Below are positions 1 through 64,000 of a stretch of 64,000 bases of DNA, in pieces. Under the pieces are notes generated by a model, which saw nothing but the letters and a program-made list of their open reading frames with translations, was not told where the DNA came from and made no database searches. The number at the start of each line of letters is the position of its first letter. Within the stretch, counting starts at the first letter, position 1. This stretch comes from Piromyces finnis finn (Eukaryota; Fungi; Neocallimastigomycota): contig MCFH01000023.1 in assembly GCA_002104945.1 (NCBI GenBank), positions 1 through 64,000 of the forward strand, written 5' to 3'. The position numbers were made by a program, and so were the translations under genes.

Positions 1-3000
1 TTCCTAAAAAGAATGGTGAACTCCGTCTTTGTCAAGATTATAGGGAACTCAACAAATTACCATTAGAGATTCTTATCCTCTACTCTGATTCAAGATATGC
101 TAGAGCATCTTGGTAAAGCGAAAATCTTCTCAAAATTGGATTTACGATCAGCATATAACTTGGTCCGAATCAAAAAGGGTGATGAATATAAAACAGCTTT
201 CACCTGCAAATTCGGCCACTTTGAATACCTGGTAATGCCATTCGGACTGAAAAACGCCCCGGCTGTTTTTCAGCATTTTATCAATGATGTTCTGGAAAAT
301 ATTCTAGGGATTTTTGTTTATTCATATATTGACGATTTAATTATTTTTTCTGAAAATGTAACGAATCTATTAGAAAATTAATATTGTCTTAATGGTTAGT
401 ATTTAAGACATTAATCTGGATCACTCGGGTTCGACTACACCTTGATCCAAAATTTATTTTAAATTATTTATTTAACAATTTAATTTATGACTCATAGAAA
501 CTTATAGAACTTATTCGAAAAAGAATAAGTTCGAATATTCGAAAAATTAAATATTTTATGTATTTTTATCACGAGATTCATTTTATGTAATTTTTAATTA
601 ATTTAAAGAATAATTTAGAAAGAAAATTTAATTTTTAATTTAGCCACATCAGATTTAGAAAAAGTATAAATAGAATGTGTGAATCAAAAATTAAATAGTT
701 GTGTTTTTATTAACTTTTAAATTTAAATCTTTATTTTTAAAAAATTTAATAATAATAAAAAATTATTTTAAATAAATAAATTTATTGACTTATAGGGAAT
801 ACAAAATTTATTTTTCTATATAAATATTATTAATTCCTACATTAATAAATTCTTTATATAGAAACTCGTTACGAAAACCATAAATCCCACATTAAGCACG
901 TTATCGAAGTCCTGGATCGCTTAAGAAATGCTGGTCTTTATGCTAAGCTTGAAAAGTGTGAATTCTTTGTTTCCTCTATTGATTTCCTTGGTCATCGGAT
1001 ATCCTCTGAAGGTATACATATGGACCCCAATAAAGTTTCTGCTATTATTAATTGGCCAGTTCCGTCCAGTGTCAAGGAAGTTCAATCTTTTATTGGCCTA
1101 GCCAACTACTATCGTCGGTTTATTCCTAATTTTGCCAAAGTTGCACAACCCCTTCACAGACTACTTCGTAAAAACGTTAAATTTGATTTTTCCTCTGAAG
1201 CTCTTGATGCATTTAATACCATTAAATCATTAATTTCATCTGCTCCCATCCTGTCTCACCAAATCGTGATCTTCCCTTTATTGTTGAAACCGACTCTAGC
1301 AACTTTGCTATAGGAGCAGTTCTGTCTCAAAAATCTCCTGATGATAAAATGATCCATCCTGTCGCTTTCTATTCAAGATCTCTTACTTCCGCTGAAAGAA
1401 ACTATCCTATATACGATAAAGAACTTTTAGCTATTGTTAATGCTCTTGAAACTTGGCGACATTTTCTCAAAGGTGCTTTAACCCCGTTTACTATTTATTC
1501 AGATCATCGAAACTTACTATATCAAAAGAAACCGGAAAAAATGTCACAACGTCTTGTTCGTTGGGCCCTTTTCCTTTCCGAATTTTAACTTTAAAATTCT
1601 CTACCGCTCTGGTTCATCAAATGGTAAACCTGATGGCTTTCACGAAGACCTGATTATATAGATTCCTCTCTTCCTTCTGATGCTCCTTTTTCGGTTTTAC
1701 GCCCTGAGAATTTCTGCGCTTTGATTTGTTCCATTTCTTCTCTTAATGATGAAATATTATCTGAATATGTGAACGACTCTTTTTACATTGACATTTGCAA
1801 TTTTCTTGAAAATAAGAATCTCCCAGCTCCACATCCACAAAGTAATAAATTCTCTCTTAGTAATAGTTTTCTTTTTTTTGATAATAGAATCTATGTCCCT
1901 TTAAAATGCCGTCCCTCCGTTTTGAAACTCTGTCATGATTCCCCCTCTGCCGGTCATTTTGGTATCCGCAAAACTATTTCTTTGATCTCTCGTGACTTTT
2001 GGTGGCCATCCATTTCTATTGATGTTAAGAATTATATCCGATCTTGTGAGATTTGTTGCCGCTCCAAGCCTTCTCGTCATAAACCATATGGTTTACTTCA
2101 ACCCCTTGAGATTAGTGACCATCCTTGGGCTTCTATTTCTATGGATTTCATTACTGACCTCCCTCCTTCTGATGGATTTAACACTATTCTTGTTGTAGTT
2201 GACCGCCTTACTAAAATGTGCCACCTCATTCCCTTTAAAGGTATTCCTTCTGCTTCTGATACTGCTTTTGCTTTTTTGAATTATATTTTCAAAATTCACG
2301 GTCTCCCCTCTGAAATTATTTCCGATAGAGGCGCGCAATTCACTTCGAAATTTTGGAAATCTATTTGCCAATCTTTGGACGTCAATGTTAAATATTCTTC
2401 ACCATATCATCATCAATCCAATGGCCAAACGGAGAGGGTAAACTCCGTTGTTGAACAATATTTAAGATGCTTTTCTAATTATAAAGGAACAAATTGGATC
2501 AACTTTCTTCCATTGGCAGAATTCAGTTACAATAATGCTGTTCAAGACTCAACAAAATTCTCACCATTCTTCCTAAATTATGGTTATCACCCAAAATACT
2601 CTCCGGTAATTCCTGACCAAACGAATGTTCCAAGAGCTGAAGAATTTACAAGAGACTTTGAAGACCTAATGGAGAAACTAAAAGAAAACTTAAAGAAGGC
2701 CATCCAAGTTCAAAAGAAATACGCCGACAAGTATAGACAAGAACCTCCGACATTCAAGACTGGTGACAAAGTATGGTTGGATAGCTCCTTGATAATTCAT
2801 AAAGGAAATAAAAAATTTAATCCTAGGAAACTTGGCCCGTTTAGGATAATTAGTAAAATCTCTAATCTCACTTATAAATTAGAATTACCAAAATCGCTGA
2901 AGATTTACCCAATTGTTCATGTTTCAAACCTAGAACCGTATTATGAAGATAGTTTTGGAAGAATCAAAGATCCACCTCCACCTATAATAGTAAATGAAGA

Positions 3001-3163
3001 AGAAGAATACGAAGTAGAAGAAATACTTGATAAAAGAAAGCATTATGGGAAGATTCAATATCTAATAAAATGGAAAGGTTATCCGCTTTCAGAAGCATCT
3101 TGGGAACCTGAAAGTAATTTAAACTGCGATGAACTAATTAAAAACTTTAATAATTCACATTAG
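1..3163 (+). pseudogene. pol: Ty3/gypsy pol (RT, RNase H, integrase, chromodomain), interrupted by a solo LTR and frameshifts
   Basis: Motifs [69 protein letters not shown]; chromodomain YEVEEIL..YLIKWKGY..SWEP. Single-base shifts near 60-95, 1260, 1586 and 1640. Confidence 0.95.
357..872 (+). mobile_element. Solo LTR inserted into the RT coding region
   Basis: Termini TGTAACGA...TCGTTAC, flanked by GAAAA at 352-356 and 873-877. Removing it restores [26 protein letters not shown]. Confidence 0.9.
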
Positions 3164-3172
3164 TAATAGTTA

Positions 3173-3217
<45 letters not shown>

Positions 3218-3286
3218 AGTAATTGATAAGAGAAAAAGAGAATAGAAAATAAAAAATGAAAAAATATATTTATAATTTAATATTCA

Positions 3287-3318
<32 letters not shown>

Positions 3319-3416
3319 TTCAAAATGTATTCACTCGTTTCAATTATTTCTCTTATAATAAAGTAACAAATAAATTTAGTTGATTCGTCTGGTATCCGAA
3401 TCCTGGAGGAGGACCA

Positions 3417-3825
3417 TGTAACGAATCATAGAAATTAGTAACCTGTCTTAGTGGTTAGTAACTAAGACCTTGGTTTGAACTACTCGAGTTCGAAACCTCA
3501 TTAATATCTTTTTAATTATTAAAATATTTTATAACGAAATTTTACCAAAGAAGATAATTTCTGATTGGCTTAAAAAATTAAGTTGTAAAATTTTTATAAA
3601 TTTACTTTTAAAAATTTTTATATAAATACGAGTGAAATTTCTCAAAAAAATTATTTTTAATTCGAGTTTTTATTAACAAAAAAATTTTATAATAAAAATA
3701 AAATTATTAAACACTAACCTGTTATAATTTTGTTAAGTGTTCAATAATAAAATTTTTATTTGCTTTTATTATTTTCCTTTTTATATATATTTGTGTTTTT
3801 ATTTATTGAACATTAGTTCTTTACA
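3417..3825 (+). repeat. 3' LTR of the chromovirus
   Basis: Follows the PPT; TG...CA ends with an 8/9 terminal inverted repeat; shares its 5' ~80 nt motifs with the solo LTR at 357; internal TATAAATA. Confidence 0.8.
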
Positions 3826-4204
3826 TTATACTATAATCCATTTTATTATGAGTTAATTTATATAATTCTTTCAATTCATTATTATCATTTGTATTTAATT
3901 TGTGGAAATAACTTAATGCTGATTGTGTTACAGGTTCACCAACTGATTGAGTTGCTAAAATACCAACATGAGTATTTTCTTTTATCATACGAGATTTGAT
4001 TTTATCCACAATTATTTTAGCAAACTTATCACAGTCAATTTCTTCTGCTTTAATTTTTTTCTTTAAATAATTTCTTACTTTATTATTTACTTGATCAATA
4101 TAAGAAGTCAATCTTTTATTTTCTTCAAAATTTTTATAAATTTTGTTACATATATAATCAATATCCTCAACAGGAAAATATTGCATATTTTGAGATTCTT
4201 CCAT
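3821..4204 (-). pseudogene. Multisubunit RNA polymerase largest-subunit C-terminal part (Rpb1 domain 5 / RpoA''-like), 3'-truncated by the LTR
   Basis: VGILATQSVGEPVTQSALSYFH matches the conserved VGxxAAQSIGEPxTQMTLxTFH motif; the stop codon lies within the LTR end. Confidence 0.75.
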
Positions 4205-4753
4205 ACTTGAAATTTAAAATATATATTTAAAAAAAAATTTAAATAAAATATTTATAAAATATTTAGATGCAAAATATACAATTATTTACTATAAATTTAC
4301 AAAATATTTATAAAGTATTATTAATTATCATTTTATAATTTAATACATATATATATAATTATAAATAAAATTTACAGTATTTTTAAAAAGAATTTACAAG
4401 AGAACTTAATATTTTTTAAAAAATTATTTTAATTTAATACATATTTTATGAATATAGTTTATTAATTAATATACATAATTAATCTATAAATAACTTTTAT
4501 AATCTAATGTTATTAAAGCTATTTACATTAATACATATACATATATAGAATATTACTAGTAATATATATTATACATATTACAATGAATTATGCTTTTAAT
4601 ATAAATTTGTTAATTCGTTATGATAACAAAATTACAATATTGAATTCCAATTTTAAAAATAATTATTTAAATAATAACAAAATATATAAATAAATATAAA
4701 AATTAAAAAAAAAATAATTTTATGCATCTACGATAGTATTAATATCTTATTAA

Positions 4754-6986
4754 CTAAAAAAACATATAAATAGAATTATTTTTGAAAGATGAATAGATAG
4801 ATCCATCTAAATTTCTTTTTAATAATAAATAAGGTTTATTAAGAATAGTTGATTTTAATATTTCTATGGATGCTTTACATGGATAATAATCTTCATTATT
4901 CCATACACCATAGATAATAACTTTTTTATTGTTTTCATTCATAATACTATAATGATATGCAGTTATATTTTTAATATTCTTACATAAAAAAGAAAATGAT
5001 GGTAGTGTATTGTATAATTCATCATTATCTTTTATTATTGGTATTGTTGGTATTATTTCTGAATAAATCGATCTCCATAAATATACCTTTTCATCTGAAA
5101 ATTCCTTTTCTGTTATTAAAACTGTTTTATTATCTGAAACATATTGTTTAATGTATTTAGTTAATGTAGCATTATCTATGATTGAAATTGAATTTTTTTT
5201 ATACATAGAAAATATAGCTTGTACAAAATCATCATTAAAATTGAACAAATTCTTATCTGAATTTAGTACATATTCATACCTATAATTAGGAAGTACAAAT
5301 AATTTACATGTGTTTAACATTATTATTAAAAAGGGAAAAGAAGAATTACAATTGTAGACATAATCAAAAACACAATATGGATATATATTCATATTATTAT
5401 CTACTGAAAAAGATAGTATATTAATATCATTGTAATTATAATTTTCATTTATTAGTTTTAATTGCTTATTCTTAAACTTTTCTTTTACACAATTTATTAA
5501 TTCCTGTTGACTTGGAATATTAATGTATTTATTACAATTAGAACATATTATAAATTTATTATTTATTTCTGGAATATCAAAATATTGTCTATATAAACCT
5601 TGTAATTCGTAACCATAAGAAATAAATAAATTGGAAGGAAATTTTCCTTTACAATGTTTGTCTAGTTTATAAGTAATATTAAAATAAACAGATGTTTCTT
5701 TTTCTTTGTACTTTCTTATCACTTTAACACATTTAGGAACAATATCTAATTCTAATACTGAATCAAATAATAACTTTTTATCATGAAACGCAAAATTATT
5801 ATCAGTAGAATTTTTATTTGTTGAAAGAACAATTTTATATCTTGAATTTTCTGGTGATCTATAATAATTATTATTCCACTGTACATACGGTATATTATTC
5901 TTAATACATTCTTCTTTATCAGCAATTACTGGTAATACCTTATCTTTATTATTAAAATATCTAGTATAATATTTTCCAAATAATCGATTATAATTTATTT
6001 TTAATGGAATATTTATTACTTTATTTTTTTATAATAGTTTGCATGAAAATCAATATATAATAAATAAAGATATTTTAATATTTTTTAACAGTCATATACA
6101 TATACCATTCTAATTCTTGAAATTGAATAATTTCTGTAAATTGTTTATACTTGTTATAAAGTTTCATATTCAATGACTGATTAAAGATATTTATTGTATA
6201 TACCAATTTTTCTTTATTTTTTATTATATCTTCATTCTCATCGGTATATATATAGGGATATAAAGAATATTCATATAACATCAAATCAAACAATCGGAAA
6301 TTTATATTTATTGGGTATGTAAAAGAAACAATACTTGGTTTGAATCTAATTAGTATTTGATCATTTGAATAATTTAAACATGGTAATAATTTACAAATAA
6401 TATTATCATAAGTATCTCTTTTATAAAATGTTATTTTATTTCCAGTGATTCTTATACTATCATGACAACATTTAATAATTATGAAATTATCTGAATCTTT
6501 AATATCCTTATTTTTATCTTCTGCAATTAACACTTGATTATATTGATGCGTTTCAATATACCTTTTATTAAAGTAATGATAGTAATTTATTCTTTTGATA
6601 AAAGCAGTTACATATTGACAAGTATTTGGTAATTCTAACTTTATTATTTTATTATAAATATCTTTAAGGGTATATGAAGGTATATTTATAGATATATTAA
6701 ATTTTGTTTTTGTTGTATCTTTCAAATAAAAATTATATTTAAATACTTTTTCTTTATATTTTTTTTCTAGTACGTTTAAAAGTGAATAACTGGTTGTATC
6801 ATTTATATTTTCATTTTCTTTATCTTTATATTTAATATTATACTGATCTTTGGAAAGTTTATTGCAATCAATAAGGCTAATTCCTTCAAAAAATGAAAAA
6901 CACTCATTATTAATTATTATTTTATGTTCATTAGATAAACATTTTTCATTTTGTATTAAACTACGAATTAATTTAATAATATTCAT
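4754..6986 (-). pseudogene. Intronless ~740-codon frameshifted gene, putative nucleocytovirus-type early transcription factor large subunit (VETF-L-like)
   Basis: ORFs 6075-6986 and 4754-5722 are bridged by open frames (KKILKYLYLLYIDFHANYY / KNKVINIPLKINYNRLFGKYYTRYFNNKDKVLPVIADKEE) with shifts in A-runs. The family call is by recalled motif layout only. Confidence 0.45.
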
Positions 6987-7607
6987 TATAAAAGATAAAA
7001 GATATATGCTAAATTATTATTTTATCTTAATTATTTGTTATAAACAAATTTAAAAATTTTTGAATACTTTTCTATTATACTTTTCATTTTATAATTATAT
7101 TTTTAAAATAATTAAGTTTTAATCATTACATAAATTATATATGAATTATATTTAAATAACAGAAAATATAATTTTTATTATATAATTTAAATATAATAAT
7201 TATTGATTATTACCAAATTTAAGTTTGATTATTAACGTTATTGATATTATTAATATATATTTTGATTTTAATTTTTACTATATATAATTATTAAAAATTA
7301 CATTTGTAGTATGGTTGAAATAAGCATCTTTTATATTTTTTTAAAAAAAAAAAAAAAATAATAATTAATTATTATTTTATAAATTATAATATTTAATAAT
7401 ATATAAATATTAAAATTATATAATACTTTTAAAAATATATATTAAAAATTATAGTAATAAATAATCCATATATAATTTATTTCCAAGAATAAATTTCCAA
7501 TTTCAAGGTAGCTAATTTTACTTTTTTTCTAAAAATTATACAAATAATACATAAATAGTTATACTTTTTGCTATACGCTTCCTTTTTTATATAAATTTTT
7601 ATCAAAA

Positions 7608-7802
7608 CATAATAAAGAAACCATTATTATTCATTTAAAGTTAGAAGATACTGCCACAAAACTTGATATGGAAGAGGTTACCGAAAAAATTACTAATACT
7701 TTTAAATCATATGGAAAAAGAGCAATTAGTTTATTTTATTTTCCAGATGAATTCGATGATGAGTATATAAATAATGATATGCCAACTACTGATAATAAAT
7801 AA
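7608..7802 (+). pseudogene. Fragment of a PI-PLC X-domain gene
   Basis: Translates HNKETIIIHLKLED..., matching NPGETIIIHLKN in the PI-PLC gene at 62188-62385. Confidence 0.55.
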
Positions 7803-8552
7803 ATAAATATATATATATATATATGTTTTCAATTTTCATTTTATTATATTTTCATTTAAAACTATAATTCTAATTGTTAATTGTGATATGATAAAGTAAT
7901 AAAATATAATATAAAAATGCAATATTATTCTAAAATATATAAAACAATGTAAAATCGATTTTATAAATAAAAGCTATTATCATAATATATAAGAATATGA
8001 AAATATAATGAATCATAAATATTTAATTCTTATATTATTCGAAACTACACTATATGAGTAGAAACGAAGAAATAAATATATTATGTAATAATATTAAGAT
8101 AGTATTTATAATACGCTATTTATAATACAGTTTAAATAAAGTGTATAGTATTTTAACTGTTCTTTATGTATATAAGTTTTTAATATTTTAAAATAATTCA
8201 GAAACAAATAATAAAACCTTTTATATAAAAAATATATTAAAGTTATAGCGTAAGGAAGGATGTAAAAATTTAATAATTGTTTATTAATTCTTATAAGACT
8301 TTTAAGGAAAACGAACCATTTTTAAATGAATAAATGATGTAATTAAAAAGTTATTACTTTTGATTGAATTTTAAAAGTGAATATTAATAAAATTATTTAA
8401 TTATCTATTATTGTTATTATTATTATTTTTAATGATTAAATAATTTTATTTAAATAAAGTATATCTGAAATGGAAATGTTTGCTTAATAATTTCGATGAT
8501 TGTAGGAAAATATTATATTTAAATCCCTTTAGAAGTATAGATTGATAAGAAC

Positions 8553-8630
<78 letters not shown>
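8553..8630. repeat. (ATT)n microsatellite
   Basis: Direct inspection; explains the poly-Asn ORF 8446-8658. Confidence 0.95.
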
Positions 8631-8635
<5 letters not shown>

Positions 8636-11547
8636 ATATTCATTTTATAATAAGTCATTTTAAAGATAATTATAGTAATTCTCTTTAACTAAGTCTATTC
8701 ATTTTCATTTGATTTATAATCAATAATCCTAGACTCATAAATAATTATCAAACTTAATTATATTTTTTTAAATATTTAATAATTATAAAATAAAAAAATT
8801 ACTACATCATATTGATATTACAAAAATATTTAAAAATATTTCATATGGTTACTATGATATTCATTTAAATCATATACATAATGATTCATTTATAAATCTA
8901 GTCATAATAATAACATTAACTTCTTGTAACCCCTAATTTTTATATTATATTTTATTAAATATTAATGAATAAAATTAAATTTTACTTTTATTTTATCTTA
9001 AAATTAAATAATAAATTAATTTTGATATTTACTTATTATCAAAAAAACAAATAATACATTTGAATTTTGTTATCCCTTTTTAATAACAATTAAAGTATTT
9101 ATTACAATAAAATGAGAAAGATTTTTAATAATTAAATTTAAAAGAATTCCACCTTTTTTTAATATATAAAATTAAAAAGTTTATTAGTGGTTTTTATATA
9201 TTAGCATAACTTATATATACAGTGTAAAAAAGAAAAAATTACGTAACTAATAGAAATGCATAAACTTTAAGGAATATTATGTCATTTAGAATTATCAAAA
9301 ACTAATATAAATTATTGGTATTTTAAGTTATTTTTGATTCACAATTTATTTAAAAAATTGATATAGAAAAACTAAAAAAAAGATATTAAATATAAAATTA
9401 GAATTAGTTGAATGAAAATATTAATAATTCTTACTTTAAGGTAGAAATTAATTTAGTAGTTACTTTAATCCTTTCTCTTAAATTTTTATATTTTAAGTTG
9501 AAATAAAGAAAAAGGTTTTTAATTTATTAAAATTTTTCTTTCTTTTATATTTAAAATTTTTAATGTGACACAATAAATTATTGACCAATAATATTCATTC
9601 ATTTTAAATCATTTTTAAAAATTAGAAATTTTTTAAATTTTTATTCCACTTTTTAATAAAAATTGATCTTAAATTCTTCAATTTAATTTCCAATATTTTA
9701 ATATATTATGACATATATTATAAATATCTTTGTTCTATTATATTATAACTCAATACATATATTATAATAAATACTAATATATATTAATATTAATGGCATT
9801 TATTATTTTAAATTAAAATTAAAAATAAATAAATAAAAAAGAATTTCTCTATTTTTTTTATTTTTTTTTTTTTAAAATTTTATTATTAAAAAGGAAAGGC
9901 AGCAGTCAGCTTGATAGGCATAAAAGGTAAGTATTCTATTATTATTTAATTGTAAAAAAAAAAAAGATAAAGAGAAAGTTTTCAGAATATCGATATATTT
10001 AATTATGAAATGAATTATAATATTTGTTATTGCTTTTTATTATTTATTATAAATATAGAGGGAAATGGGTGTTTATAATAAAGCTTGCTAGGGATATTTA
10101 AATAATTATTGATTAATTAAAATAAACAACCTAATGTTATATCATTTCAAAAAGATGTTGCATTTATACTTTAAAAAAAGATTTATAACCAATTTTGAAA
10201 TTAAAAAACCACAAAGATGGTTCAATTAAAATTATAATAATAGTTTTTTTTTTTATATATAAAAATTGATATCTATATTTATATGATATAATGGACTAAT
10301 TTCAAGAAATAATTTATGATTAATTATTTATTACATAAAAGAATCTGTAAATTAATAAATATAAAATGCTAATAAAAGTAAATATAAATATAGATAATAA
10401 TAAAAATCATGTAATATAGTTACTCATTCAAAGTATTATGAAAGGTTGAACAGTATAAAAATGCGTAAAATAATAATAATAATAATAATAATAATTTTTA
10501 TATAAGAAATATAATTTGAAGGTTATTATATATAGATGCATTTTTTCTATTACAATTAAAGAAAAAATTATTCATTTATAAAAATAAATAGTTTGTAACC
10601 TCTATCAAAATAAAATAATTTTTTAATTATTGTAATATTCTTCTTATTTTAAATTAATAAATATTAATTTATAGTTAATGTACTAATTAAAATTTATAGT
10701 AAAAAAATGTTTATTATATCAAGTATATTAAAATATGTTTTATTATTTATATAATTTTTTATTATATTTGTTTGTATAATATAAAATCAATACAATTTAA
10801 AAAAAAAATAATTTTGCTTCATAATTACTTTTCTATAAATAATAAATATAGACATTAAAAATGACATTTATTTTAATAATTAATTATAATTAATAATTAA
10901 TTATTTGATAATGTGTTAATTAAAAATTATATGTAACTACAACATCAACAATCAAATTTTTATATATTAAAAATTATTAAAATTTTGATGAAAATAATGA
11001 TTTTGTTGAATAACATTAATAAAAAAATAGTTATTAAAAATATTTTAACATTATCTATCATATTATTAGTATAAACGGTAAATAAAATTATACTAAATTT
11101 CATAAACTTCATATTAAATTATATAGGATCAAATAGATATATAATGAAATTAAATTTTATAATTAAAAGTATTTTATTTAAATTTTAATATTGTAAAGTA
11201 CGGTCGATTAAAACAAATCCTTAGTTTTATATTAAAATTAAAATGAAACATAAATGAATAAAAGAAAAACACATAGTAAAAAAAAAGGATGAAAAGAGCT
11301 TCTATCTCTTTCCGTTCTTCGATACTGAAGAAAAAAAATATTCTATACCCTATCAATTATTATTGGTTAATATTTCTTAATTAGCCTGCTTTGTATTTAA
11401 TTAAAATGAGTAAAACTAGTTGAGTAATCGTTGGAAAATCAGTTTTGAATGAAAAACTAATCAGATACTACTACATTGACTATTTACTATATTAACTATT
11501 ACTACTACTATTACTGCATTGAACTACTATTACTACTACTACTACTG

Positions 11548-11584
<37 letters not shown>

Positions 11585-12486
11585 TGATGATAATATTAAT
11601 AATAATAATCTCTTAATATAATAAAAATATATTTCCTTTATAGGAATAATTATTTTAGAATTTTATATTATAAATTTTTTTATAAAATGTTCGATTTCTG
11701 TTGTCTACTAATTTCTTTTGATAATTATATATTTTTAAAAGAATAAAATTATAATCCTTTTTCGTTTTTAATATTTGTAGTTATAAAATATAAATGAAGT
11801 GACAAAATATCTTATTAATACATTCCTTCAATTTAATCCTATTTTTTATAATAACTTTTATTAGAAAACATTTCACTCTTTCTATTTAAAAACTCTTTTT
11901 TTTTTTTTTTTTTTTAATACTATTATTCAAAATTTTATTTATTTATTTATAAATTAAATATTTCTATTAATTTAAGGCATGGATTAAACTTAGCCACCAC
12001 CATTAATTTTATTCAAAAAAGCTTTTTAATTACAATTTACTTTTTCATTTTAAATAGAATCATGAATAGAATAATAGAATAATGGCATTCATAATAAATA
12101 TTATAAAATATTATAAATGTAAATAAAGGAAAAATAAAAATATAGAGTATGCCTTTTATTAAAAATATTAAAAAAAAAAAGTTAGGTGTTATTATGAGAT
12201 TTTAATATTAATATATTTTAAATTGTGGTGTTTTTGTAAAGCATTCCTTGTATTGAAAAAATCCCATAATAAATTCACTTTTTAATACAATATTAATTGA
12301 ATAGATTATTATTAAAACTTGGATTTCCTTAATGAAAAATCACATCATTTATATTTTTTAAAACAAGTTTTTAAATAATTTTTAATAAATATTTTTTTAG
12401 TAATAATAATAAAGATTTATAAAAAAAAAGTTACATTTATAAATCAAACAAGAAACTATTTTATTTTATTATCCTATTCTCGTTCT

Positions 12487-15400
12487 TTATATTTTCCCTT
12501 TTCCTGTTTTGGTACTTCTTGTCGTGTTTCTTGTTGCTTTTCCTGTTTTGCCTCTTGTTGCTTTTGTTCCTGTTGCTTTTCCTGTTTTGCCCCTTGTTGA
12601 TTTTGTTCCTGTTACTTTTCCTGTTTTGCTCCTTGTTGTTTTTGTTTTCTTTTTTGTTTCTTGTTGTGCCTCTATTGTTGTTCCTGTTCCTGTTGTTGTC
12701 GTCGTTTTTCTTTTTTTATTATTTTTACCTTCAATAATAGGTTTTGATGAGCTTTGTATTTCTCCATCATTTATTTTCATTTTGATTTCACAAGTTCTTT
12801 TATAAAAGGCAATACCATATTTAACAATATTATTATATCCTTTAGCTCTATATTTTTTTTCATATTCTTTTTCTTCAATTTGTTTTATAGCATCTTCACA
12901 TTCATTTAAAAGGCGGTTTTTGATATTATTTTGATTTTGATTTTCTTCCATTTCTTTATTTATTTCTTCATCGGGTTTCGTATTTTTCTTAAAAGCTTTA
13001 ATTTCAATTAAAATATATTCTTTTACTTCCTTATCACAATTATTTGTATTAGGAAACCCGAAATCATATCTACCATATCCACTATTTTCTTCTGCAGTTA
13101 AACCATTAATTTTAAAAAATAAAAATAATTGCATTAATAATACTTGATAAACATTTTCATACGTTTTGGATTTAACATACAAGTGATATGCACTGAATTT
13201 TGATAAATATTCATTTAAATTTTTATAAATTACAGAAACTTCTTTATCAAAAATACCATTAATAAATTTTTCAATCGATTTATCTTTTGCAATTTCTAAT
13301 TTATTTTCTATAATAGGTCTTAGCAAATCAACAAAACTATCTAAAACTTCACCATTCGGAATTTTAACATATTTCCTTTTTTTTTTTTTCAATTTCATTT
13401 ATTATTTTATGTTTATATTTTTCAATTTGATATGAATTTTCATATTCTTCAGTTGATTCTGGTTCATCTAATGATAAATTATTTACTTCAATTTTATTTA
13501 ATAACGCTTTTGTCATTTGGTCATCCATGTTATTTATATTTTTTTTATATTCTTTCTCATCGGATAATGTTAAATATCTAGAATCCAATAAAATTATCAT
13601 TATTTCATCTTCATTATAATTTTCTTTTAAAACTATTTCTTTAGCTGCTTCTATAACAATTATATTACCATAGAGTAAGCTTAAGAAATTTTTTGTAAAT
13701 GATAATTCATTTTCTTCAATGGTTTTTTTTATAATAATTTCTTTTCCACTATTACACCAAAAATCCCCATATTCAATTTTTTTTCCCTTTTTACTACTAT
13801 ATTCTTTGATAAAATTCATTATGGAAAAAGGATTATACAAATTCTTAATAGTACCTTGACCATTTGTATGGCATGTATAGCCATCATATTTCTTTCGAAT
13901 CATATCCCTTTGGTCGTCTGTATGGGTAATGCCAAAATCAGATAAAATTTTATTTAATTCATTTTCAGTAAATCCATAACAATCATTAAAATATTGATCC
14001 TTAAGTAATGAACATTCATAAAAATTATTAACCCCTGAATAAAAGCTATTTAATCCAAGAGGTAAACATCCTGTTGTTATTCCAAAATAAAGATTATCAT
14101 TTCCTTTAAATGTATTTGAAAATAAAGATTTAATAATACTGTACATTTCATCATAGTATTTCTTTTCAAAAGAATTCATAAGAGCTTTATCATACTCATC
14201 AATTAAAACAATGCATTTTCTCTTATAAAATTTTATCAAACAGTCGCATAAAAATCTAATAGATTGTGTTAAACCTGTCTCATTTTCTTTCATATCTTTT
14301 ATTTTTTTCCATTTGGTTTGTTCATCATTCTTTAAATTTTCAATATTAATTTTTTCTCCTTGATATTTAAATAAATCAGATATTTTGTCTTTAAGATATT
14401 CAATAGCAGATTCATAATTATTAGATTCATCATCTTTAAAATTTAAATAAATAACAGGATATTTGTGAAAATCTCTCATATTTTTTCTATTTTTAGAAAC
14501 TTCTAAACCATCAAATAAATCATTTCTAAGTTTCTCTCTATTAACAGGCTTTTCAAAGAATTCTTGAATCATTCTTAAATTCAAACTTTTTCCAAATCGC
14601 CTTGGCCGTACTATCAAATAAACATTTTTTTTTTATTTATTAAATTTTGTATCATTCTAGTTTTATCAACAAAATAATAATCATTAATATTAAAATCGTT
14701 ATAATCTTCACCGGAATATATTTCTTTTGGCATTTCTTTTCTTTGGAATTTCTCTCCATAATTTATTTCATAAATTACATCACATTTTTTTTCATATATA
14801 GTTATTCCATATTTAATAATTTTTTCATTCTTTTTATTTAAACTTTTACCATTAAATATTAATTCTTCATTATAATCCAATGTTTCATAACAACTTTCTT
14901 CAAATTCAACATCATCTGGTTTTTCCTTTATTATAATATAAAAAATTTTTGATGAAAATTTACTATTATCACCATCATTTTGATATTTCTTATCAACAAA
15001 TAATAATTCACGAATATTGTCTTTTTCATTAAAACTACTCTTAGTAATAATTTTATAACCGTCTTTTAAACATAACAATGAATAGATAATAGCATAATAA
15101 TTATCTAAGTAACTAGGTTGTTTATAATAATAATTGACTTTGTTTATATTATTTTCAAGAAATTCTTTTATTCTTTCTTCATCATAATTTTCTATAAAAT
15201 AATTAATTCCATTAATTACTTCCTTATTGTTATCATACAAATTATTTTTCCATTCAATAAACTTATCTTTAATTAATTCTTCAATAACTTTATTTCTTAT
15301 TATTAATTTTTTATTATTTTTATTTTCTGTATTAATAGCAATCAAATAACCATATTCAATAAATAATGACCAAATAATTTTTCGATGATCTTTATATCCA

Positions 15401-16679
15401 TTTTTTTTTAATATGTTAAAATTTGATAATTTAGGAATTGACTTTTTTATATATCCATTTTTTAAAAGATAATCAATATCTTTAATCAAAATGGGATCAA
15501 AATCACTAAATATTTCATTAAAAAATTCATTCTCTTGTAAAGAAAGATTATTATCCAGTTCTTCTGATAAAATCATTTTTATACAATCACATACACAAGA
15601 TATATCATAATATTTAACTTTATTACTATCATAATCATTATCATCATCCTTATTATTATCAGTATTATTATTAGAATGCGTGGATGAAATTAAAATATTT
15701 ATTTTATTTGTTTTATTTGTATTATTGATATCTGTTGGATTTAAAGATGGAAATATACTTTCAATATTATTGTAATATTTTTCAAACATTTCACTTTTAT
15801 TATTTAATTTTAATTTATCTAAAAGTTTTCTCAATTCAAAATTGGTTATACTATAATATTCAATATATTCACTATCAAATGTAGAGTAATTGATTGAATC
15901 AAAATCACTAAATAATTCAATATTAATTTTTTCCAGTAATAAATGTTTTAGATAAATAATAATATATATAATTGTTTTCAAAAATTTTTTTAAAAACATT
16001 TATGTAGAATGTATAAAACTCATCATAAAAATCTTTATTTAATGCATTTAATATGGGTGAATCATAGTTGTCTATTAATAATACGATTTCTCTTTTCAAT
16101 AAATTTTTTAAACTATTACATAAAAAACTAATTGAAACTAAAACTATTAAGTCTTCTTCATCAACATTACATTCTTGAAAAGATTCCCATATTTTTTTAT
16201 CATCTTTTAAATTAGTAATATCAATATCTTTATAGTATTTATATAAATCTGAAATAAATCTTTTAATTTTTTCAATCGTGTTATTATAATCACTTCCAAT
16301 TAGAAAAGTATTAAGATCAAGATATACCACTGGATATTTTCCTTGATAAAGCTCAATATAACTTTCACCATATCTTTAAATTCTTTTGCTATATTTAATT
16401 CTTCAAAAAACTCTCTATTCTTTGAAACATTTTCATTTTCATAATTCATTTCAAAAAAATAGCGCATCATATATAAATTAACCGTCTTTCCATTTGAAGG
16501 TCCAGTAATACAAAATATTGTTGCCTCATCATCTATAAATTTCTTTATTAATAAAGATTTATCAATATAAAAATAGGAACATTTTAATTTTTTTAACTCG
16601 TTTTTTGTTAATTTTCTTTTTTTTTTTCAGGAGATTCAGTAGAGGAATTGAGAACCTCTTCATCATTCTGCCGTTTCAT
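12487..16679 (-). pseudogene. Tandem AAA-ATPase-like / PD-(D/E)XK nuclease gene with a basic C-terminal tail; frameshifted
   Basis: Degenerate first module (YIDKS, TGPSNGKTVNLYMMRYFF, LLIDNYD), intact second module (YFVDKT, RPRRFGKSLNL, LIDEYD, YGFTENEL, YDGY, YNPFS), nuclease SGYGRYDF...LIEIK...YGIAF. Shifts sit in A/T runs. Confidence 0.85.
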
Positions 16680-16839
16680 TTTTTTTTCTATTTTTTATTT
16701 TTTTTAATAGATTATTATTATTATTTTTTTTTTTTTTTTGTTATTGTTATTTTACTTGTTATTTCTCTTGTTGTGTTGTTTTGATGATAAAATATAAATT
16801 TTATTTTTGTTGAAATAAATCATATATAAATTTTATGAT

Positions 16840-18381
16840 AAAATATGGTCACATGACTATATTGCTTGTTTACTTGCAATGAAGGATATCGTTAATGAAA
16901 TCACTTACAATAATGTAAAAGACGGATTAATAAAAAAAATTAAAATTAAAATTTATTAAAAATAGAAAAGATATCGATAAGATATTTTTATCTGGTATAA
17001 ATGATATGAAATACAAAGTAATGTCAAGAGATTTAGAAATATACAAGAATTTTAATAGGCAAAGTTGTCAAAATCTAGAAACTCAATTCTTAACTCTAGC
17101 AAAAAATTACAATAAAGCTATCCATAGTAATTTTAATAATAAAAAATTCCCCTGATCTTAATTCCTTTGAATTCGTATTATTAAACAATATATTAAGCTT
17201 TGAACACTCTGGTCATGAGAAAATAAAGTTTAACACTATTGAAAAACCAGAAGATTTACACTTTGCAAAAATCCAATTCAAAGAAAATATGATCAATATG
17301 TATTCCTATTATTTGAATGAAAAGCATGAAAACGAAACATATATAAAAAAAATATAATGAAAATAGAGAAAAAGATATAGATAAATTTAACAAAAATTTA
17401 GCCATGGCTTTAGATCAAGAAACTATTTTTTATAAAGTTTTAAATGCTATCTCCAAAAAACTAAATGACCATAGTAAATATAGCATTGATAAAGTATTAG
17501 AATCTATTAATGAAATATTAACCATTCCATTTAGTATTGTCAATGGCTATGATCAAATGATAAAACAAATAGATACTCATTATTTCGGTTTCCTAGATAA
17601 CAGTAATAAATATGTTAAAAATAAAAATTATGATTTATTGAAGAACGAAAAAGTCAATGATTTTGATAAATTGAATGGACCACAGAGAATCGCTGTTAAA
17701 AGTATTATTTATGAGTCACTCATTTATTTTAATGATTTGAGTCTTGATGAAAAGGGACCCTATAATTATTTAAACAATCCAAAAACAACATCCAAAACTC
17801 GTGTATCCAATTTAATAGAATCTATTATTTATCGTTGTTCAACGTTATTTAAAGAATTAAATCCCAATGTTTATGTCATTGCTCTAAAAAAATACACGAT
17901 TAGCAATAAGGAAAGGGAAATAAATTTTGAAAATGAAAAGTGTTATTATATCAACAGTATTGGAAAACTTGAAGAAGCAAAAATAGAAGAAATAAGTGAA
18001 AATGAAAAGGATTGTGTCCTTCCCAATGTAATTGGAAAAGCATATCTAGTTTCGAACTATACGATTACTGTGGAAGATTACAAAAACAACGATATTATGC
18101 TTTTTGTGACTTATAAAGATGGTACTTTTGAAATAATTAATGATTTAAATAACCTGAATGTTAAAAATCCTCTTCAAGCAGTCCATTCTTGTAATCAAGT
18201 GTATGTTTATTTTGCTGATGTAAATAATCCAAACTACAATCCAAATTCTGGTGAAAGAAAGCAATCTAGAAAGTATCTCGAAATGAACAGAAATGGAAAA
18301 TACTACTTGGATGGAGATGAACAATATATAGAATATTTTTTTGATAGAGATAAAATAACAAGGCATAAGTATAAATGCTGA
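16840..18381 (+). pseudogene. Intronless orphan gene; 325-aa ORF plus frameshifted upstream coding segments
   Basis: ORF 17404-18381; open frames continue upstream (IWSHDYIACLLAMK, FIKNRKDIDK, PDLNSFEFVLL). No family recognised. Confidence 0.5.
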
Positions 18382-18782
18382 AGGAGTTGTAAAGCAACCA
18401 TACAAAATAATTAGTACCAAAAAGTAAGCTAAAGTAAAAAAGGATTAATAAATTTATCTAAATTCATTAATAATATAAATCAATATTATAAAAGAAAAGG
18501 AAAGAAAAAATATTAATTTTTTTAAAAAAAAAAAAAGATAAATTTTACGAAAAATTTAATAACAAAAAATAAATTCGTATTAATAAAATAGATGAATGAA
18601 ATGATTTTTAAATTAAAATCCATTTCAAAATTGTATTTGAAATGATGAAAAATTAATATATATAATATATATATATATTTATATTTATATTAAATTTATT
18701 TAAAAAAAAAAAAGGAAAAGTATTTTTATTTAAAAGATATAACTCTTTTTTTTTTCTTTAAAAATATTAAATAACAATACAA

Positions 18783-18874
18783 TATGTACGGTGGAATAAT
18801 AATTATTATAAATCACCAGAAAATTCAGGATATAAAATTTTACTTTCAACAAATAAATAGTATATTGATAATAA
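18783..18874 (+). repeat. Diverged ~90-bp copy of an internal segment of the VETF-like gene
   Basis: GTGGAATAATAATTATTATAAATCACCAGAAAATTCAGGATATAAAATT matches the reverse complement of ~5796-5888. Confidence 0.85.
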
Positions 18875-19049
18875 CCTTGAAATTTCATCATTTTACTATA
18901 ATCTGAACCTATCGTTTTTCAATATTCTCTAAAATATAATTCAAATTCAAATTAATAAAGTATTTTTTATTAACATCTTTTAATAATAATACTTTTTAAT
19001 ATATAATATATAAAACTATTTTATTAATAATATTAATAGTTAAATAAAA

Positions 19050-19168
19050 TATTTAATAGTAAATTATACTTCAACTTGGTAGTTACAGCATATTACAAAG
19101 TAAAACATTATATTTATAATAATAAATGATTCTATAATTTATATATATTTACTTAGAACACAATTAAT
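19050..19168 (+). repeat. 119-bp direct repeat, copy 1 (copy 2 at 34494-34612)
   Basis: Identical by eye; a diverged partial copy (TTCAACTTGGTAATTACA) lies near 27170. Confidence 0.9.
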
Positions 19169-19199
19169 GTTTTTAATAACAACCCATATATTTTTGATT

Positions 19200-19910
19200 T
19201 TATAATTTGAGCTCTTGTTTTTTCTATTTAAATGTTTAAAGTAATAACAACAATAAAAGATGCTTAATAAAATTATAAAAATAACTATAACCTGCATAAC
19301 CAGCAATTATAGATTCTCCTTAATCTTCACTGCCAGAAGGACTATTTTCTTGAGCAATACAAAGTTCATCTATACATAATTTAGAAGAACGTTCATCGAT
19401 AGTTTTACATATATTACGATATGCTTTACCACAATAATTATATGATTTTCTATGACAAAAATAAATATTATCACAATGTTCTACAGATGCTTTATCATTA
19501 AAAATACAATAATTATCAACACATTTATTATATAAACATTCATCATCTTTATTACATCTGTAAGAAATAATTGTATCACCATAGTGTTGTTCATTAGTAG
19601 AATTATATAATTTAATATATTCATATATATTCATATGAATATGTTTCACAAATATATAATTTTATATTTCCTTTTATATTTAGCATTTCAATAAATGAAT
19701 AAACGGTTTACAATACTGATAATCCATTGAAGCACAAATATCATTTTTGCAAAAATAATCTCCATAAACTTTTTTTTTATTATTTAATATGTCTTTTTTG
19801 TTTATATAATTATCGGAAGAATAGTTGTAATATATATATATGTATATTTTAGTTTCATTTACACAGTTAAGTACATATAGTTTGAAAAAAATGAAATAGA
19901 TATAAAACAT
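19200..19910 (-). pseudogene. Small Cys-rich membrane protein family member, disrupted
   Basis: CNKDDECLYNKCVDNYCIFND..EHCD..CGK pattern shared with the 28278 and 63350 ORFs; stops and frameshifts. Confidence 0.65.
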
Positions 19911-20253
19911 ATATTATATATTCCTTATACATTATTATTATATTTATATTAAATTATTTATTTTATTATTTATATTACTATTTTTTTATATTTTTTATCA
20001 TAAATGATTCTTATACCTTTTTATTTTATTTACTCTAATGAATATTGTTTTAATAAAAAGAATAAAAATAATAATAATAATTTATAAAGATATAAAATAT
20101 TAAAATACCATATTATTGTGATTGCTTATTATAAATTATAAAGAAAAAGTGTTCGTTTCTTATTATACAAAATAATTATAATAATGAACTTTTAATAATA
20201 AAATTTTAAAAAATGGATTCTTCCTACATAACCCATCATTTAATTTAATAAAA

Positions 20254-20258
<5 letters not shown>

Positions 20259-20330
<72 letters not shown>

Positions 20331-20752
20331 TTCCGAGTGCATTTCTCCCATCGATCAGAGTTAGCTCCAATGGTGGTTCTTAGAGAAACGTTGGCTCATT
20401 CCTATTGCTAGGTGGTTGTGACCCTCCTGGTCTGTCATACTGTTTCTTCAGCTTCGACGCTCACTTAATCCATGTACATTAGATGCATGTCGTTGTACGA
20501 TATTTCACAACTACAATGCTAAGCCTCTTATAGTCAATTTGATCACGTGTCAACCGCCCCCTAATGTTTACACTTAAATTGATTAAGGAATATTATGTGT
20601 TTTTGGCATAGCCTAAGTCACCACTTATTAAGTTCTAATTTGGAATGTACCATGTACACTAGACCCTCTCAGGCCGGCTAGACGAGTGTTATTATCATAG
20701 TAGTAAATTAGAAAGTTCATTTATACTTACCTGAATATCATAACCCAACCCT
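20259..20752 (-). mobile_element. Non-autonomous poly(A) retroelement (SINE-like), LINE-related
   Basis: 69-nt poly(T) 20259-20327, GC-richer 425-bp body, 11-bp TSD ATAAAATAAAA at 20248-20258 and 20753-20763, 38/43-nt match to the LINE 3' coding end. Confidence 0.85.
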
Positions 20753-21026
20753 ATAAAATAAAAAGATATTAAAAAATTAAATCAAATTTGGTTGGCTGTA
20801 AAATTATTTTAAAATTTTATTAAAAAAAATAATAATTATATTTTTTAAAATAAAAAAAAGTTAAAAGTAGAATTATAAAAAACGAAATTCATGTACTATA
20901 TAAACATAAATATTAAAAATATATTAATAGCGTACAATGAAGTAATATTAAATTATTAAATATCAAACTTAAAAAACATTTGCATTTGAGGATTTATTTT
21001 ATATAATTTTTATAAAGAAAAATATT

Positions 21027-21620
21027 ATGAAAAACATTGATATTTACATATATTGTATTTTCAATATGGATATACTCGTATTATAAGTATTGAATATAAT
21101 GATACTTTAATTCACTTTTTTTTTCGTAATGGATCATTTAATCGTATTACTATTGTAGAGATGAGTATACAGAAAGTTATTTAGAACCTATTATTATTTA
21201 TTGTAAAGATGATATATGTTGAAAATCAAAATAAAAATGGTAACAATAATAGATATATTTTAATTCCCTATACAAATAATTATGGAACAACTATAGCTAG
21301 TTATGTTGATTATAATAATAATGAAATTATTCAAGTTTTTAATGATTATAAAAATAGATAATCAATGTTTTTTAAATAAATGTGTAAATAATAAATATAT
21401 GCGAAATACAGAAACTAATATTGAACGTTGTGATACTTTATAAATTGAATATTTTTTCTTCAACTATTAAAAATCATACATAATGTAGACGAACGATGAA
21501 CAATATACAGAATATACAGAAGATTCGGTTTGTTTGTTTACTAATTGTAATGAAAGAATATATAGTTGACTTCTGATAATGTGATGGAATAAAATTCGAC
21601 CATATTAGCTCTATATTTTT
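21027..21620 (+). pseudogene. Degraded Cys-rich membrane protein family member
   Basis: 5' end ATGAAAAACATT...ATGGATATACTCGTATTATAAGTATTGAA parallels 28260 ff.; a CFLNKCVNN-like segment follows; multiple stops. Confidence 0.55.
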
Positions 21621-21654
21621 CTTCATAATTTTTATTTTCAATTTGTTTTATGCA

Positions 21655-22020
21655 TTCCTTTAAAAGACAAGTTTTGATATAATTATGATATTCTTTTTCT
21701 TCTTCATCATTTTTTATTTTTTCATCGTATTTTGTATTTTTTTTAAAAAATTTTACTTCAATTAAAATATATTCTTTTTCTTTATTATTATAATAATTTT
21801 CAATAGGAAATCATATCCACTATTTTCTTCTGTGGTTTAAACCGTTAATTTTTAAAAATATTTGCATTAATAAACATTTTCATATATTTTGAATTCACCG
21901 TACATGGGATATAAGTGATTCAAGTAATATATAGTTAATTTTTTTAAATATCCATTTAAATTTTTATATACTTTTTTAACATCTTTTTCAATAAGGCCGT
22001 TAATAAAATTAATGCTTCAA
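21655..22020 (-). pseudogene. PD-(D/E)XK nuclease-domain fragment of the AAA-nuclease family
   Basis: Nucleotide similarity to ~12900-13270 (e.g. CTTCAATTAAAATATATTC, ATATCCACTATTTTCTTCTG). Confidence 0.7.
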
Positions 22021-22576
22021 ACATTATTGACTTATTTAATATTATTATCACTGGTGTTATTTAAATTATTATTATCTTCATTATTACTATTAAAAATTTT
22101 AAATTTTGAAATATAAATTTAATACTTCAAATAGAAAATGGACTATATACTTTTTTATAAATATTTTTAATTATTATTCAAAGTACTTTTAAACATTATT
22201 TACAAATGTAATATAAAAATATATGTAAATTTTTATTAATTCTGTTTATAAAAATATGAATTGGATATAGATTTCAAAATAATTCAAAAATAGAATATAT
22301 ATTTATAAAAAAAAAATAAACAAATTTTTAATAGTTTTAAATTTTATTATCAATGTAATAAATAAAAATATATTATTTATTTTTAATGAAGCTCAGTACA
22401 ACACCTTATTTATAAATATTAATAAAAACAAATAATTATATTTATAAAAGTATAAATAGAATTATTAAAAAAGTCATTGAATTAACTATTATAATTCTTT
22501 TATATATAATATTTTAATATTTATATGAATATGATAGTAATTTTAATTTTATTTAATATAAGAATAATAATAAGGT

Positions 22577-23261
22577 TTAAATTAATAAAGGTAATAAAAT
22601 AGTAGTAATTTTAGTAGTAATAAAATCACTTGCATCACTTGTTTCATGGGAAGATTTGCATTTATCAGATTCTAAGAAAGAAATTTTGATAGAATTTATA
22701 TCTTGATAAGTATAACTTTCAGTAGTAAATGATAAATTTTCATAAGCAGCAAAGCGGTTGATATTAATTTCTTTGAAAGACTTAATTAAAGATTCAGTAC
22801 ATTTTTTTGATTTACATGTGTCTGATAAAGCTTCATCTTCACCAGTTAATGTGATTGTATATATAGAGAATGGACATAACTCATTATTTTCGTTAGTGAA
22901 ACATTTACTTTCTAATCCTTGTACTAAATCCCTAATTATAAGGGGTTGCATTGCTTCTACAAATTGAGGAATTTTACTGCAAATTGGGAAGTACTTTAAT
23001 GGATCATTTATAGAATGCTTGACATTTTTCAGATTTGATATTAGAGCAAGCTTGTTTATAATTTCCAATAGTAATGATAGGCATACAGTTGTTACTATAT
23101 TCGGAATTATTGTTTTCTTCGATACATTCTTCAAAAATGGCACTGGTTTCAGAGTCTACAAAATTATCTCTTTTTACCAAATTAGAAAAAAAGAAAGAGT
23201 TAGCAAAAGTTGAAGCTATTATTGTAATTAAGATAAGTACTAAAAGATTAAAAATTTTCAT
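22577..23261 (-). CDS. Secreted, probably GPI-anchored Cys-rich protein with one frameshift (possible sequencing error)
   Basis: Signal peptide MKIFNLLVLILITIIASTFA, spaced Cys, SDAS plus hydrophobic C-terminus; +1 shift at ~23005 joins ORFs 23004-23261 and 22577-23143. Confidence 0.7.
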
Positions 23262-24281
23262 TTTTTTTCTTTTTTACTTATTTAAAAATATCAATACTAC
23301 TTTTTTTATTACTACTATTTTTTTTTTTATGATGATATTTAAATATTTTAATTTAATATTATTATTAATAATATTTTTTTTTTTTATAATTTATGTTTTA
23401 ATTATATTTTTATTAAATCAGTTTATAAAATACTTTATAAAAATAGAATTAGTAATATTACTAATATTACTGTTGTTTTATTCAAATTAATAAAACAATT
23501 TCTTATATTATATTATATTATTTTCTATTATTTAAATTTATTTTATGAATAATACAATGATATTAATTACTTTGAATTACATTAATTAAATCCATCTACA
23601 TTCATATCCACATTCATGTAAAAATATCACACTAGATGAAAATATTGATATATGTTTCTTTTATGTTGTAGTAATTAATAATATTATATTAGGTGAATAT
23701 ATTTTTATTATTATAATTAATTCTTCTTTCTAATAATTACACTTCTTTAATTATTAAACATCAATATCTCTATATTATAAAATTCCTATATAATTAAATA
23801 TAATTGAATATCAATTATATAATATAGTGCATTATAATATATATAATATAGGAATAATAATTAAATAGGATATAATATAACATATTTTACATTTTAAATG
23901 AAATATTACTATAAAAGGAAAAGTAATGTAATACAAATGAGTATTACAATAAAATGCCACATCAATAAAAATATAAATATAAATATATACATTTTTTTAT
24001 AAATATATAAAGCAATATGAATAATTCATATAATTTAATTGAATAATATTCATTAAATAAAATGTATCATAATGTATAGATTATTTAAATAAAATAAAAT
24101 AAAATAGTATCAATTTATCAATTTGCAAAAAAGTAACATAATGCGAAGAAATGGAATCTTTATTTTTTTTTTTTTTTAATCTAGTTATTTATAAGATGAT
24201 TTCATATTAATAAATAATATATATTAATTTTTTTTTTTATTTACTAAATTTATGTATTGATTTTTTTTTTTTTTTCGGAAT

Positions 24282-25484
24282 ATGAATAATATCGAGTATT
24301 ATAAAAATAAAAAAGATTCAAAAGTAATAAAGTTACTTAAACAATACAAAATATATAATGAGGGAAATTTTAATTCTGAAAATATAAAAGATTTAATTTG
24401 CAAATTAGTTATGTATGAAGAAGCAAACAATTTAAAAAATGTATTGAGCGAATTATTTGAAAATTATAGGTATGACAGAGATTATGAATTTGATAAACAA
24501 TTTAGGTTTGACAATGATTTTATAATAATTTTACTTGTTTATTACAAAAATAAAACACAGTTTTCGAATTAAGAACTAAAGCTATTATTAATTAAAGAAA
24601 AAGAAAAAAAGTCAAATTCTATTGTTAATTTTTATATAGCTGATAGATATATTGATAAGCTTGATTACTTTTTTGTAACTCCCTTATATATTGCATGTTT
24701 CGTTAATAATGAGGAATTAGTAAAAATCTTATTTGATTATGGGGCAAACGTGAATTTCCGAAATAATGAAGGTGAAACAGCTATATTATATTTATGCCAA
24801 TGTAATATTTCTCTTAATATTATAAAATTATTAATTGATAAATACAAAGCTAAAATATATGATGTAGATAAGTATGGCAATACACTATTACATAAATTTT
24901 GTAAAAGACATGGTGATAACGATGTAAAATTATTTACTTTTTTAATAGAAAAAGGCTTGGATATAAATAAAGTTAATAATGATGGAAATACTCCATTAAT
25001 GGAATTGTGTAAGTATACAACAAAAGATTTTTATATTCCATTATTACTGGAAAATGGTGCAAAAATTAATGTACGAAATAATAATGGTGAAACAGCAATA
25101 CTTGTAAATTGTAAACACGGAAAATTAAGTTGTGACAGATTGGTAAAAAAGTTGGTTGAATGTGGTGCTGATGTTAATATAGCTGATAATGATGGTAATA
25201 CACCATTATTAATAAGTTGTCGTAAAGATAGTGATCTGCCTATTTTAGGTTTAAATCGATATTTTATTGAGAATGGAGCAGATATAAATAAAGCAAATAA
25301 AAAGGGTAGAGTACCTTTTCATGAAATCTGTTATTATGGAAGTAAATTATTAATAGATTATTTTGTTGAACATGGAGCAGATATAAATAAAATGGATAAT
25401 GATGGTAATGCTCCATTAAGTATAGCACGTTCAGCTAATAATGAAAATAATATTAAACATTTAATTAGTTATGGAGTAAAATAA
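24282..25484 (+). pseudogene. Ankyrin-repeat protein, disrupted near 24572
   Basis: Repeated GxTPLxxxC...LVExGADIN motifs; 24572-24750 also encodes an ankyrin repeat (TPLYIACF..LFDYGANVN). Confidence 0.85.
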
Positions 25485-25698
25485 ATATAAATCTATAAAT
25501 TTTTAATGTTATGAAGTAGGTGTTTCTTATATACTTTTTTAAATTTTTGTATGCCTTGGAATTATTAATAAAGAATAACAAATAAAAATATATTTATTAT
25601 TTTTTAAAAAAATTAAAATAAATTAATACATATAAAATGATTATAATATTTAATTTTTATTCATATAAAATCTTTAAGTTAAAGATGAGAATAATTAA

Positions 25699-26701
25699 AT
25701 GGTTTATTTTGGTTTTAGTAATTATTACTATCCTTACAATCATTTAGATATTCAATTGGCATTATTAATTTTATCTGCTGGAGATCATGATGGAAATATA
25801 GTTAAGGATGCGAATCTTGAATATTTGAAAATTAATATTAGTAAAAATCTAAGTAATAAAGTGGAGAAAGATATAGTTGATATTATTCCAAGTTTAAGAG
25901 ATATAAGAAAAAATATAATTGATGAAAATGAGCGAAATCAAATTTAAAGAGTTGTATAAAAAAGCTGAAAAATTAGCTATTCATTGATTAGGATTAACTA
26001 TTGAGAGCTCATTATTTGATGCCTTTAAAACTGAAACTACTAATAACAATGTTAATAATAATAACAATAATAATGCTAATACTAATGCTAATGCTAATGA
26101 ACTGGTTAAATCACATTTTGAAAAGTTGGATGTATTTAGAAAATTGAATACTGATGGCATTGGATTAATTAACAGTGAAAATGACATGACTACGTTATCT
26201 TTTTATAGAAAAGATAGTAATATAGATTCTAATAAAAATAAATTTAAAAATGTTATTAAAAATTATGTTCCTTTTGTACCACAGTATGATAATAATCATT
26301 CCAACAGTTATATTGTTAATTATTTTAAAGATGTTGCATCACCATGTTATCAATTACAAACTTGCAAAGATTTATTTGACAATTCTAATCTATCATACAG
26401 TTTAATCAAAGATGATTCTAAGGATAATTTATATTTTATTGTTAGTCTTAATAATAATATACATGCGTTTCAATTAAAAAATGATAATGGTCATTATATT
26501 ATGAATGGTTATGACAATGAATCATTAAACGATTTAAATGATATAATTCAAGGATATGGTAAATCTTCCGAAAACACAAGTAATGATGCTTTTATTAAAG
26601 GGGATGATATTAATATAATTCCAGATTGTGGTATAATTCTTACTACTAGAATTTACAGTCAACACAGCAACCACTGTCTTACTCTCCTGATGATTATGTA
26701 A
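25699..26701 (+). pseudogene. Intronless orphan gene with stops/frameshift
   Basis: ORFs 25699-25947 and 26126-26701 are joined by coding-like sequence with an Asn-rich linker. Confidence 0.45.
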
Positions 26702-28259
26702 TTTCAGATAGAGAGAGTAATCGAATTGATAATCAATTAAATGGAAAATTGTTCATTTGATAAACATTTTTCATTTTGTAGTAAATTACGGATTAATTGA
26801 ATAATATCCATTAATTATTAATTAATTTTATATTTAATAAAAATTAAAAAATTATTTTATTAAAATATAAATTATAATGTATACTAATCATTTTATAATT
26901 GTGGATATTTATTTATTAATTTATCATTATTATGTAAAACTATAAATAAAGATATGATAAATATAAGTAAATATTTAAATTATAATATATTATATATTAT
27001 ACTAACTAGTTAAAAATAATATAGTTAACATTTTTTAACAACACTTTTTTGATAAAATTATATAAAAAAGTATTATATTTAAAGATAATATTGATTTAAA
27101 AATAAATAGTTTATTTAAAAATAATATTAATATTTTTTATAAATTAAAAGTTTTTATTTAATAGTGTAATAGTTCAACTTGGTAATTACAAATTATTATA
27201 AAATATATAATATAATATTTACATCTATATTAAACATAGTTTATTTATATAATAAATAAATGATGTTTAAATGTATTTACATTCATTTGAATTATAAAAT
27301 AAAATATTAAAAAATAAAAGTTTAGTTTAATTAAATATATATCATAGTTTCTATTTAATGTTGTTATTGTATTTAGCATGATGTAATTATATGTACATAT
27401 TATTTTTAATGAATTATCTATTATGATAATATATAAATCTATAAAAGAAAATATTAAGGTTATTTAAATATAAAATTAAATCTTTCAATAAAATAAAATA
27501 TTACATATTTTATAAATATATAAATAATTATTTCATTAATACGAATAGAATGAATAGAATAATTATTATTTAGTTATTATATAATAATAATTATTTTATA
27601 AAAATTTAAAAATATTAAAATATCATTTTAAATATTTTATTTTAATTGTTTATTATTAAGTTATAAAGAAAAGGTGTATTAAATTTATAATATTAATTTA
27701 TTACATTGTTCTACAAACCTACTTATCAATTTATGTATTTGCATTAATTTAATGTATTTGTATTAAATATTTAGTGGTCTAGAAATGAGCCATTAATAGT
27801 ATATAAGAAAGAAAAATTTTCATACATTTTAAATTTTTCATAGCTATCCTATATTAATAATTTTAATATATTAATAAACTTTAAATATTATAAAATAAAC
27901 ATGAAACAATACTATTATTAATATTAAAATAATTAAATAATTAATGGATTATTTAATTTTGATTTATAGAATATTCTATTTATTAAAGTAATAAATATCA
28001 GTGTAACATTATATTAGAATATGATTGGTTGTAAATGTTTTAAAAAAATTTAAAAAGTTAATTTCTTTTTTATCATAATTTAATCAAGAATAATTCAAAA
28101 AGTGGAATTATAAAAGAATATTTATGAAATATATTCGGGGACTGTTAAAAAATATTTAATTTATAAATACATTATTAAAAATCAAACTAAATTTTATACA
28201 TAATATTGCTATATTTATCCTAAAAATTTATTTTATATAATTTTTATAAAATAAAAATA

Positions 28260-29006
28260 CTGAAAAACATTATTTTCGTGGTGTTTACATATATATTTTG
28301 TATTTTGTTTTTTCAAAATGGATATACCCATATTATAACTATTGAATCAGATAATATTCCTTATGAATATATTTATCATTTAAATGTGACTACTAATTCT
28401 ATTGAATGCGTATTTTGTGATACAACCATATGTAAAGGTTCATATTATTTTAAAGCTGACAGATATTTTAATTTACCATTTATTGAAATTCCAATTAATA
28501 CCAATACTTTACGATTAAACGACAACAATACAGATTGCAAAATATGTAATCGTTCGGAAACCCAATTCAACAGGTATATTTTGCATCCATATGTTATGTA
28601 TCATAATCCTACTATAAGCAATAATACTTCAACTGAATGTAATAAAGATGCTCAATGTTTTACAAATAAATGTGTAAACCATACTTGTAAATTCAATGAA
28701 AATAATATTATCACACGTCTTCGATATGGTCGTAAGGGAAAATTTGTTGGAGATCCTTGTGTAAATAGGGATGATTATTCAGAAGGTGAATGTAATGGAG
28801 AGTGCTACATACCTATGAATGAAGATGAAAATAATGAATTAGATTCTGCTATACGTTTTTTGTACTGGTTGGGATTTTTGAGTTCTATTGCAATTCTTGG
28901 AATTTTTTATTGTTGTTGTTCTTATATAAAGATGCTAAATCTTATAAAGAATTTAATAATATTTAAATTAAATCTATTAAATATATTCAATAAATTTAAT
29001 ATGTAA
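28260..29006 (+). pseudogene. Cys-rich membrane protein family member (ATG replaced by CTG, altered C-terminus)
   Basis: ECNKDAQCFTNKCVNHTC motif, TM helix, CCC tail; CTGAAAAACATT at 28260 versus ATGAAAAACATT in the paralog at 21027. Confidence 0.7.
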
Positions 29007-29283
29007 AAGAAATTTAGTGAGTATTTTTTAAAAATAAATTTTATTAACAATTTAAACTATAATGAAATGTTAATTTCATTATTAATTTAATTACTTATAT
29101 ATAAACTGATATTAAGTATTATAATATATCAACATTATATATTAATATAATATAATACTTAAAATATTATATAAATATAAAATGATTATTTTTATGTTTT
29201 CATTTATAATAAAAATAAATTATTCAAGATAACTATAAATATTAATTCAACTAATAATAAATTCGAAATTATAGACACATAAA

Positions 29284-29364
29284 ATGCTATTTTTTTCAGC
29301 TATTATTGCAATTGTGCTAGTTAGAAATGTGTAAAAAGATCAAGGCCAATATTATGAAATGTAC
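29284..29364 (+). pseudogene. Truncated 5' end of a PI-PLC-lectin gene paralog
   Basis: MLFFSAIIAIVLVRNV...KDQGQYYE matches the start of the gene at 62994. Confidence 0.8.
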
Positions 29365-30504
29365 TTTAATGAAAAATTAAATTAAACAGGATCAATTTTC
29401 CAGTAAATATAAAGTTTAGATAATAAATTATTAAAAATTTGAATGTTAACACTTGAAAAATCACATTTAATTTCATTTTTATATTGTTATTTTTTATATA
29501 TTTTATATTATTATTATCTAGAGAAAATAATATAAAGAAAGATATATTATATTAAAACGATATAGTTCTATACTATATTAAAAGAAATAATAGAAACAAA
29601 TAGAATATTTAATCTTTTTTTTTTTTTTTTTTTTTTTAAAATGAAGAAAATAAAGAAATACTTATAGTTTCATATTTTAATAAAACATTGATAAATCTAT
29701 TATGTTTTATAATTGAAAACCGGAAAATAGTTTGTAAAGAACATGTATTGAGACAAAATTATAAATAATAATGAATTTCTGTTTACATTTATTTGAAATT
29801 TTGTAAAAATTCCATAAAGTAAATTCTAATTTCTACACAAATTGTTCTATTTACAAATCATTATTTTTAATAAATATCTTCCTTCAATTTCTTTTCTAAT
29901 AATCTTTGAAAAGAGAAATCGAATTATTTTTATTTTTTATAAATGTATACAATAATTATCAAATATTTTTATATAAATTACTTTCCTTTATTATTAAAAA
30001 AAAAGATTTTTGTGATTTTATTTAAAATTTATATTAAATATAATTTCTAAAAAGGAATATTAATTTAAATACTATTTATTAAATACTAATGAATATATAT
30101 AAAACATTACGGTCATTTTAATATTTTGTCCTTTAGTAAGAATAAAGATATAAATGAAAAATTATAAATAAAAACTTAAAAAAAGGTATATAATCTTTAC
30201 AAAAGAATTTTAATTTTTTTTTTTATTTTTCATTCTTTACTTTTATTTATTTTTTATTTTATTTTTTTTTTATATTATTATTTTACATTTATTATTTTTT
30301 TTTTATTAAGTATATAGTTATTAATATTAATATAAAAATAATAAATTTTATATTATTATCAATAATTAATTATTTATTATACTACTGTGTTGTTTTTATA
30401 TATATATTTGATTATTTATATTATAACTAAATTATTAAAATATTAATAAATTTAGTAGAATCTTTTTAGATATATGTATATTATTTACATAGTTTTCCTT
30501 AGAT

Positions 30505-32274
30505 TTAATTACATGCTAATTTTAACATTTCTCCAAATTTGGCTCTCTTCTCTAATACACTGTTACTTCGGTCTTTAGGGATTTCATACTCTAAGACGAC
30601 TTTATTAGAAGCTTCCTTAACTGATTTAGCACTTTTTAAAGCACTAAGAACGTCTTTATAATTATTATTAAGTTCTATCCAGAAGTAGTCAAGTTGCATT
30701 TGAAGATCACCAATACTCTTTTTTTGCTCTTTAGCATATTCAAGAAGACCCTGTTTACGTTTACTTGAAGTCCATTGTACTAAACCATATCCAGCTGAAT
30801 CAGTTGTAAATTTTTTGTATGTTCCATTATCAACTTCCTTGGTATATTGTTCATCAGTTTTTCCAAGACTTTTTTCGTAAATGCCTTCAAGATCATTTGA
30901 TCTTAAACGAGATTCGGCATAAAGATTTCCAATCATACCGGCAGCTCCATAAGCATTTTCAATTTTACTTAAAAGGAAGCTCCAAATGTATGGTGCATTT
31001 GGTAATGCTTCTTTGTCAATAGTTCCGTAACTATTTTTTGGGGAACATTCCTTAAGAGTAGAACATTTTCCAAATTCTGATTGGCATCCAATACCGCAAT
31101 GAGTATTTTCGGTTCCACACCATCCATACTGACTACAGCATTTACCGGATGGGCATACAGTGTATCCATTCTGAGGTCCGCATTTACCATTCGTAGAAAG
31201 TCCAGTACATGTACCAAATTCAGATTGACATCCTTTTGAAAGTTGGCAATGGCTGTCTTCTTTTCCACACCATCCATATTCACTACAACAATAGCCTGGA
31301 CTACATTCACCATATCCTTTACCACATCTACTTTTTGTTGTAGGAGATGTACTAGTTTTAGTTGTAGTCGTTCTAGTGGTTGTAGCTTTAGTTGTTGTAG
31401 CCTTGGTTGTAGTAGTCTTTTTTGTAGTAGTAGTGGTTGTAGTAGCTTTAGTTGTAGTTGTAGTTGTAGTTTTAAAAATGTTATTTGTGGTGGTGGTGGT
31501 GGTTTTAGGGACGGTACTAGTTATTAAAGAAATATTACATTGACCAAATTCGGATTGACAACCAGCACCGCAATGAATACTTTCGGTTCCACACCATCCA
31601 TACTGACTACAACATTCCCCAGATGGACATACAGTATAACCATTTTGTGGACCACAACGATTATTTGTAGAGATACCACCAATACACTTACCAAACTCAG
31701 ATTGACAACCATTTGAAATTAAACAGTGATCATCAGATTGACCACACCAACCAAACACACTACAACAAAAGCCAGGATCACATTCCCCATATCCTACACC
31801 ACATTTACTCTTGATTGAGGTAGGTTGAAGAGATGTATTGGATTTAGTAGTTTGAGAAGAAATATTAGTTGTTGTTGATGGAGGGATGGTATTAAAAGTT
31901 AAAGTTGGTTGTAAAAAATTATTACACTGACCAAATTCCGATTGACATCCGGTACCGCAATGAATACCTTCGGTTCCACACCATCCATACTGACTACAGC
32001 ATTCCTCAGATGGACATATAGTATAACCATTTTGTGGACCACATCGATCATCTGTAGAGATACCACCAGTACATTTACCAAATTTTGGTTGACAGTTATT
32101 AGAGATTAAGCAATAGTCATCGGATTTACCACACCATCCAAATTCACTACAACAAAAGCCAGGATCACATTCACCATATCCATCACCACATCTACTTGTA
32201 AACGTTGGGGCAGCCGATATAGATGAAATGGATAGAATTGATGAAATGGAGAAAATTAAATTAAGGTATTTCAT
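30505..32274 (-). CDS. Secreted protein: six hevein/CBM18 domains plus a C-terminal phage-tail-lysozyme-type domain (589 aa)
   Basis: Signal peptide MKYLNLIFSISSILSISSISA, 6x CG..CCS.(F/Y)GWCG...C..GCQSEFG.C, Thr-rich linkers, then GAAGMIGNLYAES..GYGLVQWT..QLDYFWIEL..YEIP. Confidence 0.9.
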   Translation of the reverse strand: MKYLNLIFSISSILSISSISAAPTFTSRCGDGYGECDPGFCCSEFGWCGKSDDYCLISNNCQPKFGKCTGGISTDDRCGPQNGYTICPSEECCSQYGWCGTEGIHCGTGCQSEFGQCNNFLQPTLTFNTIPPSTTTNISSQTTKSNTSLQPTSIKSKCGVGYGECDPGFCCSVFGWCGQSDDHCLISNGCQSEFGKCIGGISTNNRCGPQNGYTVCPSGECCSQYGWCGTESIHCGAGCQSEFGQCNISLITSTVPKTTTTTTNNIFKTTTTTTTKATTTTTTTKKTTTTKATTTKATTTRTTTTKTSTSPTTKSRCGKGYGECSPGYCCSEYGWCGKEDSHCQLSKGCQSEFGTCTGLSTNGKCGPQNGYTVCPSGKCCSQYGWCGTENTHCGIGCQSEFGKCSTLKECSPKNSYGTIDKEALPNAPYIWSFLLSKIENAYGAAGMIGNLYAESRLRSNDLEGIYEKSLGKTDEQYTKEVDNGTYKKFTTDSAGYGLVQWTSSKRKQGLLEYAKEQKKSIGDLQMQLDYFWIELNNNYKDVLSALKSAKSVKEASNKVVLEYEIPKDRSNSVLEKRAKFGEMLKLACN

Positions 32275-34493
32275 ATTTATATATATATATATATATATAT
32301 AGTTTTTTATTTTTTTTTTTAAATAAAATAAGAATTTTTTTATTTTTTTATAGTTTCTAGAAAAATCAAATAAAAAATAAAGTTTATTATTTAAATATAT
32401 AATAAAAGTATTGTTTCTTATTAATTTTTGGTTTGTGTTCATTATTGAGGTAAAATTCTTTTACAGTCTAGACCATTAGAAAAAAGTATACTTTTTTTTT
32501 TTTCCATATCAAAGTTTAAATATTATAAAATGTAATGATATTAATTTATTTAAAAAAAATTTTTGATCTAAATAGAATTTATATTTATTATAAAATTTTT
32601 TTGTTTTTACAATTATCATTATTATTATTATTATTATTATCAATGGTTTAATTCAATTAAAATGAAATCTATCAAGTATTTTAAAATATTTATTCTATTC
32701 TTTAAATATTCTATATAAAAATAGATAATACTAATAATGATGATAATAATAACATTGCAGAAATGTGAATATTAAACTGAATATAAACTCGATAGTTATC
32801 TATATATAACTATAAATTATAAAAATTATTGCTAATTCAAAGGACATTAATTTATAGTTATTTCATATTAATTATTTATTCTTATATAAAAGTATTTATT
32901 AAAAGTAATAATTATTATAATTAAGGTTTAAAGTATAAAAAAAAAAAAAGTCGATTTTTTATCTTTTTTTTTTTTTTTTCTGGATAGTTATTTAATTATC
33001 ATTTTACCATATAAAGAAATTATTATTTATAATATATAAGATATATTTATTTAGTCTATTAAATAAATTATAAAATGTATTTAATAAATAATTATCATAA
33101 AATAGCAGACATATAAAATATTAATGAACAATTTCCATTTGGATTTGTACATTTTGTATAAAACAATTACATTTAATAATATTTAATAGTAATAACTTTA
33201 ATATATTAATATACATGAATTGTATTAAAAAATTATTAAAATGTTTTATATAATTTTATATACAAATTTAAAAACTATTTCTTAATATATTAATAGGATT
33301 CAATTATTTTTTTTATATATATAGAAAATTACATCCACCACCATAATTTTATTATAAATATTAATTTCTTAAGTAGTATTTCTGAACGCTAAATTGAAAG
33401 ATTTAAACACAATCCTTTCTTTTACCAAAGCTATTAATTTTCCATTAATAATTATACTTGAATTATCATTTGTACCTTTAAACCAAGTTATACTACAATC
33501 AATCGATTAACATTCGCTAGTTAAATGTCTTTAATTAATGTAAAAATAATAGCTATAACCCCTGAAGCTATCTCGTATCTTGGTTTTAACTAGTGATTTT
33601 ACTAAAATTTATTTATAATCTAATGAATGATCCGTATCTGATTTAGAAAGTGACGTGTTTTTTTTTTTTTTTACAAAACTTTTATTAGTAATGTTAATTT
33701 AAACTGTAATTACTATTTAAAAAAAAACATCAAAGACTATTGGTGTAAAGTAAAAAAACTTTAAAAAATTTGCATTTAAATTTTATGGACATTTCATAAA
33801 AAAAATTTTTTTTTATTTTCTATTAATTTATTTATTTATCAAAGTTGGGTACAAAATAAATTAAATGAAAAAATGAATATTCCATTTTTTAAAAATTAAT
33901 AAACTTAAAAAAGTTAAATTTATGTAGGTTTCATATTTATTACATTATTCACATTATTATAAATAATGAAAATTATTTATTTTATATAGTTTAAATTTTA
34001 AAAATTAGAGATAGATAGGAAGGTAATGTCAAGTTTTAACTAATAAAAAATAAATATAATAATCATTTAACACAAAAAAATAAACCTATTTTTTTATTAT
34101 GATGATGATGATGTACTGTTAAAAAAAATTAGAGTTTATTTTAATTTATCTAAATTAATGATTAATTAAATAAACAAATTTTTCTTTTTAATGACCTATA
34201 AAATTAATTAAATCATAAATTAATTTAATTATAAAATTAATATTTAATATAAAATAATATAAGAAAATAAAAGTTTGATATTTTATTACTATTTTTTAAG
34301 AAAATATATAAAATGATAAGTCACAAAAAAAAAAATTTTTTTTAAAAAAAAAAAAAATAGATATAAATCAAATTAATAATAATAATAAAAAAAAAAAAAA
34401 CATAAAAAAATATATATAAAAAAGTATATATATTTTATATTTATAACATATATAATTAAACTATATAAAATAAATATAAATAAATTACAAGTT

Positions 34494-34612
34494 TATTTAA
34501 TAGTAAATTATACTTCAACTTGGTAGTTACAGCATATTACAAAGTAAAACATTATATTTATAATAATAAATGATTCTATAATTTATATATATTTACTTAG
34601 AACACAATTAAT
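34494..34612 (+). repeat. 119-bp direct repeat, copy 2
   Basis: Identical to 19050-19168; lies 65 bp upstream of the CE4 start codon. Confidence 0.9.
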
Positions 34613-34677
34613 AGTAGTTGAAATAAATATAAATATAAATCAAATAAATTAAATGAAAAATTAATAAAAATATAAAA

Positions 34678-35962
34678 ATGCATTTCATTAAATTTGCTGC
34701 TTTGGGACTTTGTTCAAGTAATTATTATTTAACTGTTTAATATTCAATATACTTTGAAATAAATATAATATTTTAATTAATGTATTATAAAAAAAAAAAA
34801 AAAAGAAAAAGAAAACCTATTCAATTTATAGAAATAAAATGTTTAAATGAATGGATAGTTTAAATATAAAATGTTATTTTTATATAAAAATTTATTTATA
34901 TTTAATTATTTTTTATAAAAAAAAGTTATTATCGGAAAATATTATTAATTTATTTCATAACCTATTTTATATAATCTATTTATATTTAAATTATATATAA
35001 ATATTATAAAAGTTCTTTCTGTAAGTAGTACTCTTATTCGTTCTTGTACTGAACCAAATACTGTTGCTCTTACATTTGATGATGGACCATTCCAATACAC
35101 TACTGAATTACTTGATTATTTAAAAGAAGCAGGTATTCATGCTACTTTCTTTATTAATGGTAATAATTATTGGCCAGAATTATCAACTGATCCAGAAAAG
35201 CAAGCTATTTTAAAGAGAGTTGCTGAAGAAGGTCACCAAATTGCATCTCATACTTGGAATCATGAAATTCCTGAACAAAATGGTGTTATTGATAAGCAAA
35301 GTGTACTTGAATCCTTATCTTTAATTGAAGACCTTGTTTATAAAAATACAGGAAAGTACCCAACTTATTTCCGTGCTCCAAAGGGAGAAATTGATGAAGC
35401 TACTGTAATGTTATTTGAAGAATTTAACTATAAAGTTATTCAATGGGACACTGATACTAATGATTGGAACAGAGTCGTTAATGGTGTTAAACATAAGGAT
35501 CATAATGCTAGAATAAAAGCTGCTAAAGAATTTCTCACTAACGAATATTATAAAAAGAAAGAAAACTATTTAGTTTTAATGCATGATGTTCAACCACACA
35601 CTGTAAAAGAAATAGTACCATATATTATTAATAATGGAATATTCCAAGGATATAATTTTGTTACTGTTGCTGAATGTCTTGGAGATCCAACTGGTGGTTG
35701 GTCCACTATTGGTGGTAATGCTTTATCCATACTTAACGGTGGTGCTCCTCCAAATAATAATGTTGTTCAAAATAATTATAATGCTGATGTTGATACAATA
35801 GATTATAGTTATAGTAATACTGATTTCCAAGAAAACAGAAGCATTACAACTAATTTAAATAATGAAGTAATGAATCTTAAGAGTGATGGTTTCATGACTA
35901 AGACTGTAAACTTTTATGTTATTGCTACTATTATTTTATCTGCTTTATACATGCTTCTCTAG
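34678..35962 (+). CDS. Polysaccharide/chitin deacetylase (CE4, NodB domain), 2 exons (34678-34717, 35013-35962), 329 aa
   Basis: The GT-AG intron joins a signal peptide to LTFDDGP, ATFF, HQIASHTWNH, FRAPKG, DTNDW, LMHD; hydrophobic C-terminus. Confidence 0.9.
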
Positions 35963-36585
35963 ATACAATCTATATAAATAATATCCCCTAGAATTAAAAA
36001 AAAAAATAATAATCATCTTCATAATAAAATTTAAAAAAAAAAACTAAATTTATAATAATAATAATGATAGTAGGATTACTACTATTTTATATTACATTAT
36101 AGATAGTAATAATTAAGATAAACTATTATTATTTTAAAATAAAGTAAATAACGTAATCAACAAACATATGATTCCAATTTTATTGAAAAATTGGTATTAT
36201 TCAACAAAAATATAAGAATTAAAAAATAATAATAAAAAAAACCTAAAAGTTGTAAAAATTGTAAAAAGTAAAAAAAAGTAATAAATAATAAAAATTTAAA
36301 TTAAAAGTTGAAATAAAATAAATTATATTTAGTTAATAGTCTAACCAATTATAAAATCTATTTATTTATATATAGATAAGATAGATATAAGTGTGTGTGT
36401 GTGTATTAAATAATAATGTATTAAAAATGATTTTTTAGTTTTATATTTTTTATTAAATGGATTTGATGACATTAAAGCAAAACTACTTATAGAGTAAAGA
36501 GCCCTGTTTATGATTTGATAAACAATAGTTGTTTAATTCTCATTCTTTTTATTAAAGAATTTTTATAGAATAATCAAATATTTAA

Positions 36586-38760
36586 TATGCCGTAGACGTC
36601 AATTAGATAATAAAGAGACATATTTGGCCTTTTTAGATCTCAGGAAAGCATACGATTCTGTCCCAATCGGTAATATTCTCCATAAATTAGATTGTTTAGG
36701 AATCCGAGGTAAGAGTCTACAATTTATCAAAAATTTATATTTAACATCTAAGGCTAATGTCAAATTAGATGGACAATTCTCGAAATCTTTTGATGTGAAG
36801 AAAGGAGTCCGTCAAGGTTGCCCTCTTTCTCCTATTCTCTTTAATCTCTTTATTAATGATATATTTAGAGAGTGCGAAGATCTAGGAGTCAGTTTAGGTG
36901 ACACTCGATGCTGTGGTGGACTTTTTGCAGATGATATAGTTATTTGTGCTCCAACAAGAGGATGCTTAAAAAAGATGCTTAGAAGAGTTAATGAATGGGC
37001 ATTGTATAATGAAATGGAATTTGGTATCCAGAAATGTTCAACGATGGTGATTCGTCCTGAATCAATAGAAAATCAGAACAAGAGAGATCCAACATTTTAC
37101 TTAGCAGGACAACCCATTCCAACTACTGATTGCTATACTTATCTTGGTGTTCCATTTGATAAGAATCTGTCCCTTAAACCAGTAATTAAAGCTCTTAATA
37201 ACAAGGTTTTGAAAGGGCTTTTCTCAGTCAGTAAATTCTTAAGAAATCCTAATATTCCTATTCCTTTCAAAAAACTAGTACTTAACTCACAAGTGATTAG
37301 CAGAGTTTCATACTTTGCACCATTACTTGGATCCAACAAAGCTAGGTCTAGGATTGCTCAGAAGCATGTTAACAAAGGAATACGATGGGTTGCCGGAGTT
37401 CATAAAGCTGTATCGTTTATATCTTTATACTCTATTTCAAAAGATTTGAATATTCCTCCATTGTCAGCCAAATGTGCGTTAGCTCAGGTTAGATGTTTTA
37501 ACAAATGGAAAAACTCAAATTGTATTATCTCACACCTTGTCAATTACATTCCTAAATTTAGAAAATACACGTGGTGCAAATCAAGTAGGACACTTGATAA
37601 AAAATTAAAGAAACATGGAGATGTTAAAGCAGTTAAAAACTTTTATTGGAAAGATCTCAAAGGGAATTCAATCAAAGCGCAATATTATGATGATAATAAA
37701 TTTATTGAAACTAAAGATTTTATCAAATTATGTTATGAGTACCCAGAGTTTGCCTATGGCTTCTACTGGCTATTGAAAGCAAGAAGCGGATACAAGTTGG
37801 ATGCTAGAGTTGCCAAAGCTGCTAAATTTGTTGATCCAGTTTGTCCTAACTACTGTCCATGTTGCAAGTGTGGAGATCAAAGTATTAAACATTGGTTATT
37901 AGATTGTCCAACATTTAGAGATATCCGTATTAAACATTATGATTCCATAGTCCAGCTATTAAATTTTTTCAGTCAACGTAATTCCAATAGTCCTATCAAT
38001 AATAATGAAATTGATAATGTCAGTAGAGATAGCAATAACAGTAATAGTAATAGTAACAATAATAATAATAACAATAGTAATAATAACAATAGTAGTAATA
38101 GAAATAATAATATTAATAATGATAGCAATAGTGAAGATAATAATTCTAATTTAGATAGTAATTTAGTTAATGATAGTAATAGTTCTAATAATCCGGTGAA
38201 TATTAATGTGTATGATTATTCTAGTGTGTGCAGTAAAATATTTAAATTCCTTCTTGGGGGAAGAAGTTTTAACAATATTAATTACAATTCAAGGGAATGG
38301 AAAGAACTTTGTAAGCGTCAGATTCAATCTGGTACTAATGAAGGAGCACCATTCTTGACGGTAACCGCGGAACTTCTAACCAAAATCATGCCTTTTGCTA
38401 TTGGCCAGCAATGGTCAATGTTCAAAAGGTTTGAAGCAACATCCAAGAGCGTCAATGCTGAAGAAACAGTAAGACAGGCCAGGAGGGCCAGCGCAACCAA
38501 TGGAGATCATAATTTTGTTCCATGACAAAATTTTGATCTTTGGCTCGGTGTCCCATTGGAAGTCAAATACAATTATTATACTTTAGTATGATAGTGGCTT
38601 TCTTACTTTAATTAAAATTACTAGAATACATTATACCCAATTTTTTATTCATTTGTGTTTATTTAAACATATTTTTTTTATTTTTATTTATTTTTAATTT
38701 TTTATTACATGTATTATAATTTTAATTAAATTAATAATAAAGTTTAAAATATTTGATGCC

Positions 38761-38809
<49 letters not shown>

Positions 38810-38844
38810 AAAAAAAAAAAAAAAAATAAAAAAAAAAAAAAAAA

Positions 38845-38880
<36 letters not shown>
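36586..38880 (+). mobile_element. LINE (APE-RT family) copy 1, 5'-truncated within RT
   Basis: FLDLRKAYD, GVRQGCPLSP, FADD, YLG; ~117-nt A-rich tail; 14-bp TSD AATCAAATATTTAA at 36572-36585 and 38881-38894. Confidence 0.95.
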
Positions 38881-38885
<5 letters not shown>

Positions 38886-39078
38886 AATATTTAACTATAG
38901 ACAAATTAGTTTATAATTTATGAAAAAATAACCATTATATTATTAATAATAAGTATGATATTTTTATATTCATTTTTTCAAAGATATTTTAAAAGTATGA
39001 ACATTCCAACATAATTTATGAGAAAAAAAAAAGGTAATACAAAATAATGTTTCCAACTTTAAATTTTTTTTTTTTTTT

Positions 39079-42000
39079 CCCTCTTGGGAACGTGCCTTCA
39101 TTTATTTAATAAATGTAGTTTCTCAAGGGGGTCTACTCATGCTCATGGTACTGAGAGAGTAGAAAGAATTAAATCCAAGTATTGCGCAATGGATGCTTGG
39201 TTAGTCTTTAAGGGAAAATTATTAGGACTAAGCTCATGGTACTGAGCGATTAAAAAACATTTTATTCATCGAATTTAAGTATTTGATGAATAAGTTGAAT
39301 GTTTGATATTCAGGTAAGTTTGTATAGTATTTAATTAGAAGAGTAATACATTTTGTTGCTGTATTTTTTCTTTTATTCATGTATTCTTGTAGTACTACTC
39401 TTCTCTTGTAAGAATCCAATGTAGTCAACTTTAGCATTTGCATTGTATTTTTATATTCATGTAGCTATTGTTGTATTGTTCTTGTAAGAGACTGTTTCAC
39501 TCTACATCATGTAAAAATACTATTCACAAGCTTTCTGGTGTCAACATTCTTGATTCAAATTTTTTACCAATTTAAATATTTAATGAAAAGTAAAGTCAAA
39601 CAAGTTTAGTGTCAAAAAAGCGAATCGAATTTACTAACAACAACCCTAAACTAGAATTTTTAAAGAAAATTTACAACTAGAATTCAAAAAAGAAACTTTA
39701 AACAAAGCATCGTAACAATTTTTGTACTATCCAGTACTTTTAAGAAGAGAGAGAGAGACAGATTTTTTCCATATACGTTATATTTATAATTTTTATTAGT
39801 ATTTATTTTATATTCAATATTTTTTAATTAGAATTTATTATCATGTCAGTCCTTTATATTAAAGATAAGAATTATATCAGACGTGGTACCCGGTCTTATG
39901 GTATCCCCTTAGATGATATTCGCTCCTTTATCCGTGGTATTCGATCATGGTCAGTAAATATGCTATGGGAAAAACTCGAGGTTATTCTAGAAGATAAATT
40001 TAATTCAATTATTAGTGTTAAATATTTTCAGACTTTCAATGATCACTTTTTCTTAGTCAAGGTTCATGGTTCATCGAAAGATTGTATTAAAATCTTACAC
40101 ATGTTAAAGAAGAAACTTTCAGTTACCTCAATTTCCTTTTCAGCTCGTAGTAGAAGGAATCACAAATACACTTTTTCCACTCTCAAACGTAAAATTTTAG
40201 TTTCTAATAAACATCAACATTCTATTCAACAATCAGTTCAACAATCTCATCAACAATCTCATCAACAATCCGATCTTCAACAAGATCTTCAACAAGATCT
40301 TCAACAAGTTTCCCATCATGAAAATATTCCAGATCTATAGCAAACACAATTTCAATCTCAACATTCAACAATTAATTCTAATAGTTCTATCAACTCTGAT
40401 AACAGTTCAATAGTTGATAGTTCTTCAGCTTCACAGCCATCTAGTAATAGTTCTACTTATTCCTCTGATGCATCATCCATTAGTAACGATGACTTTAATA
40501 ATAATAATAATAGCAACGATTCTTCCTCATCCAACAAGCCTGATAACTTTTCTTTTTGTCTTAGTTGGAACACCAATGGGTGGAATCACGAAAAGAGAGA
40601 TAGTATTAGCTATTTCACAGCTATTTTCAAACCATTATTTTTATGTTTCCAAGAAACTGGTAATGGTTCTGGTTCGAATACAGATTATCCTTGTCGTGTT
40701 ACTTTGCGAAACTATAGACACTTTTTCAAGAAAGCTGATGAATCAGTTCCTGGAATGAGAGGTTTATATTTAGGTTTTCACAATTCGTGTCAAGCCTCAC
40801 TTGAAAACTTCTCTGGAAAGTATATTATTTCTATTTATACTTTTAGTCTTTGGAATAGATTCAAATGCTCGATTGGAAATGTTTATATGCCTCATAGTCA
40901 TCACAACATCTATGTTGATCATGCAAAGTTAGAAGTTCGCTTGTGGTTACAAACTCATTCATCCCATCCATCGATTCTTGTTGGTGATTTTAATATGTCT
41001 AAAGTAAAATTATCCAACTGGTTATCAACAAATGGATTAGGAGATTGGGAAATTCTTCCGCTTAGAGGGTCTACTATCTCTTGGACTCGAGGTGATCAAT
41101 CTTCCGACATTGACCATGCTCTTATCAATTCGAAGATGAAAGATCTTATTCACTCAGCATCATTTATAAATAATTTTTATCCAGTATCAGACCATAAGCC
41201 ACTTCTTATTAATGGTAAAATTATTCCTATGGAAGATTTTTCTAATGACCTTAATGTTCCTAAGAAAATTCTGAAATGGAATAGATTAAAATGTATTGAG
41301 GAAAAGGAATCTATTCTCAGTCATAATAAATTCCAAATACTTTCAGCAAAATTCAACGATCCTAATGTTTCTACAGATGAACTTTCCAAAGAGTTTACTT
41401 CAACTGCTTTTTCAATTGCAGACGAGCTCAGTATTACCTCAGCAAATAATGTTATGAAGTCTTCATTTCATATTTCACAACAAATTTTTAATCTTCAAAA
41501 AATCAAAATGAAGTTGTATAAGAGATTTAAAAAAGAAAGAATTTATGATATAGATGAATTTATTAAGAGAATTAAAATCTACCGTAAACTCATTGATTAC
41601 ATCCACAAAAGATGTAATGAATTTAGGAAGCAAGAATATCTTCATTGGATTAAAACAGGATGTGAGTATATGAAGAGTCATAATCCTAAGAAGGCCTGGA
41701 AATGGATCAAGAAAACTGCAAAAATTGGAAAAGATTCTTTCTTTATTGCTCAACCAATTAAAAATAAAAATGGAGAATTAGTTGTTGCTACGGAAGAACA
41801 ACTAGAAGTGTGGCATGATCATTTCGAAAAGCTTGCATCAGATCCAAGTGGTGTAAGTCTTGATTTGGAGCATTGGTATGAAGAACCAACGAATAAACGT
41901 TTTTCACTCCCTATGCTTGATGAATGGGATATCAACCAAGATATTAGTATTGATGAAGTCAAGTCAGCTAAATGTGCGTTAGCTCAGATTAGATGTTTTA

Positions 42001-43298
42001 ACAAATGGAAAAACTCAAATTGTATTATCTCACACCTTGTCAATTACATTCCTAAATTTAGAAAATACACGTGGTGCAAATCAAGTAGGACACTTGATAA
42101 AAAACTAAAGAAACATGGAGATGTTAGAGCAGTTAAAAACTTTTATTGGAAAGATCTCAAAGGGAATTCAATCAAAGCGCAATATTATGATGATAATAAA
42201 TTTATTGAAACTAAAGATTTTATCAAATTATGTTATGAATACCCAGAGTTTGCCTATGGCTTCTACTGGCTATTGAAAGCAAGAAGCGGATACAAGTTGG
42301 ATGCTAGAGTTGCCAAAGCTGCTAAATTTGTTGATCCAGTTTGTCCTAACTACTGTCCATGTTGCAAGTGTGGAGATCAAAGTATTAAACATTGGTTATT
42401 AGATTGTCCAACATTTAGAGATATCCGTATTAAACATTATGATTCCATAGTCCAGCTACTATATTTTTTCAGTCAACGTAATTCCAACAGTCCCATCAAT
42501 AATAATGAAAATGTTAATATCAGTAGAGATAGCAATAACAATAATAGTAATAGTAACAATAGTACTAATAATATTAACAATAGTAATAGTAACAATAGTA
42601 ATAATAACAATAATAATAATAACAATAATAGTAGTAGAAATAATAATATTAGTAATGATAGCAATAGTGAAGATAATAATTCTAATTTAGATAGTAATTT
42701 AGTTAATGATAGTAATAGTTCTAATAATCCGGTGAATACTAATGTGTATGATTATTCTAGTGTGTGCAGTAAAATATTTAAATTCCTTCTTGGGGGAAGA
42801 AGTTTTAACAATATTAATTACAATTCAAGGGAATGGAAAGAACTTTGTAAGCGTCAGATTCAATCTGGTACTAACGAAGGAACACCATTCTTGACGGTAA
42901 CCGCGGAACTTCTAACCAAAATCATGCCTTTTGCTATTGGCCAGCAATGGTCAATGTTCAAAAGGTTTGAAGCAACATCCAAGAGCGTCAATGCTGAAGA
43001 AACAGTAAGACAGGCCAGGAGGGCCAGCGCAACCAATGGAGATCATAATTTTGTCCCATGATAAAATTTTGATCTTTGGCTCGGTGTCCCATTGGAAGTC
43101 AAATACAATTATTATACCTTAGTATAATAGTGGCTTTCTTACTTTAATTAAAATTACTAGAATACATTATACCCAATTTTTTTTCATTTGTGTTTATTTA
43201 AACATATTTTTTTTATTTTTATTTTTATTTTTAATTTTTTTATTACATGTATTATAATTTTAATTAAATTAATAATAAAGTTTAAAATATTTGATGCC

Positions 43299-43328
<30 letters not shown>
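39079..43328 (+). mobile_element. LINE copy 2: both ends present, RT domain deleted in frame
   Basis: Same 5' end as copy 3, APE motifs, junction EVKS/AKCALAQ, poly(A), probable TSD AAATTTTTTTTT (39061/43326); stop at 40338-40340. Confidence 0.92.
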
Positions 43329-43332
<4 letters not shown>

Positions 43333-44063
43333 TTTTTCTATATATATATTTTTTTTTATATTATATTTTATATTATTTTTATTTTAATTATATAAGAACT
43401 ATTTTTTTTAAACTAACCATTTTATAATTTTATAATTTTATAATTTTATATATGAATTTTTGTTGTTTCATCACATTGTAACCTAATGTTTTAACTGTTG
43501 TATGAGCAATATGGAATTTTGATTTTAATATTACAATAAGGATTTAAAGTTTTTAAAGTTTCATATCAAAAATGAAAACAAATTTTGCTTTTTGATAGGA
43601 TGTAAGTAGTGAAGTAGTGGTTAAAAAAGAATAATAATAAATTTTAAAAAAGAATAATTCAATATTTTTTTTTTTTTTATTTTTTTTAGTATTTACTATT
43701 TTTTTTAATTATTATTACTTTTTTATTGAATAAAATAGATTATGGTATTTCATAGTTGTAGAAAAATAAGATTATTTTTTTTTTTTTATGTTTATGGTAC
43801 TTTCTTTTTTAATTCTAATGATTTTCTATTGTATATACAGTAACACAATAAATGTATATATCTCAGTAAATAAACTTTATTTAATAATAATTTTTTTATT
43901 ATCCATGATTTATAAAAGTTTTACATTTTATAGGAAAGAAAAGATAATAGTTAGGATGAAATATTAAAAATCTCATAAAAAAAAAAAAAGGGGGGTTTTA
44001 TAAATAGAAACATTTGCCTTTATTTTTTTTTAAAAATAAAATAATAATTATAAATAAATCCTA

Positions 44064-45290
44064 ATGAAGTATATAGTATTTACTATTGCTTTATTCCAAT
44101 CCATTACTTCCTATTGTAAAAATTGTAATCCACCTCATTATCAATGTGGAGGGTAAAAATAATAATGGTTTACATAAATAAGTCTAAATGACTATAATTA
44201 ATTATAATGATTAATTTATATATATTTTATCATATGTATGTGTGTGTATGTATATATTTTATACATATATATTTCTATAATAATATCCAAAAAAAAAAAA
44301 AGTGAAAATTGGAAAGGTTTAACTTGTTGTGATATAGGATATGAATGCCAAAAAATTGATCATTGGTATTCTGAATGTATGAAAGTGTCAAACGATATTA
44401 TTAGGGATAATGAAGAATCCGATGATGACAATGACGCTATTGAAATAAATACAAATGAAGTATCAATAGAAAATAAAGATTCTGATGATGAATCAATAAA
44501 TCCATCTGTATTATGGGTTATTGGGGATTCTACTCTTTGTGAATTTGAAGAAATCTATAATAATTATTATTATAAAAAATATGGCTATGGAACACAACTT
44601 TACCATTATTTTGATAAAAATATCATCGTTAAAAATTTAGCTATTTCAGGAACTAGTTCAAAAAGTTTTATCCTCGAACAATCATATCACGAATTAATAA
44701 AAAATATGAAGGCAGGGGATTATTTAACATTTGGATTTGGTCATAATGATGAAAAAAGAGAAGAAGAACGCTATACCAACCCAAATGGAGATTATAAAAC
44801 AATGGGTTCCTTTGCTAATTCTATATACGAAAATTATATTAAAATAGCTATGGAAAGAAATGTCTCTATCATTCTTACAACCCCAATTGTTCGTAGAACA
44901 GATAAAAGTACATGGAGTTCCGATAAATTACATATAACAAAAACAAAAGATGGTTATGAAGGAGGGGATTATCCTCAAGCTATTAGAGACTTGGGTAAAA
45001 CTCTAAATATTCCTGTGATCGATATGACTGTAAAAACAAAAGAATTATACGATACTTTTGGTTATAATAATACTCTCTATCTACATGCTTGGAAAATAAA
45101 TGATTCATCCTCTGTAGATAATACCCATCTTAATCTTTGGGGTAGTAAATATGTTGCTTATCTTTTTACTAGAGACATCAAGCAAGCCTCCATAGATGGA
45201 TTATCAGAATATGTAATCGACGCCCCAATACCAACAAAAGAAGAAAATTTTATTAAAAATCCAACTTATAATGTTACCTTAATAAATTAA
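44064..45290 (+). CDS. CBM1 + SGNH esterase (rhamnogalacturonan acetylesterase-like, CE12), 2 exons (44064-44152, 44303-45290), 358 aa
   Basis: Signal peptide; spliced QCGGENWKGLTCCDIGYECQKIDHWYSEC; GDS, AISGTSSKSF, GHND, DNTH catalytic blocks. Confidence 0.88.
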
Positions 45291-46834
45291 TTACAACAAA
45301 AATAAGCATATTCTATTATAATATGGTATTCTTAATTAAAAAAAACAATAATAAAATAAATTATTCTTTTTAATACAATTTATATAATTTAATAAATAAA
45401 TAAGTAAATAAGTAACTAAACAAGTTTTTATAAACAAGTTCTTATTTTTCTTTTTTTAAATAAGTTATCAGTAATGCTAAAAAAAAAAGTATATAAATAT
45501 AAAAATATAAATGTTGTATTTAACCATAAAAAATATGTAATTTATTTTGAATCAGATAATTCACAAGCATAAAGATGTTAATATAATTTCTAATTAATAT
45601 ATATCATAATTTTAATACTAAATAAATCTAAATAGTATTATGTATAAATTAATATGAGTAATGACTTTTTTAATACTTTTAGATATTATTGAAAAAAATT
45701 TTATTTCTAAATATTATTATTATTTATTTATTAGTAAAAATTTGATCACCTCTCATATCTAGAATTTTTCTATCAGTATAACAAAGAACTGATTTTTATT
45801 AACCAAAGAATGGATACTGAGAAAAAAAAGAAAAAGGAAGATAATGAATTTAAATAAGAGCTATTACCAATTTCTTGAAGACATATAAGTATAGGTTTAA
45901 ATATGTGTTTAAAATATTGAAGCCTTTACATTTATTAATATTCCTGTTATTGATGTTTTTGTTGAACTAAAGACTGAAAATTCAATATTAAAAGAATGGT
46001 TAGCATAAAAATGTTATCAGGGATAGGAATAACTGATAAAGATAAATAAGCTTTGTTGGTATTAGTATTAAATATTTATTAAATAAAATAATATTATATT
46101 ATATATTATTTTTAAAAATCTTTTGTAAGCAATCTTAATACGCTTTATATATATATTTTTTTTTTTTGCATTTGATAACAGTTTGAAGATTTTTAAATTT
46201 GAGAAATACTTTCATCTTTTATACTTTTTTTCATATATATAAATATTCTCATTATTATTTTTTATTACATATAAAATATTTATTTTATTACTTTTTTAAT
46301 TTTATAAATAATAAAAGTATTAAATCAATTATTAGATGATGAGTGAGTATAGAAGTAAAATTCAACCAGAAGACAAAATTGATTATTAATTTAAAATGAA
46401 TTATTGATTTTGGCCAAAAAATTCCATTTTTTGGGAGAATTTCCTGGCTAAAAATCTGGTAGAGGTCGAATTTCTTCTGGCTAATAAATCTAGCTAAAAT
46501 CGCCAAAAATCTAGACAAATAATGAATGGGTTAATAAAATATTGGTAAAATTTCATATTTTTTCTTTATTTTCCATTTTTAATCCCATTCCATTAATTTT
46601 CTTATCCCAACGCTTTTTTTATTGTATTCTAACTTTCCATATTCCAACTATTCAATGAAAAAATGTTAACTATTTGTTTATACATACCCAATATTCCATT
46701 GTTATACTGAAATTTTAATGATATGAAATTCAATTTATGTATTTATACGCTTTATTCAGTTATCATCCAATTAAATAATTAAAACAATGATAAGTATAAA
46801 TAAATATATAATAAATTCATTATATAATGAATTT

Positions 46835-47195
46835 ATAAATCAAACAAGAAAACTATTTTATTTTATTATCCTATTCTCATTCTTTATATTTTCCCTTTTC
46901 CTGTTTTGGTACTTCTTGTTGTTTTTGTTGTTGTGCCTCTTGTTGCTTTTGTTCCTGTTGCTTTTGTTGTTTTTGTTTTCTTTTTTGCTTCTTGTTGTGC
47001 CTCTGTTGTTGTTCCTGTTCCTATTGTTGCTGTCGTTTTTCTTTTTCTTCTTTTTCTATTATTGTTACCATCATTAATAGGTTTTGATGAGCTTTGTATT
47101 TCTCCTTTATTTATTTTCATTTTGATTTCACAAGTTCTTTTATAAAAGGCAATACTATATTTAACAATACTATTATATCCTTTAGTTCTATATTT
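46835..47195 (-). pseudogene. Duplicated 3' end (basic tail plus 3' flank) of the AAA-nuclease gene
   Basis: High similarity to ~12440-12855 including ATAAATCAAACAAGAA and TRSTKTGKGKI*. Confidence 0.85.
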
Positions 47196-49543
47196 CTATA
47201 TTAGCAACAATTTCTATATTTCTGCGTATTTCAACAAATTCTGAAGGTTGATCAAATGAAGAAGTTATTATTTTAATGTCTTTTCTTCTACATTTTTTAA
47301 AAGAATATTCACTTATTTTTTTAATTGTTTTTTACGACAACAACTATATATCAATTAACTATGTAAAAATAACTATATATAACATTTCAATTTTAATATA
47401 AATTATAATTTTTTATTATAAATTTTTATTTATAAATTAATATCTATTTAATTTAAATAATGTGATATTTTTTTACTTGCATTTTTTTTAATATTACTGA
47501 AAAAAAATTAATATTAAATATAAAAAAAATACTTTTTAATTTTTTTTATTAATACTTCGAATAAATATAAAGTAATAATTAAATACTATTTAATTTATTA
47601 TTATTTTATTTATAATAAACCTATGTAATGATTATTGTATTATAGTAATACTTTATCCTCAGAATGATTATATAAAAGAGAATTATATAAAGAAAAATTA
47701 AAGTTGTCTGAATTTCAAAAATTGAAAGAAACAACAAATTTCACAATACCATAGTTATAAAATAGAAGTAAGAATTACGAAAAGATTTTTTTACAAAAAT
47801 TTAAAGTTTGAAAATAAATGATAGAAGCTAGAAAGTAATATTATTATTCTTAGGATTTATTATATTGTGTATAAATCAAAATAGTCAATTATCATTTTAT
47901 AAAAAGATTCATTATCTGGATTATACATATATATATATATTTTAACTGAAACTATATTATAAAGAATTAGAAAAAAAAAAAAGTTTTTCATTTCATTAAA
48001 TTAATAAAATGTCAAAAATTATAATTATTTTTTATTAAAATATATTTTTTTTCATAAAATTTCTTTTTTTAATAATTACAATATTTATTCTTTATACTTT
48101 TTTATATTTAATTTATATAAAATATATATTAAATTATTAATTTATAACATAAAAAGTCTAAATAATATAACAAAAGTTAAAGTATATTTTTATTTTCTAT
48201 AATATTTAAATATTTTTTTTTTGACTTTAAATATTTAAAATGAGACTAACATCAACTGCAGAAATAAATCCGCTATATTATTCATTTCTTTTTTAAAATA
48301 AATTAAATTTATAAAAATAAAATTAATAAAGTAAAGTGGAGATAAATTCACTTTATGTTTTATTAAGAAATTTTAATAAATCATAAATTTTAAATATATT
48401 TTACAATTATATCAAAAAATTTAGTATTATTAGATACTATTTTTTTATATTTTACATTTAAATTATCATTTTTCTTAAACGCTATTTTCATTATTTTTTA
48501 AATATTTTCTTAACAATTTATAAAGCATGATCTATTAACTATTATGATGAATAAATTTAAAGAAAAATATAATAAAATATTTCTACTTTTATTAATATAT
48601 GTGAAGGGATATAAATTATTTTTATATTTCTTTAAATAAGAATTGCAATTTTATGGTTATTGGATAGGTAAAACCATTACAAAGATGTAAATTTAATCAA
48701 TATGTTATCACTCAAATATTTAAATATGGTAATATTTTATAAATGATACAGTCATACGTATCTCTTTTAGAAAATGTAATTTTATTTTCAATACTATTAA
48801 CATTTAATAATTATACAATTATTCGAATTCTTAATATCTTTATTTTTATCTTATTTCATTAACCCATAATTAAAATTATATGTTTCAGAATGATAATTAT
48901 TAAAGTAATGATAATATTTTAAATATTAGGTTATATGATTTCTGTATTGAAAAATATATAATAATAAATATTGTTTTTATTATTTTTTTACTATAAATTT
49001 TTATTTAATTAATGCTATTTTTTTTTTTTTATTAAAGATAAGTTTCTTATAATAAATCATGTAATAAATTTACAAGACTTTATATGGTAGGTTCAAGTTA
49101 TTTAGATATAATAAATAATATTATATAATATATGTTATAAAAATATTAAAATGTTCGTGGTATCAAATTAATATATATACATATATATATCTATATATTT
49201 TTTTTTAATATTTAAAAATAAAATATAAAATGTACAAAAAAATTCTTTAGGAAAATGGTAATCCCTAACCCTAAGATGCTCCTAGAAGTCAACTCTCCTT
49301 TTTTCTATTAGTATTTTTTTTAGTTAATATATAAAAATAATTGATTAAAAAAAAAAAGGTAAACTAGTATCAAGATAAATCTTTTATACTGGATGCCACG
49401 AACAATTTGATATTTTTATAATAGTTTTAATTAAATACATGATAGGCTAATTAAAAGATATTAACCAATATTAAATAATATGATTTAATATCTTTTTTTT
49501 TTATTAATTCATTTAATTTTAAAAGATTACCTTAAAGATAAAA

Positions 49544-49545
<2 letters not shown>

Positions 49546-49580
<35 letters not shown>

Positions 49581-52500
49581 GGCATCAAATATTTTAAACT
49601 TTATTATTAATTTAATTAAAATTATAATACATGTAATAAAAAAATTAAAAATAAAAATAAAAATAAAAAAAAATATGTTTAATTAAACACAAATTAATAA
49701 AAATTGGGTATAATGTATTCTAGTAATTTTAATTAAAGTAAGAAAGCCACTATCATACTAAAGTATAATAATTGTATTTGACTTCCAATGGGACACCGAG
49801 CCAAAGATCAAATTTTATCATGGAACAAAATTATGATCTCCATTGGTTGCGCTGGCCCTCCTGGCCTGTCTTACTGTTTCTTCAGCATTGACGCTCTTGG
49901 ATGTTGCTTCAAACCTTTTGAACATTGACCATTGCTGGCCAATAGCAAAAGGCATGATTTTGGTTAGAAGTTCCGCGGTTACCGTCAAGAATGGTGTTCC
50001 TTCATTAGTACCAGATTGAATCTGACGCTTACAAACTTCTTTCCATTCCCTTGAATTGTAATTAATATTGTTAAAACTTCTTCCCCCAAGAAGGAATTTA
50101 AATATTTTACTGCACACACTAGAATAATCATACACATTAATATTCACCGGATTATTAGAACTATTACTATCATTAACTAAATTACTATCTAAATTAGAAT
50201 TATTATCTTCACTATTGCTATCATTACTAGTATTATTATTTCTATAACTACTATTGTTATTATTACTATTGTTACTATTACTATTGTTAATATTATTAGT
50301 ACTATTGTTACTATTACTATTATTGTTATTGCTATCTCTACTGATATTAACATTTTCATTATTATTGATGGGACTGTTGGAATTACGTTGACTGAAAAAA
50401 TTTAATAGCTGGACTATAGAATCATAATGTTTAATACGGATATCTCTAAATGTTGGACAATCTAATAACCAATGTTTAATACTTTGATCTCCACACTTGC
50501 AACATGGACAGTAGTTAGGACAAACTGGATCAACAAATTTAGCAGCTTTGGCAACTCTAGCATCCAACTTGTATCCGCTTCTTGCTTTCAATAGCCAGTA
50601 GAAGCCATAGGCAAACTCTGGGTATCATAACATAATTTAATAAATCTTTAGTTTCAATAAATTTATTATCATCATAATATTGCGCTTTGATTGAATTCCC
50701 TTTGAGATCTTTCCAATAAAAGTTTTTAACTGCTCTAACATCTCCATGTTTCTTTAGTTTTTTATCAAGTGTCCTACTTGATTTGCACCACGTGTATTTT
50801 CTAAATTTAGGAATGTAATTGACAAGGTGTGAGATAATACAATTTGAGTTTTTCCATTTGTTAAAACATCTAACTGAGCTAACGCACATTTGGCTGACAA
50901 TGGAGGAATATTCAAATCTTTTGAAATAGAGTATAAAGATATAAACGATACAGCTTTATGAACTCCGGCAACCCATCGTATTCCTTTGTTAACATGCTTC
51001 TGAGCAATCCTAGACCTAGCTTTGTTGGATCCAAGTAATGGTGCAAAGTATGAAACTCTGCTAATCACTTGTGAGTTAAGTACTAGCTTTTTGAAGGGAA
51101 TAGGAATATTAGGATTTCTTAAGAATTTACTGACTGAAAAAAGTCCTTTCAAAACCTTGTTATTAAGAGCTTTAATAACTGGTTTAAGGGACAGATTCTT
51201 ATCAAATGGAACACCAAGATAAGTATAACAATCAGTAGTTGGAATGGGTTGTCCTGCTAAGTAAAATGTTGGATCTCTCTTGTTCTGATTTTCTATTGAT
51301 TCAGGACGAATCACCATCGTTGAACATTTCCGGATACCAAATTCCATTTCATTATACAAGGCCCATTCATTAACTCTTCTAAGCATCTTTTTTAAGCATC
51401 CTCTTGTTGGAGCACAAATAACTATATCATCTGCAAAAAGTCCACCACAGCATCGAGTGTCACCTAAACTGACTCCAAGATCTTCGCACTCTCTAAATAT
51501 ATCATTAATAAAGAGATTAAAGAGAATAGGAGAAAGAGGGCAACCTTGACGGACTCCTTTCTTCACATCAAAAGACTTCGAGAATTGTCCATCTAATTTG
51601 ACATTAGCCTTAGATGTTAAATATAAATTTTTGATGAATTGTAAACTCTTACCTCGGATTCCTAAACAATCTAATTTATGGAGAATATTACCGATTGGGA
51701 CTGAATCGTATGCTTTCCTGAGATCTAAAAAGGCCAAATATGTCTCTTTATTATCTAATTGACGTCTACGGCATATTTCTTGGATTGAAATGAAAAGACT
51801 GATACTTTCTTCCTTTTCTCGAAAACCAAATTGTTCAGGTCTAATGAAATTATTCTTTAGACCATATTCTGAAATTCTAGTGGTGACAATTTTGGAAATC
51901 AACTTAATACCATTATTGATAAGTGATATACCTCGATAGTTATCACAATCTGTCAAATCTCCCTTCTTAGGAATAGAAACAATACTGGATTCATTCCATG
52001 AGTTGGGGAAGTCTTCATCCCAAATACGGTTGAATAATTTAAGAATAAAATTTAAACCATGAGCATCATTATCTGAAGTGGTATTACCAGAAGAAATATT
52101 ATCTGTAACATTATTAGAATCATTACTTGATGGAATTAATGCTTTGTAAAATTCAATTGGAATACCATCCGGACCTGATGCTTTATAATTTGGAGTAGAG
52201 AGGATAGCTGACTTGACTTCATCAATACTAATATCTTGGTTGATATCCCACTCATCAAGCATAGGAAGTGAAAAACGTTTAATCATTGGTTCTTCATACC
52301 AATGCTCCAAATCAAGACTTACACCACTTGGATCTGATGCAAGCTTTTCGAAATGATCATGCCACACTTCTAGTTGTTCTTCTGTAGCAACAACTAATTC
52401 TCCATTTTTATTTTTAATTGGTTGAGCAATAAAGAAAGAATCTTTTCCAATTTTTGCAGTTTTCTTGATCCATTTCCAGGCCTTCTTAGGATTATGACTC

Positions 52501-55102
52501 TTCATATACTCACATCCTGTTTTAATCCAATGAAGATATTCTTGCTTCCTAAATTCATTACATCTTTTGTGGATGTAATCAATGAGTTTACGGTAGATTT
52601 TAATTCTTTTAATAAATTCATCTATATCATAAATTCTTTCTTTTTTAAATCTCTTATACAACTTCATTTTGATTTTTTGAAGATTAAAAATTTGTTGTGA
52701 AATATGAAATGAAGACTTTATAACATTATTTGCTGAAGTAATACTGAGCTCGTCTGCAATTGAAAAAGCAGTTGAAGTAAACTCTTTGGAAAGTTCATCT
52801 GTTGAAACATTAGGATCGTTGAATTTTGCTGAAAGTATTTGGAATTTATTATGACTGATAATAGATTCCTTTTCCTCAATACATTTTAATCTATTCCATT
52901 TCAGAATTTTCTTAGGAATATTAAAGTCATTAGAAAAATCTTCCATAGGAATAATTTTACCATTAATAAGAAGTGGCTTATGGTCTGAAACAGGATAAAA
53001 ATTATTTATAAATGATCCTGAGTGAATAAGATCTTTCATCTTCGAATTGATAAGAGCATGGTCAATGTCGGAAGATTGATCACCTCGAGTCCAAGAGATA
53101 GTAGACCCTCTAAGCGGAAGAATTTCCCAATCTCCTAATCCATTAGTTGATAACCAGTTGGATAATTTTACTTTAGACATATTAAAATCACCAACAAGAA
53201 TCGATGGATGGGATGAATGAGTTTGTAACCACAAGCGAACTTCTAACTTTGCATGATCAACATAGATGTTGTGATGACTATGAGGCATATAAACATTTCC
53301 AATCGAGCATTTGAATCTATTCCAAAGACTAAAAGTATAAATAGAAATAATATACTTTCCAGAGAAGTTTTCAAGTGAGGCTTGACACGAATTGTGAAAA
53401 CCTAAATATAAACCTCTCATTCCAGGAACTGATTCATCAGCTTTCTTGAAAAAGTGTCTATAGTTTCGCAAAGTAACACGACAAGGATAATCTGTATTTG
53501 ATCCAGAACCATTACCAGTTTCTTGGAAACATAAAAATAATGGTTTGAAAATAGCTGTGAAATAGCTAATACTATCTCTCTTTTCGTGATTCCACCCATT
53601 GGTGTTCCAACTAAGACAAAAAGAAAAGTTATCAGGCTTGTTGGATGAGGAAGAATCGTTGCTATTATTATTATTATTAAAGTCATCGTTACTAATGGAT
53701 GATGCATCAGAGGAATAAGTAGAACTATTACTAGATGGCTGTGAAGCTGAAGAACTATCAACTATTGAACTGTTATTTGAGTTGATAGAACTAATAGAAT
53801 TAATTGTTGAATGTTGAGATTGAAATTGTGTTAGCTGTAGATCTGGAATATTTTCATGATGGGAAACTTGTTGAAGATCTTGTTGAAGATCTTGTTGAAG
53901 ATCGGATTGTTGATGAGATTGTTGAACTGATTGTTGAAATGATTGTTGAATAGAATGTTGATGTTTATTAGAAACTAAAATTTTACGTTTGAGAGTGGAA
54001 AAAGTGTATTTGTGATTCCTTCTACTACGAGCTGAAAAGGAAATTGAGGTAACTGAAAGTTTCTTCTTTAACATGTGTAAGATTTTAATACAATCTTTCG
54101 ATGAACCATGAACCTTGACTAAGAAAAAGTGATCATTGAAAGTCTGAAAATATTTAACACTAATAACTGAATTAAATTTATCTTCTAGAATAACCTCGAG
54201 TTTTTCCCATAACATATTTACTGACCATGATCGAATACCACGGATAAAGAAGGAGCGAATATCATCTAAGGGGATACCATAAGACCGGGTACCACGTCTG
54301 ATATAATTCTTATCTTTAATATAAAGGACTGACATGATAATAAATTCTAATTAAAAAAATATTGAATATAAAATAAATACTAATAAAAATTATAAATATA
54401 ACGTATATGGAAAAAAATCTGTCTCTCTCTCTCTTCTTAAAAGTACTGGATAGTACAAAAATTGTTACGATGCTTTGTTTAAAGTTTCTTTTTTGAATTC
54501 TAGTTGTAAATTTTCTTTAAAAATTCTAGTTTTGGTTTGTTGTTAGTAAATTTGATTCGCTTTTTGACATTAAACTTGTTTGACTTTACTTTTCATTAAA
54601 TATTTAAATTGGTAAAAATTTGAATCAAGAATATCGACACCAGAAAGCTTCTGAATAGTATTTTTACATGATGTAGAGTGAATCAGTCTCTTACAAGAAC
54701 AATACAACAATAGCTACATGAATATAAAAATACAACGCAAATGCTAAAGTTGACTACATTGGATTCTTACAAGAGAAGAGTAGTACTACAAGAATACATG
54801 AATAAAAGAAAAAATACAGCAACAAAATGTATTACTCTTCTAATTAAATACTATACAAACTTACCTGAATATCAAACATTCAACTTATTCATCAAATACT
54901 TAAATTCGATGAATAAAATGTTTTTTAATCGCTCAGTACCATGAGCTTAGTCCTAATAATTTTCCCTTAAGACTAACCAAGCATCCATTGCGCAATACTT
55001 GGATTTAATTCTTTCTACTCTCTCAGTACCATGAGCATGCATGAGTAGACCCCCTTGAGAAACTACATTTATTAAATAAATGAAGGCACGTTCCCAAGAG
55101 GG
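49546..55102 (-). mobile_element. LINE copy 3, full length (~5.56 kb), single long APE-RT ORF with small frameshifts near its 3' end
   Basis: 1193-aa ORF with APE (WNTNG, FQET, GDFN, SDH) and RT; C-terminal CPCC..H..C; poly(T) from 49546; TSD AAAGATAAAACA at 49534-49545 and 55103-55114. Confidence 0.96.
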
Positions 55103-55875
55103 AAAGATAAAACATAGTCAGATAAAATATTTATAATATAAATGCTGCCTAATATTTTTATAAATATATGAATTTATGAATACAATTTATTATAGCTATA
55201 ATTATAATAATATATTCAAATATTAATATATATGGTAATTTTAGTTGTCTTTCAAATAAAAAAAAGTATGCATTATCATTATATGTTACTTCTAGTATAT
55301 TTAGTGATGGCTATAAAATAACTGTAAATTATTTATGTAATTACAATTTTGCACTTTAAAATAAAATAATAATACAATTATGTTTTTTTTTTTAACTAAA
55401 AAATATTAAAAACTTGAAGAAATACAAGTATTCTAATCAAGAAAAAAAAAAAAAAAAAATTTAAAATGCTTCAACTACACGTTAGCAACTACATATTCAG
55501 AAAATATTAAAAAACAACTAAGGAATATATACACAATATGTATCTTGCCTTTTAGTAGTAAATATTACATATATAAAAAAATTAATTGAAAATAATAATA
55601 AAAAAATTATTACCAAAATAAATTTCACATATCTTAAAATTTTTAAATCCCATTTAATAATAAAAATCAGTAATTTTTATAAGAAATGTATAAATAAAAA
55701 TTAAAAAAAAAAAAAAATATATATTTATTATATTTTTCTTTATATATTAATATTACATTTTTAAAATTTTTGTTACTTTTTTTTTTCTTTATTTTTTCTC
55801 TCTCTATTTTTTGTATATTTATATATTTTTAAATTTGTTCATTTTCAATCTACATCTTACATATATTTTAGTAAT

Positions 55876-57876
55876 TTAGCATGTAATCCAAACATCATCA
55901 TTATCACCAACAAAAACGTTGTAAATCCAACTAGCTTTTATACTACCAATTTCTTCCTGTTTTTCTTTGTCATTATAATAAGTGATATAATTATACATTG
56001 AAAATTTTCCTCTACTAAAATCTGGAAGGGAATCATTAGTAGATAAGTTTGTTGTACTAGTATATTTAAAAGGTTCAAAGAAAATATAATCAGCATATGG
56101 ATTAATATTACTTAAAATTTCATATTTTCTAGCACCATTAAGACTTTCAATTCTTATCTTTTTATCATACTTAATTTCTTCACCATTATCATCATAATAA
56201 AGACATTCGATAAATCCATTAATTTGAACTTTTTGATTATATGGATTTAATGTATAATAGTTCATAGGACCATTTGAAACTAAGTTAACTTTACATAAGT
56301 TTTTATTATATATAACATATCCTCCAAAATTAAATGTTTTGTTTTCTATTTCGGCATAAGTAATACTATTAATTTTATCATTGCATTTATTTACTGGTAC
56401 ATTAGTAGGTTCCGGAATTTTAGTTGTAACAGTGATTGATGTGTTTACACTATTTTTGTTTTTATTTATTAAGTTTTTGATTTTTAATAAATGTTCTTCC
56501 TTACCACATAAATCTTCTTTAACAGAGGATATAAGTGAAGGTTTAACCTTGTATTCAATTTTATTTAAACAATCCTTTTTAATTATTTCATTATATTTAT
56601 TAGTAATAAATAAACTAGATTCTTCTTTATAACTTAATAATACGAAATCATCTTTTTTTTCTTTTTTATACTCCAAATTTTGTTTTCCCTTTAAATCAAT
56701 ACACAATTTTTCGTTTGAGCTATTAACCATTTTAACTTCATATACCTTTTCTATTTCCATAATATAAATTCCAAATTGAATTGAAAGATTTTTTTCTATG
56801 GTTATATTGTACTTTTCTACATTATCGTTCAAGTATAATTTTCCACAGTACATTATCGAATTAATATTGAAAGTTTTTTCATTAAAGTAAAAATCTGATA
56901 ATATACATTTATCATACATTATATTTTCTTGAAAGTAAACTATATTAAAGTTTGAATTATCAATAGTTATTTCGTTTTTACAATAATTTGTTGGTAAACT
57001 TTCTATAGTGCTAGTTTTAGTAATAGAAGTTGATGAACTTTCTATAGTGCTAGTTTTAGTAATAGAAGTTGTTGGTGAGCTTTCCATTGTACTATCTTCA
57101 ATTATAGAAGTTGGTAAACTTTCTATAGTGCTAGTTTTAGTAATAGAAGTTGATGAACTTTCTATAGTGCTAGTTTTAGTAATAGAAGTTTTTGGTGAGC
57201 TTTCCATTGTACTATCTTCAATTATAGAAGTTGATGAACTTTCTATAGTGCTAGTTTTAGTAATAGAAGTTTTTGGTGAGCTTTCCATTGTACTATCTTC
57301 AATTATAGAAGTTGATGAACTTTCTATAGTGCTAGTTTTAGTAATAGAAGTTGTTGGTGAGCTTTCCATTGTACTATCTTCAATTATAGAAGTTGATGAA
57401 CTTTCCATAGTGCTAGTTTTAGTAATAGAAGTTGTTGGTGAGCTTTCCATTGTACTATCTTCAATTATAGAAGTTGATGAACTTTCCATAGTGCTAGTTT
57501 TAGTAATAGAAGTTGTTGGTGAGCTTTCCATTGTACTATCTTCAATTATAGAAGTTGATGAACTTTCCATAGTGTCATCTTCAGTAGTAGATGTTGTTGG
57601 TAAACTTTCCATAATATCATCTTCAGTAGTAGAAGTTGGTAAAGCTTTGCTTATGTCTAAAAATTCATCTTCTAATTCTGTTTCGGAAGATGATAATATG
57701 TCATAAGAAACTGTTTTTGTGAAAACAGAGTTTTTATTCACTGTTAAATTTAAAACATTTCCATTTTTATTATTTTCATTTTTGATATTTTTTTTTTTAA
57801 CGTAACATTTTTTGGTACTTACAGAGTTTAAAAACAATAAAGTATTAAAGATTAGAAATAAAATGTTAAAGTTCAT
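55876..57876 (-). CDS. Secreted Ser/Thr-rich mucin-like protein with unknown Cys-containing C-terminal domains (666 aa)
   Basis: N-terminal signal peptide, long intact ORF, internal tandem repeats. Confidence 0.8.
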   Translation of the reverse strand: MNFNILFLIFNTLLFLNSVSTKKCYVKKKNIKNENNKNGNVLNLTVNKNSVFTKTVSYDILSSSETELEDEFLDISKALPTSTTEDDIMESLPTTSTTEDDTMESSSTSIIEDSTMESSPTTSITKTSTMESSSTSIIEDSTMESSPTTSITKTSTMESSSTSIIEDSTMESSPTTSITKTSTIESSSTSIIEDSTMESSPKTSITKTSTIESSSTSIIEDSTMESSPKTSITKTSTIESSSTSITKTSTIESLPTSIIEDSTMESSPTTSITKTSTIESSSTSITKTSTIESLPTNYCKNEITIDNSNFNIVYFQENIMYDKCILSDFYFNEKTFNINSIMYCGKLYLNDNVEKYNITIEKNLSIQFGIYIMEIEKVYEVKMVNSSNEKLCIDLKGKQNLEYKKEKKDDFVLLSYKEESSLFITNKYNEIIKKDCLNKIEYKVKPSLISSVKEDLCGKEEHLLKIKNLINKNKNSVNTSITVTTKIPEPTNVPVNKCNDKINSITYAEIENKTFNFGGYVIYNKNLCKVNLVSNGPMNYYTLNPYNQKVQINGFIECLYYDDNGEEIKYDKKIRIESLNGARKYEILSNINPYADYIFFEPFKYTSTTNLSTNDSLPDFSRGKFSMYNYITYYNDKEKQEEIGSIKASWIYNVFVGDNDDVWITC
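56990..57640 (-). repeat. Coding tandem repeat with an 81-nt higher-order unit (42+39 nt subunits)
   Basis: Unit ESSPTTSITKTSTMESSSTSIIEDSTM; period measured 57361 to 57442. Confidence 0.9.
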
Positions 57877-58297
57877 TTTATTAGATTTTTATATTTCAAT
57901 AATACTTTATTTTTATAGAAAATATTTTAGGTACTTTTTATGTTTGTATAGTAAGTACTACAATTTTTTTTATTAAATATTTTTAAAGTACTATTTACTC
58001 TTTTTTATAAAAAGTTTTTTTTTTTCATTATAAAATATATAATATAAAATATATTATTAATATTAATTAAATAATATATATAAGCATATTTAATTCATTG
58101 TATTTTTTAAAATATAAAATTATATTACATTAGTAAAAAAAAGATAGTTTTCGTTATTCGACCATTTATTATTAAAGTAATATTCAAAATAATAATGCAT
58201 AAAAATATTTTATATCTAATTTTTTTTATAAAAAACTATAATACATATATAATATAATAAAATAATATAAAATATCAAATACACTCTTTTCACTTAA

Positions 58298-60360
58298 TTA
58301 TTTAACCAGACATTTAGATTCATTATTTTTAGACTCTTTAGATGATAAATGTTTTCTTTTGTTATTTCCAGATTCTTTAAAAGATACCTGTTCTGACTTT
58401 CTTTTATTATTTCCAAAACCTTCTTCAGGTATTATATATTCTAATTCACTAACATCTACTTCTATACTATTAGGCTTATCAACTCTATAATCTGATTCAG
58501 TTTCTCTTTCATTATATCCAAATTTTATAGATGATACATGCTTTTTTTTGTTATTTCTAAACCTAAACCTTTCTTTATGTGCTTCATGTAATATATACTC
58601 CAATTCATTAGCATTCACTTCTGTATTATTACGTTTATCAATTCTGCAATTAGATCTAATTTCACCTTCATTATTTCTAGATTTTACAGATGATATCATT
58701 TCTTCTATTTCACTAATATTTGCTTGTACATTATTAGATTTTTTAAGTGATTTAATTTCCATTATACGATCACATTTTTATTATTATACAAGAATAATTT
58801 TTACTTGGCTTGTTAAAATTTATTCCAACTAATAAAATATTTCCTGTATATGCTTTTTCAATATTATTAAAATATCTATTTTCGTATATTTGACTAATTA
58901 CTCTCTTTGTTGAACCATATAATTTTAATTCTATTATAATTATTTTTTCTCTCCTATTTTTAGGATAAAAGATATAATCAACAAATCCTTCGCCGCTTCT
59001 TTCTTTCTCTTTAATTTCATAGATTTCATTTGCTGAAAAGTATGCAAAATCAATAACTCGTTTTAAATTACCATGATCAATTTTGTCTTCTGCTTTTTTT
59101 TTTTTCTCTTGTACTTCTTCTAATAATTTTCTTAAACCTTTTGTTGTCATTTTTTAATGTACTTTCCAATATTTTTTTTTGAATTTTTAATTAATTCATA
59201 ATAATATTCTGTCTCATCATCTTTTCTATTTAAAACTTTTATGAATTTTTCTTTCAATTCTTCATTTGGAATAGAAATTTTTTTATTATAATAGGTTAAA
59301 AATCCAAAAGCAACCATTTTTGAATATAATTCTTTTTTCATTTCATCATTACTTTTTCCCTTTCCCTTTAAATCCTTTTGTATATCTTCTACTCCATAAT
59401 TTTCTAATTCTGTGGCTATTTTTTTCCTCTTAATTAATTCTAAAATTTCATCCTTTACACTATTTATTTTAAAGTTTATTATATCTGATACATCCGCAAA
59501 GCGTCCTGTTTCTGTCTAATAATTATTAATCGAATTACATTTTAATACTTGAAATACTGACCATGTGTTGAATATTTTTTCACCATTATAACTTTTATAT
59601 CCATTATACCACTTTTCTAAATCATCATATTTTATTATTTTATTTCTTATACAAAGAAGTCGAACTTCTTCTTCTGTAAAACCAAAATATTTATAATATA
59701 TTTTATCGTTCAACATAGAATACTCATTAAAACAACTAAGTGATTATTGATTTGATTGCTTTGCTATTGGTAATATTCCTGTCATATAAACAAAAGCGAA
59801 ACATGATTGACCTTTTATTAAATTACTTATTGCTTTTATTAAAGACTATATTTTTTTTTTAAGTAATTTAAAAAAAAATATAGTCTTTAATAAAAGCATT
59901 AACATTTTTTATCTCCTTCTTATATTCTTCCTTATTTTTATCTTTGTCTATTTCCTCAAGATCAGAAAATTTTACATTAATCGTATAATCCCATTCATCA
60001 ATAATTAATATAAACCTTTTTTTTAATTCAAAAGATAAATCTTTTATATTATCAATTATATTATCATTATACATATCTTCATTTAATAATTTAAGACCTG
60101 GAAATAAATTTTCAATATCGTTTTTAAATCTTTTATTTATATATTTTAAATAATTATCCATTTCTTTATATTTGGTGACAAATTTGGAAAAATCAAAATA
60201 TAAAGTATGATATTTTTTTTTTTTTGATATTCTCTATAGTTTTTTTATCTTTTTTTTCTTTCTGATATTCTTCATATTCCATTTTTTTTTAATTCAATCT
60301 TTTTTACTTTCTGAAATTTTTCAGAGTCTATTTTTTTTAATTTAATTTCTTTTATTTTCA
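58298..60360 (-). pseudogene. AAA-ATPase-like / PD-(D/E)XK nuclease pseudogene, second subfamily
   Basis: FILIIDEWD, MTGILPI, YFGFTEEEV, WYNGY, FNTWSV, SGEGFVDYIFYP..IIIELK..LLVGINF spread over frameshifted ORFs. Confidence 0.85.
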
Positions 60361-60489
60361 GAAATTCATCATTATTTTTCTTTTCTAATTCAATTTGTAG
60401 TTGAAAACTAATATTAACTAACTTCTAATCTATATCTAAATTTATATATTTTTTATTTTATTTTATAAACATTATTTTAATTTAAATAT

Positions 60490-62994
60490 TCAATTATCAT
60501 TTAATTCAATAGAATTCTCATTCCAGAGATTAAAGTAATATAATTGAGTATTATTATTAAATTCATTACAATCAGTCATAACTAAAGTATTATTAGTATC
60601 TAATGTAATACACATATTTTTATATAATGGAGACATAATATAATTACTATTACGATAAAATTTAGTTCTTTCATTTCCACAAATACCTAAAATTAAGGAA
60701 AGATCATCGGCAAGCATTAGACAATGATCATTATTAAATTTTAAGTGGAAATAATCATCATGTGTATATGGAACATCCCAGAGAAAATATTCTGAGTAAT
60801 CACATTCATTCAAGGTAATATTATCATTAAGTACACCATTGGAATGAATACATTTATTTGGATTAACAGATGAACAACAATGATATCCTAATACTTCAAA
60901 TGAACATCTTTCATACCCAATACCACACCATTCACCATTTTCTTTAGCCCAGTTACCATAATTATCAACTTTTTCAACTTTAGCATATTGATTACGGCAA
61001 CAGTTATATCCAGCCTTAATATAATTTGAAGAGCAAGTTAAATATTGATATCTTGCTGGATTTATAATTGTGGGTTTAATTTGGAATTTACTATTTAAAC
61101 AGTAACTACTATTGCGTGAACAAATATTTCCATTCATAATACTAAATTGCACATTTTGACTATTATCACAATAATTTACTGATAATTTATTATTAGAATA
61201 GCTTAAACATTTAGCATCATATGAAGATTTAATGTTATAATAATTACCTATTGGCATAATACGCCATTTGTTCTTTTTGTTGTCAACGCATTTGAAATTG
61301 GTTTTAATAAATTCTACTTCATATCCTTGTTGAGTTTTCACCGTTCTACGTTGTAAACAAGCATTTTCTGCAGATACTATATAATAATCAAAATCTGTAT
61401 ACATAACAAAATCATCTATTCCAACAATATTAGTGGATTTATTTCTTTTGACTAATGTAATTGTACCCATACTTTTGTATATTTTACGTACTAAATCATT
61501 AGTAGGATAATCTAGAATAAACCAATGGTTATGAAATTTTGTATCTTCTTTAATATAATTTGATAAAAAATAGTTCATTACATCAGCATTATGTTCTAAA
61601 CTTATTAAATTAAACATATCAGCTTGTATGTTCATGAAATCAATAGTAAGAGTTTTTGGATTTTTTGAATCATAAAAAGAATTAGTAAAATTATTATTTG
61701 CAGCATATTCAATATCATTAAGTATAATTGGAACTTTATGATCCAAGAGATTTTCAACAAGTTTTGGTTTTCCTGTTTGTAAATCATAATTATCTTGAAC
61801 AAGTATATTATGGTTATTATTATGAATATGAGGATAACATTTTTTCATATATTCTTTATCAGAAACTGGATATTCTTCACAACTACCCATATTTGGTATA
61901 TTAATTTCATTTCCTATATATTCATCTATATTATTACCATACATCCATTTTTTACGCGTTAATAAAATTATTTTGCCTCTTACATCACCAAGTTTTGGAA
62001 AACTTTCCTTTCCACTATAGAAAAACTCTTTATATGATTTGAAGAAAGAAGTAGGAACAGTTTTTAATATACTGAGATTGGCAATTGCTTTGTATACTTC
62101 TTCATATGTTTCAAATCCATATGGAATTGTAGTTATTGAACCATGCATATAATCAGGATATTCTATGGGTTTACCTACTTGAATATTTTAATTTTTTAAA
62201 TGAATAATAATGGTTTCTCCTGGATTATTACCTAGAAATACAATAGCTTCATCAAATACATCTTTTAAATAATATTTCTTTCCTGTATCTCTATTCATAC
62301 AATCAAATACAAGGTGCGAAAGATATATTTCCTTATTTTTGTTTGTTTCAATTCTTATATCAAAATATCTGATTCCATTCATCATTTGTCCAAAAATATT
62401 TAATTCTTGAGTTCTACCAAGACTTACTCGAGCATTATAAATATTAACACCAGTATCTCCTATTGCATATGTTCCACTATCATAAGTTCCAGGAATGTTA
62501 AGTTGATTAATTTGTATATTATCATCCGTAATTTTAGTTATTCATTGAATATCGTTGTCATTAATTTTAAATGTACACCATCCATATTCAGTTAAAGCAC
62601 GCTTATCTGTTAAATCAATATCATAATAAGGAACCTTATCTATGGTAAGCATCTTATTGTAAGTTTCACCGCCAATTCCAGTATTTGTAAAATAACACTT
62701 ATTTCTATTAATATCAACATAACCTTTAGTCTTACAATCACCAGGATCATCTCTACTTCTTGGACCAAATTTCTTATCAGTATGCTCATTTCTAAGATAG
62801 CAATCATATATATCATCAGTAAAAATACCTGTATCACATTGTTTACAAATATACACTTTACTATAATCATCTTCACCAATAAGTAAATAAGCTTTAGTTG
62901 TTGTACCATCTAATTCATAATATTGATCTTGATCTTTTACACCCAACACATTTCTAACTAGTGCAATTGCAATAATAGCAGAAAAAAATATCAT
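60490..62994 (-). pseudogene. Secreted PI-PLC X-domain + ricin-type lectin + fungal dockerin + lectin protein; one 834-codon frame with two in-frame stops
   Basis: INQLNIPGTYDSG, GIRYFDIR, ETIIIHLK, GDVRGKIILLTR, QDNYD; dockerin GYNCC..VDNYGNWAKENGEWCGI; stops at 62542-62544 (TGA) and 62188-62190 (TAA). Confidence 0.85.
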
Positions 62995-63349
62995 TTTATG
63001 AGTCTATAATTTCGAATTTAGAAATTATATTATTTATTGGATTAATATTTATAGTTATCTTAAATAACTTTTTTTTATAAATTAAAAACATAAAAAATCA
63101 TTTTATATTTAAATACATATTTAAATAATATCTTATTTAATTATTATAATATATATATATATATAATGTTTATATTTATATATAATGTTTATATATAATA
63201 CTTAATGTTAGTTTATATATAAGAATTAAATTAATAATGAAATTAATATTTCATTATAGTTTGAATTGTTAATAAAATTTATTTTTAAAAAATACTCACT
63301 AAATTTCTTTTACATATTAAATTTATTGAATATATTTAATAGATTTAAT

Positions 63350-64000
63350 TTAAACATTATTAAATTTTTTAGAAGATTTAGCATCTTTATATTTAAAAAA
63401 GCAAGAACAACAACAATAACAAATTCCAAGATTTGCAATAAAAATCAAAAATCCCAAACAATACAAAAAATTATATAAAGAGTGTAAACTACGTAATTCA
63501 CCATTTCCTTCAACTTTATCTTTTCCTTCAACTTCATCAATAGGTCTGTAGCACTCTCCATTACATTCACCTTCTGAACAATCATTATCATTCACACAAG
63601 GATCTCCAATAAATCTTCCCTTACGACCATATCGAAGACGTGTGATAATATTATTTTCATTGAATTTACAAGTATGGTTTACACATTTATTTGTAAAACA
63701 TTGAGCATCTTTATTACATTCAGTTGAAGTATTATTGCTTATAATAGGATCAAGATACCGAACATATGGATGCAAAATATACCTGTTGAATTGAATTTCC
63801 GAAAAATTACATATTCCGCAATCTGTATTGTTGTCGTTTAATCGTAAAGTATTAGTATTAATTGGAATTTCAATAAATGGTAAATAAAAAAATTCATCAG
63901 CTTTAAAACAAAATGAACCTCTGCATATAATATCCTAATTATATGCAGAGGGTTGTATAGGGTTGTATCACAAAATACGCATTCAATAGAATTAGTATTC
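63350..64000 (-). pseudogene. Cys-rich membrane protein family member, 5' end outside the window, frameshifted by a 32-nt insertion
   Basis: Near-identical core to ORF 28278-29006 (SNNTSTECNKDAQCFTNKCVNHTCKFNENNIITRLRYGRKG). Confidence 0.75.

Follow-up and report, generated by a model that had tools for sequence, protein, structure and literature searches.

What question does a gene raise when it joins chitin-binding modules of a fungus to a lysozyme domain of the kind found in phage tails? It is from where such a fusion came and on what it acts. The gene considered here belongs to the anaerobic fungus Piromyces finnis (Neocallimastigomycota) and lies in a window of 64,000 nucleotides, i.e., positions 1 to 64,000 of contig MCFH01000023.1 (GenBank assembly GCA_002104945.1); its features are collected in Table 1.

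Gene structure and genomic context

The gene is a single unbroken open reading frame (ORF) of 589 codons on the reverse strand, with its stop codon at 30505-30507. A longer version of the ORF, from 32442, contributes nothing but AT-rich low-complexity codons, and the choice of the Met codon at 32274 as the start is supported by the homologues, which begin with the same MKY.N(I/L) signal peptide. The preliminary description of this DNA had called the gene intact and intronless, and it is both: the frame is uninterrupted, while the contigs of three public runs, covering 30488-32265, contain no mismatch, gap or credible splice joint. Transcript-type contigs, from runs whose RNA label is presumed and with depths referring to contigs and not to reads, are confined to the ORF (depth ca. 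1700 in X1 and 270-400 in X2 vs. 0-100 in the flanks), and the gene is apparently transcribed. A near-identical second copy is present on MCFH01000069.1, with a length difference of 27 nt in the Thr-rich linker. Public gene calls split the P. finnis gene into three pieces, because of which the 589-aa protein is absent from the protein collection in an exact look-up; NCBIfam has no model for it.

The neighbours of the gene are a LINE and an ankyrin gene, and its flanks have a G+C content of 10-15%. The GC3 value is 0.20 in both the CBM18 and the lysozyme parts of the gene, compared with 0.49-0.74 in the endolysin relatives, and the codon use is fully fungal. The presence of the lysozyme domain and CBM18 in one ORF, the GC3 of 0.20 throughout, the AT-rich flanks and the occurrence on two assembly contigs argue against contamination and support a resident, ameliorated fungal gene. 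An origin as cargo of an LTR retroelement was considered and rejected, as there are no flanking direct repeats within ca. 6 kb on either side.

Table 1. Features of the P. finnis gene, with positions in the window
Feature	Residues	Position	Strand	Basis or remark
Whole coding sequence	589 aa + stop	30505..32274	-	without intron
Signal peptide, MKYLNLIFSISSILSISSISAA	1-22	32209..32274	-	cleavage site predicted from sequence; same N-terminus in paralogues
CBM18/hevein module 1 (type A)	29-68	32071..32190	-	Pfam and 8-Cys pattern
CBM18/hevein module 2 (type B)	78-117	31924..32043	-	Pfam and 8-Cys pattern
Ser/Thr/Pro-rich linker 1	118-157	31804..31923	-	
CBM18/hevein module 3 (type A)	158-197	31684..31803	-	Pfam and 8-Cys pattern
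CBM18/hevein module 4 (type B)	207-246	31537..31656	-	Pfam and 8-Cys pattern
Thr-rich mucin-like linker	247-316	31327..31536	-	holds the 27-nt difference from the second copy
CBM18/hevein module 5 (type A)	317-356	31207..31326	-	Pfam and 8-Cys pattern
CBM18/hevein module 6 (type B)	365-404	31063..31182	-	ca. 20 residues ahead of the catalytic domain
gp13-type lysozyme domain (as modelled)	409-589	30508..31050	-	
PF18013 match	426-579	30538-30999	-	Pfam
Glu454, counterpart of catalytic Glu45 of phi29 gp13	454	30913..30915	-	alignment
Glu463, at the position of gp13 Gln54	463	30886..30888	-	alignment
GYGLVQWT motif	495-502	30769..30792	-	G-Y-G-L-x-Q-W invariant across the family

Signal peptide and CBM18 modules

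The protein is predicted to be secreted, as had been claimed before, owing to a signal peptide recognised from the N-terminal sequence alone. The part that follows matches Pfam PF00187 in six stretches (175.8 bits vs. a cut-off of 27.8, E 1.7e-52) and the eight-cysteine hevein pattern six times, which confirms the modules earlier described as three A-B pairs of hevein domains. The pairs are tandem DNA repeats, with 87% identity between pairs 1 and 2 and 75-79% between pair 3 and the others. The nearest solved relatives of the modules are pokeweed lectin-C and wheat germ agglutinin (WGA).

The GlcNAc-binding site of hevein is formed by Ser19, Trp21 and Trp23, together with a third aromatic residue, Tyr30. 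The pattern CCS-x-(F/Y)-G-W, a predicted sugar-binding site, is found in all six modules, and the position of Tyr30 is occupied by Tyr in module 1 and by His in the remaining five. CBM18 is a classic companion of chitinases. In anaerobic fungi its partners also include serpins, subtilases, CotH, LRR and deacetylase domains, and this fusion to many unrelated domains fits a general wall-anchoring module.

The lysozyme domain

The C-terminal domain matches Pfam PF18013 (Phage_lysozyme2) with 95 bits (cut-off 28.2, E 5.8e-27) and PHROG 20388, annotated as "endolysin" (E 5e-51), so that the lysozyme-fold match which the preliminary description expected of a HMMER comparison holds. Its sole significant solved relative in a PDB search with the family profile is gp13 of phage phi29 (E 5e-9). 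The AlphaFold (AF2) model of residues 409-589 has a pLDDT of 96.7 and a Foldseek probability of 1.0, and as modelled the domain superimposes on the lysozyme domain of gp13 with Z 16.8 (143 residues, rmsd 2.3 A), well ahead of the next match with Z 9.4. That match is TtGH184 (8b2h), whose likeness is at the fold level, with 12% identity and no GH184 sequence match in PDB searches, which places the protein outside GH184. The GH19 and GH23 chitinases lie far under gp13 (Z 6-8.5, 9-14% identity), and the protein belongs to neither family; since they share the fold, chitin is conceivable as a substrate, a point that stands against the reading preferred below.

Both motifs first noticed in this domain are present. 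Glu454, the putative catalytic residue in GNLYAES (residues 449-455), aligns with Glu45 in GNMQSES of gp13, at the end of helix 2, and GYGLVQWT follows at the residues given in Table 1. The assignment to the phage tail lysozyme family, at first made from these motifs, is thus borne out by profile, fold and catalytic Glu alike. Glu occupies the catalytic position in 264/264 bacterial or phage relatives and 18/19 fungal copies; the exception is the Piromyces sp. E2 paralogue P0219, where Lys replaces it, and some members of the fungal family may therefore be non-catalytic. Conservation extends beyond this residue: 53 of 73 core positions (those at least 85% conserved in the bacterial proteins) are shared by 80% or more of the fungal proteins, and all invariant bacterial positions are retained, including those in the presumed specificity subdomain (residues 458-494). 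A disulfide between Cys410 and Cys588 of the modelled domain is possible.

Gln54 of gp13 has been suggested to be a substrate-stabilising residue, one that is secondary and not invariant. The corresponding position is Glu in 18/19 fungal copies, while in the bacterial or phage relatives it is Gln in 251 and Glu in 13 out of 264. The Gln-to-Glu replacement as a fungal innovation was rejected, as these 13 include L039, a bacterial relative that the tree places near the fungal clade.

Horizontal transfer

Eukaryotes are already known to take up bacterial or phage lysozymes. In the HGT survey of Ciach et al. the P. finnis PF18013 gene models, 180-181 aa long, lysozyme-only and classed as non-secreted, are counted as xenologs of phages "without clear function"; the transfer as such is already published. 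What is added here is that the true gene is a predicted-secreted fusion with six fungal lectin modules, and that it is a member of a fungal family, monophyletic and diversified, whose nearest relatives are rumen-phage endolysins and whose catalytic core is intact.

Endolysins of herbivore-gut Clostridia and of the phages of these bacteria share 55-63% identity with the lysozyme domain. In the phylogeny all 19 fungal copies form one clade (support 99/91) nested among these endolysins, inside the bacterial and phage diversity, in agreement with the earlier proposal of a horizontal acquisition and with gut Clostridia or phage endolysins as the source. The sister group, consisting of a temperate phage contig from roe-deer reticulum and a metagenome protein, joins at 91/89, and an enclosing node has a support of 95/96; the intermediate nodes are weak. 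The roe-deer contig (JAFURY010000089.1) has the gene order holin, endolysin, integrase, and the homologue in two cultured phages, FP_Lagaffe and Fontainebleau, is likewise the endolysin adjoining the holin. Two independent transfers were considered and rejected: one clade was recovered with 77% in a tree with few fungal sequences and with 99/91 in the 19-sequence tree. In word-based, length-limited searches the named fungal matches come from P. finnis and Piromyces sp. E2 only, and the other members of the family lie on AT-rich metagenome contigs; in the contig scan a single-protein query matched nothing and an alignment query gave matches. The P. finnis protein, encoded by a chromosomal fungal gene with a signal peptide of its own, no holin, and ankyrin and LINE neighbours, is a descendant of an endolysin and not itself an endolysin.

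Proposed function

On balance it is rather probable that the gene codes for a modular, secreted glycosidase of bacterial peptidoglycan, most probably a muramidase, which is derived from a phage endolysin, concentrated by CBM18 and acts on bacteria; to judge from its domains, the protein is probably an antibacterial or bacteria-digesting enzyme. The activity on peptidoglycan, the CBM18 ligand and the biological role that we infer would be as follows. The catalytic domain descends from that of gp13 type (PF18013) in an endolysin which belonged to a phage or prophage of herbivore-gut Clostridia, having entered the Piromyces lineage in one transfer, after which its bacterial partners (amidase, CHAP, SH3, LysM) would have been lost and a eukaryotic signal peptide and fungal hevein/CBM18 modules gained, the latter amplified in P. 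finnis to three A-B pairs. Outside the fungal cell, Glu454 would serve as general acid in an attack on the glycan backbone of bacterial walls, with the CBM18 array concentrating the enzyme on a GlcNAc polymer, be it the chitin wall of the fungus or the bacterial wall. In the former case the enzyme would be displayed on the surface, held outward by the Thr-rich stalk. Lysis of the bacteria in contact with the hypha would serve defence or competition, or it would supply nutrients.

A possible, though rather unlikely, variant is an endolysin rebuilt by a eukaryote, with the six WGA-like modules binding GlcNAc in Gram-positive peptidoglycan or teichoic acids and the free enzyme attacking at a distance. 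The fungal protein lacks the SH3, LysM and other wall-binding modules of its bacterial relatives, the closest solved relatives of its CBM18 pairs are multi-hevein lectins, WGA among them, and WGA labels Gram-positive bacteria via the GlcNAc of the peptidoglycan layer (PMC7333439). The last CBM18 pair is, moreover, merely ca. 20 residues away from the catalytic domain, and some paralogues have no more than one or two CBM18 modules, all of which is consistent with bacterial targeting. However, CBM18 also accompanies serpins, subtilases, CotH and LRR, on which binding of peptidoglycan makes little sense, and this points to a generic anchor in the chitin wall; nor are anchoring in the own wall and binding of bacteria mutually exclusive. 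For the CBM18 array as such, a tether to the own wall and direct binding of Gram-positive GlcNAc would seem equally open on this analysis.

Activity on chitin or chitosan, acquired by neofunctionalisation and directed either at the own wall (during growth, zoospore release or autolysis) or at competing fungi, with CBM18 targeting the enzyme to chitin, is improbable. The usual association of CBM18 with chitinases would suit it, as would the place of the GH19 and GH23 chitinases (Z 6-8.5 to the model) in the lysozyme superfamily, the binding of (GlcNAc)n in gp13 crystals (PMC10394673), and the Glu fixed in the fungal clade, with a single exception, at the gp13 Gln54 position. This Glu is, however, no fungal invention, being shared with some of the bacterial relatives, L039 included, and the identity to any chitinase is 9-14%. 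Repurposing is disfavoured above all by the retention of every invariant residue of the endolysin subfamily, those of the presumed specificity subdomain among them. A mainly non-catalytic lectin or sensor, whose lysozyme domain would be a binding module for GlcNAc glycans (peptidoglycan fragments or chitin) serving adhesion to prokaryotic partners or signalling, is very improbable in spite of the paralogue P0219 and of CBM18 genes being among the most induced in an anaerobic fungus-methanogen co-culture, where a physical association was suggested by the authors (PMC8665504), as the P. finnis gene and 17/18 other fungal copies have kept the catalytic Glu together with the entire conserved core, which would be unexpected for a mere binding module.

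Should a bacteria-directed peptidoglycan glycosidase, the reading preferred here, be confirmed in its activity, a eukaryotic representative open to expression and assay would be added to the gp13-type family and aid the CAZy assignment of the latter, and studies of antagonism between rumen fungi and bacteria would gain a concrete molecule, as the design of lysins targeted by a lectin array would gain a natural template. Very tentatively, and with more doubt than conviction, it may be suggested that the Piromyces lineage turned one captured phage endolysin domain into a secreted antibacterial family (represented by at least 12 paralogues in Piromyces sp. E2 and, in P. finnis, by at least two loci), in which WGA-like arrays recognising Gram-positive walls took the place of the bacterial modules. 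If true, a chimeric lysin would here have evolved in nature, with a eukaryotic domain for its targeting, in a glycosidase family without a CAZy number.

Comparison with known systems

The fungal domain and phi29 gp13 (PDB 3csq/3csr, PF18013) have the fold in common, with 143 residues aligned at 27% identity, as well as the G(Y/F)GLVQWT motif and the catalytic Glu. The fungal domain differs in the subdomain that lies after the catalytic Glu and before the GYGL motif, which is ca. 23 residues longer, and in having Glu for Gln54. The contexts also differ, gp13 being a tail protein of the virion and joined to a LytM endopeptidase, while the fungal protein is predicted to be secreted and is fused to CBM18. 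The crystals of gp13 bind GlcNAc oligomers (entries 3ct0-3ct5; PMC10394673), and its family has been left without a CAZy number for want of functional information (PMC10394673). A biochemical precedent for it is provided by the MUR domain of PrgK from the pCF10 type IV secretion system (bioRxiv 10.1101/2024.02.15.580431), which is gp13-like and has demonstrated muramidase activity; PrgK is, however, bacterial and membrane-anchored, and cuts the wall of its own producer in conjugation.

The closest relatives are the gut Clostridia endolysins composed of Amidase_2 and Phage_lysozyme2 (Faecalibacterium phage FP_Lagaffe, Acutalibacter phage Fontainebleau and JAFURY010000089.1), which share with the fungal domain, apart from the identity given above, the subfamily-specific insert and the invariant residues, and such phage or prophage endolysins are the probable source of the domain. 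They act within the bacterium together with a holin, contain an amidase and modules that bind the bacterial wall, and have neither a signal peptide nor hevein modules.

The fungal CWBD-GH24 and CWBD-GH184 muramidases (PMC10394673) are also secreted and combine a lysozyme fold with a binding module via a flexible linker, GH184 being the nearest structural neighbour after gp13, with the catalytic Glu at an equivalent place. Nevertheless, they represent another sequence family and occur in Dikarya and not in Neocallimastigomycota, instead of a hevein lectin they have an SH3-like module that binds peptides, and their muramidase activity has been proven experimentally (PMC10394673). The same clade and the same design as in P. 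finnis are found in the Piromyces sp. E2 "carbohydrate-binding module family 18 proteins" (PF00187 and PF18013, at least 12 entries), with a signal peptide, one to three CBM18 modules as against six, and then a gp13-type domain, 41-60% identical to that of P. finnis.

Structure of the gene and its product

The gene is real and intact, and it joins a horizontally acquired lysozyme domain of the gp13 type (gp13 being the tail protein of phage phi29) to a fungal hevein-lectin array. It consists of one ORF, 589 codons long and without interruption, which forms a G+C island (32-38%) between flanks of 10-15%. In Pfam, Chitin_bind_1 matches six stretches of the product (E = 1.7e-52) and Phage_lysozyme2 (PF18013) its C-terminal part, with E = 5.8e-27 and 95 bits against a cut-off of 28.2. 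The preliminary description had claimed an intact frame, the motifs GNLYAES (containing Glu454) and GYGLVQWT, and three A-B pairs of hevein domains; all were found, the pairs also at the DNA level, where identity is 87% between pairs 1 and 2 and 75-79% between either of them and pair 3.

Coordinates of the gene, its product and the surrounding DNA
Feature	Residues	Window positions	Length or remark
ORF		30505-32274	minus strand
Predicted N-terminal signal sequence	before module 1		hydrophobic; predicted from sequence
Six hevein (CBM18) modules	29-68, 78-117, 158-197, 207-246, 317-356, 365-404		40 residues and eight Cys each
Ser/Thr/Pro linker			40 residues
Thr-rich linker			70 residues
C-terminal domain			~180 residues
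PF18013 match	426-579
Cys410	410	31045-31047
Cys588	588	30511-30513
Neighbourhood present twice		27505-34035	counterpart L085, MCFH01000069.1:181170-187700
Repeat directly downstream of the gene		28428-29358	~1 kb
Counterpart of this repeat, near the window end		62914-63928
ORF overlapping the downstream repeat		28278-29006	no Pfam match

Cys410 and Cys588 bracket the catalytic domain and may form an added disulfide for extracellular stability; a comparable pair occurs in some fungal relatives (proteins P0145 and P0218) and is absent from the aligned bacterial ones. The gene has an ankyrin-repeat ORF and a LINE reverse transcriptase as neighbours, and no LTRs were found flanking it within ~6 kb on either side. 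The two copies of the downstream repeat are 84% identical and represent either a dispersed repeat or a paralogous small gene.

Transcription and gene models

Perfectly matching contigs of the public sequencing run X1 cover the ORF at a depth of 950-1860 and its flanks at 0-100, and the depth over the ORF is 270-410 in run X2 and only 4-7 in run X3. Since a gene-limited, run-dependent depth is not expected of a DNA library, the runs look like RNA and the gene is probably transcribed, which is not graded as proven because the RNA label of the runs is a guess and the data are contigs. No intron joint was seen in the run contigs tiling 30488-32265, in agreement with the earlier view of the gene as intronless. 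In all four runs one contig links 31089 to 31742 via 31 unrelated letters, and probably derives from a related transcript whose linker differs or which has fewer CBM18 modules. In an X1 contig, Illumina adapter sequence immediately precedes position 30488, which is 17 nt past the stop codon; this is possibly the mark of a very short 3' UTR or of a polyadenylation site.

Besides the gene on MCFH01000023.1, a second copy lies on MCFH01000069.1 and is 98.9% identical across 6.5 kb, intergenic DNA included, even where this is extremely AT-rich; there are nine mismatches, all other differences being indels. In its ORF two bases differ, both non-synonymously, and 27 nt of the Thr linker are deleted, so that the product has 580 aa. 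This copy is either an allele (haplotig) or a very recent (segmental) duplication. The recorded gene calls of both contigs break the gene up into three: a CBM18 protein of 247 aa (NCBI entry BCR36DRAFT_308236, marked partial), a piece of 120 aa, and one of 176 aa that contains the lysozyme only; the exact 589-aa protein was not found in any protein collection searched. The three-way split is argued to be an annotation artefact, because the frame is nowhere interrupted, contigs from three public runs cover it without mismatch at near-constant depth, and homologues from Piromyces sp. E2 share the fused design.

At least 12 Piromyces sp. E2 entries, annotated merely as "CBM18 protein", combine PF00187 and PF18013, as do several more proteins on ~1-kb contigs from metagenomes or run assemblies; three of these contigs were checked and assigned to anaerobic fungi owing to their flanks of 7-20% G+C (one 15-base flank excepted) and GC3 of 14-22%. 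Other family proteins have one to three CBM18 modules, and the six-module array is therefore an elaboration of P. finnis. None of the named matches came from Neocallimastix, Anaeromyces, Orpinomyces, or Caecomyces, although CBM18 proteins of several of them turned up; the missing genera are not read as absence of the gene, since gene models fragment it. The Piromyces sp. E2 proteins P0129 and P0165 share one longest-contig figure (486,945 bp), as do P0128 and P0216 (126,759 bp), which suggests that each of these paralogue pairs is clustered in the genome. P0128 opens with an additional, partial lysozyme domain, as would result from the joining of two tandem genes in one model.

Origin of the lysozyme domain

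Thousands of proteins of bacterial or phage architecture, in which PF18013 is accompanied by Amidase_2, CHAP, SH3, LysM, or NlpC/P60 domains, share 55-63% identity with the domain. The best matches in species-representative genomes are MAGs recovered from the guts of goat, sheep, roe deer, and other animals; most of these matches belong to Lachnospiraceae, Oscillospiraceae, and other Clostridia, and cultured Butyrivibrio is among them. In cultured phages, the homologue is an endolysin encoded beside a holin (Faecalibacterium phage FP_Lagaffe, 55.6% identity, and Acutalibacter phage Fontainebleau). In a maximum-likelihood tree of 66 rows (LG+C20), all 19 fungal sequences fall in one clade (ultrafast bootstrap 99, SH-aLRT 91), with the query in an 11-member subclade (99/96). 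The sister group of the fungal clade (91/89; enclosing node 95/96) consists of a metagenome protein and locus L003. The clade lies among phage and Clostridia endolysins, which supports the horizontal acquisition proposed earlier.

The 61-kb contig of L003 (JAFURY010000089.1, also that of locus L002) has an exact 6.46-kb repeat at both ends, the copies lying 53.2 kb apart, and encodes a DGR reverse transcriptase, a tail fibre, a holin, an amidase-PF18013 endolysin, and a serine integrase. Owing to the terminal repeat and this gene content, it is taken to be a complete temperate phage genome from roe-deer reticulum. It was binned in a Succinivibrionaceae MAG, probably wrongly, because endolysins of this type are typically those of Clostridia phages.

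GC3 is the same in the lysozyme part (0.199) and the CBM18 part (0.188) of the gene, and far lower than in the bacterial homologues (0.49-0.63) and in FP_Lagaffe (0.74). The picture suggested is of a single transfer from a herbivore-gut phage or Clostridia endolysin, long enough ago for amelioration to be complete, with diversification afterwards.

Fold, active site, and substrate

The only solved sequence relative of the domain is the N-terminal lysozyme-like domain of gp13, matched with E = 9.5e-4 by the single sequence and 5e-9 by a 52-sequence profile. A confident AlphaFold model built on the alignment behind this profile (pLDDT 96.7, pTM 0.91) superposes on gp13 with Z = 16.8 and an rmsd of 2.3 A over 143 residues. 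All further matches score far lower, namely the fungal GH184 muramidase 8b2h (Z = 9.4), GH19 chitinases (Z of ~8), and lytic transglycosylases and lambda or goose-type lysozymes (Z = 6-8). The domain therefore does match lysozyme-fold profiles; a lack of such matches had been named in the preliminary description as a refutation. In the alignment with gp13, Glu454 takes the place of Glu45, for which a catalytic role has been proposed (PMC10394673).

Of the 73 positions with at least 85% conservation among the bacterial and phage proteins, the fungal copies retain 53, a position being counted as retained when at least 80% of the copies have it. All invariant positions are retained (W431, N450, Y477, T478, V481, Y486, F489, D492, G495-G497, Q500, W501, K507, Q527, E534, E564, and P566), also in the inserted subdomain that separates the catalytic Glu from the GYGL motif and is believed to influence specificity (PMC10394673). 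This retained endolysin core favours peptidoglycan as the likely substrate, and makes action on chitin instead less likely. A gp13-like MUR domain, that of PrgK, has measured muramidase activity (bioRxiv 10.1101/2024.02.15.580431).

The position of gp13 Gln54, a suggested substrate stabiliser (PMC10394673), is occupied by Glu in 18 of the 19 fungal copies and by Gln in 251 of 264 bacterial ones. This Glu was rejected as a sign of new activity and is read as a minority natural variant fixed in fungi, because 13 bacterial relatives, among them locus L039 near the fungal clade, carry it too. The Piromyces sp. E2 paralogue P0219 reads GNLYVKS, with Lys where the catalytic Glu is expected, which makes it a possible pseudo-enzyme among the family members.

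The CBM18 array

All six modules have eight Cys and the CCS-x-(F/Y)-G-W binding pattern; at the position of hevein Tyr30, module 1 has Tyr and the other five have His. Their nearest solved relatives are the multi-hevein lectins pokeweed lectin-C (E = 8e-21) and wheat germ agglutinin (WGA; E = 4e-19). The array possibly tethers the enzyme to the chitin wall of the fungus itself: in these fungi CBM18 has other fusion partners as well, namely serpins, subtilases, CotH, LRR, CAP, and deacetylase domains, the pattern expected of a general wall-display module. It may also bind bacterial walls directly, as WGA labels Gram-positive bacteria via GlcNAc in peptidoglycan (PMC7333439) and the endolysin ancestor's own wall-binding modules are no longer there. 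The layout, with four distal modules, the 70-residue Thr stalk, and a proximal pair only ~20 residues from the catalytic domain, is compatible with both roles at once. A wall-tethered antibacterial enzyme is a plausible reading. In other anaerobic fungi co-cultured with a prokaryote, CBM18, GH25, and GH73 genes were among the most induced (PMC8665504). Such induction is consistent with a function in fungus-prokaryote interactions; the study itself deals with other genes.

Comparison with published data

Transfer of the bare domain is already published. Ciach et al. listed P. finnis ORX49608.1 and ORX49610.1 as xenologs nearest to Clostridium and "without clear function in fungi", in agreement with the transfer reading presented here (bioRxiv 10.1101/2021.12.02.471044). 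These proteins, which may stem from this locus or from another, have 180-181 aa and Phage_lysozyme2 alone, and were predicted to lack a targeting peptide and classed as non-secreted. The survey reported neither fusion nor secretion, because its models were lysozyme-only, with no signal peptide or CBM18. New here are the corrected gene model, the monophyletic fungal family, and the lysozyme-lectin fusion architecture in a glycosidase family that, for lack of functional data, has no CAZy number (PMC10394673).
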